Origin: Asterias rubens
Taxonomy: Eukaryota
Length of the DNA stretch: 64,000 nt
Reading direction: 5' to 3'
Assembly (NCBI RefSeq): GCF_902459465.1
Contig: NC_047077.1
Coordinates: 3,348,001 to 3,412,000 of the forward strand
Part shown: positions 1 through 64,000 of the stretch, piece by piece
Position numbering within the stretch: the first letter of the stretch is position 1
Layout: each line of letters starts with the position of its first letter
Notes under the pieces: model-generated
Database searches by the model: none
What the model was told of the DNA's origin: nothing
What the model saw: the letters and a program-made list of their open reading frames with translations, nothing else
Translations under genes and position numbers: made by a program

Positions 1-14
1 AGAGGCACCTTAGG

Positions 15-259
15 TATTCTCTTAATGTAAAAGAGCGAAAAGTTCACTCTCTTGTCCGAGTGGAGTCAGTTTCTCTCTTTGAGAGTGAAAGTCAATCTGT
101 GTCACTCTTTTTGAGGAAAAGTGGAATGAACTTCACTCTAAATCGAGTTGTGAGTACCCGTGTTTCACTCTTAAAAGAGTTGTCCGCCATATGGCTCTTT
201 GCAAGAGTGGTATGGCGGACAAAACGAGTGGTTTTTCACTCTTTTACATTAAGAGAGTA
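15..259. mobile_element. TA-flanked MITE (AAAGAGTG-rich family)
   Basis: About 27-bp TIR: TA-TTCTCTTAATGTAAAAGAG ... CTCTTTTACATTAAGAGAG-TA; second copy at 14032-14273. Confidence 0.75.
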
Positions 260-394
260 TGAATGGAAGCCATATCCTTCAACACTGAGTTTACAAAGAA
301 TGTGAGGCCGACTTTTATAACAGTAGGTGAAATCACTGTTGTAACATTTGGTCCGGAGCTCTCCCTGTCAGTTTGATTACTAGATTTGACATCC

Positions 395-665
395 TATAAA
401 CCAATTTTTATTCGATATGGAAAAAAAAGTTTGTGGTAACACCATGTAATGAATAGCTCTCAATGAGTTGGGTGGTTCTGAAAAGGACCGTTGGTTACAT
501 TTCAATGTTTCCATCAGTATGCTCTGATCGTCTTCTGGAGAAACGTCGAGTTGGAACCAACAGGTTTTTTCAGAACCACCCCACCTCATTGAGAGATATT
601 CATTACATGGTGTTACTGCAAACTTTTTCCATACCATATTCCCACCATGCAAAGTTTCGAATCTA
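395..665. mobile_element. Penelope-like element end in inverted (tail-to-tail) arrangement
   Basis: Two oppositely oriented copies of the ACCATGTAATGAA...TTCTGAAAA segment meet at a decayed hammerhead motif (500-550). Confidence 0.6.
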
Positions 666-988
666 CCAAGTTTTGTTCACCAAAATGAAACACATTTACC
701 AACAAACAAACTGAGAAAAGACGTATTACTTCATTCCTATCGACAATTCAAGGCCTCATGGGAGACCGACATGAGTATGCCCTGAAATCATTTGTATATC
801 GTGAGTAAAAAAGTGTCTAAACTCATTGAAATGATTGGACTGCTTGTCTCATTTTATAAGATTTAGAAAATAACTCCCCTGAAGGAAAATACAGATTATT
901 ATTTTTTGTAAGGAAGTCGCCAGACACACAAGGCCTGAAGGCCACTTCAAGGTGTGGGCTACAATCAACTGATCAGAGTGACACTTAC

Positions 989-1221
989 TTGTATTCCCGT
1001 CTCCTGCGCATAACAATTGGTTCTTGAGTCAAAGGTGGGGTGAGAGGTGGCAGCTCCACTTCTGGCTCTGGGGTAGGCGCCTTGGGCTCCTCAGGGATGG
1101 GTATAGCGGGTAAAGGTGGTACCTCTATATTGGGCGTGGGCTCAGGGGAAGGTGAAAATCGTGGGGGTGCCACTGGCTCGGGTAATTTCTTGATGACTGG
1201 CATGACAAAGGGTTTGGATTT
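989..1221 (-). CDS. Gene 1 exon 18 (KSKPFVMPVI...RRRREY), not terminal
   Basis: ctttctctctacag acceptor; AA|GTAAGT donor implies a further exon. Confidence 0.85.
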
Positions 1222-4200
1222 CTGTAGAGAGAAAGCAACAAGATTGAATTAGACATGACAGTTGCATTTGAGCAAATTATTGCTATCTCTGCCTGGGCCC
1301 TGAGCCCGATTTCATAGAGCTGCTTAAGCAAAAAAATCCTTGCTTAGTAAAATCAGGTTGCAGGAATTTTTTAGGCTAATTTTGCGGGAGTAAATTTCTA
1401 GGGGTGTCAGTATCCATCTGAGTTTTCCCGAGAAGAGGAACGTCTGTCAGATTTTTGAGAGAGCTATTGAGAAGCCTAGCCTGAGCTAGCCTTTTCTCAA
1501 GGCCTTCGTGCACATGGTCTCCCGTTTCCAGTCGCTTCACTGTTTCCGTCACGAAGGCCTTGACAAAAGGCTAAGCTTGAGCTTGTATCGATATGCAAGC
1601 AACTGGCTGGAGGTAAGACAAAGCAAACCCCTGAATATTACTTTTTTTTTCAAACTCCTAAAAAGGAATCCAAAACAGACAATCAACCAAATAAAGTCCT
1701 GTTGTTATTTCCAGAGTCTTACCTTTTTGGGTTTATCTGGAATCTTCTTAGCCTTAACAGCGATAGGTTTCTTGGGTTGGACTGGTTTAGGCATCTTAGC
1801 ATTTCGGTTTTTCTTGACAGGTTTTGTGACTGGAGCAGGAGGCGCTTCTGGTTCTGTGGAGGAATCATGATCACAAAACATTGTTTTTTATCTGTTTTGT
1901 TCATTTGTTCCTATGTCTACTGTTTTATAGTTAATACATGTATTATTGTAATACAGGTTCACCCCTTGAGCCCAGCCTTGTGCTATTTCTACTGTTTACC
2001 CGACCTTTGTTATGTTACATGGGTGTTTGTTTGGTTTGGGCTCCCCTGCAGTATCATAAAAGTGTATATTATTTGGAATATGTTTACATTATTGCATGCA
2101 TTACAATGTACTGTGGATGCAATAAACCAACCAATCAACCTTGAGGCTGATTAATTTACCTGCAGGGGGTGGTGGTGGCGGAGATGGTGCAGGAGTTGGT
2201 AGTTTTGGTGGTTCTGGCTCAGGCTCTGGTTCCACCAAAGCTTCAGGTTCTGGCTCTGGTTCTTTGGGTGGTTCTAATGTAGGAACTAAATGATGGAGAA
2301 TATTTGTACACTTTATTAGAACTTCATTTGAAGTCCACTATTGCAACTGAAACAGTGTTCAAAACAAACAAAACGGCTTGTAAAATTACATTTTCTGTGC
2401 AAAATTGACTTGCGTAAAAAATTGATAGTGAAGAAAATAAAAGTTACACACACAAACACTTTGTAAATAAGGAGTGCTGTTGAAGTGCAATATAAAAGAA
2501 ATTCAAAGATTTTTTGCTTAAAGGAATTAATTTAGCTACTGTGGAATGCAAGTACATGTATTAGTATTAAATGTGATTTGGATTTAAAGAAAGCATATAG
2601 CTTCTGGGGAAAGGAGGGTATGTGCACTGCAAATGCTTATAAAAAGAAATGTTGATCAATTATAAAACATACAAAGACTTAAGAGCTTAGAAAAGTGTAA
2701 AGTACAGGGATGATTAGTATCAAATACTGTGAAGTTTTGTGTCCCTATAGTGTCTGATGTTCTTTTTGTGATGGGGGGACATTGGTCGCTTCATCGGCTT
2801 CATAGGACAGGAAGAGTACAGGTTTATCACGCACAAACATGATTGCTAAAACACACACAAATCATTCCATCAGTCAAACAATATCAAGCCAAACAATTAA
2901 AATACTCTTTAAAGTGTACTTTGAAAGGAACTTTTTATCTCACTTTCTGTCTGAATGGATCAAACAAAACTTGCTTACTCAATGTGCGTTGTCTATACAA
3001 TCAAAAAAATGTTAATGGTCTGTTGTTTTAACCCTAGCAATGTCTTTCTCATTTTAGCCTTCGAGAAAGTCTCTGCTATAGGGTAAAACGTCAGGCCATT
3101 AATTTGTTGATTTTTGCATTTATACCATAGCTTCTTTTGGTTGGTGTGAGCAGTTTGCCACTGTAAGTTCTATTTTCTCATTCATAAAATCAAGTAAAAA
3201 CTGTCTCTCTAGAAATTGGATGTCTATGGCCAGTTTTTACACAGAATAAGTTGCAACTAGGCCTACTATGAGGTATATAAAAGCTTCAATGTAGTCACTG
3301 TTTTGAAAGTTTTGTTGTCAGACTTCATCACATATCAAACCAAACTTACACAGCATCAACATAGCTTAGACAGTGTCCACATAGAGTAAATTTGACTGTC
3401 TCTATTGCAGTGTTCAACTTTTAAAAGAGTGATGAATTTATCAAGTCAAACATCTCATGTTTTCCTTTCTATGGGATTACACCTTACCGGGTTCGTGTCT
3501 GAATGACACCTGAGGAATGTCCATATAGCCCTTGTCAATCTTGGCTGCTTCTGTTTGTTGCACACATTGTGTTATTGAGACAAGTAAGTAAGCAAGCAAG
3601 AAAACAGAGAAGAAGTTATTGCTAGCGTTAGAGATTAGCCTTGGTCCCAAAAGAAGATGAAGTAAAGTAATGCAAGCATAAGCGATTAGTGAATCATTGG
3701 AACGAAAATGAAAGTACAGTCACAAATGTTTCTAGACTGATTATATTGCATAGACATTATTGCTAGCATTAGGTATTAATTAGCATTGGTCCCAAAAGAA
3801 GTTAAAAGTAAAAAGTATTGCAAGCATTAGCGATTAGTGAACCATTGTAACAGAAATACAGTCACAAGTTTTTCTAAGTGATTATATAGCATAGCTTGTA
3901 AAATTAAAGTTTTGAGTTAGGAATAGCGTCTTGCATTAATATTTACATAATACAGAAAGTCACAATAGTTAAGTTATTGCTTTTAAAAATTAAGATTGGT
4001 GAATTCAGAATAGAATTAGAGCTGTTATTTAATACTGAGTTCACTTGTCTTAAAGAATGAAGTTTACACAACTCAAGTTATGTTAAGAAAGATTGTAATA
4101 GTTATAGCACTACCCTCAAGTACTTAAAATCCACCTTTGTGAAAAACTATGTCATTTTCCAACTAATTAATAGTGTCTGTGCACATGCTTATATGTCATT

Positions 4201-7200
4201 AGCATAATATTTCAAAGGAAGGGCTAACTATGATGGGCATTTGAAAACACATTGTCGAGGGTCTATTGGCTACACTGTGTCCAACCTCACCTGTGTCTTT
4301 CTTTGTCTTCTTCTTGATGGGTTTAAGGGGTTTCTTACGCTGTGGCTTGGGTCTCACAGGCTTTTTGTCTTTACTCTCAAAGACTGAAGGATGGCAGAAG
4401 AAAATGGAAGGACAGAGAAGGATGATGATGATTTAGGGAATGATTATAGAGAAGTAATAGGAAAAGCTTGCAACCAAAACAACTATAACATCGACTTTTT
4501 AAAACAACCATTTAACACACATAACTTTTTACAACTTTGATCAAACCTGTAACACTCTAATCAATTGTAAAAGGATGGCCAACTACCTATAGGCTATTGA
4601 GAATTTAATGAAGTAGCAGAAAAATGCACAAGAAAAATGTACTTGTATTAAAAAGTAATGTTTAAGAAGTAGTTAAGAAGTAGATTGTCATTTCAACCCA
4701 ATTTGGGTACCAGGCAGGAAAAGAAAATTTCACAAATTTAGAGCTGCATGGATAACTACCCTTGATAATCTTGGCATTCATTCATGAATTTCAACAGCAG
4801 CAGAAAAATACAAAGCATGAACTTGTATTTAATGCAAAAGACATGATAGAATTAAACAAATACATACAAATAAATAATAATACAATTATAAAATAAATCT
4901 TAGGACTAGTCCTAATTTAGGACACCTGGTCCTTTACAAAAACACCAAAACATACCACACACGAAAAGAATTCAAATTGTGACAAAAGTCAATTGCATGA
5001 CTCATTGCAAAGATGCTATTGCATGCCGGCACTCCTGTATAGCATTAATATGATGTAGAGATTTGTTCAGTAGCATTAAAACTTTTCTATTAAAAACCGG
5101 TAAAGTACCCTTTTGAAATCCCAGCAGGTGAAGTAAAAAACAGGTTTTATGTTTTTAAAAAGTTCTCCCACTCACTTGGTTCTGGTTCTGGCTCTTGGGG
5201 AGGTGGTGTTGGATCTTTCGGTGGCAGCGGTGGGATCTCAATAGCTGGGCTAGGTTCCCTAGGTGTGGGCGTAGGTTCCTTAGGTGTGGGCGTAGGTTCC
5301 TTAGGAGGGGGAGTGGGTTCTCTGGGTGGGGGTGTGGGTTCTTGTGGTGTAGGTGGTCTAGATTCTTCAGGTGGTGGAGGTGTAGGGTCTGGAGTGTGTT
5401 CTTTAGGAGTGGGTGGTTCAGGAATGGGGTCCTCTTTGAGAGGGGGTGGAGGGGTTATGGCTTTGGGGGGCTTTGGTTTATCTTCTGTGTAGGAAAGAAA
5501 GATGGAGGTGTATAAACTAATTGCCATTGTTAGTCATATGAATGGGTTAATTAATGTAAATGTAGTTTATGGGGTAGGGTACATCTGCAAATTCCACGAG
5601 TCAACTCAAACTTACAATCCCCGCAGCACAGTATTTTTCTCCCCTTGTCCCCAAAGTTTTGTTGAAAGTGAAAAAGAGGTCCATATCCTGTCCAAACTTT
5701 GAGTTTTACTTGGAGCTAACATGAATAATGTGTATTGGTTATCACAGCTACCAGTTGCCTTTTTGTATTTTCATCAGCTCTAATAATAATTTGTTCTATC
5801 CAGAGGCCTACTTGCTATAGTGATCATTAAAAAGAGGGGAAAAAGTATCTTTCAAAATATAGACCAGAAAAAATCACGAATGTTCCTCCACCAGTGAAAA
5901 GTGAAATACAGTTATTTAGAAGAGTGCATTTTTTGCAGAAGATCGCCAAATACAAAAGTGACCATTTAAAATTCAAACAAATTTCACAGTGATAACTATT
6001 TTCAAGTATACTTTCCCTCCACCACAAACAGAAACAATAACAAATCAAACATTTAAAAAAGTGACAGTGAGATGCTCCTGTTTTTTTTTTTTTTTTGACT
6101 TCCTGTAAAATCAAACAAATTTGCGAATTGGGGTTTTTGAAACATCATTCTTCAGAATGAATGGAGAAAATTAACCTATTATTCCACATCCTCAAATACT
6201 GAATATTTCCCTTCTGTCAAAGAAAAAACCCACACCAAAATTTAAAATAAAATGTAATTTGAAGGCAACAGTATTTAAAAAAACCCAATTACTTTGCCAT
6301 TTGCCAATTCTATTTTCGTGTTGTTATATAAGTAGTTGGTTTTACCAGTAGTTTGTGTAGCTTTGTACATTGAAGAAACTTGAATAAAATTCCCCCTCCA
6401 GGAAAAAAAATAAAAAAATAAAAAATTAACAGTGCATGGAACATGTGCAAATGCTTCACATCATAACTACTGCAGTATACTGAGTACAAGACCAGGGCAA
6501 CAGGGGCAATGAGTCTGTGTCTTTTAAGGCTGACTTTGAATGGTCTTCGGGTGATGTCGGAGGGGATTTGGAATTTTGCATTCAAGATTGTGAAAAAAAA
6601 TTGACAACATTTGCCAAACCAATCAGTGTTTGTGCAGATACGGTGCAAATGTATCACTTCAATGTCACATCTTGTCCTACCCTTCTCAATAGAAGCCATG
6701 TTGCTTCCAGCCGTATTTTTGTCATCATTGACAATTGAGTTTACCAGGATTGGATCCTTCTTGAGTTGTCTCTGAGTCTCTGAGTTATTTTCCTCATCAT
6801 TAACTTGAGATAATAAGAGTTAGATAATTAGGTTTGTGGTAGCACTATGTGTAAATCTCTCTTGGCGTGTCATGGCCGAGTGGTTAAGAGCACCGGATTC
6901 AAGCTCTGGTGTTTGATTAGCAGAGTGTGGGTTCGAATCCCGGTCGTGACACTTGCTACGTAAAATTGGGGAGGTAGTGCTATCTGGTCTGCTCTACCGG
7001 CCAGGCTTTGGATTGATGATACCCTAGCCTACAATGTACATCCGTATGGACTGTAAAAGGGGTAACCCTGTTTCAGCCCTAGGAGTAGGTGGCAACCGCC
7101 CATGGACAAACATTGCAGCCCACACCTTGAAGTGGCCTTCAGGCCTTGTGTGGCTGGCGACTTGCATAAATATAAAAATAAAAGTAGTGTTGGTTCTGAA

Positions 7201-10200
7201 CAGAACTGGTGGATGACAACTCAACTTTTCAATCAGTATGCTCTGATCGTCCTCAGGAGTTATAACATTGGGTAGAGTGTGTCTGGGGCATTCAACTTTG
7301 AACTTTGCATGGAGACAAGTTTGAAAAGTTAATTTTTCCAAAACCTTCACAACTCATGCTACCTCAAACACTCACAGAGTGCATGTTTTTACATAAACTT
7401 CTAAAAAAACCTTATGTATTGACACCATACAGCCCCATCTTAGAGGTAAACCAATGATTAACAACGGAAAAAGCACAGATTTGTACACGTGGTGCACAGG
7501 ACTGGCCACAACGTCTTTTTTCACTTCTAGTCGAGGGCGCCTTACTCGAATGATGTCATATGCATAAACTGCTAATCTGAGTTAATTATGCGTTAAGGTT
7601 ATTTGCTACTGATATTGTACTTTGAAGATGAATTGAAGAAAATGTGTCAGTGTAAGGCATTCAATCATAGTTGTTTTCATTACCTTTCTTTGGAGCTTCT
7701 TTAGGTTTCTTTTTCCTGAAAAAAAGTATAAAAAGTCAAATGAACAATTATTAGAGATCCAAACCAACTTTATTGGTTGAGCATGCAAAGTGTGGACCTG
7801 AGATTTAAAGAGGTCCATAAAAAATTAAGGCAGGGTTTTGAAACACTATGTGGACTTACACACACCCACACAGTGTTTTCACCAAAGTTGAAGAATAAGA
7901 TTTGAAGTTTCCTTAAAGACACTGGACACTATTGGTAATTGTCAAAGACCAGTCTTCTAACTTGGTGTATCTCAACATATGCATGAAATAAAAAACCAGT
8001 GAAAAAACACTCTTGTCACACGAGGTTGTTTGCTTTCAGATGCTTGATTTTGAGACTTCAAATTCTATATCTGAGGTCTCGAAATCATATTCATTGAAAA
8101 TTGCTTCTTTCTCGAAAACTACTTTACTTCAGAGGGAGCCGTTTCTCACAATGTTTTATACTATCAACAGCTCACCATAACTCAAAACCAAGTAAGGTTT
8201 TATGCTTATAACTATTTTGGGTAATTACCAATAGTGTCCAGTTCTTTAAGTGAACAGAGCAAAGTAATGTCCACAGAGTGACTGCAACACGGAGTGTGTG
8301 ACCACTGTGGATGATCATCTAAATTATCATAGCTGAGGTGAAAATACCTCTTTATACTCTCAATTGGACACCTTTTTGCCATTGGACTAAACAAAACAAA
8401 ACCTCAAATATAACGACATTCGGGCAACAAGTTTTACTCTGACAGTAAATTCAGAATAGAAAGTAAAATGGAACAACAAATTATGCTATTCAGATTTCTT
8501 TTCATTAGTTTTGTTTCAAGTATTTTATTTGACAAATGGTTAAAGAGTTATCATAACAATATTAGTGCAAAAGTGGGGGCCTTTGAGTACTGGAGATATG
8601 TGTTGAGTGATGAAGCTTAATTCAAAGAGAACGCAAAAATTAAAGCTGTAAAAATATGTTCCATTTAAACTGGTGTTAAGAATTCTTGTTGAGTATAAAA
8701 GACGTGCAATGATGACTGTGGGTTTGTGGCTGTGCATGTCAATGATTGGTGCTGTGTGGATCTTCCCTTAATATGTTTTCCTACACACAGTTCATGCAAA
8801 TGTCCCCATTGTTAAAAAGAAAATCCTACACAGTTTTTAACAGCTATTTAAATCATTTTCATTTTGGTAGGACACTGCTCTAGAATTGCAAAGGTCGTGG
8901 GTTTGAATCCCACACGAGTAATATGCCTGTGATTTTTTCACAGAACTCCGGTGAGTACTGAGTATACAGTGTAAATGGGTAAAACCAAAATGACAATTCT
9001 TTATCCCTGATGTAAATTTAACATCTATATTTAAATCATCACTGACGCCAGTGACTGACACACATGCAGACACTAGAAAGAAAATATCTAGTGCAGCAAA
9101 TCTTAAGTTGAATGTCACTCTCATACAAAGAACGCAATGTTTAATTATTGTAATAAATAAAGCAAAGCTCTATAAGCATTGAAACTTCATCGAATTGTAG
9201 ACCTTGTCAAATATGTTGTGTATACTGCAGACATGCAAAACCTAACATGCATAACTATCATGGTTCTACAAGACTATCTGTCCTAATGGAACCTTTCCAG
9301 ATTAGTTAGTTAATAAACATTGGATTCGTACTGCCTCTAGCTAACTCGGTGGTCTAGTTGGTTATGACACTGCTCTAGAATTACAAAGGTCGAGAGCTCG
9401 AATCCCACCCAAGTAATATGCCTGGGATTTTTTTTCAAAGCACTCGGGTAAGAACTGAGTATACAGTGCTAACATACATCGGTGTACATGGGTACAACCA
9501 TAACGAATATTGTTTATCCCTGATGCAAATGTAACAGCCTGTTAACCTCCATTGTGACATGAAAACCATCTTATCTTTGGTGCAATTGCTTCACAACACT
9601 CAAATGTGACGATTAGTTTGAACAAATCACAAACAATGCAGCCATTCTGTTTTCAAAGATGAAAATAGGTGAATTAAAGGTTGCCATGGTAACTCAACAT
9701 GCATGAGTGATTCACTGGTGCTTCGTGGATGTATGATTCACAAGCGTGGTGGATGACGGGATGCCGGGCAACTTACACCATCGGTGGCACGTCTGGTTTA
9801 ACCTTTTCATCTCTTTGAACGACGATTGGTTTTCTTTCTATCTTGCCTCGTTTCTCGATCACTTTTGGTGGTGGGGGAGGAGGTAATACCTCCTTCTTGA
9901 CTGGTTTGCGTGTTTCTCTGACGATTGGCTTGGTTCTCTCAATTACCTTAGGAGGGACCTCAATTGGTCTCGGAGGAGGTGTTACTGCCTTAGGGACAGG
10001 TGTTCTTGAGTTTGGAAAGAATTAGTAGAGTTATAAACTAGTTGAATATTAGTTGAATGAAAATGTATTGTGAGTTTTTTTATGAAATTTTACTTTGATA
10101 TTCACTTGTTTGGAAGAAGGTAGATCCACAGGGAAAGTAGATCTTGATGCCCCCCCCCAAAAAAAAAAGAAAACCCACGCCAAAACCCCCAAACAAACAA

Positions 10201-13200
10201 AAAAAGAAATAAACAAATACCCCAACACCCCCAACAAACAGAAAACATTAATTTGTGGGAAACACAAATTCTTTCAACTTGCTTGATGGAATAACCTGCC
10301 ATAATCCCATTTTAAATCAAAGCTAAATTGGATGCAATTTTAACAATAAACCATATCTTGAAGAGCTAATCATCAGAACAATTCTCTAGAAAATTAGGAG
10401 ATAGTGACTGGTACAATTAGATCATGTAGGATTAAAAGAAGAAGATGTACTTACTTTTTAGGAGGTGGTATTTTAGCTTTTACTGGTTCAGGAGGAGGTG
10501 GTGGTGGAGGTAGAGGTTCCTTCTCAACCTTCTTAATGGGTGGCTTCACAAACTTAGTCTTCTCTAGCTTCTTCTTTGGAAGTTCTTCGACAGGTTCTCT
10601 TAGAGATGCTATCGGCTCCACGATCTCTCTCTTCTTAGGTACTATTGGCACGGTTGGTTTCTTAGCAACTGGAGGTGGTGGAGGTAGAGGTGGTGTCTCA
10701 GGCCTGAGTCGCTCTTTTCTCTCAGGTGGCTTCCACTCTGTCGAGGGCGCTTTCTGAGCTGGTTTCCTCAGCTCAAACTTGTCGGGTTCATTCCAGGCAT
10801 TGTCGGGTCGTCTGCTCTCCATTGTCTTAGTAACAGCCTTGCTGGATTTCTTGACCTTAAAGCCCTCATTCTTGGGGATGTCCAGGCTGCGGTCCTTGTT
10901 GAATGGATCTTGAGCCTCAGTGGTCTTAGACTCTAACTTCTTGGGCTGGAAGGCTTTGGGAGCTAAGGAAATCAAAAAATGTCCAGGTTGATTAAACCAT
11001 TTGGTGTCAAGTTTTACAGATTTTGCAATGCCTGTCCATAGTTTGTGTCCCACTAACATGTTTTTTCAATACAAAATAATCTCAAAATAATCTCATAACC
11101 TCATATGACCAGACACTGACCTTTGTAAAGATGCTTCCTTCTCTCCCTCTGGTATTCCTCTCGCTTTAATCGTTCCTCTTCTAGTCTTTGTTTCTCCCTA
11201 GCCCTAGCTTCCATTCGTAATCGGGCCTCTTCCTCCAATCGGGCTTCCTCTTCTAACCTTGCTGCTTAGAGAAAACACAAATCAAAGGGAATAAATTCAT
11301 CAGAAAATGTTCAATGAGTTTGTAAATGTAGCCATCACATTCTAATGATGGAGTTTATAACACTATTTTGTTATGATTCAGCGATTACAAAGTACATAGT
11401 AATCAAAACCCCTTTTAGCAATTGGATACATCTGCATGATTGTCTCTGACAACTGCAATGAAGTTACCTCAGTTTTACTCCTAACAATGTACCAAGCTTT
11501 CATTCAATAATCTTGCCCATTTGATTACTAGTTGAACAAGAATCAAGAAAGTCGTGGTTCTGATTATAAATAAATTGTTGACTCTCAAGCTTAAACCTAC
11601 AAGATGTGACACAAAACCAGCACTCCACCATACAAGCCTCAAATGGTTTTCTCTGGTTGAATATTTTGTACCCACTTCCAATGGTGCAAGACACAAGAAC
11701 TATGTAGTCTTCAGTGAATGAGAACTATTGTATGATCTGTGACTGTGTGTTAACCTAACACCATTTATGACAAATAGAAAATCTCTATCCTGATCTCTTT
11801 CATAATACTAGGTGAAACTTAGCTAGATTGAAACTTTTCAGGACCTTTAAAACCTCTGGGCTTTTGAAATCTCTTTTGAATAACTCGTGTTATCCTCAAA
11901 CCAAACCATGGGTTACTGCTAAGCGCCATTATACTAGGGAACAAATCTGAACTGGATATTAGATGCTTAGCTAAATCTGTTTAAGAAGATTTCATCATGG
12001 CCTTGGTTGCTAAATGTAAATTCTATAAATATTCATAAAGCATATTCAGTACCACTGGAGGGCGCTGTGCAGTAAAGAGCAGCTTACATATTTTAAGTAT
12101 ATAAGTGAAATCCACACTGGAAGTTATTTAACAACCAATCAGGGCAGTCAGTTTGTTGGTGCAGTGGTGTCTTTCCTTGCCTTTCACCTCTAGGACCCGG
12201 GTTCGAATCACACCAGGGCACTTTGTGGTTTGGGTTTTCATTCCCTACTTGACTGCGTGGATTTTCTTTGGAATAATGCATGGAATAATTCTTTGGGGTT
12301 TTCTTCCCACATCTAAAACTCAACTTTCTTCATCATCTTCTCTTCTCGTTTGGCTCTAATTAGAGGTTTGAGAATAGATAAATCCAGATCCAGATCCAGA
12401 AATAATTGTTATCCACTCAAGGCAAATTGTACAAACCTTCGGACATGATGGAAGTCCCAATCCCTGAAGATGAACTTTCAGAGAAATCCTTGGGGTTGTA
12501 ATCTGGCAAGAGTTGGTGTAATACTGTGGAAGCAAAAAAAGATAAGAGTTAAGTCATCTACATATAACAACATTCACCTAAAATAGGATTCGTACTGCCT
12601 CTAGCTACCAGGCAATCTCGGTGGTCTAGTTGGTAAGACACTGCTCTAGAATTGCAAGGGTTGTGGGTTCAAATCCCAACCAATTAATATGCCTGTGATT
12701 TTTTCACAGTGTTATTTTTTATACAGTGCTATCACACATCGGTGTATACCATATGGGTAAAATCAAAATCAAAATTAGTATTCTATATCCGCGATGCAAA
12801 TTTCCATTTATTAAAACATTCACCTTGTGTTGCATTATGTTGCATTTTTCATTTAATTTGTTTGAAATTGACAAAATAGGGAGAGCGCCAATTCATTCAT
12901 TCAGTCGATGCGGAACATCGGATGATGGCCCTCCAAACACGTTGGTCCTCCATTGCTGTACGTAGCTCTTCCTGACGCAGTCCAGAGTCTCGGCACAAGG
13001 TGTTCACATTGGTGGTTTGTGGTCTGCGTCGTGAACAGTGACCTTGAGAGCTTAATAGCTCAGTTGGTAGAGAGCCTGTGTGCTAATCCACAGGTTGAAG
13101 GTTCAAGTCCTGCTCTAGAAATGTTTTCTTTGTTCAACCCCAAATTCTTTTTAAATTTACCCAGTCAGTTTTCTGTGTGGTTTATTACTATTAGACTTGT

Positions 13201-16200
13201 CAACTGTTCATGACAACTGTTTGTCTTTCACTTAATTGATTTTTATATTAAATACAAACAACCTTACCTTGTAGACAAGCATAACAGTGATCTGTGGAGG
13301 AAAATAAACAAAGAGTCATTATAGGGAAGGTCTTTATTAATTAACAAACTGTATTAAGTACTTTTGGGAGATGAATTTATTTCAAACTGTGGCTTATTCT
13401 AAATGGCATCTTGGAAATACTGTTTTGCTCACTTGAAGCACTCACATATTCTTTTAAAAGTTGAGTCTTTTTTATAATAGGGAATAATCAGATGGTTTTG
13501 CCTCATGTGTCGAAGCCACGCGGTTCAGTGCATCGGACTCAATTTCTGGTTGATAAGTCATCAGGGTGTGGGTTTGAATCATTATAGTCATGACACTTGT
13601 GTTGTCTGTAAGCAATACAACTAACTATAATTGCTTCTCTCCACCCAGGGGTAAATGGGTACCTGTGAGGGCAAAGATGGTTCTTGTGGTTGGTTTAGCT
13701 TAGTGCGCTACATACATGTACTTGTTGCATAGCTTGTATACTCCCCAGGGAGCTGAGATGGTTTAAGGAATGACAAAAATGGCACATTGACCAGGGATAA
13801 TAATTGTCTAGCACATTAATAATTCTTAGGAATTGCGTGCGCTGTATAAAAGTTAATATTACTATTTTCAATATCAATATTCCTTACTTTGGTAGTGTTT
13901 AGCTTTGGCCATATACTCCCAAGGGAGCTGAGATAGGTTAAGGAATGAACAAATGTCAAATTGACCAGGGGTAATAATGTACGATGATCATTCTTTGGAA
14001 TTGCGCTATACAAGAGTCGATGTTAGTATTGTTAAATGCAAAAGAGTGAAAAGGCACTCTTTGAAGAGCCATATGACGGACAACTCTTTTTCGAGTGGTC
14101 TTCCACTCTTTTTGATTGAAGTTTGCACATTTTTGAGTGATTTTTCACTCTGTCCTGGAGTGAAACCCCTTTAAAAGAGTGAAATAACCACCACTCTTTT
14201 TAAAGAGCCATTTGAGGAACAACTCGAAATGTAAAGAGTAGGGTTTTTCACTCTCTTATACATTTAGAGAGTATAAATAATGATACTGCTTACTTTGGTA
14301 GTGTTTGGCTTTGTGATCGTTGTCACCATGGTGATGAACCATATCTAAGATCCATTGAGGTACTTTAGTTCAATGATTATTCTTTGGAATTGCGCTATGT
14401 AAGAGTCGATGTTAATATTATTATAATATTTATATTGCTTACTTTGGTAGTGTTTGGCTTTGTGATCGTTGTCACCATGGTGATGAACCATATCTAAGAT
14501 CCATTGAGGTACTTTAGTTGGTCTCTCTCTGGGAATGGTTGATTCATGAATTGGCTCTAAGGGCTCCGGTAGTTTCTCTACTGACATCAAGATATCATTC
14601 TGATCATCTAGCTTTACTTCATCCGCTGTGTAAGGAAGGTAAAGAGTTGCTTCAGCAGTCGGAGAAAATATATAACAAAACTCAGAGACAAAAATTATTT
14701 CAAAAGTCCCTTCAGTTAAAGGCAGTGGACACTATTGGTAATTACTCAAAATAATTATTAGCATAAAACCTTGTTTGGTAACAAGTAATGGGGAGCTGTT
14801 GATGGTATAAAACATTGTGAGAAACGGCTCCCTCTGAAGTGACGTAGTTTTCGAGAAAGAAGTAAATTTTAACGAATTTGATTTCGAGAACTTAATTTAG
14901 AGACCTTATTTAGATTGAGGTCTCGAAATCAAGCACCTGAAAGCACACAACTTCGTGTGGCAAGGTTTTTTTTCTTTCACTATATCTCGCAACTTCGAAT
15001 ACCAATTGAGCTCAAATTTTCACAGGTTTGTGATTTTATGCATATTATGTTGAGATACACCAAGTAAAAAGACTGGTCTTTGACAATTACCAATAGTGTC
15101 CAGTGTCTTTAAACGATCAATCGTAATATTTTTCCAACCCCTAATTGGTAAACACAAATGACACATATCTCAACGGAAGAGCTGGTGGTATAATTGCCAA
15201 GTTTAAGCAACTATTGCCTATAGCCTGTAGGATTTGTTTGTAGGATTTGAAACTTGTGAACACCATGTGAACATATCTTTTGGGTAAAGTTGGTTCCATT
15301 TTTGCCGACATCTTTTGAAAGTAACTGTTGTTAAAGTTAATCTCATATCCAGTGTTTAGTCTCATCCATCTAAACCATATGTTCTCATTTGGCAACCCTG
15401 TAACAAGTCAATGTGTTTTCAACTTGGAAATTGAATCTACATAGGTAACTTACATGAATGTATGAATGATGATGATGATACTTTGGTTTCCCTGGTAACC
15501 TCCTTTGGGGCAAAGGTGCTCATGCGAGGTTCCTTACTGAAGAAGGTAAAACCTCCTCCAATTCTTCTTGGCTTTGCATGATGAAAACTACAACAAATAA
15601 CAAAGTGTTAATGTTTATCAACTGGTGAATCCATCTCTCTTACAACAACGTGCTTGAGATCCAAAAATTTGTGTGGATCATTATATTCTACTTTTAAAAC
15701 ATCTTTTTAACCATATGCATTTTATAACAAACGGTTACCAACGTATTTCAAAGACAAATCGACCGATCCAAGGCAATGTGTTCCTTTAAGAAATCCACAA
15801 GAAACTTTTAAATAGTTTGATGCCTTGTGGCAGCAGAGTGAGCGGGTATGCCTCTAATCTGTAACGTGAGGGCATATGACTGCTAGGAAAGTATGTAAGA
15901 CTATAAAGGTCAACCCTTGTACTTAACAAGCTCTTCCTATTTCTTGTCAAGAGTCACATCATGTATGTGCATTAAAAATCACTCTGAGAATCTCATTTTT
16001 ATGATAATTTACAGCAATTTCTCAAGATTGCCATTTAAAAATTCATAGCAATGTGTTTGACAAAGCCAGCACACACATTGATTATTTTCAAGAGCAGATG
16101 TTTCTCTTTCAATAAGAAGGAGTTATTGAGTAACGAGTTTCTGTACAGGCCTTGGAGCAAGTAAAGCTTCATTCATGATCTGAACCAGTACAGTCTTGTA

Positions 16201-19200
16201 TAATCCACGGATTGAGATTGTTTACTGATTGCTAAAGGTTTGTCCTTGTTTTCGTGTCATGGCCGAGTGGTTTAGAGCATTAGGATGTGGGTTCGAATCC
16301 TGTTCATTACACTTGTGTGCTTGAGCAAGACACTTAACTATACATGCCTCTCTTCACTTGTGAGGGCAGAGATGGTTCTTGTGAATGCTTCAACTTGGTG
16401 CAAAACATGTTAGTTTTTTCTTGACTTGGCAGTAGTGCAGATAAAACATTTCTTGGTACCTGCCCAGCATTTACTCTTCAAGATTGGAATAAATCAGTCA
16501 TACTTGTTTCTTTTGATAATCACAAACAATTTTAATATCCATTAAATTGTTGCAGTAGGCCTACCTGCTGCTAAGATTCGAACTGCCTCTAGCTGCTGGG
16601 CAGTCTTGGTAAGACACTGCTCTAGAATTGCAAATGTCATGGGTTCGAGTCCTACCTGAGTGATATGTCTGTGATTTTGTTTTACACAGAACTCAGAAAA
16701 GTATTGAGTATACACTGCTATACACACATCGGTGTGTATAGGTGAAACCAAAATAAGTACAAATACACAAACAATTTGTTAACAATGTATAGTATTGTCT
16801 GAAATGTAATTTTTGGGGGCTTACTATTTAGTATCAATATTGAAGCAAAGGCTAAAGTTAAGATGAGAAAATCATTCACTTACTGGGGTGTTTTGCTTAA
16901 GGCGCAGCCAAAACACACACTCCGAGGTAAACTAACTATTGCACTACTCTCCTTGACCTGCTGACCTTCAGCACCTCCATCCCCATGACCTGTGACCTCA
17001 GCCTCTGACCCTGTCCCTTCATCCACATCAACAAAACCCCTAAGTCTAGCTGCATCCAGGTCACTACGGCAACTAGCACACAGAGCTGGGAGGACATAGG
17101 GCTTCTCACGGATTTCAGTCTCTGAGAATGCCTTGGGGTGGAGGGAGGCGGTACCCACAAAGGGGAGGTACATGGGACGTTGAATCACTTCCTCCTCGAT
17201 GGAGCGAAACTTCTGGCTTAGAAGGGTTGAGGGAAAACTTGATGACAGGTCGGTGAAAAGGTTCTGGTACAATCTGGTGGCATGAAATTGAGGGCAAGCA
17301 AAAGCAAAGTAAATAAGGTCGTGGGTTCGAATCCCACTCGAGTATATGTCTGTGTTTTTTTCACAGCACACAAAGGAATACCTTTAATATATATTATATT
17401 GTGACAAAATATGATTCAACTATATAAAATGTTAAAGGTTGTGGGTTCGAATCCAACCCCACAGGACTCAGGAGGAAAGCACTGAGTATATACAGTGCTA
17501 ACATACATCGGTGTAAGGGCAAAACCAATTACCAAACTATATTTATTATCCCCGATGCAGATTTAACATCTATTAAAATCTTGTTGACCAAACGGTGGAG
17601 TTTACTTCGTCTTAAACAAATAAAAAGTTGTATTGAATTTATTCACTCACGTATGTATAGGAAGCGGTGGTAAGAATGTGACCTTTGAATCAGCATCTAC
17701 GTTGTCCTGAAAAATGGAGAAAATTAACAAAAACATCTACAGTAAGTTTGTGAAACTGTCAGAAAATATAACTAAATTTAGAAACCTATCGTTGGTCCGA
17801 AGTTAGCACTTACACCAAAGAACAACTTGTTCTATTTGGTATCCCATCGTATGAGTTTTCATCCATGATTTAAAGCCATTGGACACTTTCTGAACAGAAC
17901 AAAAATTTAAAGTTCACAGATTTACAAATAACTTACAGGGTTTACAGAAGGTAATGGTGAAAGACTTCCCTTGAAATATTATTCCATGAAATGCTTTACT
18001 TTTTGAGAAAACATTAAAACAATTATCAATTCTCGATTTCGAGAATAACGGATTTATTTTAAACACATGTCATGACACGGCGAAACGTTTTCCCGTTATT
18101 TTCTCCCGACTCCGATGACCGATTGAGCCTAAATTTCCACATGTTTGTTATTGTATATATAAGTAAGTGATACACGAAGTGTGGGCCTTTGGACAATTCT
18201 GTTTACCGATGTTGTGCGATTGCTTTAACTAGATTGTTGCATAATATACTACGCTCATAGCATAATGTAAAGGGGGAAATCTCAATTAGATTGTAAATAT
18301 TAATTAGATTAGGGCCCAAATCAATGGACTTAAAAATAGGTTAGTTTATTGACACGTTTTATTTACAAATTAGTCTGGCACATTATACGGAGCAGAAAGG
18401 AACATGATGGGGGAAAAACACGCGCAGAGAAATAATTTGATTTCTTATAATTTGAGCGCTCAAATAGTTTCTTTTACTCCGTGCACGAAATGATTTCGAG
18501 CGCCCGGAAAACTTCATTGAGATTGCACAACATAATAGTTTGAGATTTTGAGACTTGGATTATGTCTGGTTCAGTTTGTGGCAAACTGTTGACTTCCAAT
18601 CGTCTTATAGTTTTACATGTTACAGAATACCAAAAGGGATTTGAGGCATTATTTGGTTTGCAGTCACACCATGTGTGTTTCTACTTGTCAGGTAATCTTG
18701 GTTTTTAGAGAACTGTCTTGCTGTATATTCTACTACCACGGAGTAGATTTTCGGATCTCGGGAGACTTCTCAGTTCTGAAAAGAACTGTCCTAATTTTTA
18801 ACTACTACCTTGGCGGAGGGTAGAAAATCGGCTGAGATCGACTACACTTTGGCTTTATATATAGATCGTTATTAACTTCACTACGTCGGAGTGAGTTTGG
18901 TCTCAACGTTTCGACTAGCTTGCTCGAGTCATCGTTAGGAGACTGACAGAATACCATTTTCTTAATTTAAAAGAAATCCAATAAAAAACGTAAGGAATAA
19001 TAACTCGGAGCTGTTTTTTTCTGGATTTCACCGGAACAAAAAAAGGAGGAAGAAATCAAGTGACCGGCAGAGAGGTTGCCGGAGTTTGTATTTGTTTTGA
19101 TAAGTTTGACTTAGGTCGTCTTTTGTTTGGTTGGTTTTCCTTCTCCGAGGACAGCAAAAACTAGGTTAGGTTTTGAGTTTTTGCCAACAAGCAACCATTG

Positions 19201-22200
19201 TCTGACTGAGTACTTGTAATTGTATTCACGATTCGTCGAGGATCATTGGTCAAGTGTTTGTATACTTTGCACCTTGTTAAAACATCATTTCGTGATCGCA
19301 TTTTATGTCTAATAGATTAACCCCAAGTCTGTGTCTAATTGAGGGTTTGATGATGTTGACCTATGCAACTCTAGTAATGAACTGGGTGTGTTAGTTAATG
19401 TTATCGGGAGTGGTGCGTACGGCCTTCTTTGATGTTACAAAGTGGATTCATTATGCACATATAATATGTTAGCACTTTGATCTTCAAAACACTTTGCACA
19501 TAAACCTTCCTATGTGGTGGTTAAAGGCAGTGGACACTATTGGTAATTACTCAAACTAATTATTATCATAAAACCTTACTTGGTAACGAGTAATGGGGAG
19601 AGGTTGATAGTATAAAACATTGTGAGAAACGGCTCCCTCTGAAGTAATGTAGTTTTCGAGAATGAAGTAATTATCCACGAATTTGATTTCGAGACCTCAG
19701 ATTTAGAATTTTGAGGTCTCGAAATCAAGCATCTGAAAGTAAATAACTTTGTGTGACAAGGGTGCTTTTTCTTTCATTATTATCTCGTAACTTCGACGAC
19801 CGATTGAGCTCAAATTTTCACAGGTTTGTTATTTTATCTATATGTTGAGATACACCAACTGTGAAGAGTAGTATTTGACAATTACCAATAGTGTCCACTG
19901 TCTTTAAAAAAAAGAACCGTTGGTTTAAATGAACATTACAGAATTTACGAAAAAACTCATCTAAAGATCACAGATTTATAAAAAACTATACTAGGTCTAA
20001 TAATGGCGATAGAAAACACCCCTTTATAGTTTCTGTCTGAAATGTCATACTTGATGAGAACAAAATAACACTAATTTCCCGTTTTAAGTACATCGCTCAG
20101 TGAGCGTTTTTTTTTTTTTTTTTTTTTTTAAATCGATGTCATGCAAAATGTGTAAAACAGTTTTCACTAGGCATTATACACCATGTATTTTAAACATAAA
20201 GTATAAGACGTGAACGTTTTATTATGGATGTATTATTTTATCCCTAAAAGGTCCAGAATTAAATTGGGGCGAGGGCTGGTTCCTCACCCAGATCAATTTG
20301 GCCGTTCCCCCACCCCCTCCCACCCCTAGTTACGCCACAGTGCCCCAATGGGAGACCATCACAGCTTAAGTCAACACCCCACACCTACCCCCATCCCGAA
20401 CCCCAAATCGTTAAATCAATGCTGGCAACTATTGATTTTAGATACATGTATTGTTTAACAATAAGACTGCATTGAGAACTCAATATTGACATAACGGTGG
20501 AACTTTATGAGTAAACAACACAATAACTGTTGAGTGTCCTTATATAACATACTGGAGAGAAGCCACATAAAATTGCAAGGACATTCTAACAAGAAAACAA
20601 TTCTGGAAATCATAAACATCAGGTCACAAAGATTGTTTAGCACTTTTAAAGTACTCATGGACAAGGGTTGATAATCGGTTTCTATCAGAACAGCTGTTTC
20701 AATTTGTTTCAGCCATTTCACTTATAGAGAACAAAACTTCAAAAAATAAGGAAACTATTTCTCAAAACTAATAAACTCTTCGGAGATATTAAATGTTTTC
20801 CCTAAACTGAATAAACCGTATTTTGACAACTTCTTGCAAACGTTTGATTGTTTTAATCAAATAACCTGTGCAAACTTCATCCAAAAGGTGGTAGCGTTTT
20901 TTAGGCTGGGGCGACGGTAAAACAAAATATACAAGTTTCCAGTTTTCCTTGGTCTATTGTGATGTGTGTATTGGTTTCCATAAAATGATGTGTTTCATCC
21001 CCCCTACGGCAACAACACGAAACACAGCAGCACTTTCTGAAATGTTGGAGTATTGAACCGCATTACATTGAAATCGATTTCTGATTGATTGATTCAACCC
21101 ATGGTAACAACTTTCTATCTCATAACAGGATCTGTTTTGAAAGTAACGGTAGCACCGATCGAAATGAGCAACCATTGCCATCTCAAACACAACAGGGGGC
21201 CAACATCATTATATTAAAAAGGTTTCACGATCAAAATGCATTATCTGTGTAAAACCTTCTTTCAGCATTTTGAGCTTTGTACTCGAATAACGGGTCTGTG
21301 TTGGTTTTTATACATTTTATTATTGATCCAGTTGAAGTTTGAGTGCATTTCGGCATATATTTTACTTTAATAATAATCCGGTACTTAAAAGAGCCATATA
21401 CCTACCTACGCTGGATTGGTTAGAGCCCATTGATTCGAAAATGTACACAAGTATTATGATTCTTTCTGAACCGAACAAGTCTGCTGACCAAGTCGATAAA
21501 ACAGCATTAAAATATTCCGATCCTCAATCCAGCAAAGTTTATTGCGATTGCCGTATTGCAAAAAATACAAAATCACGTTTTACAACGCAATTTCCCAAAC
21601 AAAACGTCATGAACTGTTTCCAGTGTTTTCGTGCACCGAGTAAATTATTGTTAATTATAGTGAGATCCTTACAGACAAAGAGAGATTTACTAATAAATCC
21701 AAAAACACATTAGGCCCTAAATACGTAATGTCATGTACTCATTGATAATGTTAAGTTCACAATTAAAGACTCTGTAACCATTGCCCTTGTTGATGCGGAA
21801 TCCAATGATGGAAAACACGCAATTAAATAGTAATTATCACCATCGAGTCGGAAAACTACAATCAAAGAGTGTAAATCAATTATTTACAATTTATGTCCAT
21901 TTTCTCGGTCTATATTTTAGTAGTTACAACCGTCTCAAGATGGTTTATAAATAGCCACAGGCTCTAATGATTATCTCATTGGCCAATACCGATAAGTGTT
22001 TGTGCTCAAAACAAGACAGAAGGTGTACGTCTTAATCCGCTCTAAGTGGATGTTCTACAAGAAGACTCAAATAAAACAACAAAAGCCCATTTCATACGAG
22101 AGCAATTTAGCAAGATCCCTTGCTAACGTGTAGCCTTTATAAAACTTTACCCGGTTTTGGATCATCTTTTTTTTCCGTTTCCCATGTTATAGGTGTCAAT

Positions 22201-25200
22201 GCTGGTTCTGAATTGTGGTTTTTTTTTAAAGAGAGACCAGACGCTATAGATCATCAGTTCTAGGCATATATTGTTGCTACGAACGAAGCAAACAAAGATG
22301 GGTTTAAAGGCAGTGGACACTATTAGTAATTGTCAAAGACTAAACTCCACAGTTGGTGTATCTCAACATTTGCATAAAATAACTAACCTGTGAAAATTTG
22401 AGCTCAATCGGTCATCAAAGTTGCGAGATAATAATGAAAGAAAAAACACCCTAGTCACACGAAGTTGTGCGCGTTTAGATGGTTGATTTCGAGACCTGAA
22501 GTTCTAAATCTGAGGTCTCGAAATCAAATTCGTGGAAAATTCTTTCTTTTTCGAAAACTATGGCACTTCAGAGGGAGCCGTTTCTCACAATGTTTTATAC
22601 CATCAACCTCTCCCCATAACTCGTCAACATAAAAGGTTTTATGATAATAATTATTTTGAGTAATTACCAATAGTGTCCACTGCCTTTAAACTAGCATTGG
22701 AAATGCACTCATCATGAAACCTGATAAATAATACGGACTTTCTTGGCAGTATTGTGACAACGGATAGCCTACTCTACAATGTTACAGCGACCGAATTTGA
22801 AAATTCGGACATTGCTCTTGAAAAACTACAGGTTTGAAATAATCTCAGGCTATACGCTACCGAAAAAGACATGAAATAAAATTTAAAAAATAGGTAAGAA
22901 ATAATGTTTTATGATCGTAACTTACGGCAATTGATGTGGGAAACACTGAGCGTCCACACACTTGCAAAGAATACATCGTAACTGCGGACAAATTCCTAAA
23001 TAAATCCAACGAGAACCGTCCCACGAGCGTGAATTAAACTTCCAAACCCGCGGGTAATGTGTCGATATTCACGGCTCGCTCTTTAGCCCATCTACGGTAC
23101 GCTACTCGCAAAGGGTGTACTGAAGTCACACCCACAATTCCTGTTCAGATTACGTGTGCTCTAACTGAACAACTTTACCAAACAATTAAAACGGATTTTG
23201 AATATACATTTATTTAAGCTAATGAGTGTCCGTATTTATTTTAAGAGTGCTTGGAAGCCACGGTGTAATGTTAAAAAGAACAATACTTTTCAAAAACACA
23301 TTTGACTTTCTTTGGTTTGTTCACGTTGTATCAGTTGTACAGTTTGTTTTGCCAAGCAGGTGTTATAATTGGATACATCGTATGGATGTCTAATCATAGA
23401 ACAAAGACCACTTTACTTCTATTTGAACCTCTATTAAAAAATATTTGACAAGCTTTCGACTTCAGAATGCTAGAAATGTAAGTTATTGACATACTGGATT
23501 TATTCTTCTGACTTGGATGGACAGTAAAACAAACTAATGTAGGCACACCTTGCTACAAGGCACAGGACACGTAATTGTCATAGACCAGTATTTTCACTTG
23601 GTGTTTTCCTAACATAAATTATGCATAAAATAACAAACCTGTGAAAATGTTGGCTTAATAATATGTCATCGAAGTTGTAACAGAACAATGAAAGAAAAAA
23701 CACCCTTGTTTGTTGCACTACTTTGTTTGTTTGCAGATTCCTTAATTAATAAAAGACTGGAGACCTGAAGTATTTTAATAATATTATTTGAGTGAGAAAT
23801 AACCTATAGTTTCTTTAAAATAAAAACCTTAATTCAGAGGGAGCCGTTTCTCGCAATGTTTAATACTATCAACAGCTCTCCATTGCTCGTACCAAGTTAG
23901 TTTTTTTATGCTAACAATTATTTTAAATAATTCAATAGTGTCCATATACGAATGCACCTTTTAAAATGAGCAGAAATATAGGCTACGTGACAAAGAATAA
24001 TTTGAAAGAGTAGAGGAAAGTGAATCGAATAGTAGATATCATTCCCACTGTAGACCTATTAGGCCTACGGTGACAAATTGTCATTAATTTTTCAAAGGCT
24101 TTCCGTGTTCCCGCATGAAATTTTGATGTGGCTTTTCAGAGACCAAACTAAATTGAGATTGTCGGCCTCTTACAAACACTATTTGTACTTTGAATTATTC
24201 ACAGAAAGGTTCGATCTGTTCATGTAATTAACATTCCTCGGAAGTCTTCTTCTCCCTATTGTGAAAAAAATGGTGGTTGAGTTTGGAGGAAAAATCACAT
24301 TGCAATCGCTATTTTTTAATTTTTTTATTTTACATTTATTTTGTCAGAACAAATTGTCCGAATCCTGCAGAACGTGGAACTCTTTACAATGCAAAAACTA
24401 TGGTGTTAAATTGACACCATGGGCGTTGTCACATATATACCGAAGAAAGAATCAAAAGTACCATCTTAGGATGTTAAAATAACACCCGCTCCTGCAAAAA
24501 TAATTCCATTTGTGTTATTATAACACCCTTTGATGTTAATTGTAATTCTCTCTTCGGAATCTGTATGTGACAATGTTCCACGTGTGCCACTCTAATCAGA
24601 CTTGTTTAATATTTTGAATCTTATGGATTTTTACCAACATTATTAGTTATCTATTGAAACACATAAGGTTCGTTTAGTACATCTAACCTATAAGAATAAA
24701 CTATAATTCTCTATTGATGGAGTGTTGGCTCTGAAAAGAGCCGGTTAGGTCTCGACGTTTCGAACAGTACACTCTGCTCGTCTTAAGGAGAACAAAATAT
24801 ATACTTTTGGGGTGATTCTGCGAGCGCACAAAATAGATTAGACTCTTGTGCCTGAAATTTGTCTCCACACATTAATTTGTTTATATTTTTAAATGTGGTC
24901 ACTTCCACATCTGATCTTTTCCCAGAACTTGCAACAATAAACATTTCTCTGTGGATGCGTTACGACAAATGCAAAGTCAGCATCTTCCAATTAATAAAAT
25001 AGAATTACTGACAATCTTAACGAGTAGGTTTTAGCTGTGTAGAGAAACCGTTATACCCCGGACCATTGTTCCCCTTAATCCTCTCTAGGCCACAGCGGTG
25101 ATATTGAGCGACTTGACGGCATGCAGCCAGGGTGTTCAAAGGCATGATATCGATTATCGATGCGATGGTTAGGGCGTCATCATAAAATAGCAACCAGTGT

Positions 25201-28200
25201 TTGGGGAGGAGAGGGGCTGGGGTCATGACACTCTGACTGATATTTGAATTGAATTGAATTGATCCTTATCAACACTTCAAACATCATGAAATACATATTT
25301 GTTTGTTTTGCTTGTGAAAAGTGCCAAACGAATGCATGCATATCACTATCAAGTGTTAATAATTACAATCTTGCGCGGACATTGTGCGAACCTTTTAGCC
25401 AGAACGAAGACCTACAAGTCCAACTATTCCAAATGACAGGCCCAACAATGGGGTTTTACAAACATTCCTATTCAAACAATGAGTTTAATCATGGGAGCTA
25501 ACTGTAAGCCGGGTTCATACGTCACGCAAGAGGCAAAATGCAAAGTTGAATTCCTTGCGTCACATTTTACGCGTTTACGTCACGCTATTTGCTTCGCAAA
25601 TTCGAACGGGACTTGCTAACAATAACATTATACTCAATGCGAATTAAAGGAATTTTGTACTTGTTGTACGACAAACGACACAAACACAATGTTTACAGAT
25701 TGACATTAAAATTACACGGTTTGAAGATAACGATATAGAAAGATTTCCTTAAAATATTTTTTGCTGAGGTGCTGTAGAAAACAATGTCACGAAATAACAA
25801 ACGAGACGAAATTAGTTCATCATAATACAACGTATTTACGAGACTCTCCTAAAAACATTGCTCTGTGATTTTAACAATTTCCCCCTCGAACTTGACGACT
25901 AATGAAGCTGAAACTTCTATCAGGAAAATTATACATACATATATACATCTTCATTAACAGCGAGTAGGGATTCGTGCCGTGTCCAAAAACTTCAAAGAGG
26001 CATCAAAACCCTTTACTACTGAAACTTGTCAACAATTAAATGCATTGACAGTTACGTTGGTTCAAAACTGACATCCACTATATTTAAAGGCAGTGGACAC
26101 TATTGGCAATTACTCAAAATAATTGTTAGCACAAAACCTTACTTGGTAACGAGTAATGGGGAGAGGTTGATAGTACAAAACGGTGTGAGAAACGGCTCCC
26201 TCTGTGAAGAAACGTAGTTTTTGAGAAAGAAGTAATTTTTCCACGAATTTGATTTCGATACCTCAGATTTAGAATTTGAGGTCTCGAAGTCAAGCATTTG
26301 AAAGCACACAACCTCGTGTGACAATGGTGTTTTTTTCTTTCATTGTTATCTCGCAACTTGGACGACCGACTGAGCTCAAATTTTCACAGGTTTGTTATTT
26401 TGTGCATATGTTGAGATACACCGAGTGAGAAGACTGGTCTTTGACAATTACCAACATTGTCAAGTGCCTTTAATCATGAAACGAAAAAGACGGAGCAAAG
26501 TACATTACATGTATGTTTGCTATCCTGGCCATCACGGCTAACAACAAGCTGCTTCCCAATCCGTAAATCTTTAAGCCGATTTTGAACCTCCCCAAGGATA
26601 AGCAGACACACTGAGTGGTTTGTGGCGACCACGAAGTAAGGACACTGGATCATTATGATCTGTTTGTTGCCAAAACACCGGGAGTATTTGTGTGGGTACA
26701 TAAGACCTAGTCAGAATACTCCATCAGACAAGACTTTTCGGAATTATCTTTCACTACCATTTCAGTGGGTAAAACACCATAACCCATCAGTAAGAGCCAT
26801 ACTTTGAAATCATGGTTTTCTAGAAAGTAGTACAGTATGCCCCTTTCCTAACAAAAATATATTCTTCGTTCGTTCGGTCCTATCTATGGTTTATAGGACT
26901 CTTTTGGCGTTATTAAACTTAAGGCTAATCCCTAGAGAAAGCCACAGCCTTTACTTTTTGTGAAACCATAAGGCCAACGCTGCATCTCCCGATACCGTCA
27001 AGCGAAGCACGGAGACTCCGTGCTTCCCTTGAGCTATCGGGCGGGAGTGTATATTACTGGTGCTTATTTTGTTGAGAAAACACCCCCTTTGGTTGAAATG
27101 TTTAGCGGTTTTTTTGAACTGTTTAATGGTAATTTCCCAGTAGCCAAGTATTTATAAACCTGGATTTAAACCAAGTTCTGTTATTCGAAATTTAAAGCAT
27201 TATGCCCAGCATTATTTTTCCGTATGAATGTCCCTTTAGAAGCTTTCATTTTAAAAACAAGCAGCTAATTTTTCAGTGACCTTTAATGGAATGGCTTCAT
27301 AAATACTATATTATCGAGTTTGTTGAAGTATTTTTTACTATTTTGGGACGGGGATTGATTTAAAATAACTTGCAACACATCGTCTTGGGATTTGGGGCCA
27401 TTTTCACGACCCATCGTTTACGAGGATTTAGTTATATCATCATTTATGATTTAGCCTTAAAATTAATGTTTAAAACATACCTTGTGTGATTGAAAACATT
27501 ATAAACCTCAACAACAATCTATGTGTTTTAATAATCTTGTGCATTGCTCAATAAATGGGAAAAATTCGGAAAGATAATGACGACGTTACCTTTTATAGTT
27601 TTCATAATGAGAAATGAATAATTATCTGAAAAGGTTACGCCATGTCAGTGGGCTTGGGCTTCTTCGACTGGCTGCATTAATTGGTAAATATTTACCACGA
27701 CAACAAATTCCATAGTTATATTCTCACTACCAATAAATTATTCGTGTTCTCTTGGCAGGATTTATAATGTTTCGCAAAGTTGAATTTCAAATTTGAAAAA
27801 CACCATATGCGCTTGAAACGTTTCACGCAAAAATTGTTTGGGGGAAAAAAAGAAAAAAGTTTTGACAGAACTAAGACGTTAAAGTTTGACGATGGGTTTC
27901 AGTGATGGATATACATTCAGTCCTTTATATATAAATCCATGTCATTAAAAAGAATCATTGAACTTTGTTTTCGGATGACTTCATTGATTAAAATAACTTG
28001 GTTTAATTAATTTTAATATATTGGGCCATGGAATTGGAATTGAAATCAATTTGAACATCGTCTGGGAATATGGGCGATTTTCACGACTTTTCTTTGTGGG
28101 GAAATATTTTGCACAGTGAACATTCAATCGAAATGCACTTATGCATACATTTTCAGCTGTATTTTATTTGAGAGTTTCGTCTATAGAAAAGAAAGCAACC

Positions 28201-29069
28201 AAAGAAATGTTTAGATTCTCATTCAAAGACCACCACATCATTCTTGAAGATAAACTTATTACAAGTGTTTCCCCTGTTTTGTAATGCAATAATTAATGCC
28301 AACTGTATATGCCGATTATGTTTAAAATTGAAGTTTAGTCCTATTTGTTATTCTTTTCCACCCACAGGCACCAATTTTTCATTCGATACGAAAGAATAAT
28401 AAAGTATCTAATTTACCTCAATGAGATATCCCTTTTTGTAAAAAAAAAAGGATACACATTTTGTTTTCGGGATACACCAAGTGATGATACTGTCTTTGCA
28501 TGCCATGCCTTTAAAATGAAGTTATTTATAGTTTCAGGTTTTTATCTTTTTTTTCTACCTGATAATCGCCGTTACTACTACATGTATTACTATCTTACCG
28601 TAGCTGCTTGGGGATAAGTCTCACTCCTTCGATGTTTCTTCCTCCTCTTCAGCCGATCTTTCACATCGTTACTTATCAATACCGGGAACTTTCTAGTCAA
28701 GTCCGGCCTGGCAGGGACCGGAGCCTTTGGGTACCTCCACTCCTCAGCGTTCCGGGGCTGCTTCCCCTGCACAATGATCCGTTCACGGACTCTGGCAAGG
28801 GCTTTCTGGTAACTAGTGTCCAACCACCCTGCTTTGATGATCCCCTGAGCGGGGAGGGGATTCTTACCAAATTCCTTGAGAGACACAACGGGGGGAAGAC
28901 GGCGACTTGACCGGTCACTATCCTCCTGATCGTCCTGGTCAGACTCCCGGTGTTCGGTCACCTCTGAGGTAGTAAGCTCATGGGTGATTTCGGGATTATC
29001 CACGGCGGTAGAAACCTCGTGGAGAGGGTCTGGATATGACACTGGTTGACTGATAGCCGGTAGTGCCAT
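989..29069 (-). CDS. Uncharacterised multi-exon Pro/Lys/Glu-rich protein (gene 1), 3' end unresolved
   Basis: Manual join (minus): 28599-29069, 17651-17706, 16884-17273, 15454-15587, 14443-14625, 13268-13291, 12437-12523, 11121-11264, 10455-10962, 9777-10004, 7684-7715, 6681-6803, 5176-5484, 4291-4383, 3488-3550, 2160-2285, 1723-1853, 989-1221 = 3335 nt. All 17 introns are GT-AG with matching phases and no in-frame stop. The ATG has AAGATGG context with an in-frame TAG 4 codons upstream. No recognisable domain family. Confidence 0.85.
1487..1573. repeat. Short fold-back (about 24-bp arms)
   Basis: TAGCCTTTTCTCAAGGCCTTCGTG / CACGAAGGCCTTGACAAAAGGCTA. Confidence 0.65.
1723..1853 (-). CDS. Gene 1 exon 17 (PEAPPAPVTKP...PDKPKK)
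   Basis: ttcctccacag acceptor, AAG|GTAAGA donor, phase 1 to 0. Confidence 0.85.
2160..2285 (-). CDS. Gene 1 exon 16 (PE repeats, poly-Pro)
   Basis: Open phase 1 to 1; CAG|GTAAAT donor. Confidence 0.85.
3488..3550 (-). CDS. Gene 1 exon 15 (AAKIDKGYMDIPQVSFRHEP)
   Basis: aacag acceptor, G|GTAAGG donor, phase 1 to 1. Confidence 0.75.
3617..3892 (+). repeat. Diverged two-copy tandem repeat, about 140-bp unit
   Basis: TTATTGCTAGC...GGTCCCAAAAGAAG...GCGATTAGTGAA occurs twice. Confidence 0.7.
4291..4383 (-). CDS. Gene 1 exon 14 (FESKDKKPVRPKPQRKKP...)
   Basis: Long pyrimidine tract, AG|GTGAGG donor, phase 1 to 1. Confidence 0.85.
5176..5484 (-). CDS. Gene 1 exon 13, EPTPPP-repeat exon
   Basis: Lies within the 126-aa ORF; ctttcctacacag acceptor, A|GTGAGT donor. 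Confidence 0.9.
6681..6803 (-). CDS. Gene 1 exon 12 (NDEENNSETQRQLKKDPIL...MASIEK)
   Basis: Phase 1 to 1 using the G|GTAGGA donor; the internal GTAAAC at 6744 would break frame with exon 13. Confidence 0.7.
6864..7183 (+). mobile_element. tRNA-derived SINE
   Basis: A box TGGCCGAGTGG, B box GGTTCGAATCC, A-rich tail; its 3' end recurs reversed at about 905-965. Confidence 0.75.
7219..7260 (-). ncRNA. Minimal type I hammerhead-like motif (Penelope-associated), decayed
   Basis: ACTC-CUGAGGA-C-GAUCAG-AGCAUA-CUGAUU-GAAA-AGUU-GAGU. Confidence 0.55.
7684..7715 (-). CDS. Gene 1 exon 11 (KKKPKEAPKK)
   Basis: tttttttcag acceptor, AG|GTAATG donor, phase 2 to 1. Confidence 0.8.
7913..8249 (-). mobile_element. 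TTAA-flanked MITE family A (Kolobok-like)
   Basis: TTAA|AGACACTGGACACTATTGGTAATT ... AATTACCAATAGTGTCCAGTTCT|TTAA. Confidence 0.8.
9322..9540 (+). repeat. Repeat family C with internal tRNA-like module
   Basis: GGTCTAGTTGG...GTTCGAATCCCAC boxes; other copies at 8864-9030, 12586-12803, 16575-16752, 17316-17370, 17436-17575 (+) and 45337-45447 (-). Confidence 0.7.
9680..9693. promoter_or_regulatory. RFX X-box motif GTTGCCATGGTAAC (gene 1 intron 10)
   Basis: Full match to the palindromic GTTNCCATGGNAAC pattern. Confidence 0.5.
9777..10004 (-). CDS. Gene 1 exon 10 (TPVPKAVTPPPRP...DVPPM)
   Basis: Open phase 2 to 2; GTAAGT donor. Confidence 0.9.
10455..10962 (-). CDS. Gene 1 exon 9 (APKAFQPKK...KAKIPPPK)
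   Basis: Lies within the 202-aa ORF; ttccttag acceptor, AA|GTAAGT donor. Confidence 0.9.
11121..11264 (-). CDS. Gene 1 exon 8, E/R-rich charged helix (ARLEEEARLEEEARLRME...)
   Basis: Open frame between ttttctctaag and AG|GTCAGT, phase 1 to 1. Confidence 0.9.
12142..12365 (+). mobile_element. tRNA-derived SINE with V-domain-like core
   Basis: GGTGCAGTGG / GGTTCGAATC boxes; TGCGTGGATTTTCT...TTTTCTTCCCACATCTAAAAC resembles the V-SINE core as recalled. Confidence 0.55.
12437..12523 (-). CDS. Gene 1 exon 7 (VLHQLLPDYNPKDFSESSSSG...)
   Basis: ttttttgcttccacag acceptor, AG|GTTTGT donor, phase 1 to 1. Confidence 0.8.
12586..12803 (+). repeat. Repeat family C copy
   Basis: Colinear with 9322-9540. 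Confidence 0.7.
13268..13291 (-). CDS. Gene 1 exon 6, 24-nt microexon (NHCYACLQ)
   Basis: ttttcctccacag acceptor, G|GTAAGG donor, frame-preserving phase 1 to 1. Confidence 0.65.
13500..13870 (+). mobile_element. tRNA-derived SINE with Meta-like core; tail partly reduplicated at 13915-14030
   Basis: CTCTCCACCCAGGGGTAAATGGGTACC core and GCGCTGTATAAAAG tail; shorter relative at 16254-16385. Confidence 0.6.
14032..14273. mobile_element. Second copy of the AAAGAGTG-rich MITE
   Basis: Similar internal motifs and the same terminus ...CATTTAGAGAG-TA. Confidence 0.65.
14287..14519. repeat. Exact 84-bp duplication of the 3' part and donor of gene 1 exon 5
   Basis: 14287-14370 is identical to 14436-14519. 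Confidence 0.9.
14443..14625 (-). CDS. Gene 1 exon 5 (DEVKLDDQ...HHHGDNDHKAKHYQ)
   Basis: cttccttacacag acceptor, GTAAGC donor, phase 1 to 1. Confidence 0.85.
14716..15112 (+). mobile_element. MITE family A
   Basis: 24-bp TIRs and TTAA at both ends. Confidence 0.85.
15454..15587 (-). CDS. Gene 1 exon 4 (FHHAKPRRIGGGFTFFSKEPR...)
   Basis: Only the phase-2 frame is open, matching the exon 3 donor; GTAAGT donor. Confidence 0.8.
15655..15789 (-). mobile_element. One end of a TTAAAGGAACAC-type MITE
   Basis: Terminus ...GATCCAAGGCAATGTGTTCC|TTTAA. Confidence 0.45.
16575..16752 (+). repeat. Repeat family C copy
   Basis: Colinear with 9322-9540. Confidence 0.65.
16884..17273 (-). CDS. Gene 1 exon 3 (LYQNLF...LCASC...VCFGCALSKTP)
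   Basis: Open frame across a GC-rich block; ccaccag acceptor and CA|GTAAGT donor, phase 2 to 2. Confidence 0.8.
17651..17706 (-). CDS. Gene 1 exon 2 (DNVDADSKVTFLPPLPIH)
   Basis: ttttctccatttttcag acceptor, GTGAGT donor, phase 0 to 2. Confidence 0.85.
17870..18228 (+). mobile_element. TTAA-flanked MITE, related family A2
   Basis: TTAA|AGCCATTGGACAC ... GTGCGATTGCT|TTAA; a reverse-strand part recurs in each 1.4-kb tandem unit. Confidence 0.75.
18901..18942 (-). ncRNA. Minimal hammerhead-like motif at the end of a Penelope-like remnant (about 18645-18945)
   Basis: UCUC-CUAACGA-U-GACUCG-AGCAAG-CUAGUC-GAAA-CGUU-GAGA. Confidence 0.55.
19521..19907 (+). mobile_element. MITE family A
   Basis: TIRs and TTAA at both ends. 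Confidence 0.85.
22304..22689 (-). mobile_element. MITE family A
   Basis: TIRs and TTAA at both ends, reverse orientation. Confidence 0.85.
23560..23947 (-). mobile_element. Degenerate MITE family A
   Basis: Internal GAGGGAGCCGTTTCTC and eroded termini. Confidence 0.6.
24750..24791 (-). ncRNA. Minimal hammerhead-like motif, best-preserved copy
   Basis: UCUC-CUUAAGA-C-GAGCAG-AGUGUA-CUGUUC-GAAA-CGUC-GAGA; one core change (G to U) from CUGAAGA. Confidence 0.65.
26084..26473 (+). mobile_element. MITE family A
   Basis: TIRs and TTAA at both ends. Confidence 0.85.
26515..26705 (+). pseudogene. Possible decayed pogo/Tc1-type DDE transposase fragment
   Basis: AILAITANNKLLPNP*IFKPILNLPKDK...VVC resembles the DDE_1 segment VVLACxADGTKLPPxxIFKxKxLPKEK; contains in-frame stops. 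Confidence 0.3.
28599..29069 (-). CDS. Gene 1 exon 1 (MALPAISQP...ETYPQAAT)
   Basis: GC-rich 157-codon ORF segment ending at ACG|GTAAGA, phase 0. Confidence 0.85.
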
Positions 29070-29128
29070 CTTCTTACACTAGTAGACAGGCTTTGGCAGC
29101 AGTTTACTTGGGTAGTTACCCGGGTCCA

Positions 29129-29142
29129 GTCTCCATGATAAT
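29129..29142 (-). promoter_or_regulatory. RFX X-box-like motif 60 nt upstream of the gene 1 ATG
   Basis: ATTATCATGGAGAC on the minus strand fits RTHNYYWTRRNRAC. Confidence 0.4.
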
Positions 29143-31571
29143 TAACGGGAAAATACTAGTCAAGTTTTAAATGTGTGTAGTGTGGCGAATCATACTCCAC
29201 ATAATAACATGGTGTCCCAATGCAATCTTTACACCAAAATGGAACATGTAGCCTAAAAGTTATCGTATCATACTCACGCAAACATTGTCGTAGTATTTAC
29301 CTAGCCACTTCTTATGAGTGTAATCCTAGTATTGGTGATAATACACGAGCTGATTCCAACATTCCATCAGTCAATCAACGAAGGCGAACTTTGCTCCCCC
29401 TTGATTGGTATCAGGTTGAGCATAGAGTAATGACAGGGTTGAGGTAACATGATGTATACACACGCTCCGCACAAGTTCCGGGTCTACACTCCATCCAGTA
29501 AGTTCTCTCTACTGAAATTAATCTAGACCGAAGCATCATATAACTAGAAATACAATGCTGGATCCTTAGAACAATGAACTGTTTGTTTTTACAAGTAATT
29601 ACTGGCGGTAGTGTAGATTGTGTGTCACCATAGCTCAAGTTAGAACCACTATTTACAGAGCGAAAGCATTGGTGTACGTGGGCTTTGTCGCGCCAGCCCC
29701 ATACTGAAGAATGCTAAGCCTGTATTTTCGCTGCATGTGGTGTGAAGGCATTGTTACTGATATGGCTTCAGTCATACAACAACAGGCAACTATGCAATGA
29801 GGCTGAACCTCTCGTTGCTAATGGGTGAAGAATAGGCATAGAGGCCCGGTGAGTTTGTCGGCACCCAGGTGGGTACTGGGTGGTTATGGGTTCAAATTGG
29901 ACTTATCTTATTTGACTCAATGTTAAAAGCCCATTTAATAATTTGCTCTTTGTTCAAGTTGGAAAAGTCCAAAGTAAAGTTCTCTCTGAACAAAGGCAGA
30001 AAGCTATAGGTTAATATAGCGAATTGGTTATGTAACCCGTATTAGAGTATAGGGGCCTACAGCTGAAGGAATTTGTAATCCTTCTGTAAAATGCAACACA
30101 ACAGTGTGAACACTTGAATGAAGTTATCAATGCACTAAAAAAAAGTGAAATGGTTGAATATTTTTTTAATACCATTTCAATTTTTGGGGTGAAAAACATT
30201 TTTTTTAAATTGCTGAATTATTGTCTTCAAGTAATTTACTGTTTGCATTTAGACCAGCACTTTTTGCCGACTATAAAATTCTTAATCAGAGTACATAAAA
30301 TTTTTAAACTTTCATAATCTATCAAATAAGTGATGAGAAATTAGCAAATGTGGTGCTAATATTGGATCACGTTGTTAATACTAAAGTTCTTTATTCATAC
30401 CCTTATAAGATTGTTTGTTGTATTTATTCTGTCAAAAAAAAAATCCTCAAACTACAAGTTGTGCAGCCCGGATTGTTTACTTAAGTTCAAACGTGATTGA
30501 TGGTGGCCAGTACGTTATACACTGAAGTTTGATTTGAGATAGAACCCAAAGACTTCCGCATCCATCAGAGGTTACAACGACATTATGACAAGGGGCTGGA
30601 CCTAATCGGTTTGGATTTGCAGTTTGCATTGAACAGCAATAACTATTGTGACGTAAGGCAATTAATGTTGTTTGTAATGTGCCACGACCAACCAACAAAT
30701 TGCCACCAAAGTGCCTTGCCATTATTTCCACATTACATACCAGTATCGCTGAGGGCATACTGACAAAGAACTTTACAAACTTTTTATAAAGCTCAGTACG
30801 GAAAGGTGCTTGCCGTGCCTGGGTAAAGGTAACCAGTTGCTTGGTGACGGCCGCGTAAAAAAAGTTAAAAATACTAGGGCGCCCTCTTTGGTTGGCCACA
30901 CAGGGAATCAATAAGCCAAACTTGGCAGGCACCTCACACAGTGATAGACTATCCTGTCTTTACCCACAAGGATATGGCAGCCACTGGTCCCAATGATTTC
31001 GTTGGGTGGATACAAATAATAATGTGCAGTGACATATGTTTTTTGTATTGGTCCGGGGTGATGTATTTTGTATTTTTTGCACCTTTGGTCCTTTGGTCCT
31101 TTGCTCTCAGCGTGTGTTGTTAGTGATCCCCCACCTCCACCGCCCCCCCCCCCCCAAACAAACCCCGAAAAAAACAACGCTTCATGTTTGAAAAATAAAT
31201 TATAAAGAATATCAAATAGAATTGTACACACTTTACAAGCCCCAACAACATACACAACGTTGTTCTTTGGAAATAGTTATCCAAGTTTCTGGAAATGGTT
31301 TATTTTACGTTTCGGGCGATTTTTCCTTGGGGAACAATATTCTTCGAGTCGAGGGAACGAAATATCAAGTTCAGCTGGTAGGCATACGGAGTTCTTGATA
31401 TGCCGTTTTATTTACCGGGGTTTGAAACTTATTTTGACGTCTGTGTTACTTATTGAGCTGGTATGTGTGTGATTTTTTGGTAAGGCCCTCTCTCGAAAAC
31501 AAATTGTACTTTTGCTTAAAAATCGGGGCGGAGGGATAGAGAGGGCCAAAGAGGACCAGGGATTACGTTTT

Positions 31572-34500
31572 TACAGCATACAAAGTCAAACTCCGCTACA
31601 ATTTTTTAAGGGCTATTAGGTCCAGTGATATTAACTTTATTCAACCATAGAGTAAGTAAGGACGGCGATTTATTTAGGCACAAAATGATCGTCAATCAAT
31701 TGTACCCGCGGCTTATTGCTTTATTCGAACTACCTGAAACTCTGTCCCACACGGCGAACTGTGTTGATTTCTTCTGATAGCGCCCTCTTTTGACTAAACC
31801 TCCTCCAGCCCTTATTAATTTTCTACGTGGACAGAATCTCAGGGGACAGATTTCCCTACACCAGCGATCGCGATAAATAAAATATTCTAAAATAATGCCT
31901 CACTTTATCATAAACGCTTATAAAAACCAATTGTAGCATTTATACTTTGGCATTACAGGAATTCAACTTGGATCCGCCCTCTTTCGACAGCGAAATCTTG
32001 ATGAGAAGATTCGGGGGAAGACAAAGTTTGGCTAAAAAAACCAATAGGTTTTCGGCTGATGGCCGAACACCTAATTATGACACGAACTTGGCCTATATTC
32101 TTTCTTAGGAAGCCCTTGTCTAAACCACCGCTTGGCCTTGGGGGTCCGGCCTAAATAGAACCCCGTAAGCAACGCACTTTCGTCTCTGTTGTTTCATTGT
32201 CCAATCAAAGTTGTCCCTAATTGAGAGAAATTCAATAGCTTATGGTAATTTGTTGTCGATAGTTTTTTCCCCGTTTTTTTTGGTTGGGTGAGGGGGGGGG
32301 GGGGGTGTTGTTGGTGATGTTTGTTTGTTTGTTTGTTTGTTTGTTTTTGCTGTTGTGAATTTTTCGAAATTGCTTGGAGGGGCGTCGACACGTTTCCTTG
32401 TTTCGCCGTGTAATGACATGGGTTTACTATAAATCCGTAATTCTCAATGTTGAGAATTTATAATTGTTTTAATGTTTTCTCCCAAAAAGTAAAGCATTTC
32501 ATGGAATAATAATTTCAAGAGAAGTCTTTTACCATTACCTTCTGTAAACCCTGTAAGTTATTTGTAAATCTGTGAACTTTTTTTTCTTTTCTTCTGTACC
32601 GAAAGTGTATAATGGCTTTAGTGTTAGTCCACAAATCCAGAATGTCATCTACTGGTTTATGTTAGTCAAACTAGAATTAAATTCACCAGACACATTTCGC
32701 CATTTGAGAAATTATTAGATTAATGGATGCAAATCTTTATTTCCAAGCGCAAGAAGTTGTATACATTTACAATTATAGAGAACCAAAAACTTATTTTATC
32801 TTTTGTTATAAAAATGATCAAGAACACAGGTATGTCAATGGCTTGATGCACGCTGACTAATGTATATACAGTACAAAGCTAATTAATATTATTAGAACGC
32901 TGTGTATAAAGTAAGCAGACATGTTGAAGGTGATCAGCAGCAAATGTATATATGCAAATAATCAGTTAATAACTACAGCATACAAAGTCAAACTCCGCTA
33001 CAATTTTTTAAAGGATATTAGGTCCAGCGATATTAACTTTATTCAACCATAGAGTAAGTAAGGACGGCGATTTATTTAGGCACAAAATGATCGTCAATCA
33101 ATTGTACCCGCGGCTTATTGCTTTATTCGAACTACCTGAAACTCTGTCCCAAAATACGGCGAACTGTGTTGATTTCTTCTGATAGCGCCCTCTTTTGACT
33201 AAACCTTCTCCAGCCCTTATTAATTTTGTACGTGGACAGAATCTCAGGGGACAGATTTCCCTACACCAGCGATAGCGATAAATAAAATATTCTAAAATAA
33301 TGCCTCACTTTATCATAAACGCTTTATACATTGTCAATAAAAACCAAGTGTAGCATTTATACTTTGGCATTACAGGAATTCAACTTGGATCCGCCCTCTT
33401 TCGACAGCGAAATCTTGATGAGAAGATTCGGGGGAAGACAAAGTTTGGCTAAAAAAACCAATAGGTTTTCGGCTGATGGCCGAACACCTAATTATGACAC
33501 GAACTTGGCCTATATTCTTTCTTAGGAAGCCCTTGTCTAAACCACCGCTTGGCCTTGGGGTCCGGCCTAATTACAACCCCGTAAGCAACGCACTTTCGTC
33601 TCTGTTTCATTGTCCAATCAAAGTTTTCCCTAATTGATAGAAATTCAATAGCTTATGGTAATTTGTTGTCGATAGTTTTTTCCCCGTTTTTTTTGGTTGG
33701 GTGAGGGGGGGGGGGGTGTTGTTGGTGATGTTTGTTTGTTTGTTTGTTTTTGCTGTTGTGAATTTTTCGAAATTGCTTGGAGGGGCGTCGACACGTTTCC
33801 TTGTTTCGCCGTGTTATGACATGGGTTTACTATAAATCCGTAATTCTCAATGTCGAGAATTTATAATTGTTTTAATGTTTTCTCAAAAAGTAAAGCATTT
33901 CATGGAATAATATTTCAAGAGAAGTCTTTTACCATTACCTTCTGTAAACCCTGTAAGTTATTTGTAAATCTGTGAACTTTTTTTTCTTTTCTTCTGTACC
34001 GAAAGTGTATAATGGCTTTAATGTTAGTCCACAGTTCCAGAATGTCATCTACTGGTTTATGTTAGTCAAACTAGAATTAAATTCACCAGACACATTTCGC
34101 CATTTGAGAAATTATTAGATTAATGGATGCAAATCTTTATTTCCAAGCGCAAGAAGTTGTATACATTTACAATTATAGAGAACCAAAAACTTATTTTATC
34201 TTTTGTTATAAAAATGATCAAGAACACAGGTATGTCAATGGCTTGATGCACGCTGACTAATGTATATACAGTACAAAGCTAATTAATATTATTAGAACGC
34301 TGTGTATAAAGTAAGCAGACATGTTGAAGGTGATCAGCAGCAAATGTATATATGCAAATAATCAGTTAATAACTACAGCATACAAAGTCAAACTCCGCTA
34401 CAATTTTTTAAGGGATATTAGGTCCAGCGATATTAACTTTATTCAACCATAGAGTAAGTAAGGACGGCGATTTATTTAGGCACAAAATGATCGTCAATCA

Positions 34501-35776
34501 ATTGTACCCGCGGCTTATTGCTTTATTCGAACTACCTGAAACTCTGTCCCAAAATACGGCGAACTGTGTTGATTTCTTCTGATAGCGCCCTCTTTTGACT
34601 AAACCTCCTCCAGCCCTTATTAATTTTCTACGTGGACAGAATCTCAGGGGACAGATTTCCCTACACCAGCGATCGCGATAAATAAAATATTCTAAAATAA
34701 TGCCTCACTATATCATAAACGCTTTATACATTGTCAATAAAAACCAATTGTAGCATTTATACTTTGGCATTACAGGAATTCAACTTGGATCCACCCTCTT
34801 TCGACAGCGAAATCTTGATGAGAAGATTCGGGGGAAGACAAAGTTTGGCTAAAAAAACCAATAGGTTTTCGGCTGATGGCCGAACACCTAATTATGACAC
34901 GAACTTGGCCTATATTCTTTCTTATGAAGCCCTTGTCTAAACCACCGCTTGGCCTTGGGGTCCGGCCTAATTACAACCCCGTAAGCAACGCACTTTCGTC
35001 TCTGTTTCATTGTCCAATCAAAGTTTTCCCCAATTGAGAGAAATTCAATAGCTTACGGTAATTTGTTGTCGATAGTTTTTTCCCCGTTTTTTTTTTGGTT
35101 GGGTGAGGGGGGGGGGGTGTTGTTGGTGATGTTTGTTTGTTTGTTTTTGCTGTTGTGAATTTTTCGAAATTGCTTGGAGGGGCGTCGACACGTTTCCTTG
35201 TTTCCTTGTTTCGCCGTGTTATGACATGGGTTTACTATAAATCCGTAATTCTCAATGTCGAGAATTTATAATTGTTTTAATGTTTTCTCAAAAAGTAAAG
35301 CATTTCATGGAATAATATTTCAAGAGAAGTCTTTTACCATTACCTTCTGTAAACCTTGTAAGTTATTTGTAAATATGTGAACTTTTTTTTCTTTTCTTCT
35401 GTACCGAAAGTGTATAATGGCTTTAATGTTAGTCCACAGTTCCAGAATGTCATCTACTGGTTTATGTTAGTCAAACTAGAATTAAATTCACCAGACACAT
35501 TTCGCCATTTGAGAAATTATTAGATTAATGGATGCAAATCTTTATTTCCAAGCGCAAGAAGTTGTGTACATTTACAATTATAGAGAACCAAAAACTTATT
35601 TTATCTTTTGTTATAAAAATGATCAAGAACACAGGTATGTCAATGGCTTGATGCACGCTGACTAATGTATATACAGTACAAAGCTAATATTATTAGAACG
35701 CTGTGTATAAAGTAAGCAGACATGTTGAAGGTGATCAGCAGCAAATGTATATATGCAAATAATCAGTTAATAACTA
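31572..35776 (+). repeat. Direct tandem triplication of a 1.4-kb unit
   Basis: Units start TACAGCATACAAAGTC at 31572, 32974 and 34374; near-identical with small SNPs and indels. Confidence 0.95.
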
Positions 35777-38700
35777 ATGACTTTAAGATTGTGTTATGTC
35801 AACAACGAATCCACACCACACAACAAACCTCACTGGTGAGGCAACAAACACTTTTCTCAAAGTAGTTCAAAGAATTTGCAGTACAGAATAGCTTGAAGTA
35901 GTGAACTTGTCTGCATTTTAAGATGTTGATTTCTTATTGAGAAATGTGAAAACTACATGTAACGACTTATGACTTTACTGTTGTAATTTTTCATCACTTG
36001 AGAAGTTTGTTTAAAGTGGCGTAGAGATGAATAATTTATCCAAATATCATCCATTATAAATTATTGGTTTTTTTTTCTTCTTTTCTTTTTCTTCTTTAAA
36101 ATGTATTTCATATCCCCCCTTCAAAACATTTCTTTGGTATTAAGAAGGCCAAGAGGTCTGACTCTGGTTAGGTACCAACCATTGATGGCGAACCTCACAT
36201 TAGGTAAATGGCATGGTGCCATTGGTCACCAATAAGCCAAACTTGTTTTGTATTATTACTATTGATTACATTCAAATATTGAACTGCCATGATGTTGCTG
36301 TTGATTACAAACGATATGGATTTTCTTCATGTTTCTTTCTAATACTAATAAATATACATGTTTTTAAGCGTAAAAGTAATTACTTATTTAAAACCACTAT
36401 GAAAACTTATTTTTTTTTAAACCATAATGCTCAAACATCAAAATACTTTCTAGATGAAATTGACAGTGTTATGTACATAATTCTACGCTCCCTGCAAGTA
36501 ACTCATTTTACCTGTTTATTATGTTTTAAAAAAATAACTGAAAATATAGAAAACCTGCCTGATAAATCACTCTCTTGAGCAAGCCTGTTGATGTGTTAAA
36601 TTTGATTCTGTTTCATTCCCCACAATTATTTATTCGTAAACATCAAAACTGTAGTATCTCCCTCTGAAGAGAGAGCCTGAACAAAAAAAACAAACGAACA
36701 AAACTATTAATCATGTCATAATTAGTTCTTAAATATATCAGCCGAGGAAAAAACATATTCTACGTGAATGGTTAAATATGAATGTCCAAGTGAAACTTAC
36801 AAACTCTTAATTAATTTAACAATACTGTTTTTGTTTTAAATTCACAATCTTAGTTATTTCATAAGGTGCAAGTTTACTTCTTGGAACAGCAAAGACACTA
36901 GCCTGGTATAGTCCACCGTATTGTTTATCACATGTAAACTAGCCTGGTATAGTCCACTGCATTGTATATGACATGTTAACCAATTTAACCTCTTTAGTGT
37001 ACAGGGTTAGTTAGTAGGTTCTCCTATAACATGGAATTCAATTTATTCATTAAAAAATACATAGTTATATCTAAGCAAAGCAAAACTCTATACAAAGAAT
37101 GTTAGTATTAATAAGTATAGGCCTAAAGTTGTCTATTTCATATCATGGTAAATATTGTACACAGCCAGACTGCTTGAAAACGATTGATGAGAAACCCTTA
37201 TATTGACCATATATTATTTATCAAGTATGTAGCTTTACTAAATCAGGTGGAGTTATTTGGAAATTTCATACCTTTATGTTTTTCCTTCAGAGTTGAAATA
37301 GAGTCAATAGACTTTAAAGGGTTTAATTAATGTCCAGCCACAATATTGGCTATTGGAACTTGATTACAGATTCTTACACGTCATTCATTCAAGGAGTTTC
37401 TCTATATTAGAAAGTAAGGTGGGCAGAACATGGAAGAATCGACAGTCTAAATGCAACTACCATGACAAAAATAAACACATCTTGTTGTAAAAATGCAGAC
37501 TATTTGGCACCACGATTGTTGGCAGACCATACAATGAGAAATTTCAAGGAACGTTTTTTTAACATTATTAATAATGAAGCTTTTATACAAATCCTCAATC
37601 AGGCACTGTTTATTTATTCTTGAGGGCTGACTGCCAAACTAAGAGGCAAGGTTTCATTTGATAAGGTTTCATTTTTATCTCCTTCAGATAGTGGGTTTTT
37701 CAACCCAGTTACAGGAACCAGGACATTTATATCAAGGTACAATAAACATGTCCCAACCAACAACCAATAACACACAAGTTGCGGTCATCATGTTGAACGA
37801 TAACCATGTAATTGATCCTAGCTTTCCTGGTTTGTCTGTTCTGATGGTAGGTATTCAACCGACAAACATGAGCACTGTAGGGGCTTCAGAAAATTGCATT
37901 TCTGGTTCCGTTCATTGAACACAAGTCATTAAACCCACTGATCAAAGCACCAGGGAAAATTATATTACTCTGGTGTACTACTAAAAGACTTGACAGTCCA
38001 CAATACATAATTTATGTTTATTTAGGCATACAAATGCCACGCAGAACTTGTGACTGCGTAGAAGCCAAGACCAAAAATCCATATAAATCTGTGATAACAG
38101 TGATTTTTCAAATGAAATTGCTTGATGTAAACCAATGTAAGGGTTGTAGTAGTACCCGTCATCTGTTAGGTTGGTAATCAGCCCCTAAGTTTATTCAAGA
38201 AGTTGGACGCATACAATGATGATACTTACAATCACACACACACTCTCTAACTACATGTACATCATTAAAACAGTCAATTCATGACAGGCTAGTCCTTCAC
38301 CCTCCTTATGACTGGTCATTAGACATGATCTACTCTCACAAAATAGCAAAACACTTGAGTAAAGACAACATCTTACTCCAACTGTCAGTCAAATGCCAAA
38401 GATGAGAAAAGCTTGATGTGAGCTCATAAGTGACAAATCCAGAAGGGCATGTCTGCTGAAGACATTTGTAAGACTTTGCTGACATTTTGTGTGAGAAGCT
38501 CAAGTCTGGTGAATGGACCCTGGACTAAGTACTCCACCATGCAGAGAACTATCTAGGTCTGATTAGTCAGTCAATTATCCTGCTAACGGTACCCAAAGTA
38601 GGAGGGCTCAATAGAGGTAAATATCAAACTAATCATAGTAAACTTAATAAACAAAAAAAGTAATAATACAAAAAATGACTATCCATTCTCACAAAAATAT

Positions 38701-39214
38701 AGCAAATTTTTCCTGATAAGCCAGACCGACATTTTATCTGCCCCCCAATGCTTTGCCCAGCACTTAAAAACTTAAAGATATACAACAATTAAACAAGTGC
38801 TGAAAAATTATTGCCCTATGAGAATTAGGAATTCTGTTTGATAAACTTCTTAAAATGAGGAAAAAGTTTTTCAGAAAATGTTTCAAAAAATCTCAAGAGA
38901 AAGTTAATATGTTTTAAGAGTTGAAGGTTTTTAATACTCTGCAAATTAGATGAAACTGTGCTGTAATTGCTATGCAATGTATAGACCTTATAAATGCAAG
39001 CTCATCCGAGACAACAAGATTATTATACAAAATAGTGGGATGACTCTAACATTAGATTTGCATAAAGATTCACAAACCCAACCGTTATTGCCAGTTCTGA
39101 GTAGACACCTTTTGATGTTAATTAAAGTCCTAACACGTTTATCTCGCTTCAATCAATAATTTTGAATTCGGTTGGTCAGAATCTGTAGCTGGAAATGAAA
39201 CTCAAAAAATGGTT

Positions 39215-39330
39215 TTAAACCATTGGTTCTTTTCAGAACCACCCCAACTCATTTAGAGATAGTCATTACATGGTGTTACCGCAAACCTTTCCATATCGTA
39301 TTTTCGCCATGCAAAGTTTCAAATCCTACT
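39215..39330 (+). mobile_element. Penelope-like end fragment (no ribozyme part)
   Basis: Matches the 550-665 segment. Confidence 0.5.
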
Positions 39331-40422
39331 TAAAAATGGTTTGGTTGTTCATACAAAACCCTTTGACTTTCCAAGGTGCCTCATACCGAATCAACATGAG
39401 CAATTGAATATCCACATCAGTAACTCTAAACAGTTGGCACACACCTGAAATACATGTATGTGTAGCTGATCAAGAACTGAACTGTGGGGTGGATGTCATC
39501 GCATGCATAAGGTCTATACTGTACTACTACGATGTACGTAGTAGATAGCTGATCATTGAAAGGTGTAGTAGGATATATATTTATAAATCTACGTAGTTCA
39601 ACACTGCGGCGAAAAATACTACGTTATTTTCATTACATCTTTTAATTATTAATACAAAAATTGACTTATTTTAGGTCCAACTAATCTATTAATAGTCTAC
39701 ATGTACAATAAATCTGTGTTCAAATCCATTCTGGTCTTCACATGACTTCTTCAACAAAAATAAATAAATAAATAAATAAACAAAAAATAAAAAATCATTG
39801 ATGCTTTTCATTGGCCCAGCCAGCAACTGGAAAGATATTTAATTTACTACACATGATAAATTCAAACCATGATCAGAAAGACAACTAATAAAATAAAAAG
39901 TAACAACAACAAAAAAGACATACAAAAAATAGGGAGAGAAAGAAAAACAAAAGAATATGCTAGATCTAGGAATAGAAAAACACCTACTATTAAAAATATT
40001 TCCCCAGCAAAGTTTAAACACAGTCATAGTTTATTGTCTCACAGTTCCAAACCTCTTGTTAAAAACAACCTTAGACCCAAACCCAACACTTTCCCCTCTT
40101 CTCTTGTTTTCATTTATCACATAAAAAAGCACCACATTCAATCAGTTATTCCAGGCAAACAAAATCGAAGATTGAATGAGACAGAAAAAAACCCAGCTAC
40201 ATTTTTTTTGAATTTACGACAGTTTTTGTACAAAACACCATATATTTCACAGCCCAGCAACCTTTTTTTAAAAACACTGTTTGGGGCCAGCACCATAGCA
40301 GAGAAAAGCAAACCCCTCATCAGAAAATAAATTCCTTCATAAATAAAGAGGTAAATGAAGAAGGAAACTGAAGTAAAAGAAAGCAAACCGAGCTGTAAAG
40401 ACTGGTGCTTAAAGTTTGGACT

Positions 40423-40589
40423 CTATGCATAGAATTCCTTGGTGTCTTTCCAGTAGGCCGTTGGGTCCTTGACTTTGTGAGGTTCATCCAGTGAATAACT
40501 TCCCTCGTCCTTCTTCTTAACACGATAGATGAGGAACATCGTAATCAGAACGATAGTGATCAATGTCAAGACAACTGCACCAACCAAAG
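40423..40589 (-). CDS. SDC: Syndecan last coding exon: TM plus cytoplasmic domain
   Basis: (A)LVGAVVLTLITIVLITMFLIYRVKKKDEGSYSLDEPHKVKDPTAYWKDTKEFYA*; ttttcttcttgacag acceptor. Confidence 0.97.
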
Positions 40590-43500
40590 CTGTCAAGAAG
40601 AAAACAGGAAGTGATGAAAAGAAGGTTACTTTTATAACTCTTGTCTTATCTTCTCAGGAATTCTGCCTACGAACTTATCTCAATCGACGAATATCAATCG
40701 ACGTGTGCCACTTTATCAGTAATCTAATGTTCAGACTGGTTCGCCTGGTCCATAAGGCAAAGGTTTTATTTACCTCTGTGGAACCAAACAACCCATAAGC
40801 AGATTGCTTATTGGTCCAAACCAGCCACAAGCAAGATTGCTTGCGGCTGGTTTGGTTGCACAGCGATGAATACAACAGACTTGGTTATGGTTTGAAGTAA
40901 CACAAATTGCCTCAGAAGTATTTGTAGATTTTGAAAGAAGACGTGGTTAATGTATATTTGGTTTGCAGTAACACCATGTGTGTATCTACCATACCTCACT
41001 ATGCAATGCCTAAAATCCTTTACATTGTTAATGGTTATTGATAAGCTGAAATAAGTTTTAATACTGAATGGAATGTGGCCATCAAACAGGCTTGAGATAA
41101 GGAGGAATCTCAAGGAGATCTGCATCGAGCTGCTCAGCACAAAAACAAGCTCAGCACAACAAAATTCAACCCTTTCAATTCCGACATCCATGTCATTAAA
41201 AACCTGTTGGCGATCCAAACTTTTGGTTGACTCGCCCTGCGAGGGTTAAAGCATTTATAGGCCTATGGCCTCTATTATAATTTTAGATTTAAAAAAACAG
41301 TTTTTGTAAATCTGTTGTAACGGTGGGATTGATGAAAATTCTGACATATCTGTCTAATAATACTAAGCTTCACACTGTCAATTTGCCAATACATTACACA
41401 TTTTTTCAAAAATTAATGATGGTTAAAATAATCGAACCCATACTATATGGCATATAGTATCTCCTTTTTACCGATATTAAGGGGCTCTTTGCTGCAGTTG
41501 CGTCGCTGATAGTTGTCATCGGCAATCTGAGTCTACCAGGTAAAAGACCGCAAGACTAAACTAATGTAGCGCCACTCATTTTACTCTAAATCACGGACAA
41601 TTTATACGTCAAAAAACAAAACGTACACTGCTATAACTATAAGCACAGAATGGCGCAATGTATCATAAGTTTGCGATGAACTTTTACTTTGCGACCACTA
41701 ACATGTCATCGCAAGATTGTCATCACTAAATAAAACTTTGCGACGAGTATATTCATCGTTAAGTTTTAGTGAAATCGTCGGCTAAAAATCCATCACTAAG
41801 TTGCGATGGATTTTAGATTTAGCGATCGATTTCGGCGTTTGCGATGACCAAAACGCGTTAGTGAAATCGACCCCTGGACTGGGTTTTTTTTTCACATAAG
41901 TGCCCATTACTGCAGGCAATTGCCTTGCCCCTTTCAGAGCAAAGTTCAAGGCCTGTGATGGATGAGGGGTTTAAGGGATAACTCACCTGCTAAGAGTACT
42001 GGACTACCAAGAACCATTTTAAAGAAGCCCTGTTTCTCTTTCTTATCTTTGACCTCTAGTTTGTTGTTGTGTACATTGTTACCAATCTCATTGGACATGG
42101 TTGTGCTCATGACTGGCTTCATTGGGGGTGATGTATCAAAGAATATTTCATTGTCGGTCAGGCCGTTGTTGTTATCAGGAGATACTGATGTTGGCATGTC
42201 AGGGGTAGGGTTAGACTTCTGTAAAGTCAAAAGAAAAGCATGGTTAGTTTTTAAGGGAATACTTTCACTTTAAAGTGAATGATGACTGGTAGTTCCTACT
42301 AGGTGTTTAGTAATTTGTCAGGCATGATCTTTGAACCTAGAAAATTTAACATTTTTAAGTGTTGGTTTCCATTCATGCATTGGTCTATCTTTCTATACAC
42401 CTGCCACTTCTAGCCAGAACAGGAAAACAAGGTCAATTTCCATTTCAAATGTTTATAATTTGAGACCATTCCTGATATGCTGAACCTATTTTCAGTCTAC
42501 CACATTTCAGTATCTGTTGTCCTAATTGCACACAGTTAACTTTACTATGGTTTCTGAGTGCTGGCTCAGTCTATAGTAAAACAAAATAATAATGAAGACT
42601 TATAATGTGCACATATCCACCCTGCTGGGTAATCAAGGCGCATGATGCCTGATCATTACTTACATTAGGTTTGCCTGGTTTCTTTGTGGGCTTCACAGTT
42701 GAAACATCAACAGCGTCTGTGGGAGTAATGAAGTGCAAGAAATAACAGTTTTAGTAATTGTATATAGAAGTGTCATGTACATATTCACAATGATAGCAGG
42801 CCTGTGTGCTTCGTTTTTGAAAGGGCAAGGGCACCAATGCATTTTCTCCTTGATGAAGGGCACCCTTTGAAGAAATTGTCAGCTGAGGTCTCCAATTCAA
42901 GCATCTGAAAACACACAACTTGGGCGACAAGGGTGTTTTTTTTTCTTCCATTATTCTCTCGCCACTTTGACGACCAATCGAGTCCAAGTTTTTACAGGTT
43001 TGTTATTTTATGCCTATGTTGGGATACACCAAGTGAGAAGACTGGTCTTTGTCAATTATCAATAGTGTCCAGTGCCTTTAAAGCTAGGGGTGAGAGTTGA
43101 CAGAGAGAGAGAGAGAGAGAGTGTTACCTGAGCCAGTTGGTGTTACCCTGATGCTTCTCTTGTCTACAGTAAGAGATGTAGTACTGTCACTCAATGTGTT
43201 TCCAGCCAGTGTGCTTTTAATAGCACTCTCTACATCAGATGCAACGGCAGTTGTGTCCTCACTAAATGTAATCTCTGTTGTGACAACAAGACTCCCATCA
43301 GTGATTGAGACTCCAACACAATCCTCTGCTTGGCTGGTTAGTTCATTTGTTCGCAAGGAGGCTAGGAGCTAAGTAAGAGAAAACAAGTCAGACAAATCAG
43401 AAGATTATCAGAAGAACCAAAATAGAAAATGTAGCATGAATCTCATCATCCAAGCCAAAAAAAAAAAAAAACTCAGCTTAACCATTAAGGTCTACCCCCA

Positions 43501-46500
43501 TAGCTTAACTGAGTGAAGTTTGGTTTAAAATTACCAAATTTAAATAGGTATGGAAACATGACTAAATCACCAAAAAAAGCTACTTTGCTCATTCCATGAA
43601 AATTCAAAAGTAAGTAAGATGTAAATGAAAAGAAAAAAAGATTCCTATACTTGTTTTTGTTATAACATATAAATTATCAATTAAAACCCACAGGGAAACT
43701 CACTGGGTAAATTTTAAAATGATTTTGAGGGTTGAACAAAGAATTGTCTCGAGTGGGATTCGAGCCAACGACCTCCGGAATAACGTGCCGGCGCTCTACC
43801 AACTGAGCTATCTAGCCCTATGTTGGTGATCCCCTGACTGCCGCTTCCCAGGTTGTATCGTAATTTGGGTGTGACTCTTGGCTACATGGTAGTTAACGGT
43901 TGTATGGTTTCTGACTGGCACCCCCTACCATGGATATCGACAAAATAGAGACACGGCCAATATAGGGCTAGATAGCTCAGTTGGTAGAACGCCTGCACGT
44001 TAATCAGGAGGTCGTTGGTTCGAATCCCACTCTAGTCAATTCCTTGTTCGGCCCCAAAAATCAGTGAAGTTTGACTTCAAATCATTTCTCGATCATTAAA
44101 ACAACTTGGAGAGACAACAAATGACCAACAAGTTATGGAAACATGACTAAATCACCATAGTAGCTACTTTGTTCATTCATTGAAAATTCCAAAGCAAGGA
44201 AGATGTATGTCAATACATTAATTGTTTCTATAACAACATTTAATTTAAAAAGATCATATTTGTAGTAGGGTAGATAATCTTAAGCCATAGACTTACAACA
44301 GCACAGACTGTGTCAAACACTTCCAGTGACTGTCTTGATTTAGGATCTGCATGTGCCGGCTCAAACACTGCCTTCTTGTCACCAATCTTGTTAATCCTGA
44401 TGGTGTTATCAAACTTGGGCTTGGCTACAACTACACCTGAAATGACAACAAAAATAAGCAATTGTTATTAAACTAGGTATTGATTAAAACAGGTTGAATA
44501 GGTATTGATCAATTATAAAAAAATACTATGATCATTTAAAACAAATTATAACCCTTTTTACTTATATTTTAACGTTCAACTACAATAAGGGAATCAATGT
44601 GTGGTGAAGAGGTTTTCAACTAGCACGACTAGTGGTTTAAACCCGCGCCGAGGCCTGGACTTGATAGTTTTACCGAGACGGAGTCGAGGTAAATTATTAA
44701 CTACCAGGCCTCGGCGGTTTTAAACCACTAGTTGAAAACCGATTCAACACACTTTGATTCCCATTCATAAATACCTTTTCGGTCAAAAAACATCAACACT
44801 TTTTGGTCAAAAGGTAAAATAAATGCAAAAATTATAATTGTTTAATGATTTCTTTCAACACAACACCCCTCCAGCTTTGAAAATGTCAGGCCCTCCGCCG
44901 CCCTCGGGTAAACAACTCCTTATAAGGAGATGCTGTGCGCATCGCGCTTATCGCGTGATGTTGCACAACTGTTTCAGCCGTTGCTCTCGATCAAAAGGAA
45001 CAAAGAAAATGTCTTATACGCACGTGTCACGCCCGTGTTTCAACACTTTTTACTGGTGTTATATCATCTGTCTAAGGTATTTATGAATGTAGTCTAATAT
45101 AAAATGGCATTCAAACTAAAACGATGACTGCAAGTTTTTATTAAACTAGGTTTAATCAGGGATGACTCCAAGTTTTTAATTATTAAACTAGGTTTAATCA
45201 GGGGTTGATTAAACTAGGTTGAAACAGGGATTGATTAAACCAAGTTGAATCAGTGATTGATTGAACCAGGTTGAATCAGGTACATGACTAAACTGTACAT
45301 ACATGATGGTGTACATGTACATTGAAACGATATAATAGATGTTAAATTTGCATCAGCGATAAAGAATATTAATTTTGGTTTTTTACCCATACACCGATGT
45401 GTGTTAGCACTGTTTACTCAGTACTTTCCCCCGAGTCCTGTGAAAATTAATGTACATTGAAGTTAATAGTTAGTGGCAGTACATGTAGATGTCTAATCTG
45501 ATGTTGGTTGCTCAGGAACTTCCTCCTATTTTAATTTATCATAATGAGACATTGTCTCAGAAATGTTTTCATAACGATTCGGTATGATGCAGTGGCTATA
45601 AAAATAACGGATATAGCGCTGGTACCAAATCTGACAATGTTTGTTTATGTACATTGTATTTTAGCGTCACACATTCAACCTTGACTTAACCCTTTTCAGT
45701 ACCGAAGTCACATACTCCAGTACCCTGGGGACCATGTTTAGTTTAGACACTCCTACTTTCAATACTAACCGAGCACAAACATAAACTGTACATATATTGA
45801 TATGACCATCATGTACATACAAATCTTAAAGTCTATGGGGAACTTTTGAAGGGGCACCAAGGCCAAGGCCAAGGCCTCCCTGGCCTCTGAGTAATTACAG
45901 GCCTGCACTGTACTGGTTTGTAAGTTGCCCCATGACAACAGAATGGAGGAAATACATGTACATACAATTCAAACCGTACTTTTTGTAATGTTCATCTTTT
46001 GACTGCAATACAAGTTAATGTTAACTTATTCAGCTGTTTATCATAGTACTGATTTATTCATGAAGGATGACAAAAGGTTCTTGTTACAATGTATGTGTGA
46101 TTGAGTAGTGTGTATAGAAGGTTGTATGTAATTGGTCTCTCCTGCAGTTGTCTAGATGTGTCTTAGACACGAATGATATGTGCAAGTTTGGAGGTTGGTG
46201 GAAAATCTTACTGTATACATAAATCCCTTCCGACTCCCAGTTATCAAAACCAAGTCATATGGTTCCTGATCTTTTTGATACTTTGTAGCAGTCTTTCAGA
46301 GGTTTGTTTCAAAAAAACCTGGTGAAAACATATCTGTTTACTTTGTACAATCAGTGATTTCCCTTACAGCGCAAACATGAAGGTAGGTACCTCAAGGTGA
46401 TTTCAATGATGCCCTTTATAAGAATGGTTTTATTATAAATATCATTATCATCAATCTGTAGCTAATAAGTTATTGTGTCTTTCCTGTTATGGCTTTGTTC

Positions 46501-49500
46501 AGCATGTTAGTTGTGTTTGTTCAGGTACTTCCCTACACCCATAACCTCATTTGGCTGGATGCTACATAGATTGTGAAATCATAAAGTTCTCACCATGCAA
46601 ACTTGAAAGTGAAGATATAGGCATTGTTATCTTTGTTGAAAAGTAGGTCAAGTCATACAAACTGGTTGCATACATCTCCAGGATTGAACTAACCCAATTT
46701 TGATATCTTACAAAAGTTTAAATCAAATAAATGACACGTTTGGTTTGGTTACTAGGGCACCAACCAAACTTCATTATATTTGTGTGAAATGGCATTAATA
46801 AATAACAAACAAAAAGAGCCAACAATAGTTTGTTGACTTTTCATATAATGAGGCTCGTTCGTACAGGGATGTAAAATGCTGGCATATTCACTCAGGCATT
46901 ACGGCAAACTTTGTATTCAAATTTGCTGGAAGAACAGCTGGTTTATCATTCACAGTTTCTTCATCAGCTCTCAGGTGAAACTTCTCTATGCTAGGCTTGC
47001 TATCCACTGAAGTGAGACTTACGCAGTCCGCTGACTGGGGTGAAACACATGTCATACCACACCAGGGATTTATGAACAAATAAATATATGAAAGGTTAGA
47101 TGTAGAAAACATGTCAAACAAATTAGTTTAGTCGAGTTCACTATATTTTTAACACTATTTTATATTGCCTTGCTACAAAGTGAGTGATGGCAAATGTTGG
47201 TGTATGCCAGTGGTTACACATTTCCCTGGGAAGGAAAGTGTGCGGGAGTAGACAGGCATTGTACATACACAATATTGAAAGGCACTTTCTCTCACTTTGC
47301 ATTTATATTGAGAGAGTGACAATACGGCCACCCAGTGGCTTCTGTTTATTACACTTCAAGGCACTCCAGGCAGCCTCCATGAGTCATATGAAAGACCTGA
47401 TTTCTGTCTTTAAAGACTAGAAATCCCCTAAATCTAATGAGAACCAGTTTTATGGTAATTCACTAGTACATTACTGTACATGTACATTAGCAGAGCCATC
47501 CAAGATGGTTGATTAAAACCATACCACCGGGGCCCAATTTCATGGCTCTGCTTACCGTTAGCAAAGAACTGGTCAGCAGGGAATATTTCAGCTTGTGCGC
47601 GTGCGTGCTCCACGTTACTTGGTATGCTTACACAGCTAGCACAGAAATTTTGCGCTTGCCTTGCCATGTAAGCATAGAGCAAGGACCAGTGTAAGTAAGC
47701 AAAGAATGGTGATCATATTAGTGCAGAATTAGGTGGTAAGCAGAGCCATAAAATTAAGCCCTGTATGCAGCAATATGCCGAGTACAATAAGCTCTACAAC
47801 ACACTACATTACACATGGTCTAAGCTAACCAGCATTTTCATTATATCCACAGTATAGTGTTGGTTATATTCAATTTATTCAAGGACATCGTGTATAAAAA
47901 TGTGGTACATCATGCATGTGTGAGCATAAAGCCTGTAAATAATCATCCTGGTTGGGTTCATGGCACCAGGCTGACTGCTAGACTGCATAGCGCAAGGCCA
48001 TGATGCTCTGGCATGGATCATTTTAACCACTGTATTTTCCTGCATCAATATAAGAAGTTGCTTTTATCTGACTGCAGCTTAGTTAACAAAACAGTGCGCT
48101 TGAGATCCTTAAATGATGGTCACTGTACTGTACAATTGTACGAAATTTAACAACCAAATAATCGCATGTTCATCCAGGGTACTCCTACAAGTTATTACAT
48201 GAACTTTATTTCAATAATTCCTACATATTACATTATGTAGTTTTTAGTGCAAGCTATGAATGAATGAGGAAACTACGAAATGGAAATGATGGGAACCATG
48301 TGCAGGCTAACATAAAGGTCATTGTGGGGTATTTTTACACAATTGAATAATGGACCTCACCAAAGGTTCAACTTGTACCCCACAGAGGAATTATTTATAA
48401 AGGGGAATAACAGACCCACAAATCAGATCCTTAAGGTTGGTTGTGTGTGCGCGCTTGCGTTTAAGCATTGTGTTAAAACAAAAATGCCATGAAGCGATGT
48501 CTTCAGAAAAAAAATTAATGGAAAATAAAAGAAGCGATGTTTTACTTAAAACTTCCAGATCTCTTCATGTTAAATTTTAAGTGTCTTGTATCAACACAAT
48601 GAACCAAGTTTGGCGACACAATGACACCGAGTGGCGCCTTGGTGGGCCTCTGTGGGTATACTTTGACACTTGAATCTTGTTTTGGGTGTTTTGGGAGTAC
48701 TGGGCCTAATACACTGAGTACCGAGTAATACCTAGTGCCCTTGTCTTTTCAAAAATGAAGCATAGGCCCCTGTAGGCCTGAATATGGAAATACACATTAT
48801 TACTAACAACCTGAGTTCAGCCAAGCTCAAATACATGTGAAAAATGCCTGCTTCTTTTTATGACAAAGGTTACATATTTTCTAAGGATATGTGTGAGTTC
48901 TGTTTTGAATGTGTGACTGGGTGAACATCTATGAGATTTCCTTCATGTAGAATAAATTAGATACTCAGTGTGTGTAAACATATGCTGATGGTATTGTATC
49001 AACCAAACCATTGTTAAAGTGGGAGGCATTACAAAGAAAAATGTCACACCATGATTCTAAGATTTAGTTGGTTCTGTAAGACCCCAAGCTGCGAATCCTT
49101 GAGCGGGTCAATGGTAGGGATTTGATTGTGAAAGGTGTGGGTTGACTCAATCTTTGTAACTGGTAAGCTTATATTCCAAGTGCCCTTGGTAATATAAGCC
49201 TTATATCACGATTGGTTGAAGCATGGTTAAAAGGTGGGTAAAAAACTTACTTGGTAAGTACGTGTACATGTATCACAGCAGCTGGATCTTGTTTATATTC
49301 CAAGTGTCTTTGGTACTATAATTATTATATCATGACTGGTTAAAGGGAGGCTTTACATGTACCTTATTAATGACAAGACTATGGTAGTAGCACTGCAGCT
49401 GATGATAATCTAGAACATTTTTAGGAGCAATTTCCTTCAATAATAAGGAATGTGGTTTTAGAGAAAGGGATTCGTAAACACTTGAATCTGAGAAACAATT

Positions 49501-52500
49501 CTGCATGAACTGATTCTCCAAAGACTTTTCATTCTTCCTGTATGGACATAACCGCTCCAGATATTCGGCGATATCTCAAAAACGCTACCACCATTTGACA
49601 TGAAATTTTCACAGGTTAGTTTTATTGTAGATCATTTAGGCCCCCTATATAGAAACAATTGAAAAGTTCCCAAATCCAATTTGCATATAAAGGGAAGGTA
49701 CAGTGAAGGAGGGACTGGTACAACATTGATTGGTTTAGGAAGAAACTATAGTTAAATAGTAAACTTGCGTACAACCATGTGTAAATTTCTTTTGAGTGAG
49801 TGTTGGCACTGAGAAGAGCCTATTTGGTCTTGACGTTTGGAACAATATATTCGTCTCCAGGAGAATGTTTTCAGTATACTCTGCTCGTCTTCAGGAGAAA
49901 CGGAAAACATTCTCCTGAAGACGAAATTGTTCCAAACGTTGAGACCAAACCGGCCCTTCTCTGAACCAACACCCACTCAAAAGAGATTTACACATGGTTG
50001 TACTCGCAAGTTAACTATTTATTTATTTAATTCCTTCCTATTTCTCCACATCATGCAAAGCTTCAAACAATTGATTGGTTTGAGAGATACAGGCAGTATC
50101 GATGGTGAGACTACACATATAGTGATACCACTGTGAAACTGTAACTCAGTAGTCAAGTTGAGTTTGCAGGTTTCTACCTCCATGGTCCCAATGACATTAT
50201 GTGGCCTCATTAGACAGCTGACCATACCAATCCCATGGAAGGCCATCACCCCTAGATGAGCAGTTGGGCCTGCGAGGGTACTCTATGGGGTTCTAGTCTA
50301 TCATCAATAGTAACTAGTACAAGGTCCCTCTCTACTAATTCACCATGATGATGTGTACTTCATTTGTAGAATGCCCAAGAAAATAAACAAATGGTTCTGG
50401 TTCAATGACAGCTACTGTAATTTTTGGAGTAATTAACCTTGGCTAAAACATTAACTTTTCACACTTTTGAAAACAACAAAAATTGCAGATAATGGGTGGT
50501 ATTGTTTTCAAACAACCATTATTTCTCACTCTCAGCAAATACATGGATAGAAACACAGGCCTGTATGCTTTGTTTTTGAAAGGGCAAGGGCACCACCTTC
50601 GGCATTTGCTCCTAAGTAAAGGGCACCCTACAATGTAGAGGATATTGTAAATTTCTACTGGAGCATTTATAGGGCACCAAGGCAATTACCTTGCAATCAC
50701 CTTTGTTGCCTCTGTGAAGTATCAGACCTGAAAACACAGCACCAGTTAAAAAGGTGGTTTAGGATAAAAACTTAGCACTGTTGATTTTATAGTGCATTGT
50801 ACATCAAATTATGAATCTTACTAAAGATTATTTTTTGGTCGCTAATTGTCTTTCCGTTGCTTATTTAGTGACAACATTTAATTGTGAATATGATCCCCCG
50901 TATTGATACTACCACTAGCTCTATGATACTATCTACCTCTCTGAAGCTACCTGCATTCAATATACAAAGTTACCATTCACTAGTCCCTGTGGCGCCTTAC
51001 TTTACAATGAAACAAGATCCCAACAAGCCACCATGGAGCCCCTAAGAAAAACATTATCATGATTATATTTTCAACAGGGATGTAACTAGACCCGGTTGAA
51101 GTGGAAATCAAATCTGCTGCAACTAGTTTGAAGGCACCACCATTGAAAACAATGAAATATATGGCTCAAAAGCATATTTTGAAAAACAACATGTAACCAA
51201 AACAGGTTGATAAGGATGTATATGCACAAACCAGACTTCCATCAAAATGTCATTTTATAAAGAGCAAAAAAAATATTTAATGCTAACTGTATTTCTTCAT
51301 CTATTGTCCCATGTTTAATTTTACGTTATTCTATTATTATTACAAAAAGAAGTCTTGGTGTATATAAAGGTGCACATCCACAATCATGGGTAGACTTCTC
51401 GTTACAAAGACACCAAATGAAGAACAGATAAATACTGAGTAACTATTTGCAGATCTTGTATTCAACAAACTCAAGCACTTTTCAGGCATGATACTTCACG
51501 GAGGCAACAAAGGCGATTGCCTCAATGCCCCCCCCCCATGTCAATTCCTTCAAGCCCTTGAAAGGCTCCCCTTGAAATTTACAATTTTATTCATAGGGTG
51601 CCCTTTACCATAGGGAGAAAATTTGGTGCCTTTGCCCTTTCAAAAACAAAGCATACTGGGCTGCTTTTTATTCATCTTTGCATAACAATTCTAAATTATA
51701 TAAATTACAATGAGATAACTGTTACATCAGTGGTTTTAAAACTGATCATGTAAAATGGATTTTTGGGGTTGAACAAAGAATTGACTATGGTAGAGCGCCG
51801 GCACGTTAATCCGGAGGTCGTTGGTTCAAATCCCACTCTAGTCAATTCTTTGTTCAACCCCAAAAATCATTTCAAAATTTACCCAGTCAGTTTCCCTTGT
51901 GGTTTATATTAATATCTGAAAAAAAAGCATCCCCTTAAGGTGATCCCCTGGCTGCCGCTTCCCAGGTTGTATCGTAATTTGGGTGTGATCCCTGGCTACA
52001 CGGCAGCTAATGGTTGTATGCCATCTGACTGGCACCCCCAAACAAAGATATTGACAGAATAGGGACACGCCATATAGGGCTAGATAAGCTCAGTTGGTAG
52101 AGCGCCGGCACGTTAATCCGAGATCGTTGGTTCAAATCCCACTCTAGTCAATTCTTTGTTCAACCCAAAAAACCATTTCAAAATTTACCCAGTTAGTTCC
52201 CTTGTGGTTTATATTGACATATAAAATGGACACGGAATAAGTGTGTAGCCATGATTATGGCAGTGCACCAATGCAAAGAGCTTAAGTTCATTGTGGTCAT
52301 GTAGCTGTTTTGGGCAGAGTGAATCACTGCAGTGATTTCCTGCCGTAACTCCTTTCGCCCCAATATATCTCTGCTGACACTCTGGTTCCTTTCTATCTTT
52401 CATACAATCCATTCTATCCTCAAACTTTATTATCCCAAGCGGAATATATTCCCCCTTTTTACTGCATGAGTTGCGCATCCAAAAGACAAGTAGAAAATGA

Positions 52501-54054
52501 AAGGAAATTAGATTGACAGCCAGGATTTGCAGTAGAGTTATTCAGCTGTAACTAAGTTATCTAACCAGTATTCTCATTGTGCCACAAACCGGCTTTGTGA
52601 TACTGTAGCAAGGCATAGCAAGACCCTCTCATACTTTGAGCCCTTTTGTAAAAGTTAAGTGTCTAAAAAAGAAAGGACCCTGGATTCAGCATTCTCAACT
52701 CAACTGCAGCACCCCTCCACAGTGCTCTGCCCTTGGCAGAGAGACTGACTGGCAATTTAGAGGCCAAATATTTCCCCTCTAATTACGTTAAGGATCTCTA
52801 AATTGAGTCACAGCGTTGTAATTTACTTACGTACTCTGTGAATTTATAGCATGTTTGTCTGGGCTTGAGGGCAACGTAATCTCCACATTCATATTTCTGA
52901 GGAAACGTTCCCAAAATGTGTCAACCCTTTTCAATTTAAATGACGTACATTGCTTTAATCTTATGCCAACTTTAAAAGGACAGTGTAGGTACAGTTTCTG
53001 AAGTAACGTAACTCATAGACAACTGTTACCTCAGATAATCGCTCACTTTCAGACGTCATTTCTTCCAGTTGAAATATTTGAAAAGACCGACTCCCACTTC
53101 CAAACTTCAGGTTTTATCTCTCTGATATATCACAGTAGCACACATTAAGAGCCCTACCATCAGTCCATAGGAGTCAAGATGTCTCCTATGAATAGCTGTT
53201 ACAGTTTTAGAGGAATTACAAACTTAACATCTTAACTGAACAGTTGTAGAACTATCATTACAAATTATATTCCTTTAAGTGGCTACTTCACTTCTTTTCA
53301 TCCTTTGGATGGGACGTAAAGCCATTAGTCACATTTGCTGTGTAACTCACGCAAAAGATCCCAGTGCACTTATCGAAAATAGAAGGGGTTCGCCCCGGTG
53401 TTCCTGGTTTGATTGGCAGCATATTGCAACACAGCAATATGTAAAAGGAGTAGGTCTCATAATAATTCAAACGTAGTCCCACATACCTTCCAGGAAATAC
53501 TGTATGTTAAAGCATCTTGAGCGTCACTGGGCGAACAGATATGCGCGCTTTATAAGAAGCCACTATTATTCTTCTTCTTCTCTAATTTAGGAAAACAGAA
53601 AATCAGCAAAGAGGAAGAAGTCTGAGAGCCGAATCCACTGGTATGCAGTTTATCATGTATGTACCTTTATCATGGTGCAGCCATCTTGAATTTCTCCAGA
53701 GTGATATCAATGTTACCAAACCGAGGCTGGAAGAACAAACTAGTCTGGTTCCGAATTGCAAGATGACTATAAGCATGCATTATTGTTATTCGATACAAGA
53801 ACATGACCAAAATGGAGGCAGCATGATAAAGTTATATCAAAGCTCATATTCGACACTTATACTAATCAAAGAAGTGGTTCAATATTACATGTAGAAGGCT
53901 TTATTACTGTACCTGAAGTGCGTATATGTACTGGCGTCCCTTCTGTGGCACCAGACCCTTGCTCTCCCAGCTCTCCTGGTGCATCTGTAACATAATCCTC
54001 ATCATCTATAACCCCACTACCCTCAGCAAACACCAGATCGGGGTCTCCTTGTGC
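40423..54054 (-). CDS. SDC: Syndecan (transmembrane heparan-sulfate proteoglycan core protein) with SEA-like module; 5' signal-peptide exon not located
   Basis: Join (minus): 53913-54054, [47023-47034], 44297-44436, 43128-43368, 42664-42716, 41987-42218, 40423-40589 = 987 nt including stop, all phases compatible. It ends with a TM segment then YRVKKKDEGSY (C1) ... KEFYA* (C2 PDZ motif), the syndecan hallmark. EGSG and QGSG Ser-Gly sites lie in an acidic N-terminal region. Confidence 0.93.
41987..42218 (-). CDS. SDC: Syndecan juxtamembrane ectodomain exon
   Basis: KSNPTPD...VLGSPVLLA, G|GTGAGT donor phase 1 joins the TM exon. Confidence 0.9.
42664..42716 (-). CDS. SDC: Syndecan small linker exon (AVDVSTVKPTKKPGKPN)
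   Basis: Phase 1 to 0, exactly bridges its neighbours; GTAAGT donor. Confidence 0.85.
42870..43081 (+). mobile_element. 3' half of MITE family A, fused to a GGGCAC-family fragment (42798-42870)
   Basis: Right TIR plus TTAA only. Confidence 0.65.
43128..43368 (-). CDS. SDC: Syndecan exon, C-terminal half of SEA-like module (DGSLVVTTEITF)
   Basis: Phase 0 to 1; ctcttacttag acceptor. Confidence 0.85.
43674..44062. repeat. Family D tRNA-like repeat, head-to-head inverted pair
   Basis: Minus copy 43674-43825, shared 140-bp core, plus tRNA-like module 43966-44038. Confidence 0.75.
44297..44436 (-). CDS. SDC: Syndecan exon, N-terminal half of SEA-like module (KFDNTIRINKI...F.P...DPKS)
   Basis: Phase 1 to 0; ttgttgtcatttcag acceptor, GTAAGT donor. 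Confidence 0.85.
44589..45089. mobile_element. Palindromic element plus adjacent TIR-bounded segment
   Basis: About 60-bp arms 44589-44657 / 44704-44762; CATTCATAAATACCTT (44762) and AAGGTATTTATGAATG (45089). Confidence 0.6.
45140..45292 (+). repeat. Minisatellite, about 21-bp unit
   Basis: Repeats of (G/T)ATTAAACTAGGTT(T/G)AATCAGG. Confidence 0.7.
47023..47034 (-). CDS. SDC: Candidate 12-nt syndecan microexon (V-S-G-L-R)
   Basis: tttcaccccag|TCAGCGGACTGC|gtaagt, frame-preserving phase 1 to 1. Confidence 0.5.
47529..47761. mobile_element. MITE with GGG(G)CCCAATTTCAT termini (Harbinger-like end sequence)
   Basis: About 27-bp TIR: GGGCCCAATTTCATGGCTCTGCTTACC / GGTAAGCAGAGCCATAAAATTAAGCCC; relatives near 1300 and 59416. 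Confidence 0.65.
49745..50030. mobile_element. Palindromic Penelope-like end with damaged hammerhead motifs in both arms
   Basis: About 125-bp inverted arms (49745-49872 and about 49903-50030) around a third partial motif. Confidence 0.65.
50556..50730 (+). mobile_element. GGGCAC-rich MITE with CAGGCCTG ends
   Basis: Other copies at about 51480-51662 (-) and 54180-54355 (+); fragments at 42798, 45830 and 61283. Confidence 0.65.
51758..52215 (+). repeat. Family D tRNA-like repeat, tandem copies preceded by a perfect 30-bp inverted repeat
   Basis: IR arms 51758-51787 and 51839-51868; about 290-bp period; related copy at 13050-13215. Confidence 0.75.
53290..53575 (+). mobile_element. 5'-truncated DeuSINE-like element
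   Basis: TTGGATGGGACGTAAAGCC...AAAAGATCCCAGTGCACTTATCGAA...GGGGTTCGCCCCGGTGTTCCTGG resembles the Deu domain of AmnSINE1 as recalled; GCGCTTTATAAGA and TATTATT tail. Confidence 0.65.
53913..54054 (-). CDS. SDC: Syndecan GAG-attachment exon (AQGDPDLVFAEGSGVIDDEDY...EQGSG)
   Basis: ttttgctttttgcag acceptor, CAG|GTACAG donor; Ser-Gly flanked by acidic residues. Confidence 0.85.
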
Positions 54055-54861
54055 CTGCAAAAAGCAAAACAAAAGTAGAACAAATTATGTTAAAGGCTAG
54101 TATGTACATCTTTGGTTTAGGGAATTTAACAAAATAAACAACCTTTGAAAATTTCATCAAACTATGCAGCTATAAATTTAGGCCTGTATACTTCGTTTTA
54201 TAAAGGGCAAGGGCACCAAGGTATTTTCTCCTTGGTAATAGTCACCCTATGAGGAAATTGTAAATTTCTACTGGAGCCTTTCAAGGGCACCAATGCAAAG
54301 ACCAGGGGGGCATACAGGCAAATTGCCTTTGTTGCCTACGTGAAGTATCATACCTTCAAAAACAAAAACTTTGTTATTCATAAAACAAAGCTTAAAATTG
54401 TATTGGAATATATTTCTGATTAGCCCTTTTCACTCTGAGCTAACAAATATTGTGTTGGCCTCTTTCCTCTTCCCGATCCATCCTGGCTGGAGAAGGATTT
54501 CGAGTAGACGCCAAAAACCAAAGCAGTGTACAGGGAACTGTAGTGTAATATTTATTTCTATGTATGTGTGGTATTGATTTAGACTGTGGTGAACAGACAT
54601 CCCAAGGCAAAACATGCAGTTAGTCTACTCTAAGAACAACAAACAAGTTCAATCTCAAGAATGTATACACATTGCCAAGAGTTTTACATCAAGATGGCTA
54701 ATGCTGCAAGCAATATGGATTGGACATCATCGGGCTACGTGTAACTTATCAATCAAAAGAGAGAGGAGGTTTCCCACCCCTGATTAAATATAAAACAAAC
54801 AATACAAATCCACAAAACTTGGGTGGTTTCATTTAATATTTTTTTAAAGTTTATCCAATAT

Positions 54862-54930
54862 AAAACAAACAAACAAACAAACAAACAAACAAACAAACAA
54901 ACAAACAAACAAACAAACACACAAACAAAC
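54862..54930 (+). repeat. (AAAC)n microsatellite between duplicated 40-bp flanks
   Basis: Direct reading of the sequence. Confidence 0.9.
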
Positions 54931-55790
54931 AATACAAATCCAAACAACTTGGGTGGTTTCATTCCATAAATATTTCAATTTTATCCAAATATTTGATGGG
55001 ATCCACACAACATCAACGTTTGTTGTACAATCTGGAGTGTGTATGTGATGTTTGATATTGACACAAACTCATTTATTTATTCAGTCAGACTCTCAAACTA
55101 GAAAACAATTACATGCCTTGAACATTTGTTTCAGTTCAAGAAAAACAACAAAAATCATTGATATTTTGCAGTGTTGCTTCTTCCTGTAATCTTTTAATTG
55201 CTTGTAGTTGTAATCGGTTTTCTGTTTGTTTAATTGTACTTTATTGTCTTGGTTGTACTTGTTTTGCATTTAAAATGTTTTCTTGTTTATTTTTGTGCGG
55301 ATGGATTAAGCATTAGTGGAAACATCTTTCATACTCGGCTGAATGATCAGCATAAATAAGTAAATAAAGTAAATAAATAACCATGTATTACAAATTGTAC
55401 GAAAAGATTTCAAGAAAATGTGTTGAATTGCCAACCCTTTCACTTTCTCTGTTTTTTTATGCGAGACTAAGTCGGGCATAAAACAAATGTAGTACTACTT
55501 AACAACACGGTTGATTTGTGGTATAGGCAATCAAAACTAGCAATTGACGGCTCTTTGAACAAGGCCTTTCATTTAAGGGAGACTGAGGTTAGCTCAGCAC
55601 GGCTCTACAAACACTTCAATACACATTAATGATTCCAACATCACAAACATGCATTATGCTACACTGAGAGTTGTGTTCACATTAATAAGTAGTTCCAGTG
55701 CTCATTTGGAATGTTAAGTTCACAGTCGCACATTAAGTGCTCTGTACACAACGTTAAGAACATTGATTGCGTGCAGACATCACGCAACAG

Positions 55791-56138
55791 TTAAAGGCAT
55801 GGACACTATTAATAATTACTCAAAATAATTGTTAGCATAAAAACTTACTTAGTACGAGCTATGGATAGCTGTTGATTGTGAGAATCGGCTCCCTCTGAAG
55901 TACCAAAGTTTTTAAGAAAGAGATAATTTCTCACTCAAATAACACAATACTTCAGCTGAAGCATTTATTATGCATATAAAAGCTCACAAAGAAATGCAAC
56001 AAGGGTGTTTTTTCATTCATTATTCTCTTGCAAATTGAGCCCAATCTTTCACAGGTTTGTTATTTTATGCATGTTGGGATACACCAAGTGAACATACTAG
56101 TCTTTGCCAATTTTACCAAACGTGTCCAGTGCCTTTTA
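55791..56138 (+). mobile_element. Diverged MITE family A
   Basis: TTAAAGGCATGGACAC ... GTGTCCAGTGCCTTT. Confidence 0.7.
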
Positions 56139-57495
56139 GAAGAGTCTTGGTTGTATGTCTTTCTGTATTGACATTAACACATCCAATATTTATTAACCTC
56201 ACGTAATTGTAGGCATGCATCTCATCAATCAAAGTGAAGGGAATATGTATGCGTTGGTGAATATATATTGGATTCTCCTTAGAATTAAACATACATCGTG
56301 GAATCACGACTTATTAACAAACCATCTAAAATATGCAACGTATTGAACTTGTAATATTACTGTCGCTGTATGCCCACTGTATACATATTTTATTCTAAAT
56401 TATTCATTGTCATCTGGTAGACCTCAAATCCCTTTACAATTTTCATGAGATTAATTTTTCATTCGTTTTCTAGAAAAAATACAAATATTATGGTTGGTTT
56501 GTTGTAGGGAATTATATTTATTTTTTGACGAAAATTGCTCCTGAGTGATGTAAAAAAAAAAAAAAAAAAAAAGAAGAAGAAGAATCAGAAGCTGCACAAC
56601 TGCAACTAATCAATATTGAGTACAAACACAAATATAAACCTACATACGTAACAAAAGTACATTTGACAACATTTGACTACGAGACAAATTTGTTCTAAGC
56701 AATCAATGCAAAGCGCTTCTTGAAGAACACAATTTCAGATTTCCCTGTGGATTTGTGACTTTTTCTTTTGATTAAACACACTTGTCAGTTTTTGATACAC
56801 CGACACAAAAAATATTGTAAAATTTTCCTTGGCAGTTCTCAAAACAATGTTTTAAATTTGTTTAAACCCTAGTACCCAGTGGATGGGGTCCCCAATGTAT
56901 TGTCCCCAGCTTACACAGAACTGCTGTATAAATAAACCACGCAGCACCACATAGATATTAAACACATGGAAACGAACGCCTGCAGTTCTACATAAATTCT
57001 CTCCCATGCCCTTATTCCCACCCTTTCACATAATCACAAATTCCCAAGTGCCTACAACAGCACCAAAACCCTTGGCATTCAGAAAGTCCTTTATAGTCCA
57101 CTCTACTGTACTCTCTCTCCCCCCCCCCCCCTTGTTCTATTCTCCTTTTTCCTTCAGACTCTGAATTCACGACCCTTCGTGACATCCATTCTCTTTATGT
57201 CATGCAGGATTGGAGCACTCAATAAGCCTTCTCGCCTGCAGGGGTATCAGATTATAACATACGCCGGGACTGCCTGCCCCAGCCATCCAACCAGACTGCC
57301 AGCAGATTTTTCAGCGCACCTGGAAAAGGGCCCCAAATAATGAACATTTTCTAAGGCAGTATTTCAGATGTTTTCCTGATGGTTTCAGGTTTCAGACAAA
57401 TTTCTTTCTCAGGAACGTGCAGAGGTTGGAATTAATACCTGACTACTTACCAGCACTTGTAGCAATGCAAGAGACGCAGGGGGAGTTCAGGGAGG

Positions 57496-57810
57496 TGGGG
57501 GGAACCATAGAGTTATATATAAGAACTAGAGGGCGCACTGGCCTATATACGCGCCCCGGCATGCGCGCAGGCGGCCATTTTCTGAGTTGACAAAACAGCC
57601 ATCTCACAGCGTGTGTTTGTGCGGCCATTTTGTAAGTTGAACAAACAGGATCGCGTGAGCATTCAATAAAAAAAAAACTCAAACGTGTATTTCATATTCA
57701 ACGCCCGTACAGAATGGCGCGCTTGTCATCTTGCGGTCCCATCGCGTTTGCGCAAGCAGCATCACCAGTGCGCCCTCTAGTTCTTATATTTAACTCTATG
57801 GGGGACACTT
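57496..57810. mobile_element. MITE with 37-bp TIR
   Basis: CCATAGAGTTA(T/A)ATATAAGAACTAGAGGGCGCACTGG at both ends, one mismatch. Confidence 0.8.
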
Positions 57811-58134
57811 CCCATACCTTAGTGCCCCATTATTACAATTGTTTAAAGTCGGTCCAGCTCTTTTTTCAAACAATTATGTCTTGCAAGATCCATCAGTCTT
57901 CATTGACCCCTTGCACAACGAGCAGCACACTTACATTGTGTACACGCGCATATCATGTCTGCCTGTTTGGTAGTCAATATACACAAAGGAATTGAGACCA
58001 AATGGTGGAACGATAGACGCACATTTTACAGAGTCTGCAAGGGAGTCAGTAATGTTCAACATGCATGTGTACCGGCTCCACATTGGGTCTCAAAATTCAT
58101 CATTGCAATAACCTATCTTTCTGAAAGTTTGTAT

Positions 58135-58212
58135 ATACTCAGCGCCTTGAGTACCTTGTTGGGTAGATACGTGCGCTATATAAGACTTCGATGATATTAT
58201 TATTATTATTAT
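58135..58212 (+). mobile_element. Retroposon 3' tail
   Basis: AGCGCCTTGAG...GCGCTATATAAGA followed by (ATT)n. Confidence 0.5.
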
Positions 58213-60496
58213 GTTCTCTTCCATCCATCCGTATTCAAGTAACTTCTTCAATGAATCTTCTTTGTTGTTTTGATTTTTTTCTTTTGTTCTATTAGCAACA
58301 TAAAAATATCTACTATGCATGAGGGACAGGGAGATATTGGAACATCATTGGCCGAGTGAGAACACCACTCAAAATAGAAGAAGAGTGAAAGCATGATTCT
58401 TACATAAAGGTAACATAAAATTGACAGCAAGTTCGTTTCCTTGAAAAAGATCCAAATAAAATTTTCCCATTACATTAATTTTTAAATAATATTTTTCTTA
58501 TTGATTTGTATTTGGCTAAAAATATACATTTAAGAAAACATTTGAACAAGCAGACCATGATGTACTGTACTTGCATTGTGTGTGGTGATAGAATTCCAAA
58601 GTGCTTGAAAGGTTCCTTTAGTCTGGACAGTGACCTCTTGACATTCAAGTTTGTACCGAAGCCTTGAAGCAAGACCTGATAAGTGGGCTCCTTTATTGCC
58701 ATCAATCAACAATATTTCATACCTAAGCAATATATAGTCCTCTAGGTTATGGTTTATTCATTATCATCAACACGTTTAAGCTTGTGGCAACATTTGCTTG
58801 CTTTGCCAGAGTGTAATATAATGCCATGGAGGCAAGGAACTTTTATAATGTGCATGTGTTGTCCTGTAACTAAGTTTGAATGGATAGGGGTGATGTAGGC
58901 CATGAAATAATTAATTACTGAACATATTAAAGTGTTATGCTGATAAATCTGTAACACATTCAATGATGAACCTGTTACACCAAATGTCTCACTGTAAAAC
59001 ACATGTATTCAGTTATGAGAACTACATATTGCTGTACAGACAAGAAGGGTTCTCCCCAGGTTTTTCCAAAACTGTGAGACATTCAGGACCTATTTTTTTA
59101 AATGTTTTGCCGAGTCACGCTGAATTAAAGGTCTTCGAAATGATTTCTATCTACGGTGTGTTTAGCCTAATGTTTATCTGGTTGAACAACCCTACTCTGC
59201 AATCTGGAGCGTTCTATGTTTTCTCTTAATTTTGTTGTGTAATATTATTATATTTCTTTGCAATTATCAGCTGAAATCATGCATATCGGCACCCAAATTG
59301 CGCGCAATGGCTTGATACACTAGCTTGTGCATGGGGGAAAACCCAGCATGTAATGCAACAACTCACATCATGTAATTGTACATGTACATACATACACCTG
59401 CAGTGTCATTCACCAGGGCTCAATTTATGGCACTGCACACCTCAGAATTATGGGCCTAACGCTTTTAGATGATACTATGGGCCGTAAGCGCAGAATTTTA
59501 ATGACATTGGGCCAAGATGTCTTGCTAACATGACCCTCACCAATCTCTTAATCAATCATCAAGAGATCTTCAAATCAAATGAATTATTTAGAAAAATGTT
59601 TATTTTTTAAATCTCTCTTTATACACTCTACACCTATACAGCCTGGGACTTTCCTGGCCCAACAGAACTAATCAAATCCATTTTGCCGTTCCGCAAATTA
59701 ATTATTCCAATGAGATCTTGAGAATGCAATCTAGATCAGCCTGGAATAAAAACAAGTTGACAGACAGCCACTTATGTTAATGGTTAATCCCTGAAGGATT
59801 ACAGAGTCTTAGTCTGCCAATTGGATTCTTACCACTTTACAATAATGGTCGAGTGCTCAAGGCGCTAGAATTAGTGCTCAAGACTCCCCAAGCTCAACAG
59901 CAACACTATAAAGACTCTCACCGTTTGCTACATCACCAATAACGCAGAATCTCTACTCTTAGTCTTAGATGAGGTTGGAAGGTTGGATGCATATATATTT
60001 CAGTTGGTTGCTTGAATGATTAAAAACCTCTGTAATCTTATTAACAATGAACATGCTGAGATTAAACAAGTACCGACAGTCACCATTGTGACTCATCATC
60101 AATGTTTCTGCTTGAAACGCTATCCAGTACATATTGGAAGGAGAACATTTGTACTGGATATTTTTTCATTAATTTGTAATAAATCGACCCAAAACATTAC
60201 AAAAAACCATCTGGCTAGAACTTATATTATAAACTATAAAAGATGAAATGATGTAGACCTACATGTATTTGAACAATTTGAGTACCAGTAGCATGAGACT
60301 TTTTAGTTAAAAAAAAAGATAATAGCTGAAAAATAATGTACATTCCTCTTGGAGTCCCTCTCCTACAATTCCAAGAAATAATGGTTTAAAAGGGCTGACC
60401 CTTTTACATAGCTGAGTTTTGGTGGAGAGTGCAGGGTTCATGTTAGCCCTATATAGGACTCTTTCTCTGTACACAGATACAGAGTCCTAACTATTA

Positions 60497-61145
60497 AGGC
60501 CCGTTTCTGGGGCGGAAAATTTTCAAAGCTTCATAACTCAAATCTTACCTGCATCAAGCCACTAATTTCAACAGATTCACATTCTATGGCGGCATACATT
60601 TTTCTGCGGTGGGTTTTGGTTGTCATATATTCTTTAAAAATCCGTAATTTTCGTGAAGTAATGCAGCTCCCGACATTAAAATATTCCCGTTTTGATAGTT
60701 TTCTCACAGTGTTGTCTGCTGCCGTGCGTACGCGTATACATTCGCATGCAAGGTGCAAGATGCATGAATTCTTGGTCACCGTATCTCTATGCCGTATCTT
60801 GACTGCACAGCGTTAATTCCCGTTTTGATCATTTTCTCACAGTGTTGTCTGCTGCCGTGCGTACGCGTATACATTTGCGTGCAAGCAAACGCAAGATTTG
60901 CGCGTCGCGCGTCTTGTTACACACGGCAGACTGTGAGAGTACGAACAAAAATGGGAATTCCTTAACGTTGGGAGCTGCATTATTTCATGAAAATGACGGA
61001 TTTGTGAATAATATATGTCGATCAAAACCAACCGCAGAAAAATATATGCTGCCATGGAATGTGACTCTGTTGAAATTAGTGGTTTCTTGCAGGTAAGATT
61101 TGAGTTATGAAGCTTTGAAAATTTTCCGCCCCAGAAATGGACCCT
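60497..61145. mobile_element. Fold-back element with about 230-bp imperfect TIRs
   Basis: Left arm 60497-60730 matches the reverse complement of 60920-61145; internal direct repeat at 60684-60740 / 60817-60875. Confidence 0.8.
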
Positions 61146-63519
61146 GATATCCAGGACGTCACTGTAGTATACGAAAGTGTAAGGCCGCCAGGGCTAGGTT
61201 CATGTTGACCATCCGTCGATCTAATAAGCACAACTCTGCCTTAAATCAATTGAACACCCTCAGAGTTTTGGAGTTCATATGCAGGCCTCGAACTTTGTTG
61301 CAAAGGGCACTTCCATTGGTAAATCCTGAAGTCTATGGGAGAGTTTTGAGAGGATCCAAAGGCCAAAAGTAGAGTAACAATTCAAGGCCTGCACTTGACA
61401 GAAACCGAAACAAGGCTACCCTGCCACTGTAATGTTTTTTTACAGACGACACACCCATTAGTTCTTATACAACAGTTGTTTTGTTTTGGTTGCTATGCAT
61501 TTAGAAGACTTTAATTCTCGACCAATCGGAAATCCTGGATATGACATCACAATGGACCATCCGACCTTTGAGGTCATTTCCTTAATGCCATCCCTTCAAT
61601 GCCAATCGCCCTTAAAATATGTCTACTAGAAAAATATGAGTACATGTGCAAAAAAAAAAAAGTCTCAAGCAGTCATAAAGTTATTGTGAAGTTTTGGATG
61701 AACAATCGGCCTGTGTAGTGTAACTGTTAAACCGGCACAAGACATTGAGAGTTTTTCAATGTCATTTTATTTTGTATAAATGAATTGTTTAATCAAACTT
61801 CAAGGACATTGATAATCCTGATTTCTGGTCTTACATTAAATTGTTTAACTTGTGTTTGGTCAAACTTGGCAATTTAAATGTTCATTACACAAAGTCAATA
61901 AGAGCATGTGCTGCTCTATAACAATTTCACAAAACTGAAGTTTTAACTTTGTTAACTACATTTTGACAGTAACTTTGAGTATAAATATGTTTCTCCTCAT
62001 TTTGGTTCCAACTGGCTTGTTTAAGACTGAGAAAACCTCACGGTTTGGTTTCTATACTCTATAAACCACAGTTTTGCAATCCTACGCTACATGTACTTCA
62101 AGATCACAGGGCGTCAAGCATGTATCCCTCAAGGTTATGTTTAATTTAGTAATGCGCACAAATTAACCCACGCAGCTTAGAAAAAAAATGGGCCACCGCC
62201 AACCTTTGGCAAGTATTTATGGCGACAGCTGTGAATTGATGAGGCATAGCATAAACATTGTAACACAAGACTCAGTCCGCAGATATAAACACACACTTCA
62301 AAGACCCAGATCTCATGTCCACTGTCTACATTTTGTTTGAGTTGCATGGTACTGTATTTACAATTCAAAAGGTATATTTTTCTTGGCCCAATTCTCTCTG
62401 GACTTGATCGATCATATTAGAATCATCTTCAAGTACAACCTCAGTGCACTTCCTGTTTGAAAACTGAAATCAATTTTAATATGGGTGCTCTGACAGCAAA
62501 CAGCTACACTGTACTGTACAAGCAGCCTGTCAATCACCAATGTTCTGACAGACGTAAAGGTTAGGAAAAAAGCGTGTACCAAAAATGTATTGTGCATGAC
62601 ATGTAGGCTTATATGATGCACTGTATCAACTGACTCTGTTCATGGAAAATCTTGGCAAAAAAACAACCGAAGAGCAAGAACCAGAGCACTGGCAGTCACA
62701 TGAAATTTACATGCAATGAACATGGCATGATACTTTGTACTTTGGCTAATAAGCCCCTCCAGCTAAGCAAGATTTCCTGTGCTTAGAAAATTCGCCTGCT
62801 TCTAAAAGTCTATCACTATGACATTTTCTAAGAACAATTTGAAGAAAGAGCAAACAAAGCCAGTGAGTTATTTGGCCCTTCATCCCAAAGTTGATCTATA
62901 TGATGATACGGAAGGCCAATGATCCTAACATAGCCCTATTTAAATGTAGAAGAAACCATGTACATGTACAGTATGTACAACTTTTTAACTACATCAAGAT
63001 TTCAGTAAGTTTAATCAGAAAGTGAAGTCTCAGCTGACTCTAACAGCTTTGTAAGATTGTATTTTGTCTTCCTAAATGCACTCAGTTCATCTCAATGAGT
63101 ATTACACCGTCCATCATGTACAAGTACAAGTACACTGGCATGTCACATAAACAACACAACACCCAAGGAATAATGACCTTGTCAAAAGTTCAAGACACCC
63201 AACTTGAGATCAACCCATAAGTCACTCTGACAGACAATAACACCTCGACTTCACTACATCTTTCTCACATTCCTTTGGCTGAAACCTGTTCACTAATAAA
63301 ATTTCTATTATTTGTGAAATTTGACCTGAGCCGTTGATGTTCAGTGTACTATGGCTTCAATGTATTTCCTTTGTTTATTAGGTACAAAAAGATGACACTT
63401 TATCAAACGGAACCAACATCCAGGGCTGCTATTGCTGATTCAAAGAGAGCTTGGCAGCAGGTCAATGTGAATGTTTTCAATCAATTTTTTTTTAAACACT
63501 GTGTTTAAGAGTATTGTTT

Positions 63520-63635
63520 AAATCTTTGCATGGTGTGGATAAATTTGAAGAAACTATAAATAAATAGTAAACTTGCGGGTACAACCATGTGTAAATCTCT
63601 TTAGTAGGAGTGTTGGCTCTGAAAATAGCCGATGT
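63520..63635 (-). mobile_element. Penelope-like end fragment truncated before the ribozyme motif
   Basis: Matches 49745-49830. Confidence 0.5.
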
Positions 63636-64000
63636 GGTCTCCACACAAGCTTATTATTTTTCATAATCTATAGTTTCTTCCTACTGTGTTATTAATCAGC
63701 AAAATTATGACAAAAACATGGATCTGAAATTCAGGGATGGATAAAATTGAAATTGTAATTGGCATAACAATAGAGGTATTGTCATAACAATAGGGGTATT
63801 GTTAAGGTACAATCGCCTACACAGGGTCACAGAAATAAAAACAAAAGCAAACTTGATTGTTCAAACCAACCTCTTCAACAACACAGTACAAAAGCAAGAT
63901 TGTATTCCAAGGTCTGTCAACCAACCCAGATCAGATTGATACCCAATCTAATTAGTCTGGACACCAGACCAATTTCATCATCAGCTCTGGCCATGACATC

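Follow-up and report, generated by a model that had tools for sequence, protein, structure and literature searches.

An SEA domain with a candidate autoproteolysis site in the syndecan of the sea star Asterias rubens

The minus strand of the window, the 64,000-nucleotide stretch of Asterias rubens DNA analysed here, contains the syndecan gene of this sea star, and two exons of that gene encode an SEA domain. According to structure prediction, this domain is the sole folded module of an otherwise disordered ectodomain. Judging from its sequence, the syndecan probably cleaves itself within this domain, between G141 and S142; we put the probability of this reading at about 65%. The usual description of a syndecan ectodomain is of an intrinsically disordered region that metalloproteases shed. 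In echinoderms, sea urchins excepted, the syndecan instead carries a folded SEA domain, and this domain is of the self-cleaving type.

The first-pass annotation of this DNA could not tell whether such an architecture was already annotated in echinoderms. It has been described (PMC4336488, PMC10381214); the combination of syndecan and SEA domain is therefore known, which tempers the value of the finding. What is new is the fold-level proof in an asteroid, the invariance of the G-S pair, the organization of the domain as a frame-neutral two-exon cassette, and the absence of that cassette in sea urchins.

The syndecan gene and its SEA exons

The encoded protein matched the Pfam Syndecan family (PF01034) above the cutoff (E 1.3e-17 to 1.8e-17) over its transmembrane segment and cytoplasmic tail. 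It has a single transmembrane pass and the conserved C1-V-C2 region ending in EFYA, and the stretch KKKDEGSY...EFYA is unchanged across the echinoderm syndecan sequences compared. Exon 2 encodes two Ser-Gly motifs with acidic flanks, EGSGV and QGSGA, which on the basis of sequence are presumed to be glycosaminoglycan (GAG) attachment sites. The SEA module lies, as the first-pass annotation had placed it, between these sites and the transmembrane segment of the last exon.

Exon boundaries were set by RNA evidence together with canonical GT..AG sites. Joined, the six exons reproduce exactly residues 23-346 of P0001, a protein named 'syndecan-3-like'. The first exon, which encodes the signal peptide, was sought in the window and not found; it sits outside it.

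Table 1. Exons and key codons of the A. rubens syndecan gene, in coordinates of the window.
Feature	Coordinates	Strand	Description
Exon 2	53913..54054	-	Disordered N-terminal ectodomain; two acidic-flanked Ser-Gly sites; ends in phase 1; from sequence and splice sites
SEA exon A	44297..44436	-	140 nt, residues 70-116: beta1, most of alpha1, C114; phase 1 in, 0 out
SEA exon B	43128..43368	-	241 nt, residues 117-196 and one extra base: end of alpha1, beta2, G-S turn, beta3, alpha2, beta4; phase 0 in, 1 out
Micro-exon, 53 nt	42664..42716	-	Start of Pro/Thr/Lys-rich stalk; from RNA joint and splice sites
Stalk exon	41987..42218	-	Predicted disordered; ends where the transmembrane segment begins
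Last coding exon	40423..40589	-	Transmembrane helix, cytoplasmic C1-V-C2 ending EFYA, stop codon
GSLVV	43282..43296	-	Beta2-beta3 hairpin turn; predicted autoproteolysis site G141|S142
G141 codon	43294-43296	-	First residue of GSLVV
S142 codon	43291-43293	-	Second residue of GSLVV
Cys114 codon	44303..44305	-	Helix alpha1
Cys133 codon	43318..43320	-	Start of beta2; putative disulfide partner of Cys114

The joint between the two SEA exons (43368|44297) was present in two RNA contigs (X1 and X2, from organism A) and in 190 of the raw X13 reads, which come from organism B. The downstream joints were covered likewise: 42218|42664 by two contigs and 214 raw reads, and 40589|41987 by two contigs and 110 raw reads, while contig X1 runs on from 43130 to 42718. 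Upstream of the module, 166 X13 reads have loose ends at 44441, and their consensus matches the end of exon 2. The translation of SEA exon B, which is present in contigs X1 and X2, matches residues 117-196 of P0001 at 100%. That the SEA exons belong to the syndecan mRNA is as good as certain. Together, 44297-44436 and 43128-43368 form a cassette of 381 nt with phase 1-1 boundaries, which leaves the reading frame unchanged.

The first-pass annotation had read about 115 residues from two in-frame exons; all of its peptide strings are present on the minus strand, and the joins that it assumed are those carried by the RNA contigs and raw reads. Its span, 43140-44420, named the correct exons and clipped each end by 12-16 nt. 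As a separate observation, the X13 reads of organism B carry substitutions that are found in the A. amurensis protein.

Fold and family of the ectodomain module

AlphaFold2 predicted the module, from an alignment of 14 sequences only, as beta-alpha-beta-beta-alpha-beta with a pLDDT of 85.8 and a pTM of 0.79. The full-length model was confident only at residues 73-195 and in the transmembrane helix; pLDDT fell below 50 at residues 20-72 (N-terminal ectodomain) and 196-278 (stalk). In a Foldseek search of the PDB, ranks 1-7 were all SEA domains (MUC16, TMPRSS6 and a transmembrane protease from mouse; E-values 6e-5 to 3e-3, TM-score by query 0.56-0.69). Among the matches listed from AFDB Swiss-Prot, 30 of 30 were SEA regions, MUC1 included. 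Across the structural searches the top matches were SEA domains of MUC16, TMPRSS proteins, enteropeptidase, agrin, IMPG and MUC1; SEA-type proteins predominated in the AFDB clusters list, and the ESM Atlas features pointed to MUC16 SEA clusters (score 0.91).

Sequence comparison reached the same family once orthologues were pooled. A profile of 14 echinoderm orthologues, searched against the PDB, matched the SEA domains of ADGRF1 (E 6.6e-6), MUC16 (1.6e-4), agrin (2.5e-4) and TMPRSS11D (3.5e-4). Pfam SEA (PF01390), which had been proposed as a check, was matched by 12 of the 14 orthologue modules (best E 9.5e-14), and ophiuroid and holothurian orthologues have a precomputed PF01390 annotation; the A. 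rubens module itself scored 18.0 bits (E 0.0033) and did not reach the gathering threshold of 26.4 bits. Its alignment covers positions 13-106 of the 106 in the profile, and SEA exon B alone scored 15.5 bits (E 0.019). The module is only 16-26% identical between echinoderm classes. We regard the sub-threshold score as a shortfall of sensitivity that does not contradict membership in the SEA family.

An SEA likeness arising by chance, or exons that lie outside the syndecan transcript, could be argued from this sub-threshold single-sequence score and from an exhaustive HMMER search that used exon B as its sole query and, among 1.8 billion representatives, returned only the protein itself and P0002, with no distant relatives. 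P0002, a 932-residue bacterial repeat protein matched over 18 short, compositionally similar stretches, was judged spurious. A phmmer search of the PDB with one brittle-star half-module likewise returned nothing relevant; only the profile succeeded. This reading is refuted by splice joints backed by hundreds of reads, the profile match to a solved SEA domain with orthologues that pass Pfam, and a confident model whose top structural matches are all SEA, and we give it next to no weight. The first-pass annotation had named the lack of an SEA fold, or of the exons in syndecan mRNA, as grounds for abandoning its claim; its SEA-like module proved to have a true SEA fold by AlphaFold2, Foldseek against the PDB and AFDB Swiss-Prot, and the exons are in the mRNA. 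We consider it very nearly certain that the module is a genuine SEA domain, with the ferredoxin-like fold of that family.

The G-S turn and predicted self-cleavage

The self-cleaving subgroup of SEA domains includes those of MUC1, MUC3/12/17, ADGRF1/F5, matriptase and enteropeptidase. The autoproteolysis motif lies in the beta2-beta3 loop and reads GSVVV or GSIVA; bands consistent with cleavage of the GPR110 SEA have been reported (PMC6954182, PMC2830182). The A. rubens GSLVV, located by the first-pass annotation at its exact position, is a mucin-type G-S sequence, placed by the model in the turn between strands E130-139 and E144-151. Its glycine and serine are invariant in 14 of 14 orthologues from four classes (sea stars, brittle stars, feather stars and sea cucumbers); in the whole module just three alignment columns are invariant, and these residues account for two of them. 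Across the orthologues the motif varies as GSLVV, GSIIT, GSIVA/GSIIA and GSVKV. The A. rubens turn has what marks the self-cleaving subgroup, a G|S with beta-branched or hydrophobic residues after it. The syndecan hairpin aligns with the FRNGSIVA of ADGRF1, an SEA carrying the cleavage motif, without insertion or deletion, so that G|S falls residue for residue on that of GSIVA. The agrin SEA has no G-S at the aligned position and a one-residue insertion there. The last residue of the ADGRF1 fragment chain 8hc0_B in the PDB is the glycine aligned to G141.

On the proposed mechanism, strain in the tight beta2-beta3 hairpin, which is beyond what AlphaFold can report, would drive an N-to-O acyl shift during folding in the ER. 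The hydroxyl of Ser142 would attack the carbonyl of Gly141 and the chain would be cut between them. The N-terminal product would comprise the Ser-Gly sites and beta1-alpha1-beta2, and the membrane product beta3-alpha2-beta4, the stalk, the transmembrane helix and the tail; the two would be held together non-covalently through the beta-sheet that they share, like the subunits of MUC1 and ADGRF1. A disulfide between C114 and C133 may brace the N-terminal subunit internally in sea stars and feather stars. These cysteines are the possible pair of the first-pass annotation, and they occur together: both are present in 7 orthologues (asteroids and crinoids) and neither is present in the other 7 (ophiuroids and holothurians).

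A published proteome of the brittle-star skeleton contains all of the long tryptic SEA peptides except the one that spans G|S. That peptide has 24 residues and is rich in Ser and Thr, the search was tryptic-only, and its absence may have other causes; we take it as a weak hint of cleavage. Against cleavage, asteroids carry Leu at P2' (GSLVV), where the cited motifs have Val or Ile.

This atypical residue is among the reasons to consider an SEA domain that is real and stays uncleaved in sea stars, serving as a folded spacer, as a module that steers assembly at the nearby Ser-Gly sites toward heparan sulfate (HS) over chondroitin sulfate, an effect reported for domain I of perlecan, or as a module that binds matrix or skeleton. 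Many SEA domains stay intact, the matched agrin SEA lacks G-S, the brittle-star skeleton is rich in SEA with both halves present, and the order of Ser-Gly sites followed by SEA mirrors domain I of perlecan (Dolan et al. 1997). However, an adjacent G and S conserved absolutely amid such low identity are hard to explain without a role, and the hairpin has the same length as that of ADGRF1. We hold an uncleaved domain to be possible but unlikely. The functions need not compete, as cleavage and an HS or spacer role are compatible: alongside self-cleavage, or instead of it, the SEA could favour HS assembly on the Ser-Gly sites beside it, as perlecan domain I is reported to do.

A furin-like enzyme or a metalloprotease might instead cut the beta2-beta3 loop; in both Notch2 and human GPR126, furin cleaves an SEA-type domain there (PMC6954182). 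Neither the syndecan loop (SITDGSLVV) nor its surroundings contain a basic R-X-K/R-R motif, and the loop forms a tight four-residue turn, unlike one that is extended and exposed; moreover, its invariant residues are G-S, the signature of autoproteolysis. Cutting by an external protease is highly improbable.

Self-cleavage had also been proposed to let the HS-bearing tip be shed without a sheddase, possibly under force. This part of the claim found no support. Samples in the brittle-star skeleton proteome contain peptides from one SEA half together with peptides from the other, and none from the stalk or the tail. Release below an intact SEA would leave this pattern, which suggests that the brittle-star ectodomain is released there and not by dissociation of the SEA. 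A stronger version, which we think improbable, holds that self-cleavage is obligatory in echinoderm syndecans, which would be heterodimers with the SEA as a mechanical fuse: when the matrix, mutable collagenous tissue or the growing skeleton pulls on the HS chains, the tension would unfold the cleaved SEA and free the GAG-bearing subunit without a protease, leaving an exposed stub for signalling or further processing. If true, this would be a force-gated form of syndecan shedding that is absent from vertebrates and was given up by sea urchins. Confirmation of self-cleavage itself would provide a natural case in which a proteoglycan is processed independently of proteases or in response to force, a natural experiment in which cassette-less sea urchins serve for comparison, and a second proteoglycan, after perlecan, with an SEA beside its GAG sites.

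Distribution and comparison with known systems

All four echinoderm classes sampled besides sea urchins, namely those listed above, carry the cassette, and sea urchins do not. The Strongylocentrotus purpuratus syndecan gene, its exons mapped by tblastn only, has the same exons minus the cassette, and tblastn detected no relic of it in the corresponding intron. In a published review alignment, the SEA is absent from the single acorn-worm (Saccoglossus), amphioxus and Ciona sequences and from the four human ones (SDC1-4).

Canonical syndecans share with A. rubens the Pfam transmembrane segment and tail ending in EFYA, the N-terminal Ser-Gly sites and a matching exon order; unlike it, their ectodomains (human SDC1-4, sea urchin, Saccoglossus, amphioxus, Ciona) lack an SEA.

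The closest described protein comes from a brittle star, Ophiomastix (Ophiocoma) wendtii; named 'Syndecan and SEA domain protein', it was reported in 2015 by Seaver and Livingston (PMC4336488). A 2023 review by Dolmatov and Nizhnichenko described SEA-bearing holothurian syndecans and named A. rubens as sub-threshold (PMC10381214). The text of these two papers yielded no discussion of the autoproteolysis motif, and a literature search found no relevant paper joining syndecan, SEA domain and autoproteolysis. The O. wendtii protein (UniProt A0A0K0M974, here P0011) is an orthologue that shares the order of signal peptide, acidic Ser-Gly region, SEA, stalk and transmembrane segment with tail; it keeps the invariant G-S (FRHGSIIT) and has a nearly identical cytoplasmic tail. 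In contrast, the SEA domains of O. wendtii and holothurian syndecans are only 16-20% identical to that of A. rubens, they lack its Cys pair, and brittle-star and sea-cucumber SEAs pass Pfam where that of A. rubens does not.

Among self-cleaving SEA domains, that of ADGRF1/GPR110 (PDB 7WXU, 8HC0) was the best match of the orthologue profile, with FRNG|SIVA lying gap-free on the syndecan G|S, but its parent protein is an adhesion GPCR that has a GAIN domain and is not a proteoglycan. The MUC1 SEA (PDB 2ACM, 6BSB), the prototype of the self-cleaving kind, has the same fold and a G|S-hydrophobic motif in the same turn, and MUC1, like the syndecan, is a type I membrane protein; its N-terminal subunit is heavily glycosylated. 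MUC1 fragment chains were weak profile matches, and MUC1 was also among the structural matches. The two differ in motif (GSLVV versus GSVVV), with an identity of about 15-19%; in the glycan-bearing part, a short Ser-Gly (GAG) segment in the syndecan and a mucin tandem repeat in MUC1; and in the long disordered stalk that separates the syndecan SEA from the membrane. In perlecan domain I, an SEA module that reportedly enhances HS assembly comes after three SGD sites; perlecan is secreted and not membrane-anchored. Its likeness to the A. rubens syndecan is one of domain order, with Ser-Gly sites of the GAG-attachment kind directly N-terminal of an SEA.

Gene structure, splicing and transcripts

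The gene lies on the minus strand, where both open stretches that the first-pass annotation had quoted as parts of a syndecan with an SEA-like module are present. Joining six exons yielded the exact translation of residues 23-346 of P0001, the A. rubens syndecan (346 aa; named 'syndecan-3-like [Asterias rubens]' at NCBI), with 100% identity across exon B. Every exon border in the window is canonical, GT..AG, and the translation of the last exon terminates in ...KKKDEGSYSLDEPHKVKDPTAYWKDTKEFYA and a stop, with a Pfam Syndecan match (E 1.3e-17). The signal-peptide exon (exon 1) was not found within the window, and the window holds no N runs. The reading frame is in phase 1 both on entry to exon A and on exit from exon B. 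The two exons span 381 nt (140 + 241) or 127 codons, which makes the SEA module a frame-neutral 1-1 cassette.

Exons of the A. rubens syndecan gene placed in the window
Feature	Positions	Strand	Evidence
Exon 2, Ser-Gly sites	53913-54054	-	GT..AG splice sites
Exon A (SEA)	44297-44436	-	GT..AG splice sites, RNA
Exon B (SEA)	43128-43368	-	GT..AG splice sites, RNA
Micro-exon, 53 nt	42664-42716	-	GT..AG splice sites, RNA
Stalk exon	41987-42218	-	GT..AG splice sites, RNA
Last coding exon	40423-40589	-	GT..AG splice sites, Pfam Syndecan

RNA from two organisms was mapped to the 4,501 bases at 40200-44700: two contig sets came from organism A, and two raw RNA-seq runs from organism B, which shows the substitutions of the A. 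amurensis protein P0003. Two contigs of organism A, X1 (1,575 nt) and X2 (1,483 nt), traverse all exons in this span. In X13, a raw run of organism B, the joint between the SEA exons (43368|44297) is supported by 84+106 reads, that at 42218|42664 by 111+103 and that at 40589|41987 by 54+56; a loose end at 44441, with 166 reads, represents the end of exon 2. The joints and this loose end show that both SEA exons belong to the syndecan mRNA in two species of Asterias, bearing out the proposed joining of the two stretches in one transcript. The A. amurensis reads also carry a 3-nt CAT insertion at 42194 (222/280 reads), which lengthens the stalk by one Met (MMPTSV in P0003), and a difference in exon B at 43298 that replaces D140, directly N-terminal of the invariant G-S, with A.

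The introns hold repeats of several kinds. A (CT)n/(GA)n microsatellite (43104-43125), which begins a few bases past the exon B donor site, was left out of read mapping as a repeat. Between the SEA exons lies an inverted tRNA-like pair, 43745-43817 (-) and 43966-44038 (+), scoring 39.1 and 47.1 bits with the Rfam tRNA model; ARAGORN calls the plus-strand copy tRNA-Asn GTT. Its very high RNA depth and many loose ends suggest a dispersed tRNA-derived repeat family, not unique tRNA genes. In three further intronic stretches (42767-43068, 40955-41105 and 44579-44700), RNA-contig word depths exceed those of the syndecan exons by orders of magnitude, and 'opposite strands' joints connect 40989 with 44623. 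Transcribed repeats of high copy number thus appear to recur in different introns, in some cases inverted.

Identity and fold of the SEA module

Orthologous modules from sea stars, brittle stars, feather stars and sea cucumbers were aligned as two sets (A1 and A2). Pfam SEA (PF01390) matched 12 of 14 orthologue modules (best E 9.5e-14), whereas the A. rubens module alone stayed below the 26.4-bit threshold (18.0 bits, E 0.0033), its alignment covering positions 13-106 of the 106-position model. Searched against the PDB, the 14-module profile matched the SEA domain of ADGRF1 (E 6.6e-6), the murine MUC16 homologue 1IVZ (1.6e-4), agrin (2.5e-4) and TMPRSS11D (3.5e-4), with weak matches to the MUC1 fragment chains. 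A 932-aa protein, P0002, matched exon B at E 4e-12 via compositionally similar beta-strand sequence; it repeats a ~50-residue unit (…ICEGESITVGGVVQTTDGTYSETFT…) about 18 times, and the match was judged spurious here.

An AlphaFold2 model built from alignment A2 (pLDDT 85.8, pTM 0.79) has the order strand-helix-strand-strand-helix-strand of the SEA fold. In Foldseek searches of the PDB, ranks 1-7 were SEA domains only (MUC16 SEA, TMPRSS6 and a mouse transmembrane protease; TM by query 0.56-0.69), with a sharp fall below these ranks. All 30 matches listed for AFDB Swiss-Prot were to SEA regions, in enteropeptidase, TMPRSS family members, agrin, IMPG1/2, UMODL1 and MUC1; agrin, SEA-domain, mucin and TMPRSS entries dominate the AFDB fold clusters, and ESM Atlas language-model features led to MUC16 SEA clusters (score 0.91). 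A full-length model was confident solely at residues 73-195 and the TM helix, and pLDDT was below 50 in the Ser-Gly region (20-72) and the stalk (196-278). The module is a true SEA domain, predicted to be the sole folded part of the ectodomain.

The suspected Cys pair consists of C114, within alpha1, and C133, where beta2 begins; the two are jointly present in 5/5 asteroid and 2/2 crinoid sequences and jointly absent from 5/5 ophiuroid and 2/2 holothurian sequences. This perfect co-occurrence across 14 sequences fits a putative lineage-variable disulfide inside the N-terminal subunit.

Distribution among echinoderms and origin of the cassette

The combination of syndecan and SEA is not new: the published SEA-bearing brittle-star syndecan is UniProt A0A0K0M974 (P0011 here). 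Dolmatov and Nizhnichenko (2023) reliably detected SEA in holothurian syndecans and found SMART SEA matches sub-threshold in A. rubens and P. miniata (PMC10381214). The A. rubens protein is thus a previously sub-threshold member of the published echinoderm group. What appears to be added here is fold-level confirmation for asteroids, the G-S invariance, the 1-1 exon cassette and its absence from the sea-urchin gene.

SEA is absent from six sea-urchin syndecans (170-219 aa), among them a Heliocidaris sequence that nr names syndecan core protein. The S. purpuratus gene (L001) keeps the A. rubens exon order of signal peptide, Ser-Gly, micro-exon, stalk and TM/tail, with the two SEA exons missing between Ser-Gly exon and micro-exon. 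When the 2.4-kb intron at that place (L001 44157-46608) was searched by tblastn with SEA modules from four classes, no relic of the cassette was found. The alignment accompanying the 2023 review likewise shows no such module in Saccoglossus kowalevskii, Branchiostoma belcheri, Ciona and human SDC1-4 (PMC10381214). In the simplest history the cassette arose in the echinoderm stem and was later lost in echinoids; it may also have been gained earlier and lost in hemichordates. A syndecan-like protein of Crassostrea gigas has a Cys-rich insert that could be thyroglobulin type-1-like. This ectodomain insert is different and carries CWCVD motifs (supplementary alignment, PMC10381214). It suggests that syndecan ectodomains of other phyla gained folded modules independently.

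The candidate self-cleavage site

GSLVV lies at 43282-43296, exactly where the first-pass annotation had placed it, with G141 at 43294-43296 and S142 at 43291-43293. In both the module and full-length models, the G141-S142 motif forms a four-residue beta2-beta3 turn; the beta2-beta3 loop is the location of self-cleavage in SEA domains (PMC6954182). Between classes, identity in the module is only 16-26%, and the adjacent G and S are two of the three columns invariant across 14 orthologues. The local motif reads ..ITDGSLVV in sea stars, FRHGSIIT in brittle stars, FYEGSIVA or FYEGSIIA in feather stars and FSPGSVKV in sea cucumbers. Judged by sequence, A. rubens syndecan SEA carries a well-conserved self-cleavage signature; the literature search found no paper linking syndecan SEA to autoproteolysis.

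Macao, Johansson, Sandberg and Hard are reported to have established that MUC1 cleaves itself by a strain-driven N-to-O acyl shift (reference 74 of PMC6954182). With gene, transcript, SEA fold, motif position and conservation, and taxon distribution established, a course of events can be proposed: the domain would cleave itself at G141|S142 while folding, by an N-to-O acyl shift that, by analogy with MUC1, would be powered by hairpin strain, and the product would be a non-covalent heterodimer. Release of the GAG-bearing subunit by force is speculative. The SEA of perlecan is said, after Dolan et al. 1997, to favour heparan-sulfate assembly; a like role for the syndecan module is equally a speculative analogy.

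Peptides listed in the supplement of the brittle-star study (PMC4336488) were compared with an in-silico digest of P0011. The peptides identified (residues 93-101, 102-114, 115-131, 142-153, 178-188 and 182-197) all lie within SEA and flank G155|S156 on both sides; the lists lacked the 24-residue tryptic peptide 154-177 that spans this site, the stalk peptides searched and the cytoplasmic peptide DEGSYSLDEPHK. The 154-177 gap is exactly what a self-cleaved protein gives under a trypsin-only search, and is only a hint because long Ser/Thr-rich peptides are also missed for other reasons. Both SEA halves occur in the same skeleton samples and the membrane-proximal parts are without peptides, the pattern that release below an intact SEA would give; the proposed shedding without a sheddase is unsupported for this pool. 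The initial observation was confirmed and its interpretation supported in part.

Comparison with known SEA domains suggests that the syndecan module belongs to the self-cleaving kind. In the HMMER alignments, FRNG-SIVA of ADGRF1 pairs gap-free with the syndecan G-S, whereas agrin is without G-S here and has one extra residue; a point of caution is that asteroids have Leu instead of Val or Ile at P2'. When the profile was cut at the Gly, PDB chain 8hc0_B, a 57-residue ADGRF1 fragment, matched end-to-end and terminated at the Gly, so that the deposited chain end is the homologous position. These parallels are strong comparative evidence, from which we infer that echinoderm syndecan SEA is probably self-cleaving, as may be its counterpart in GPR110, which carries GSIVA and whose western-blot bands, as described by Lum et al., fit cleavage within it (PMC2830182).
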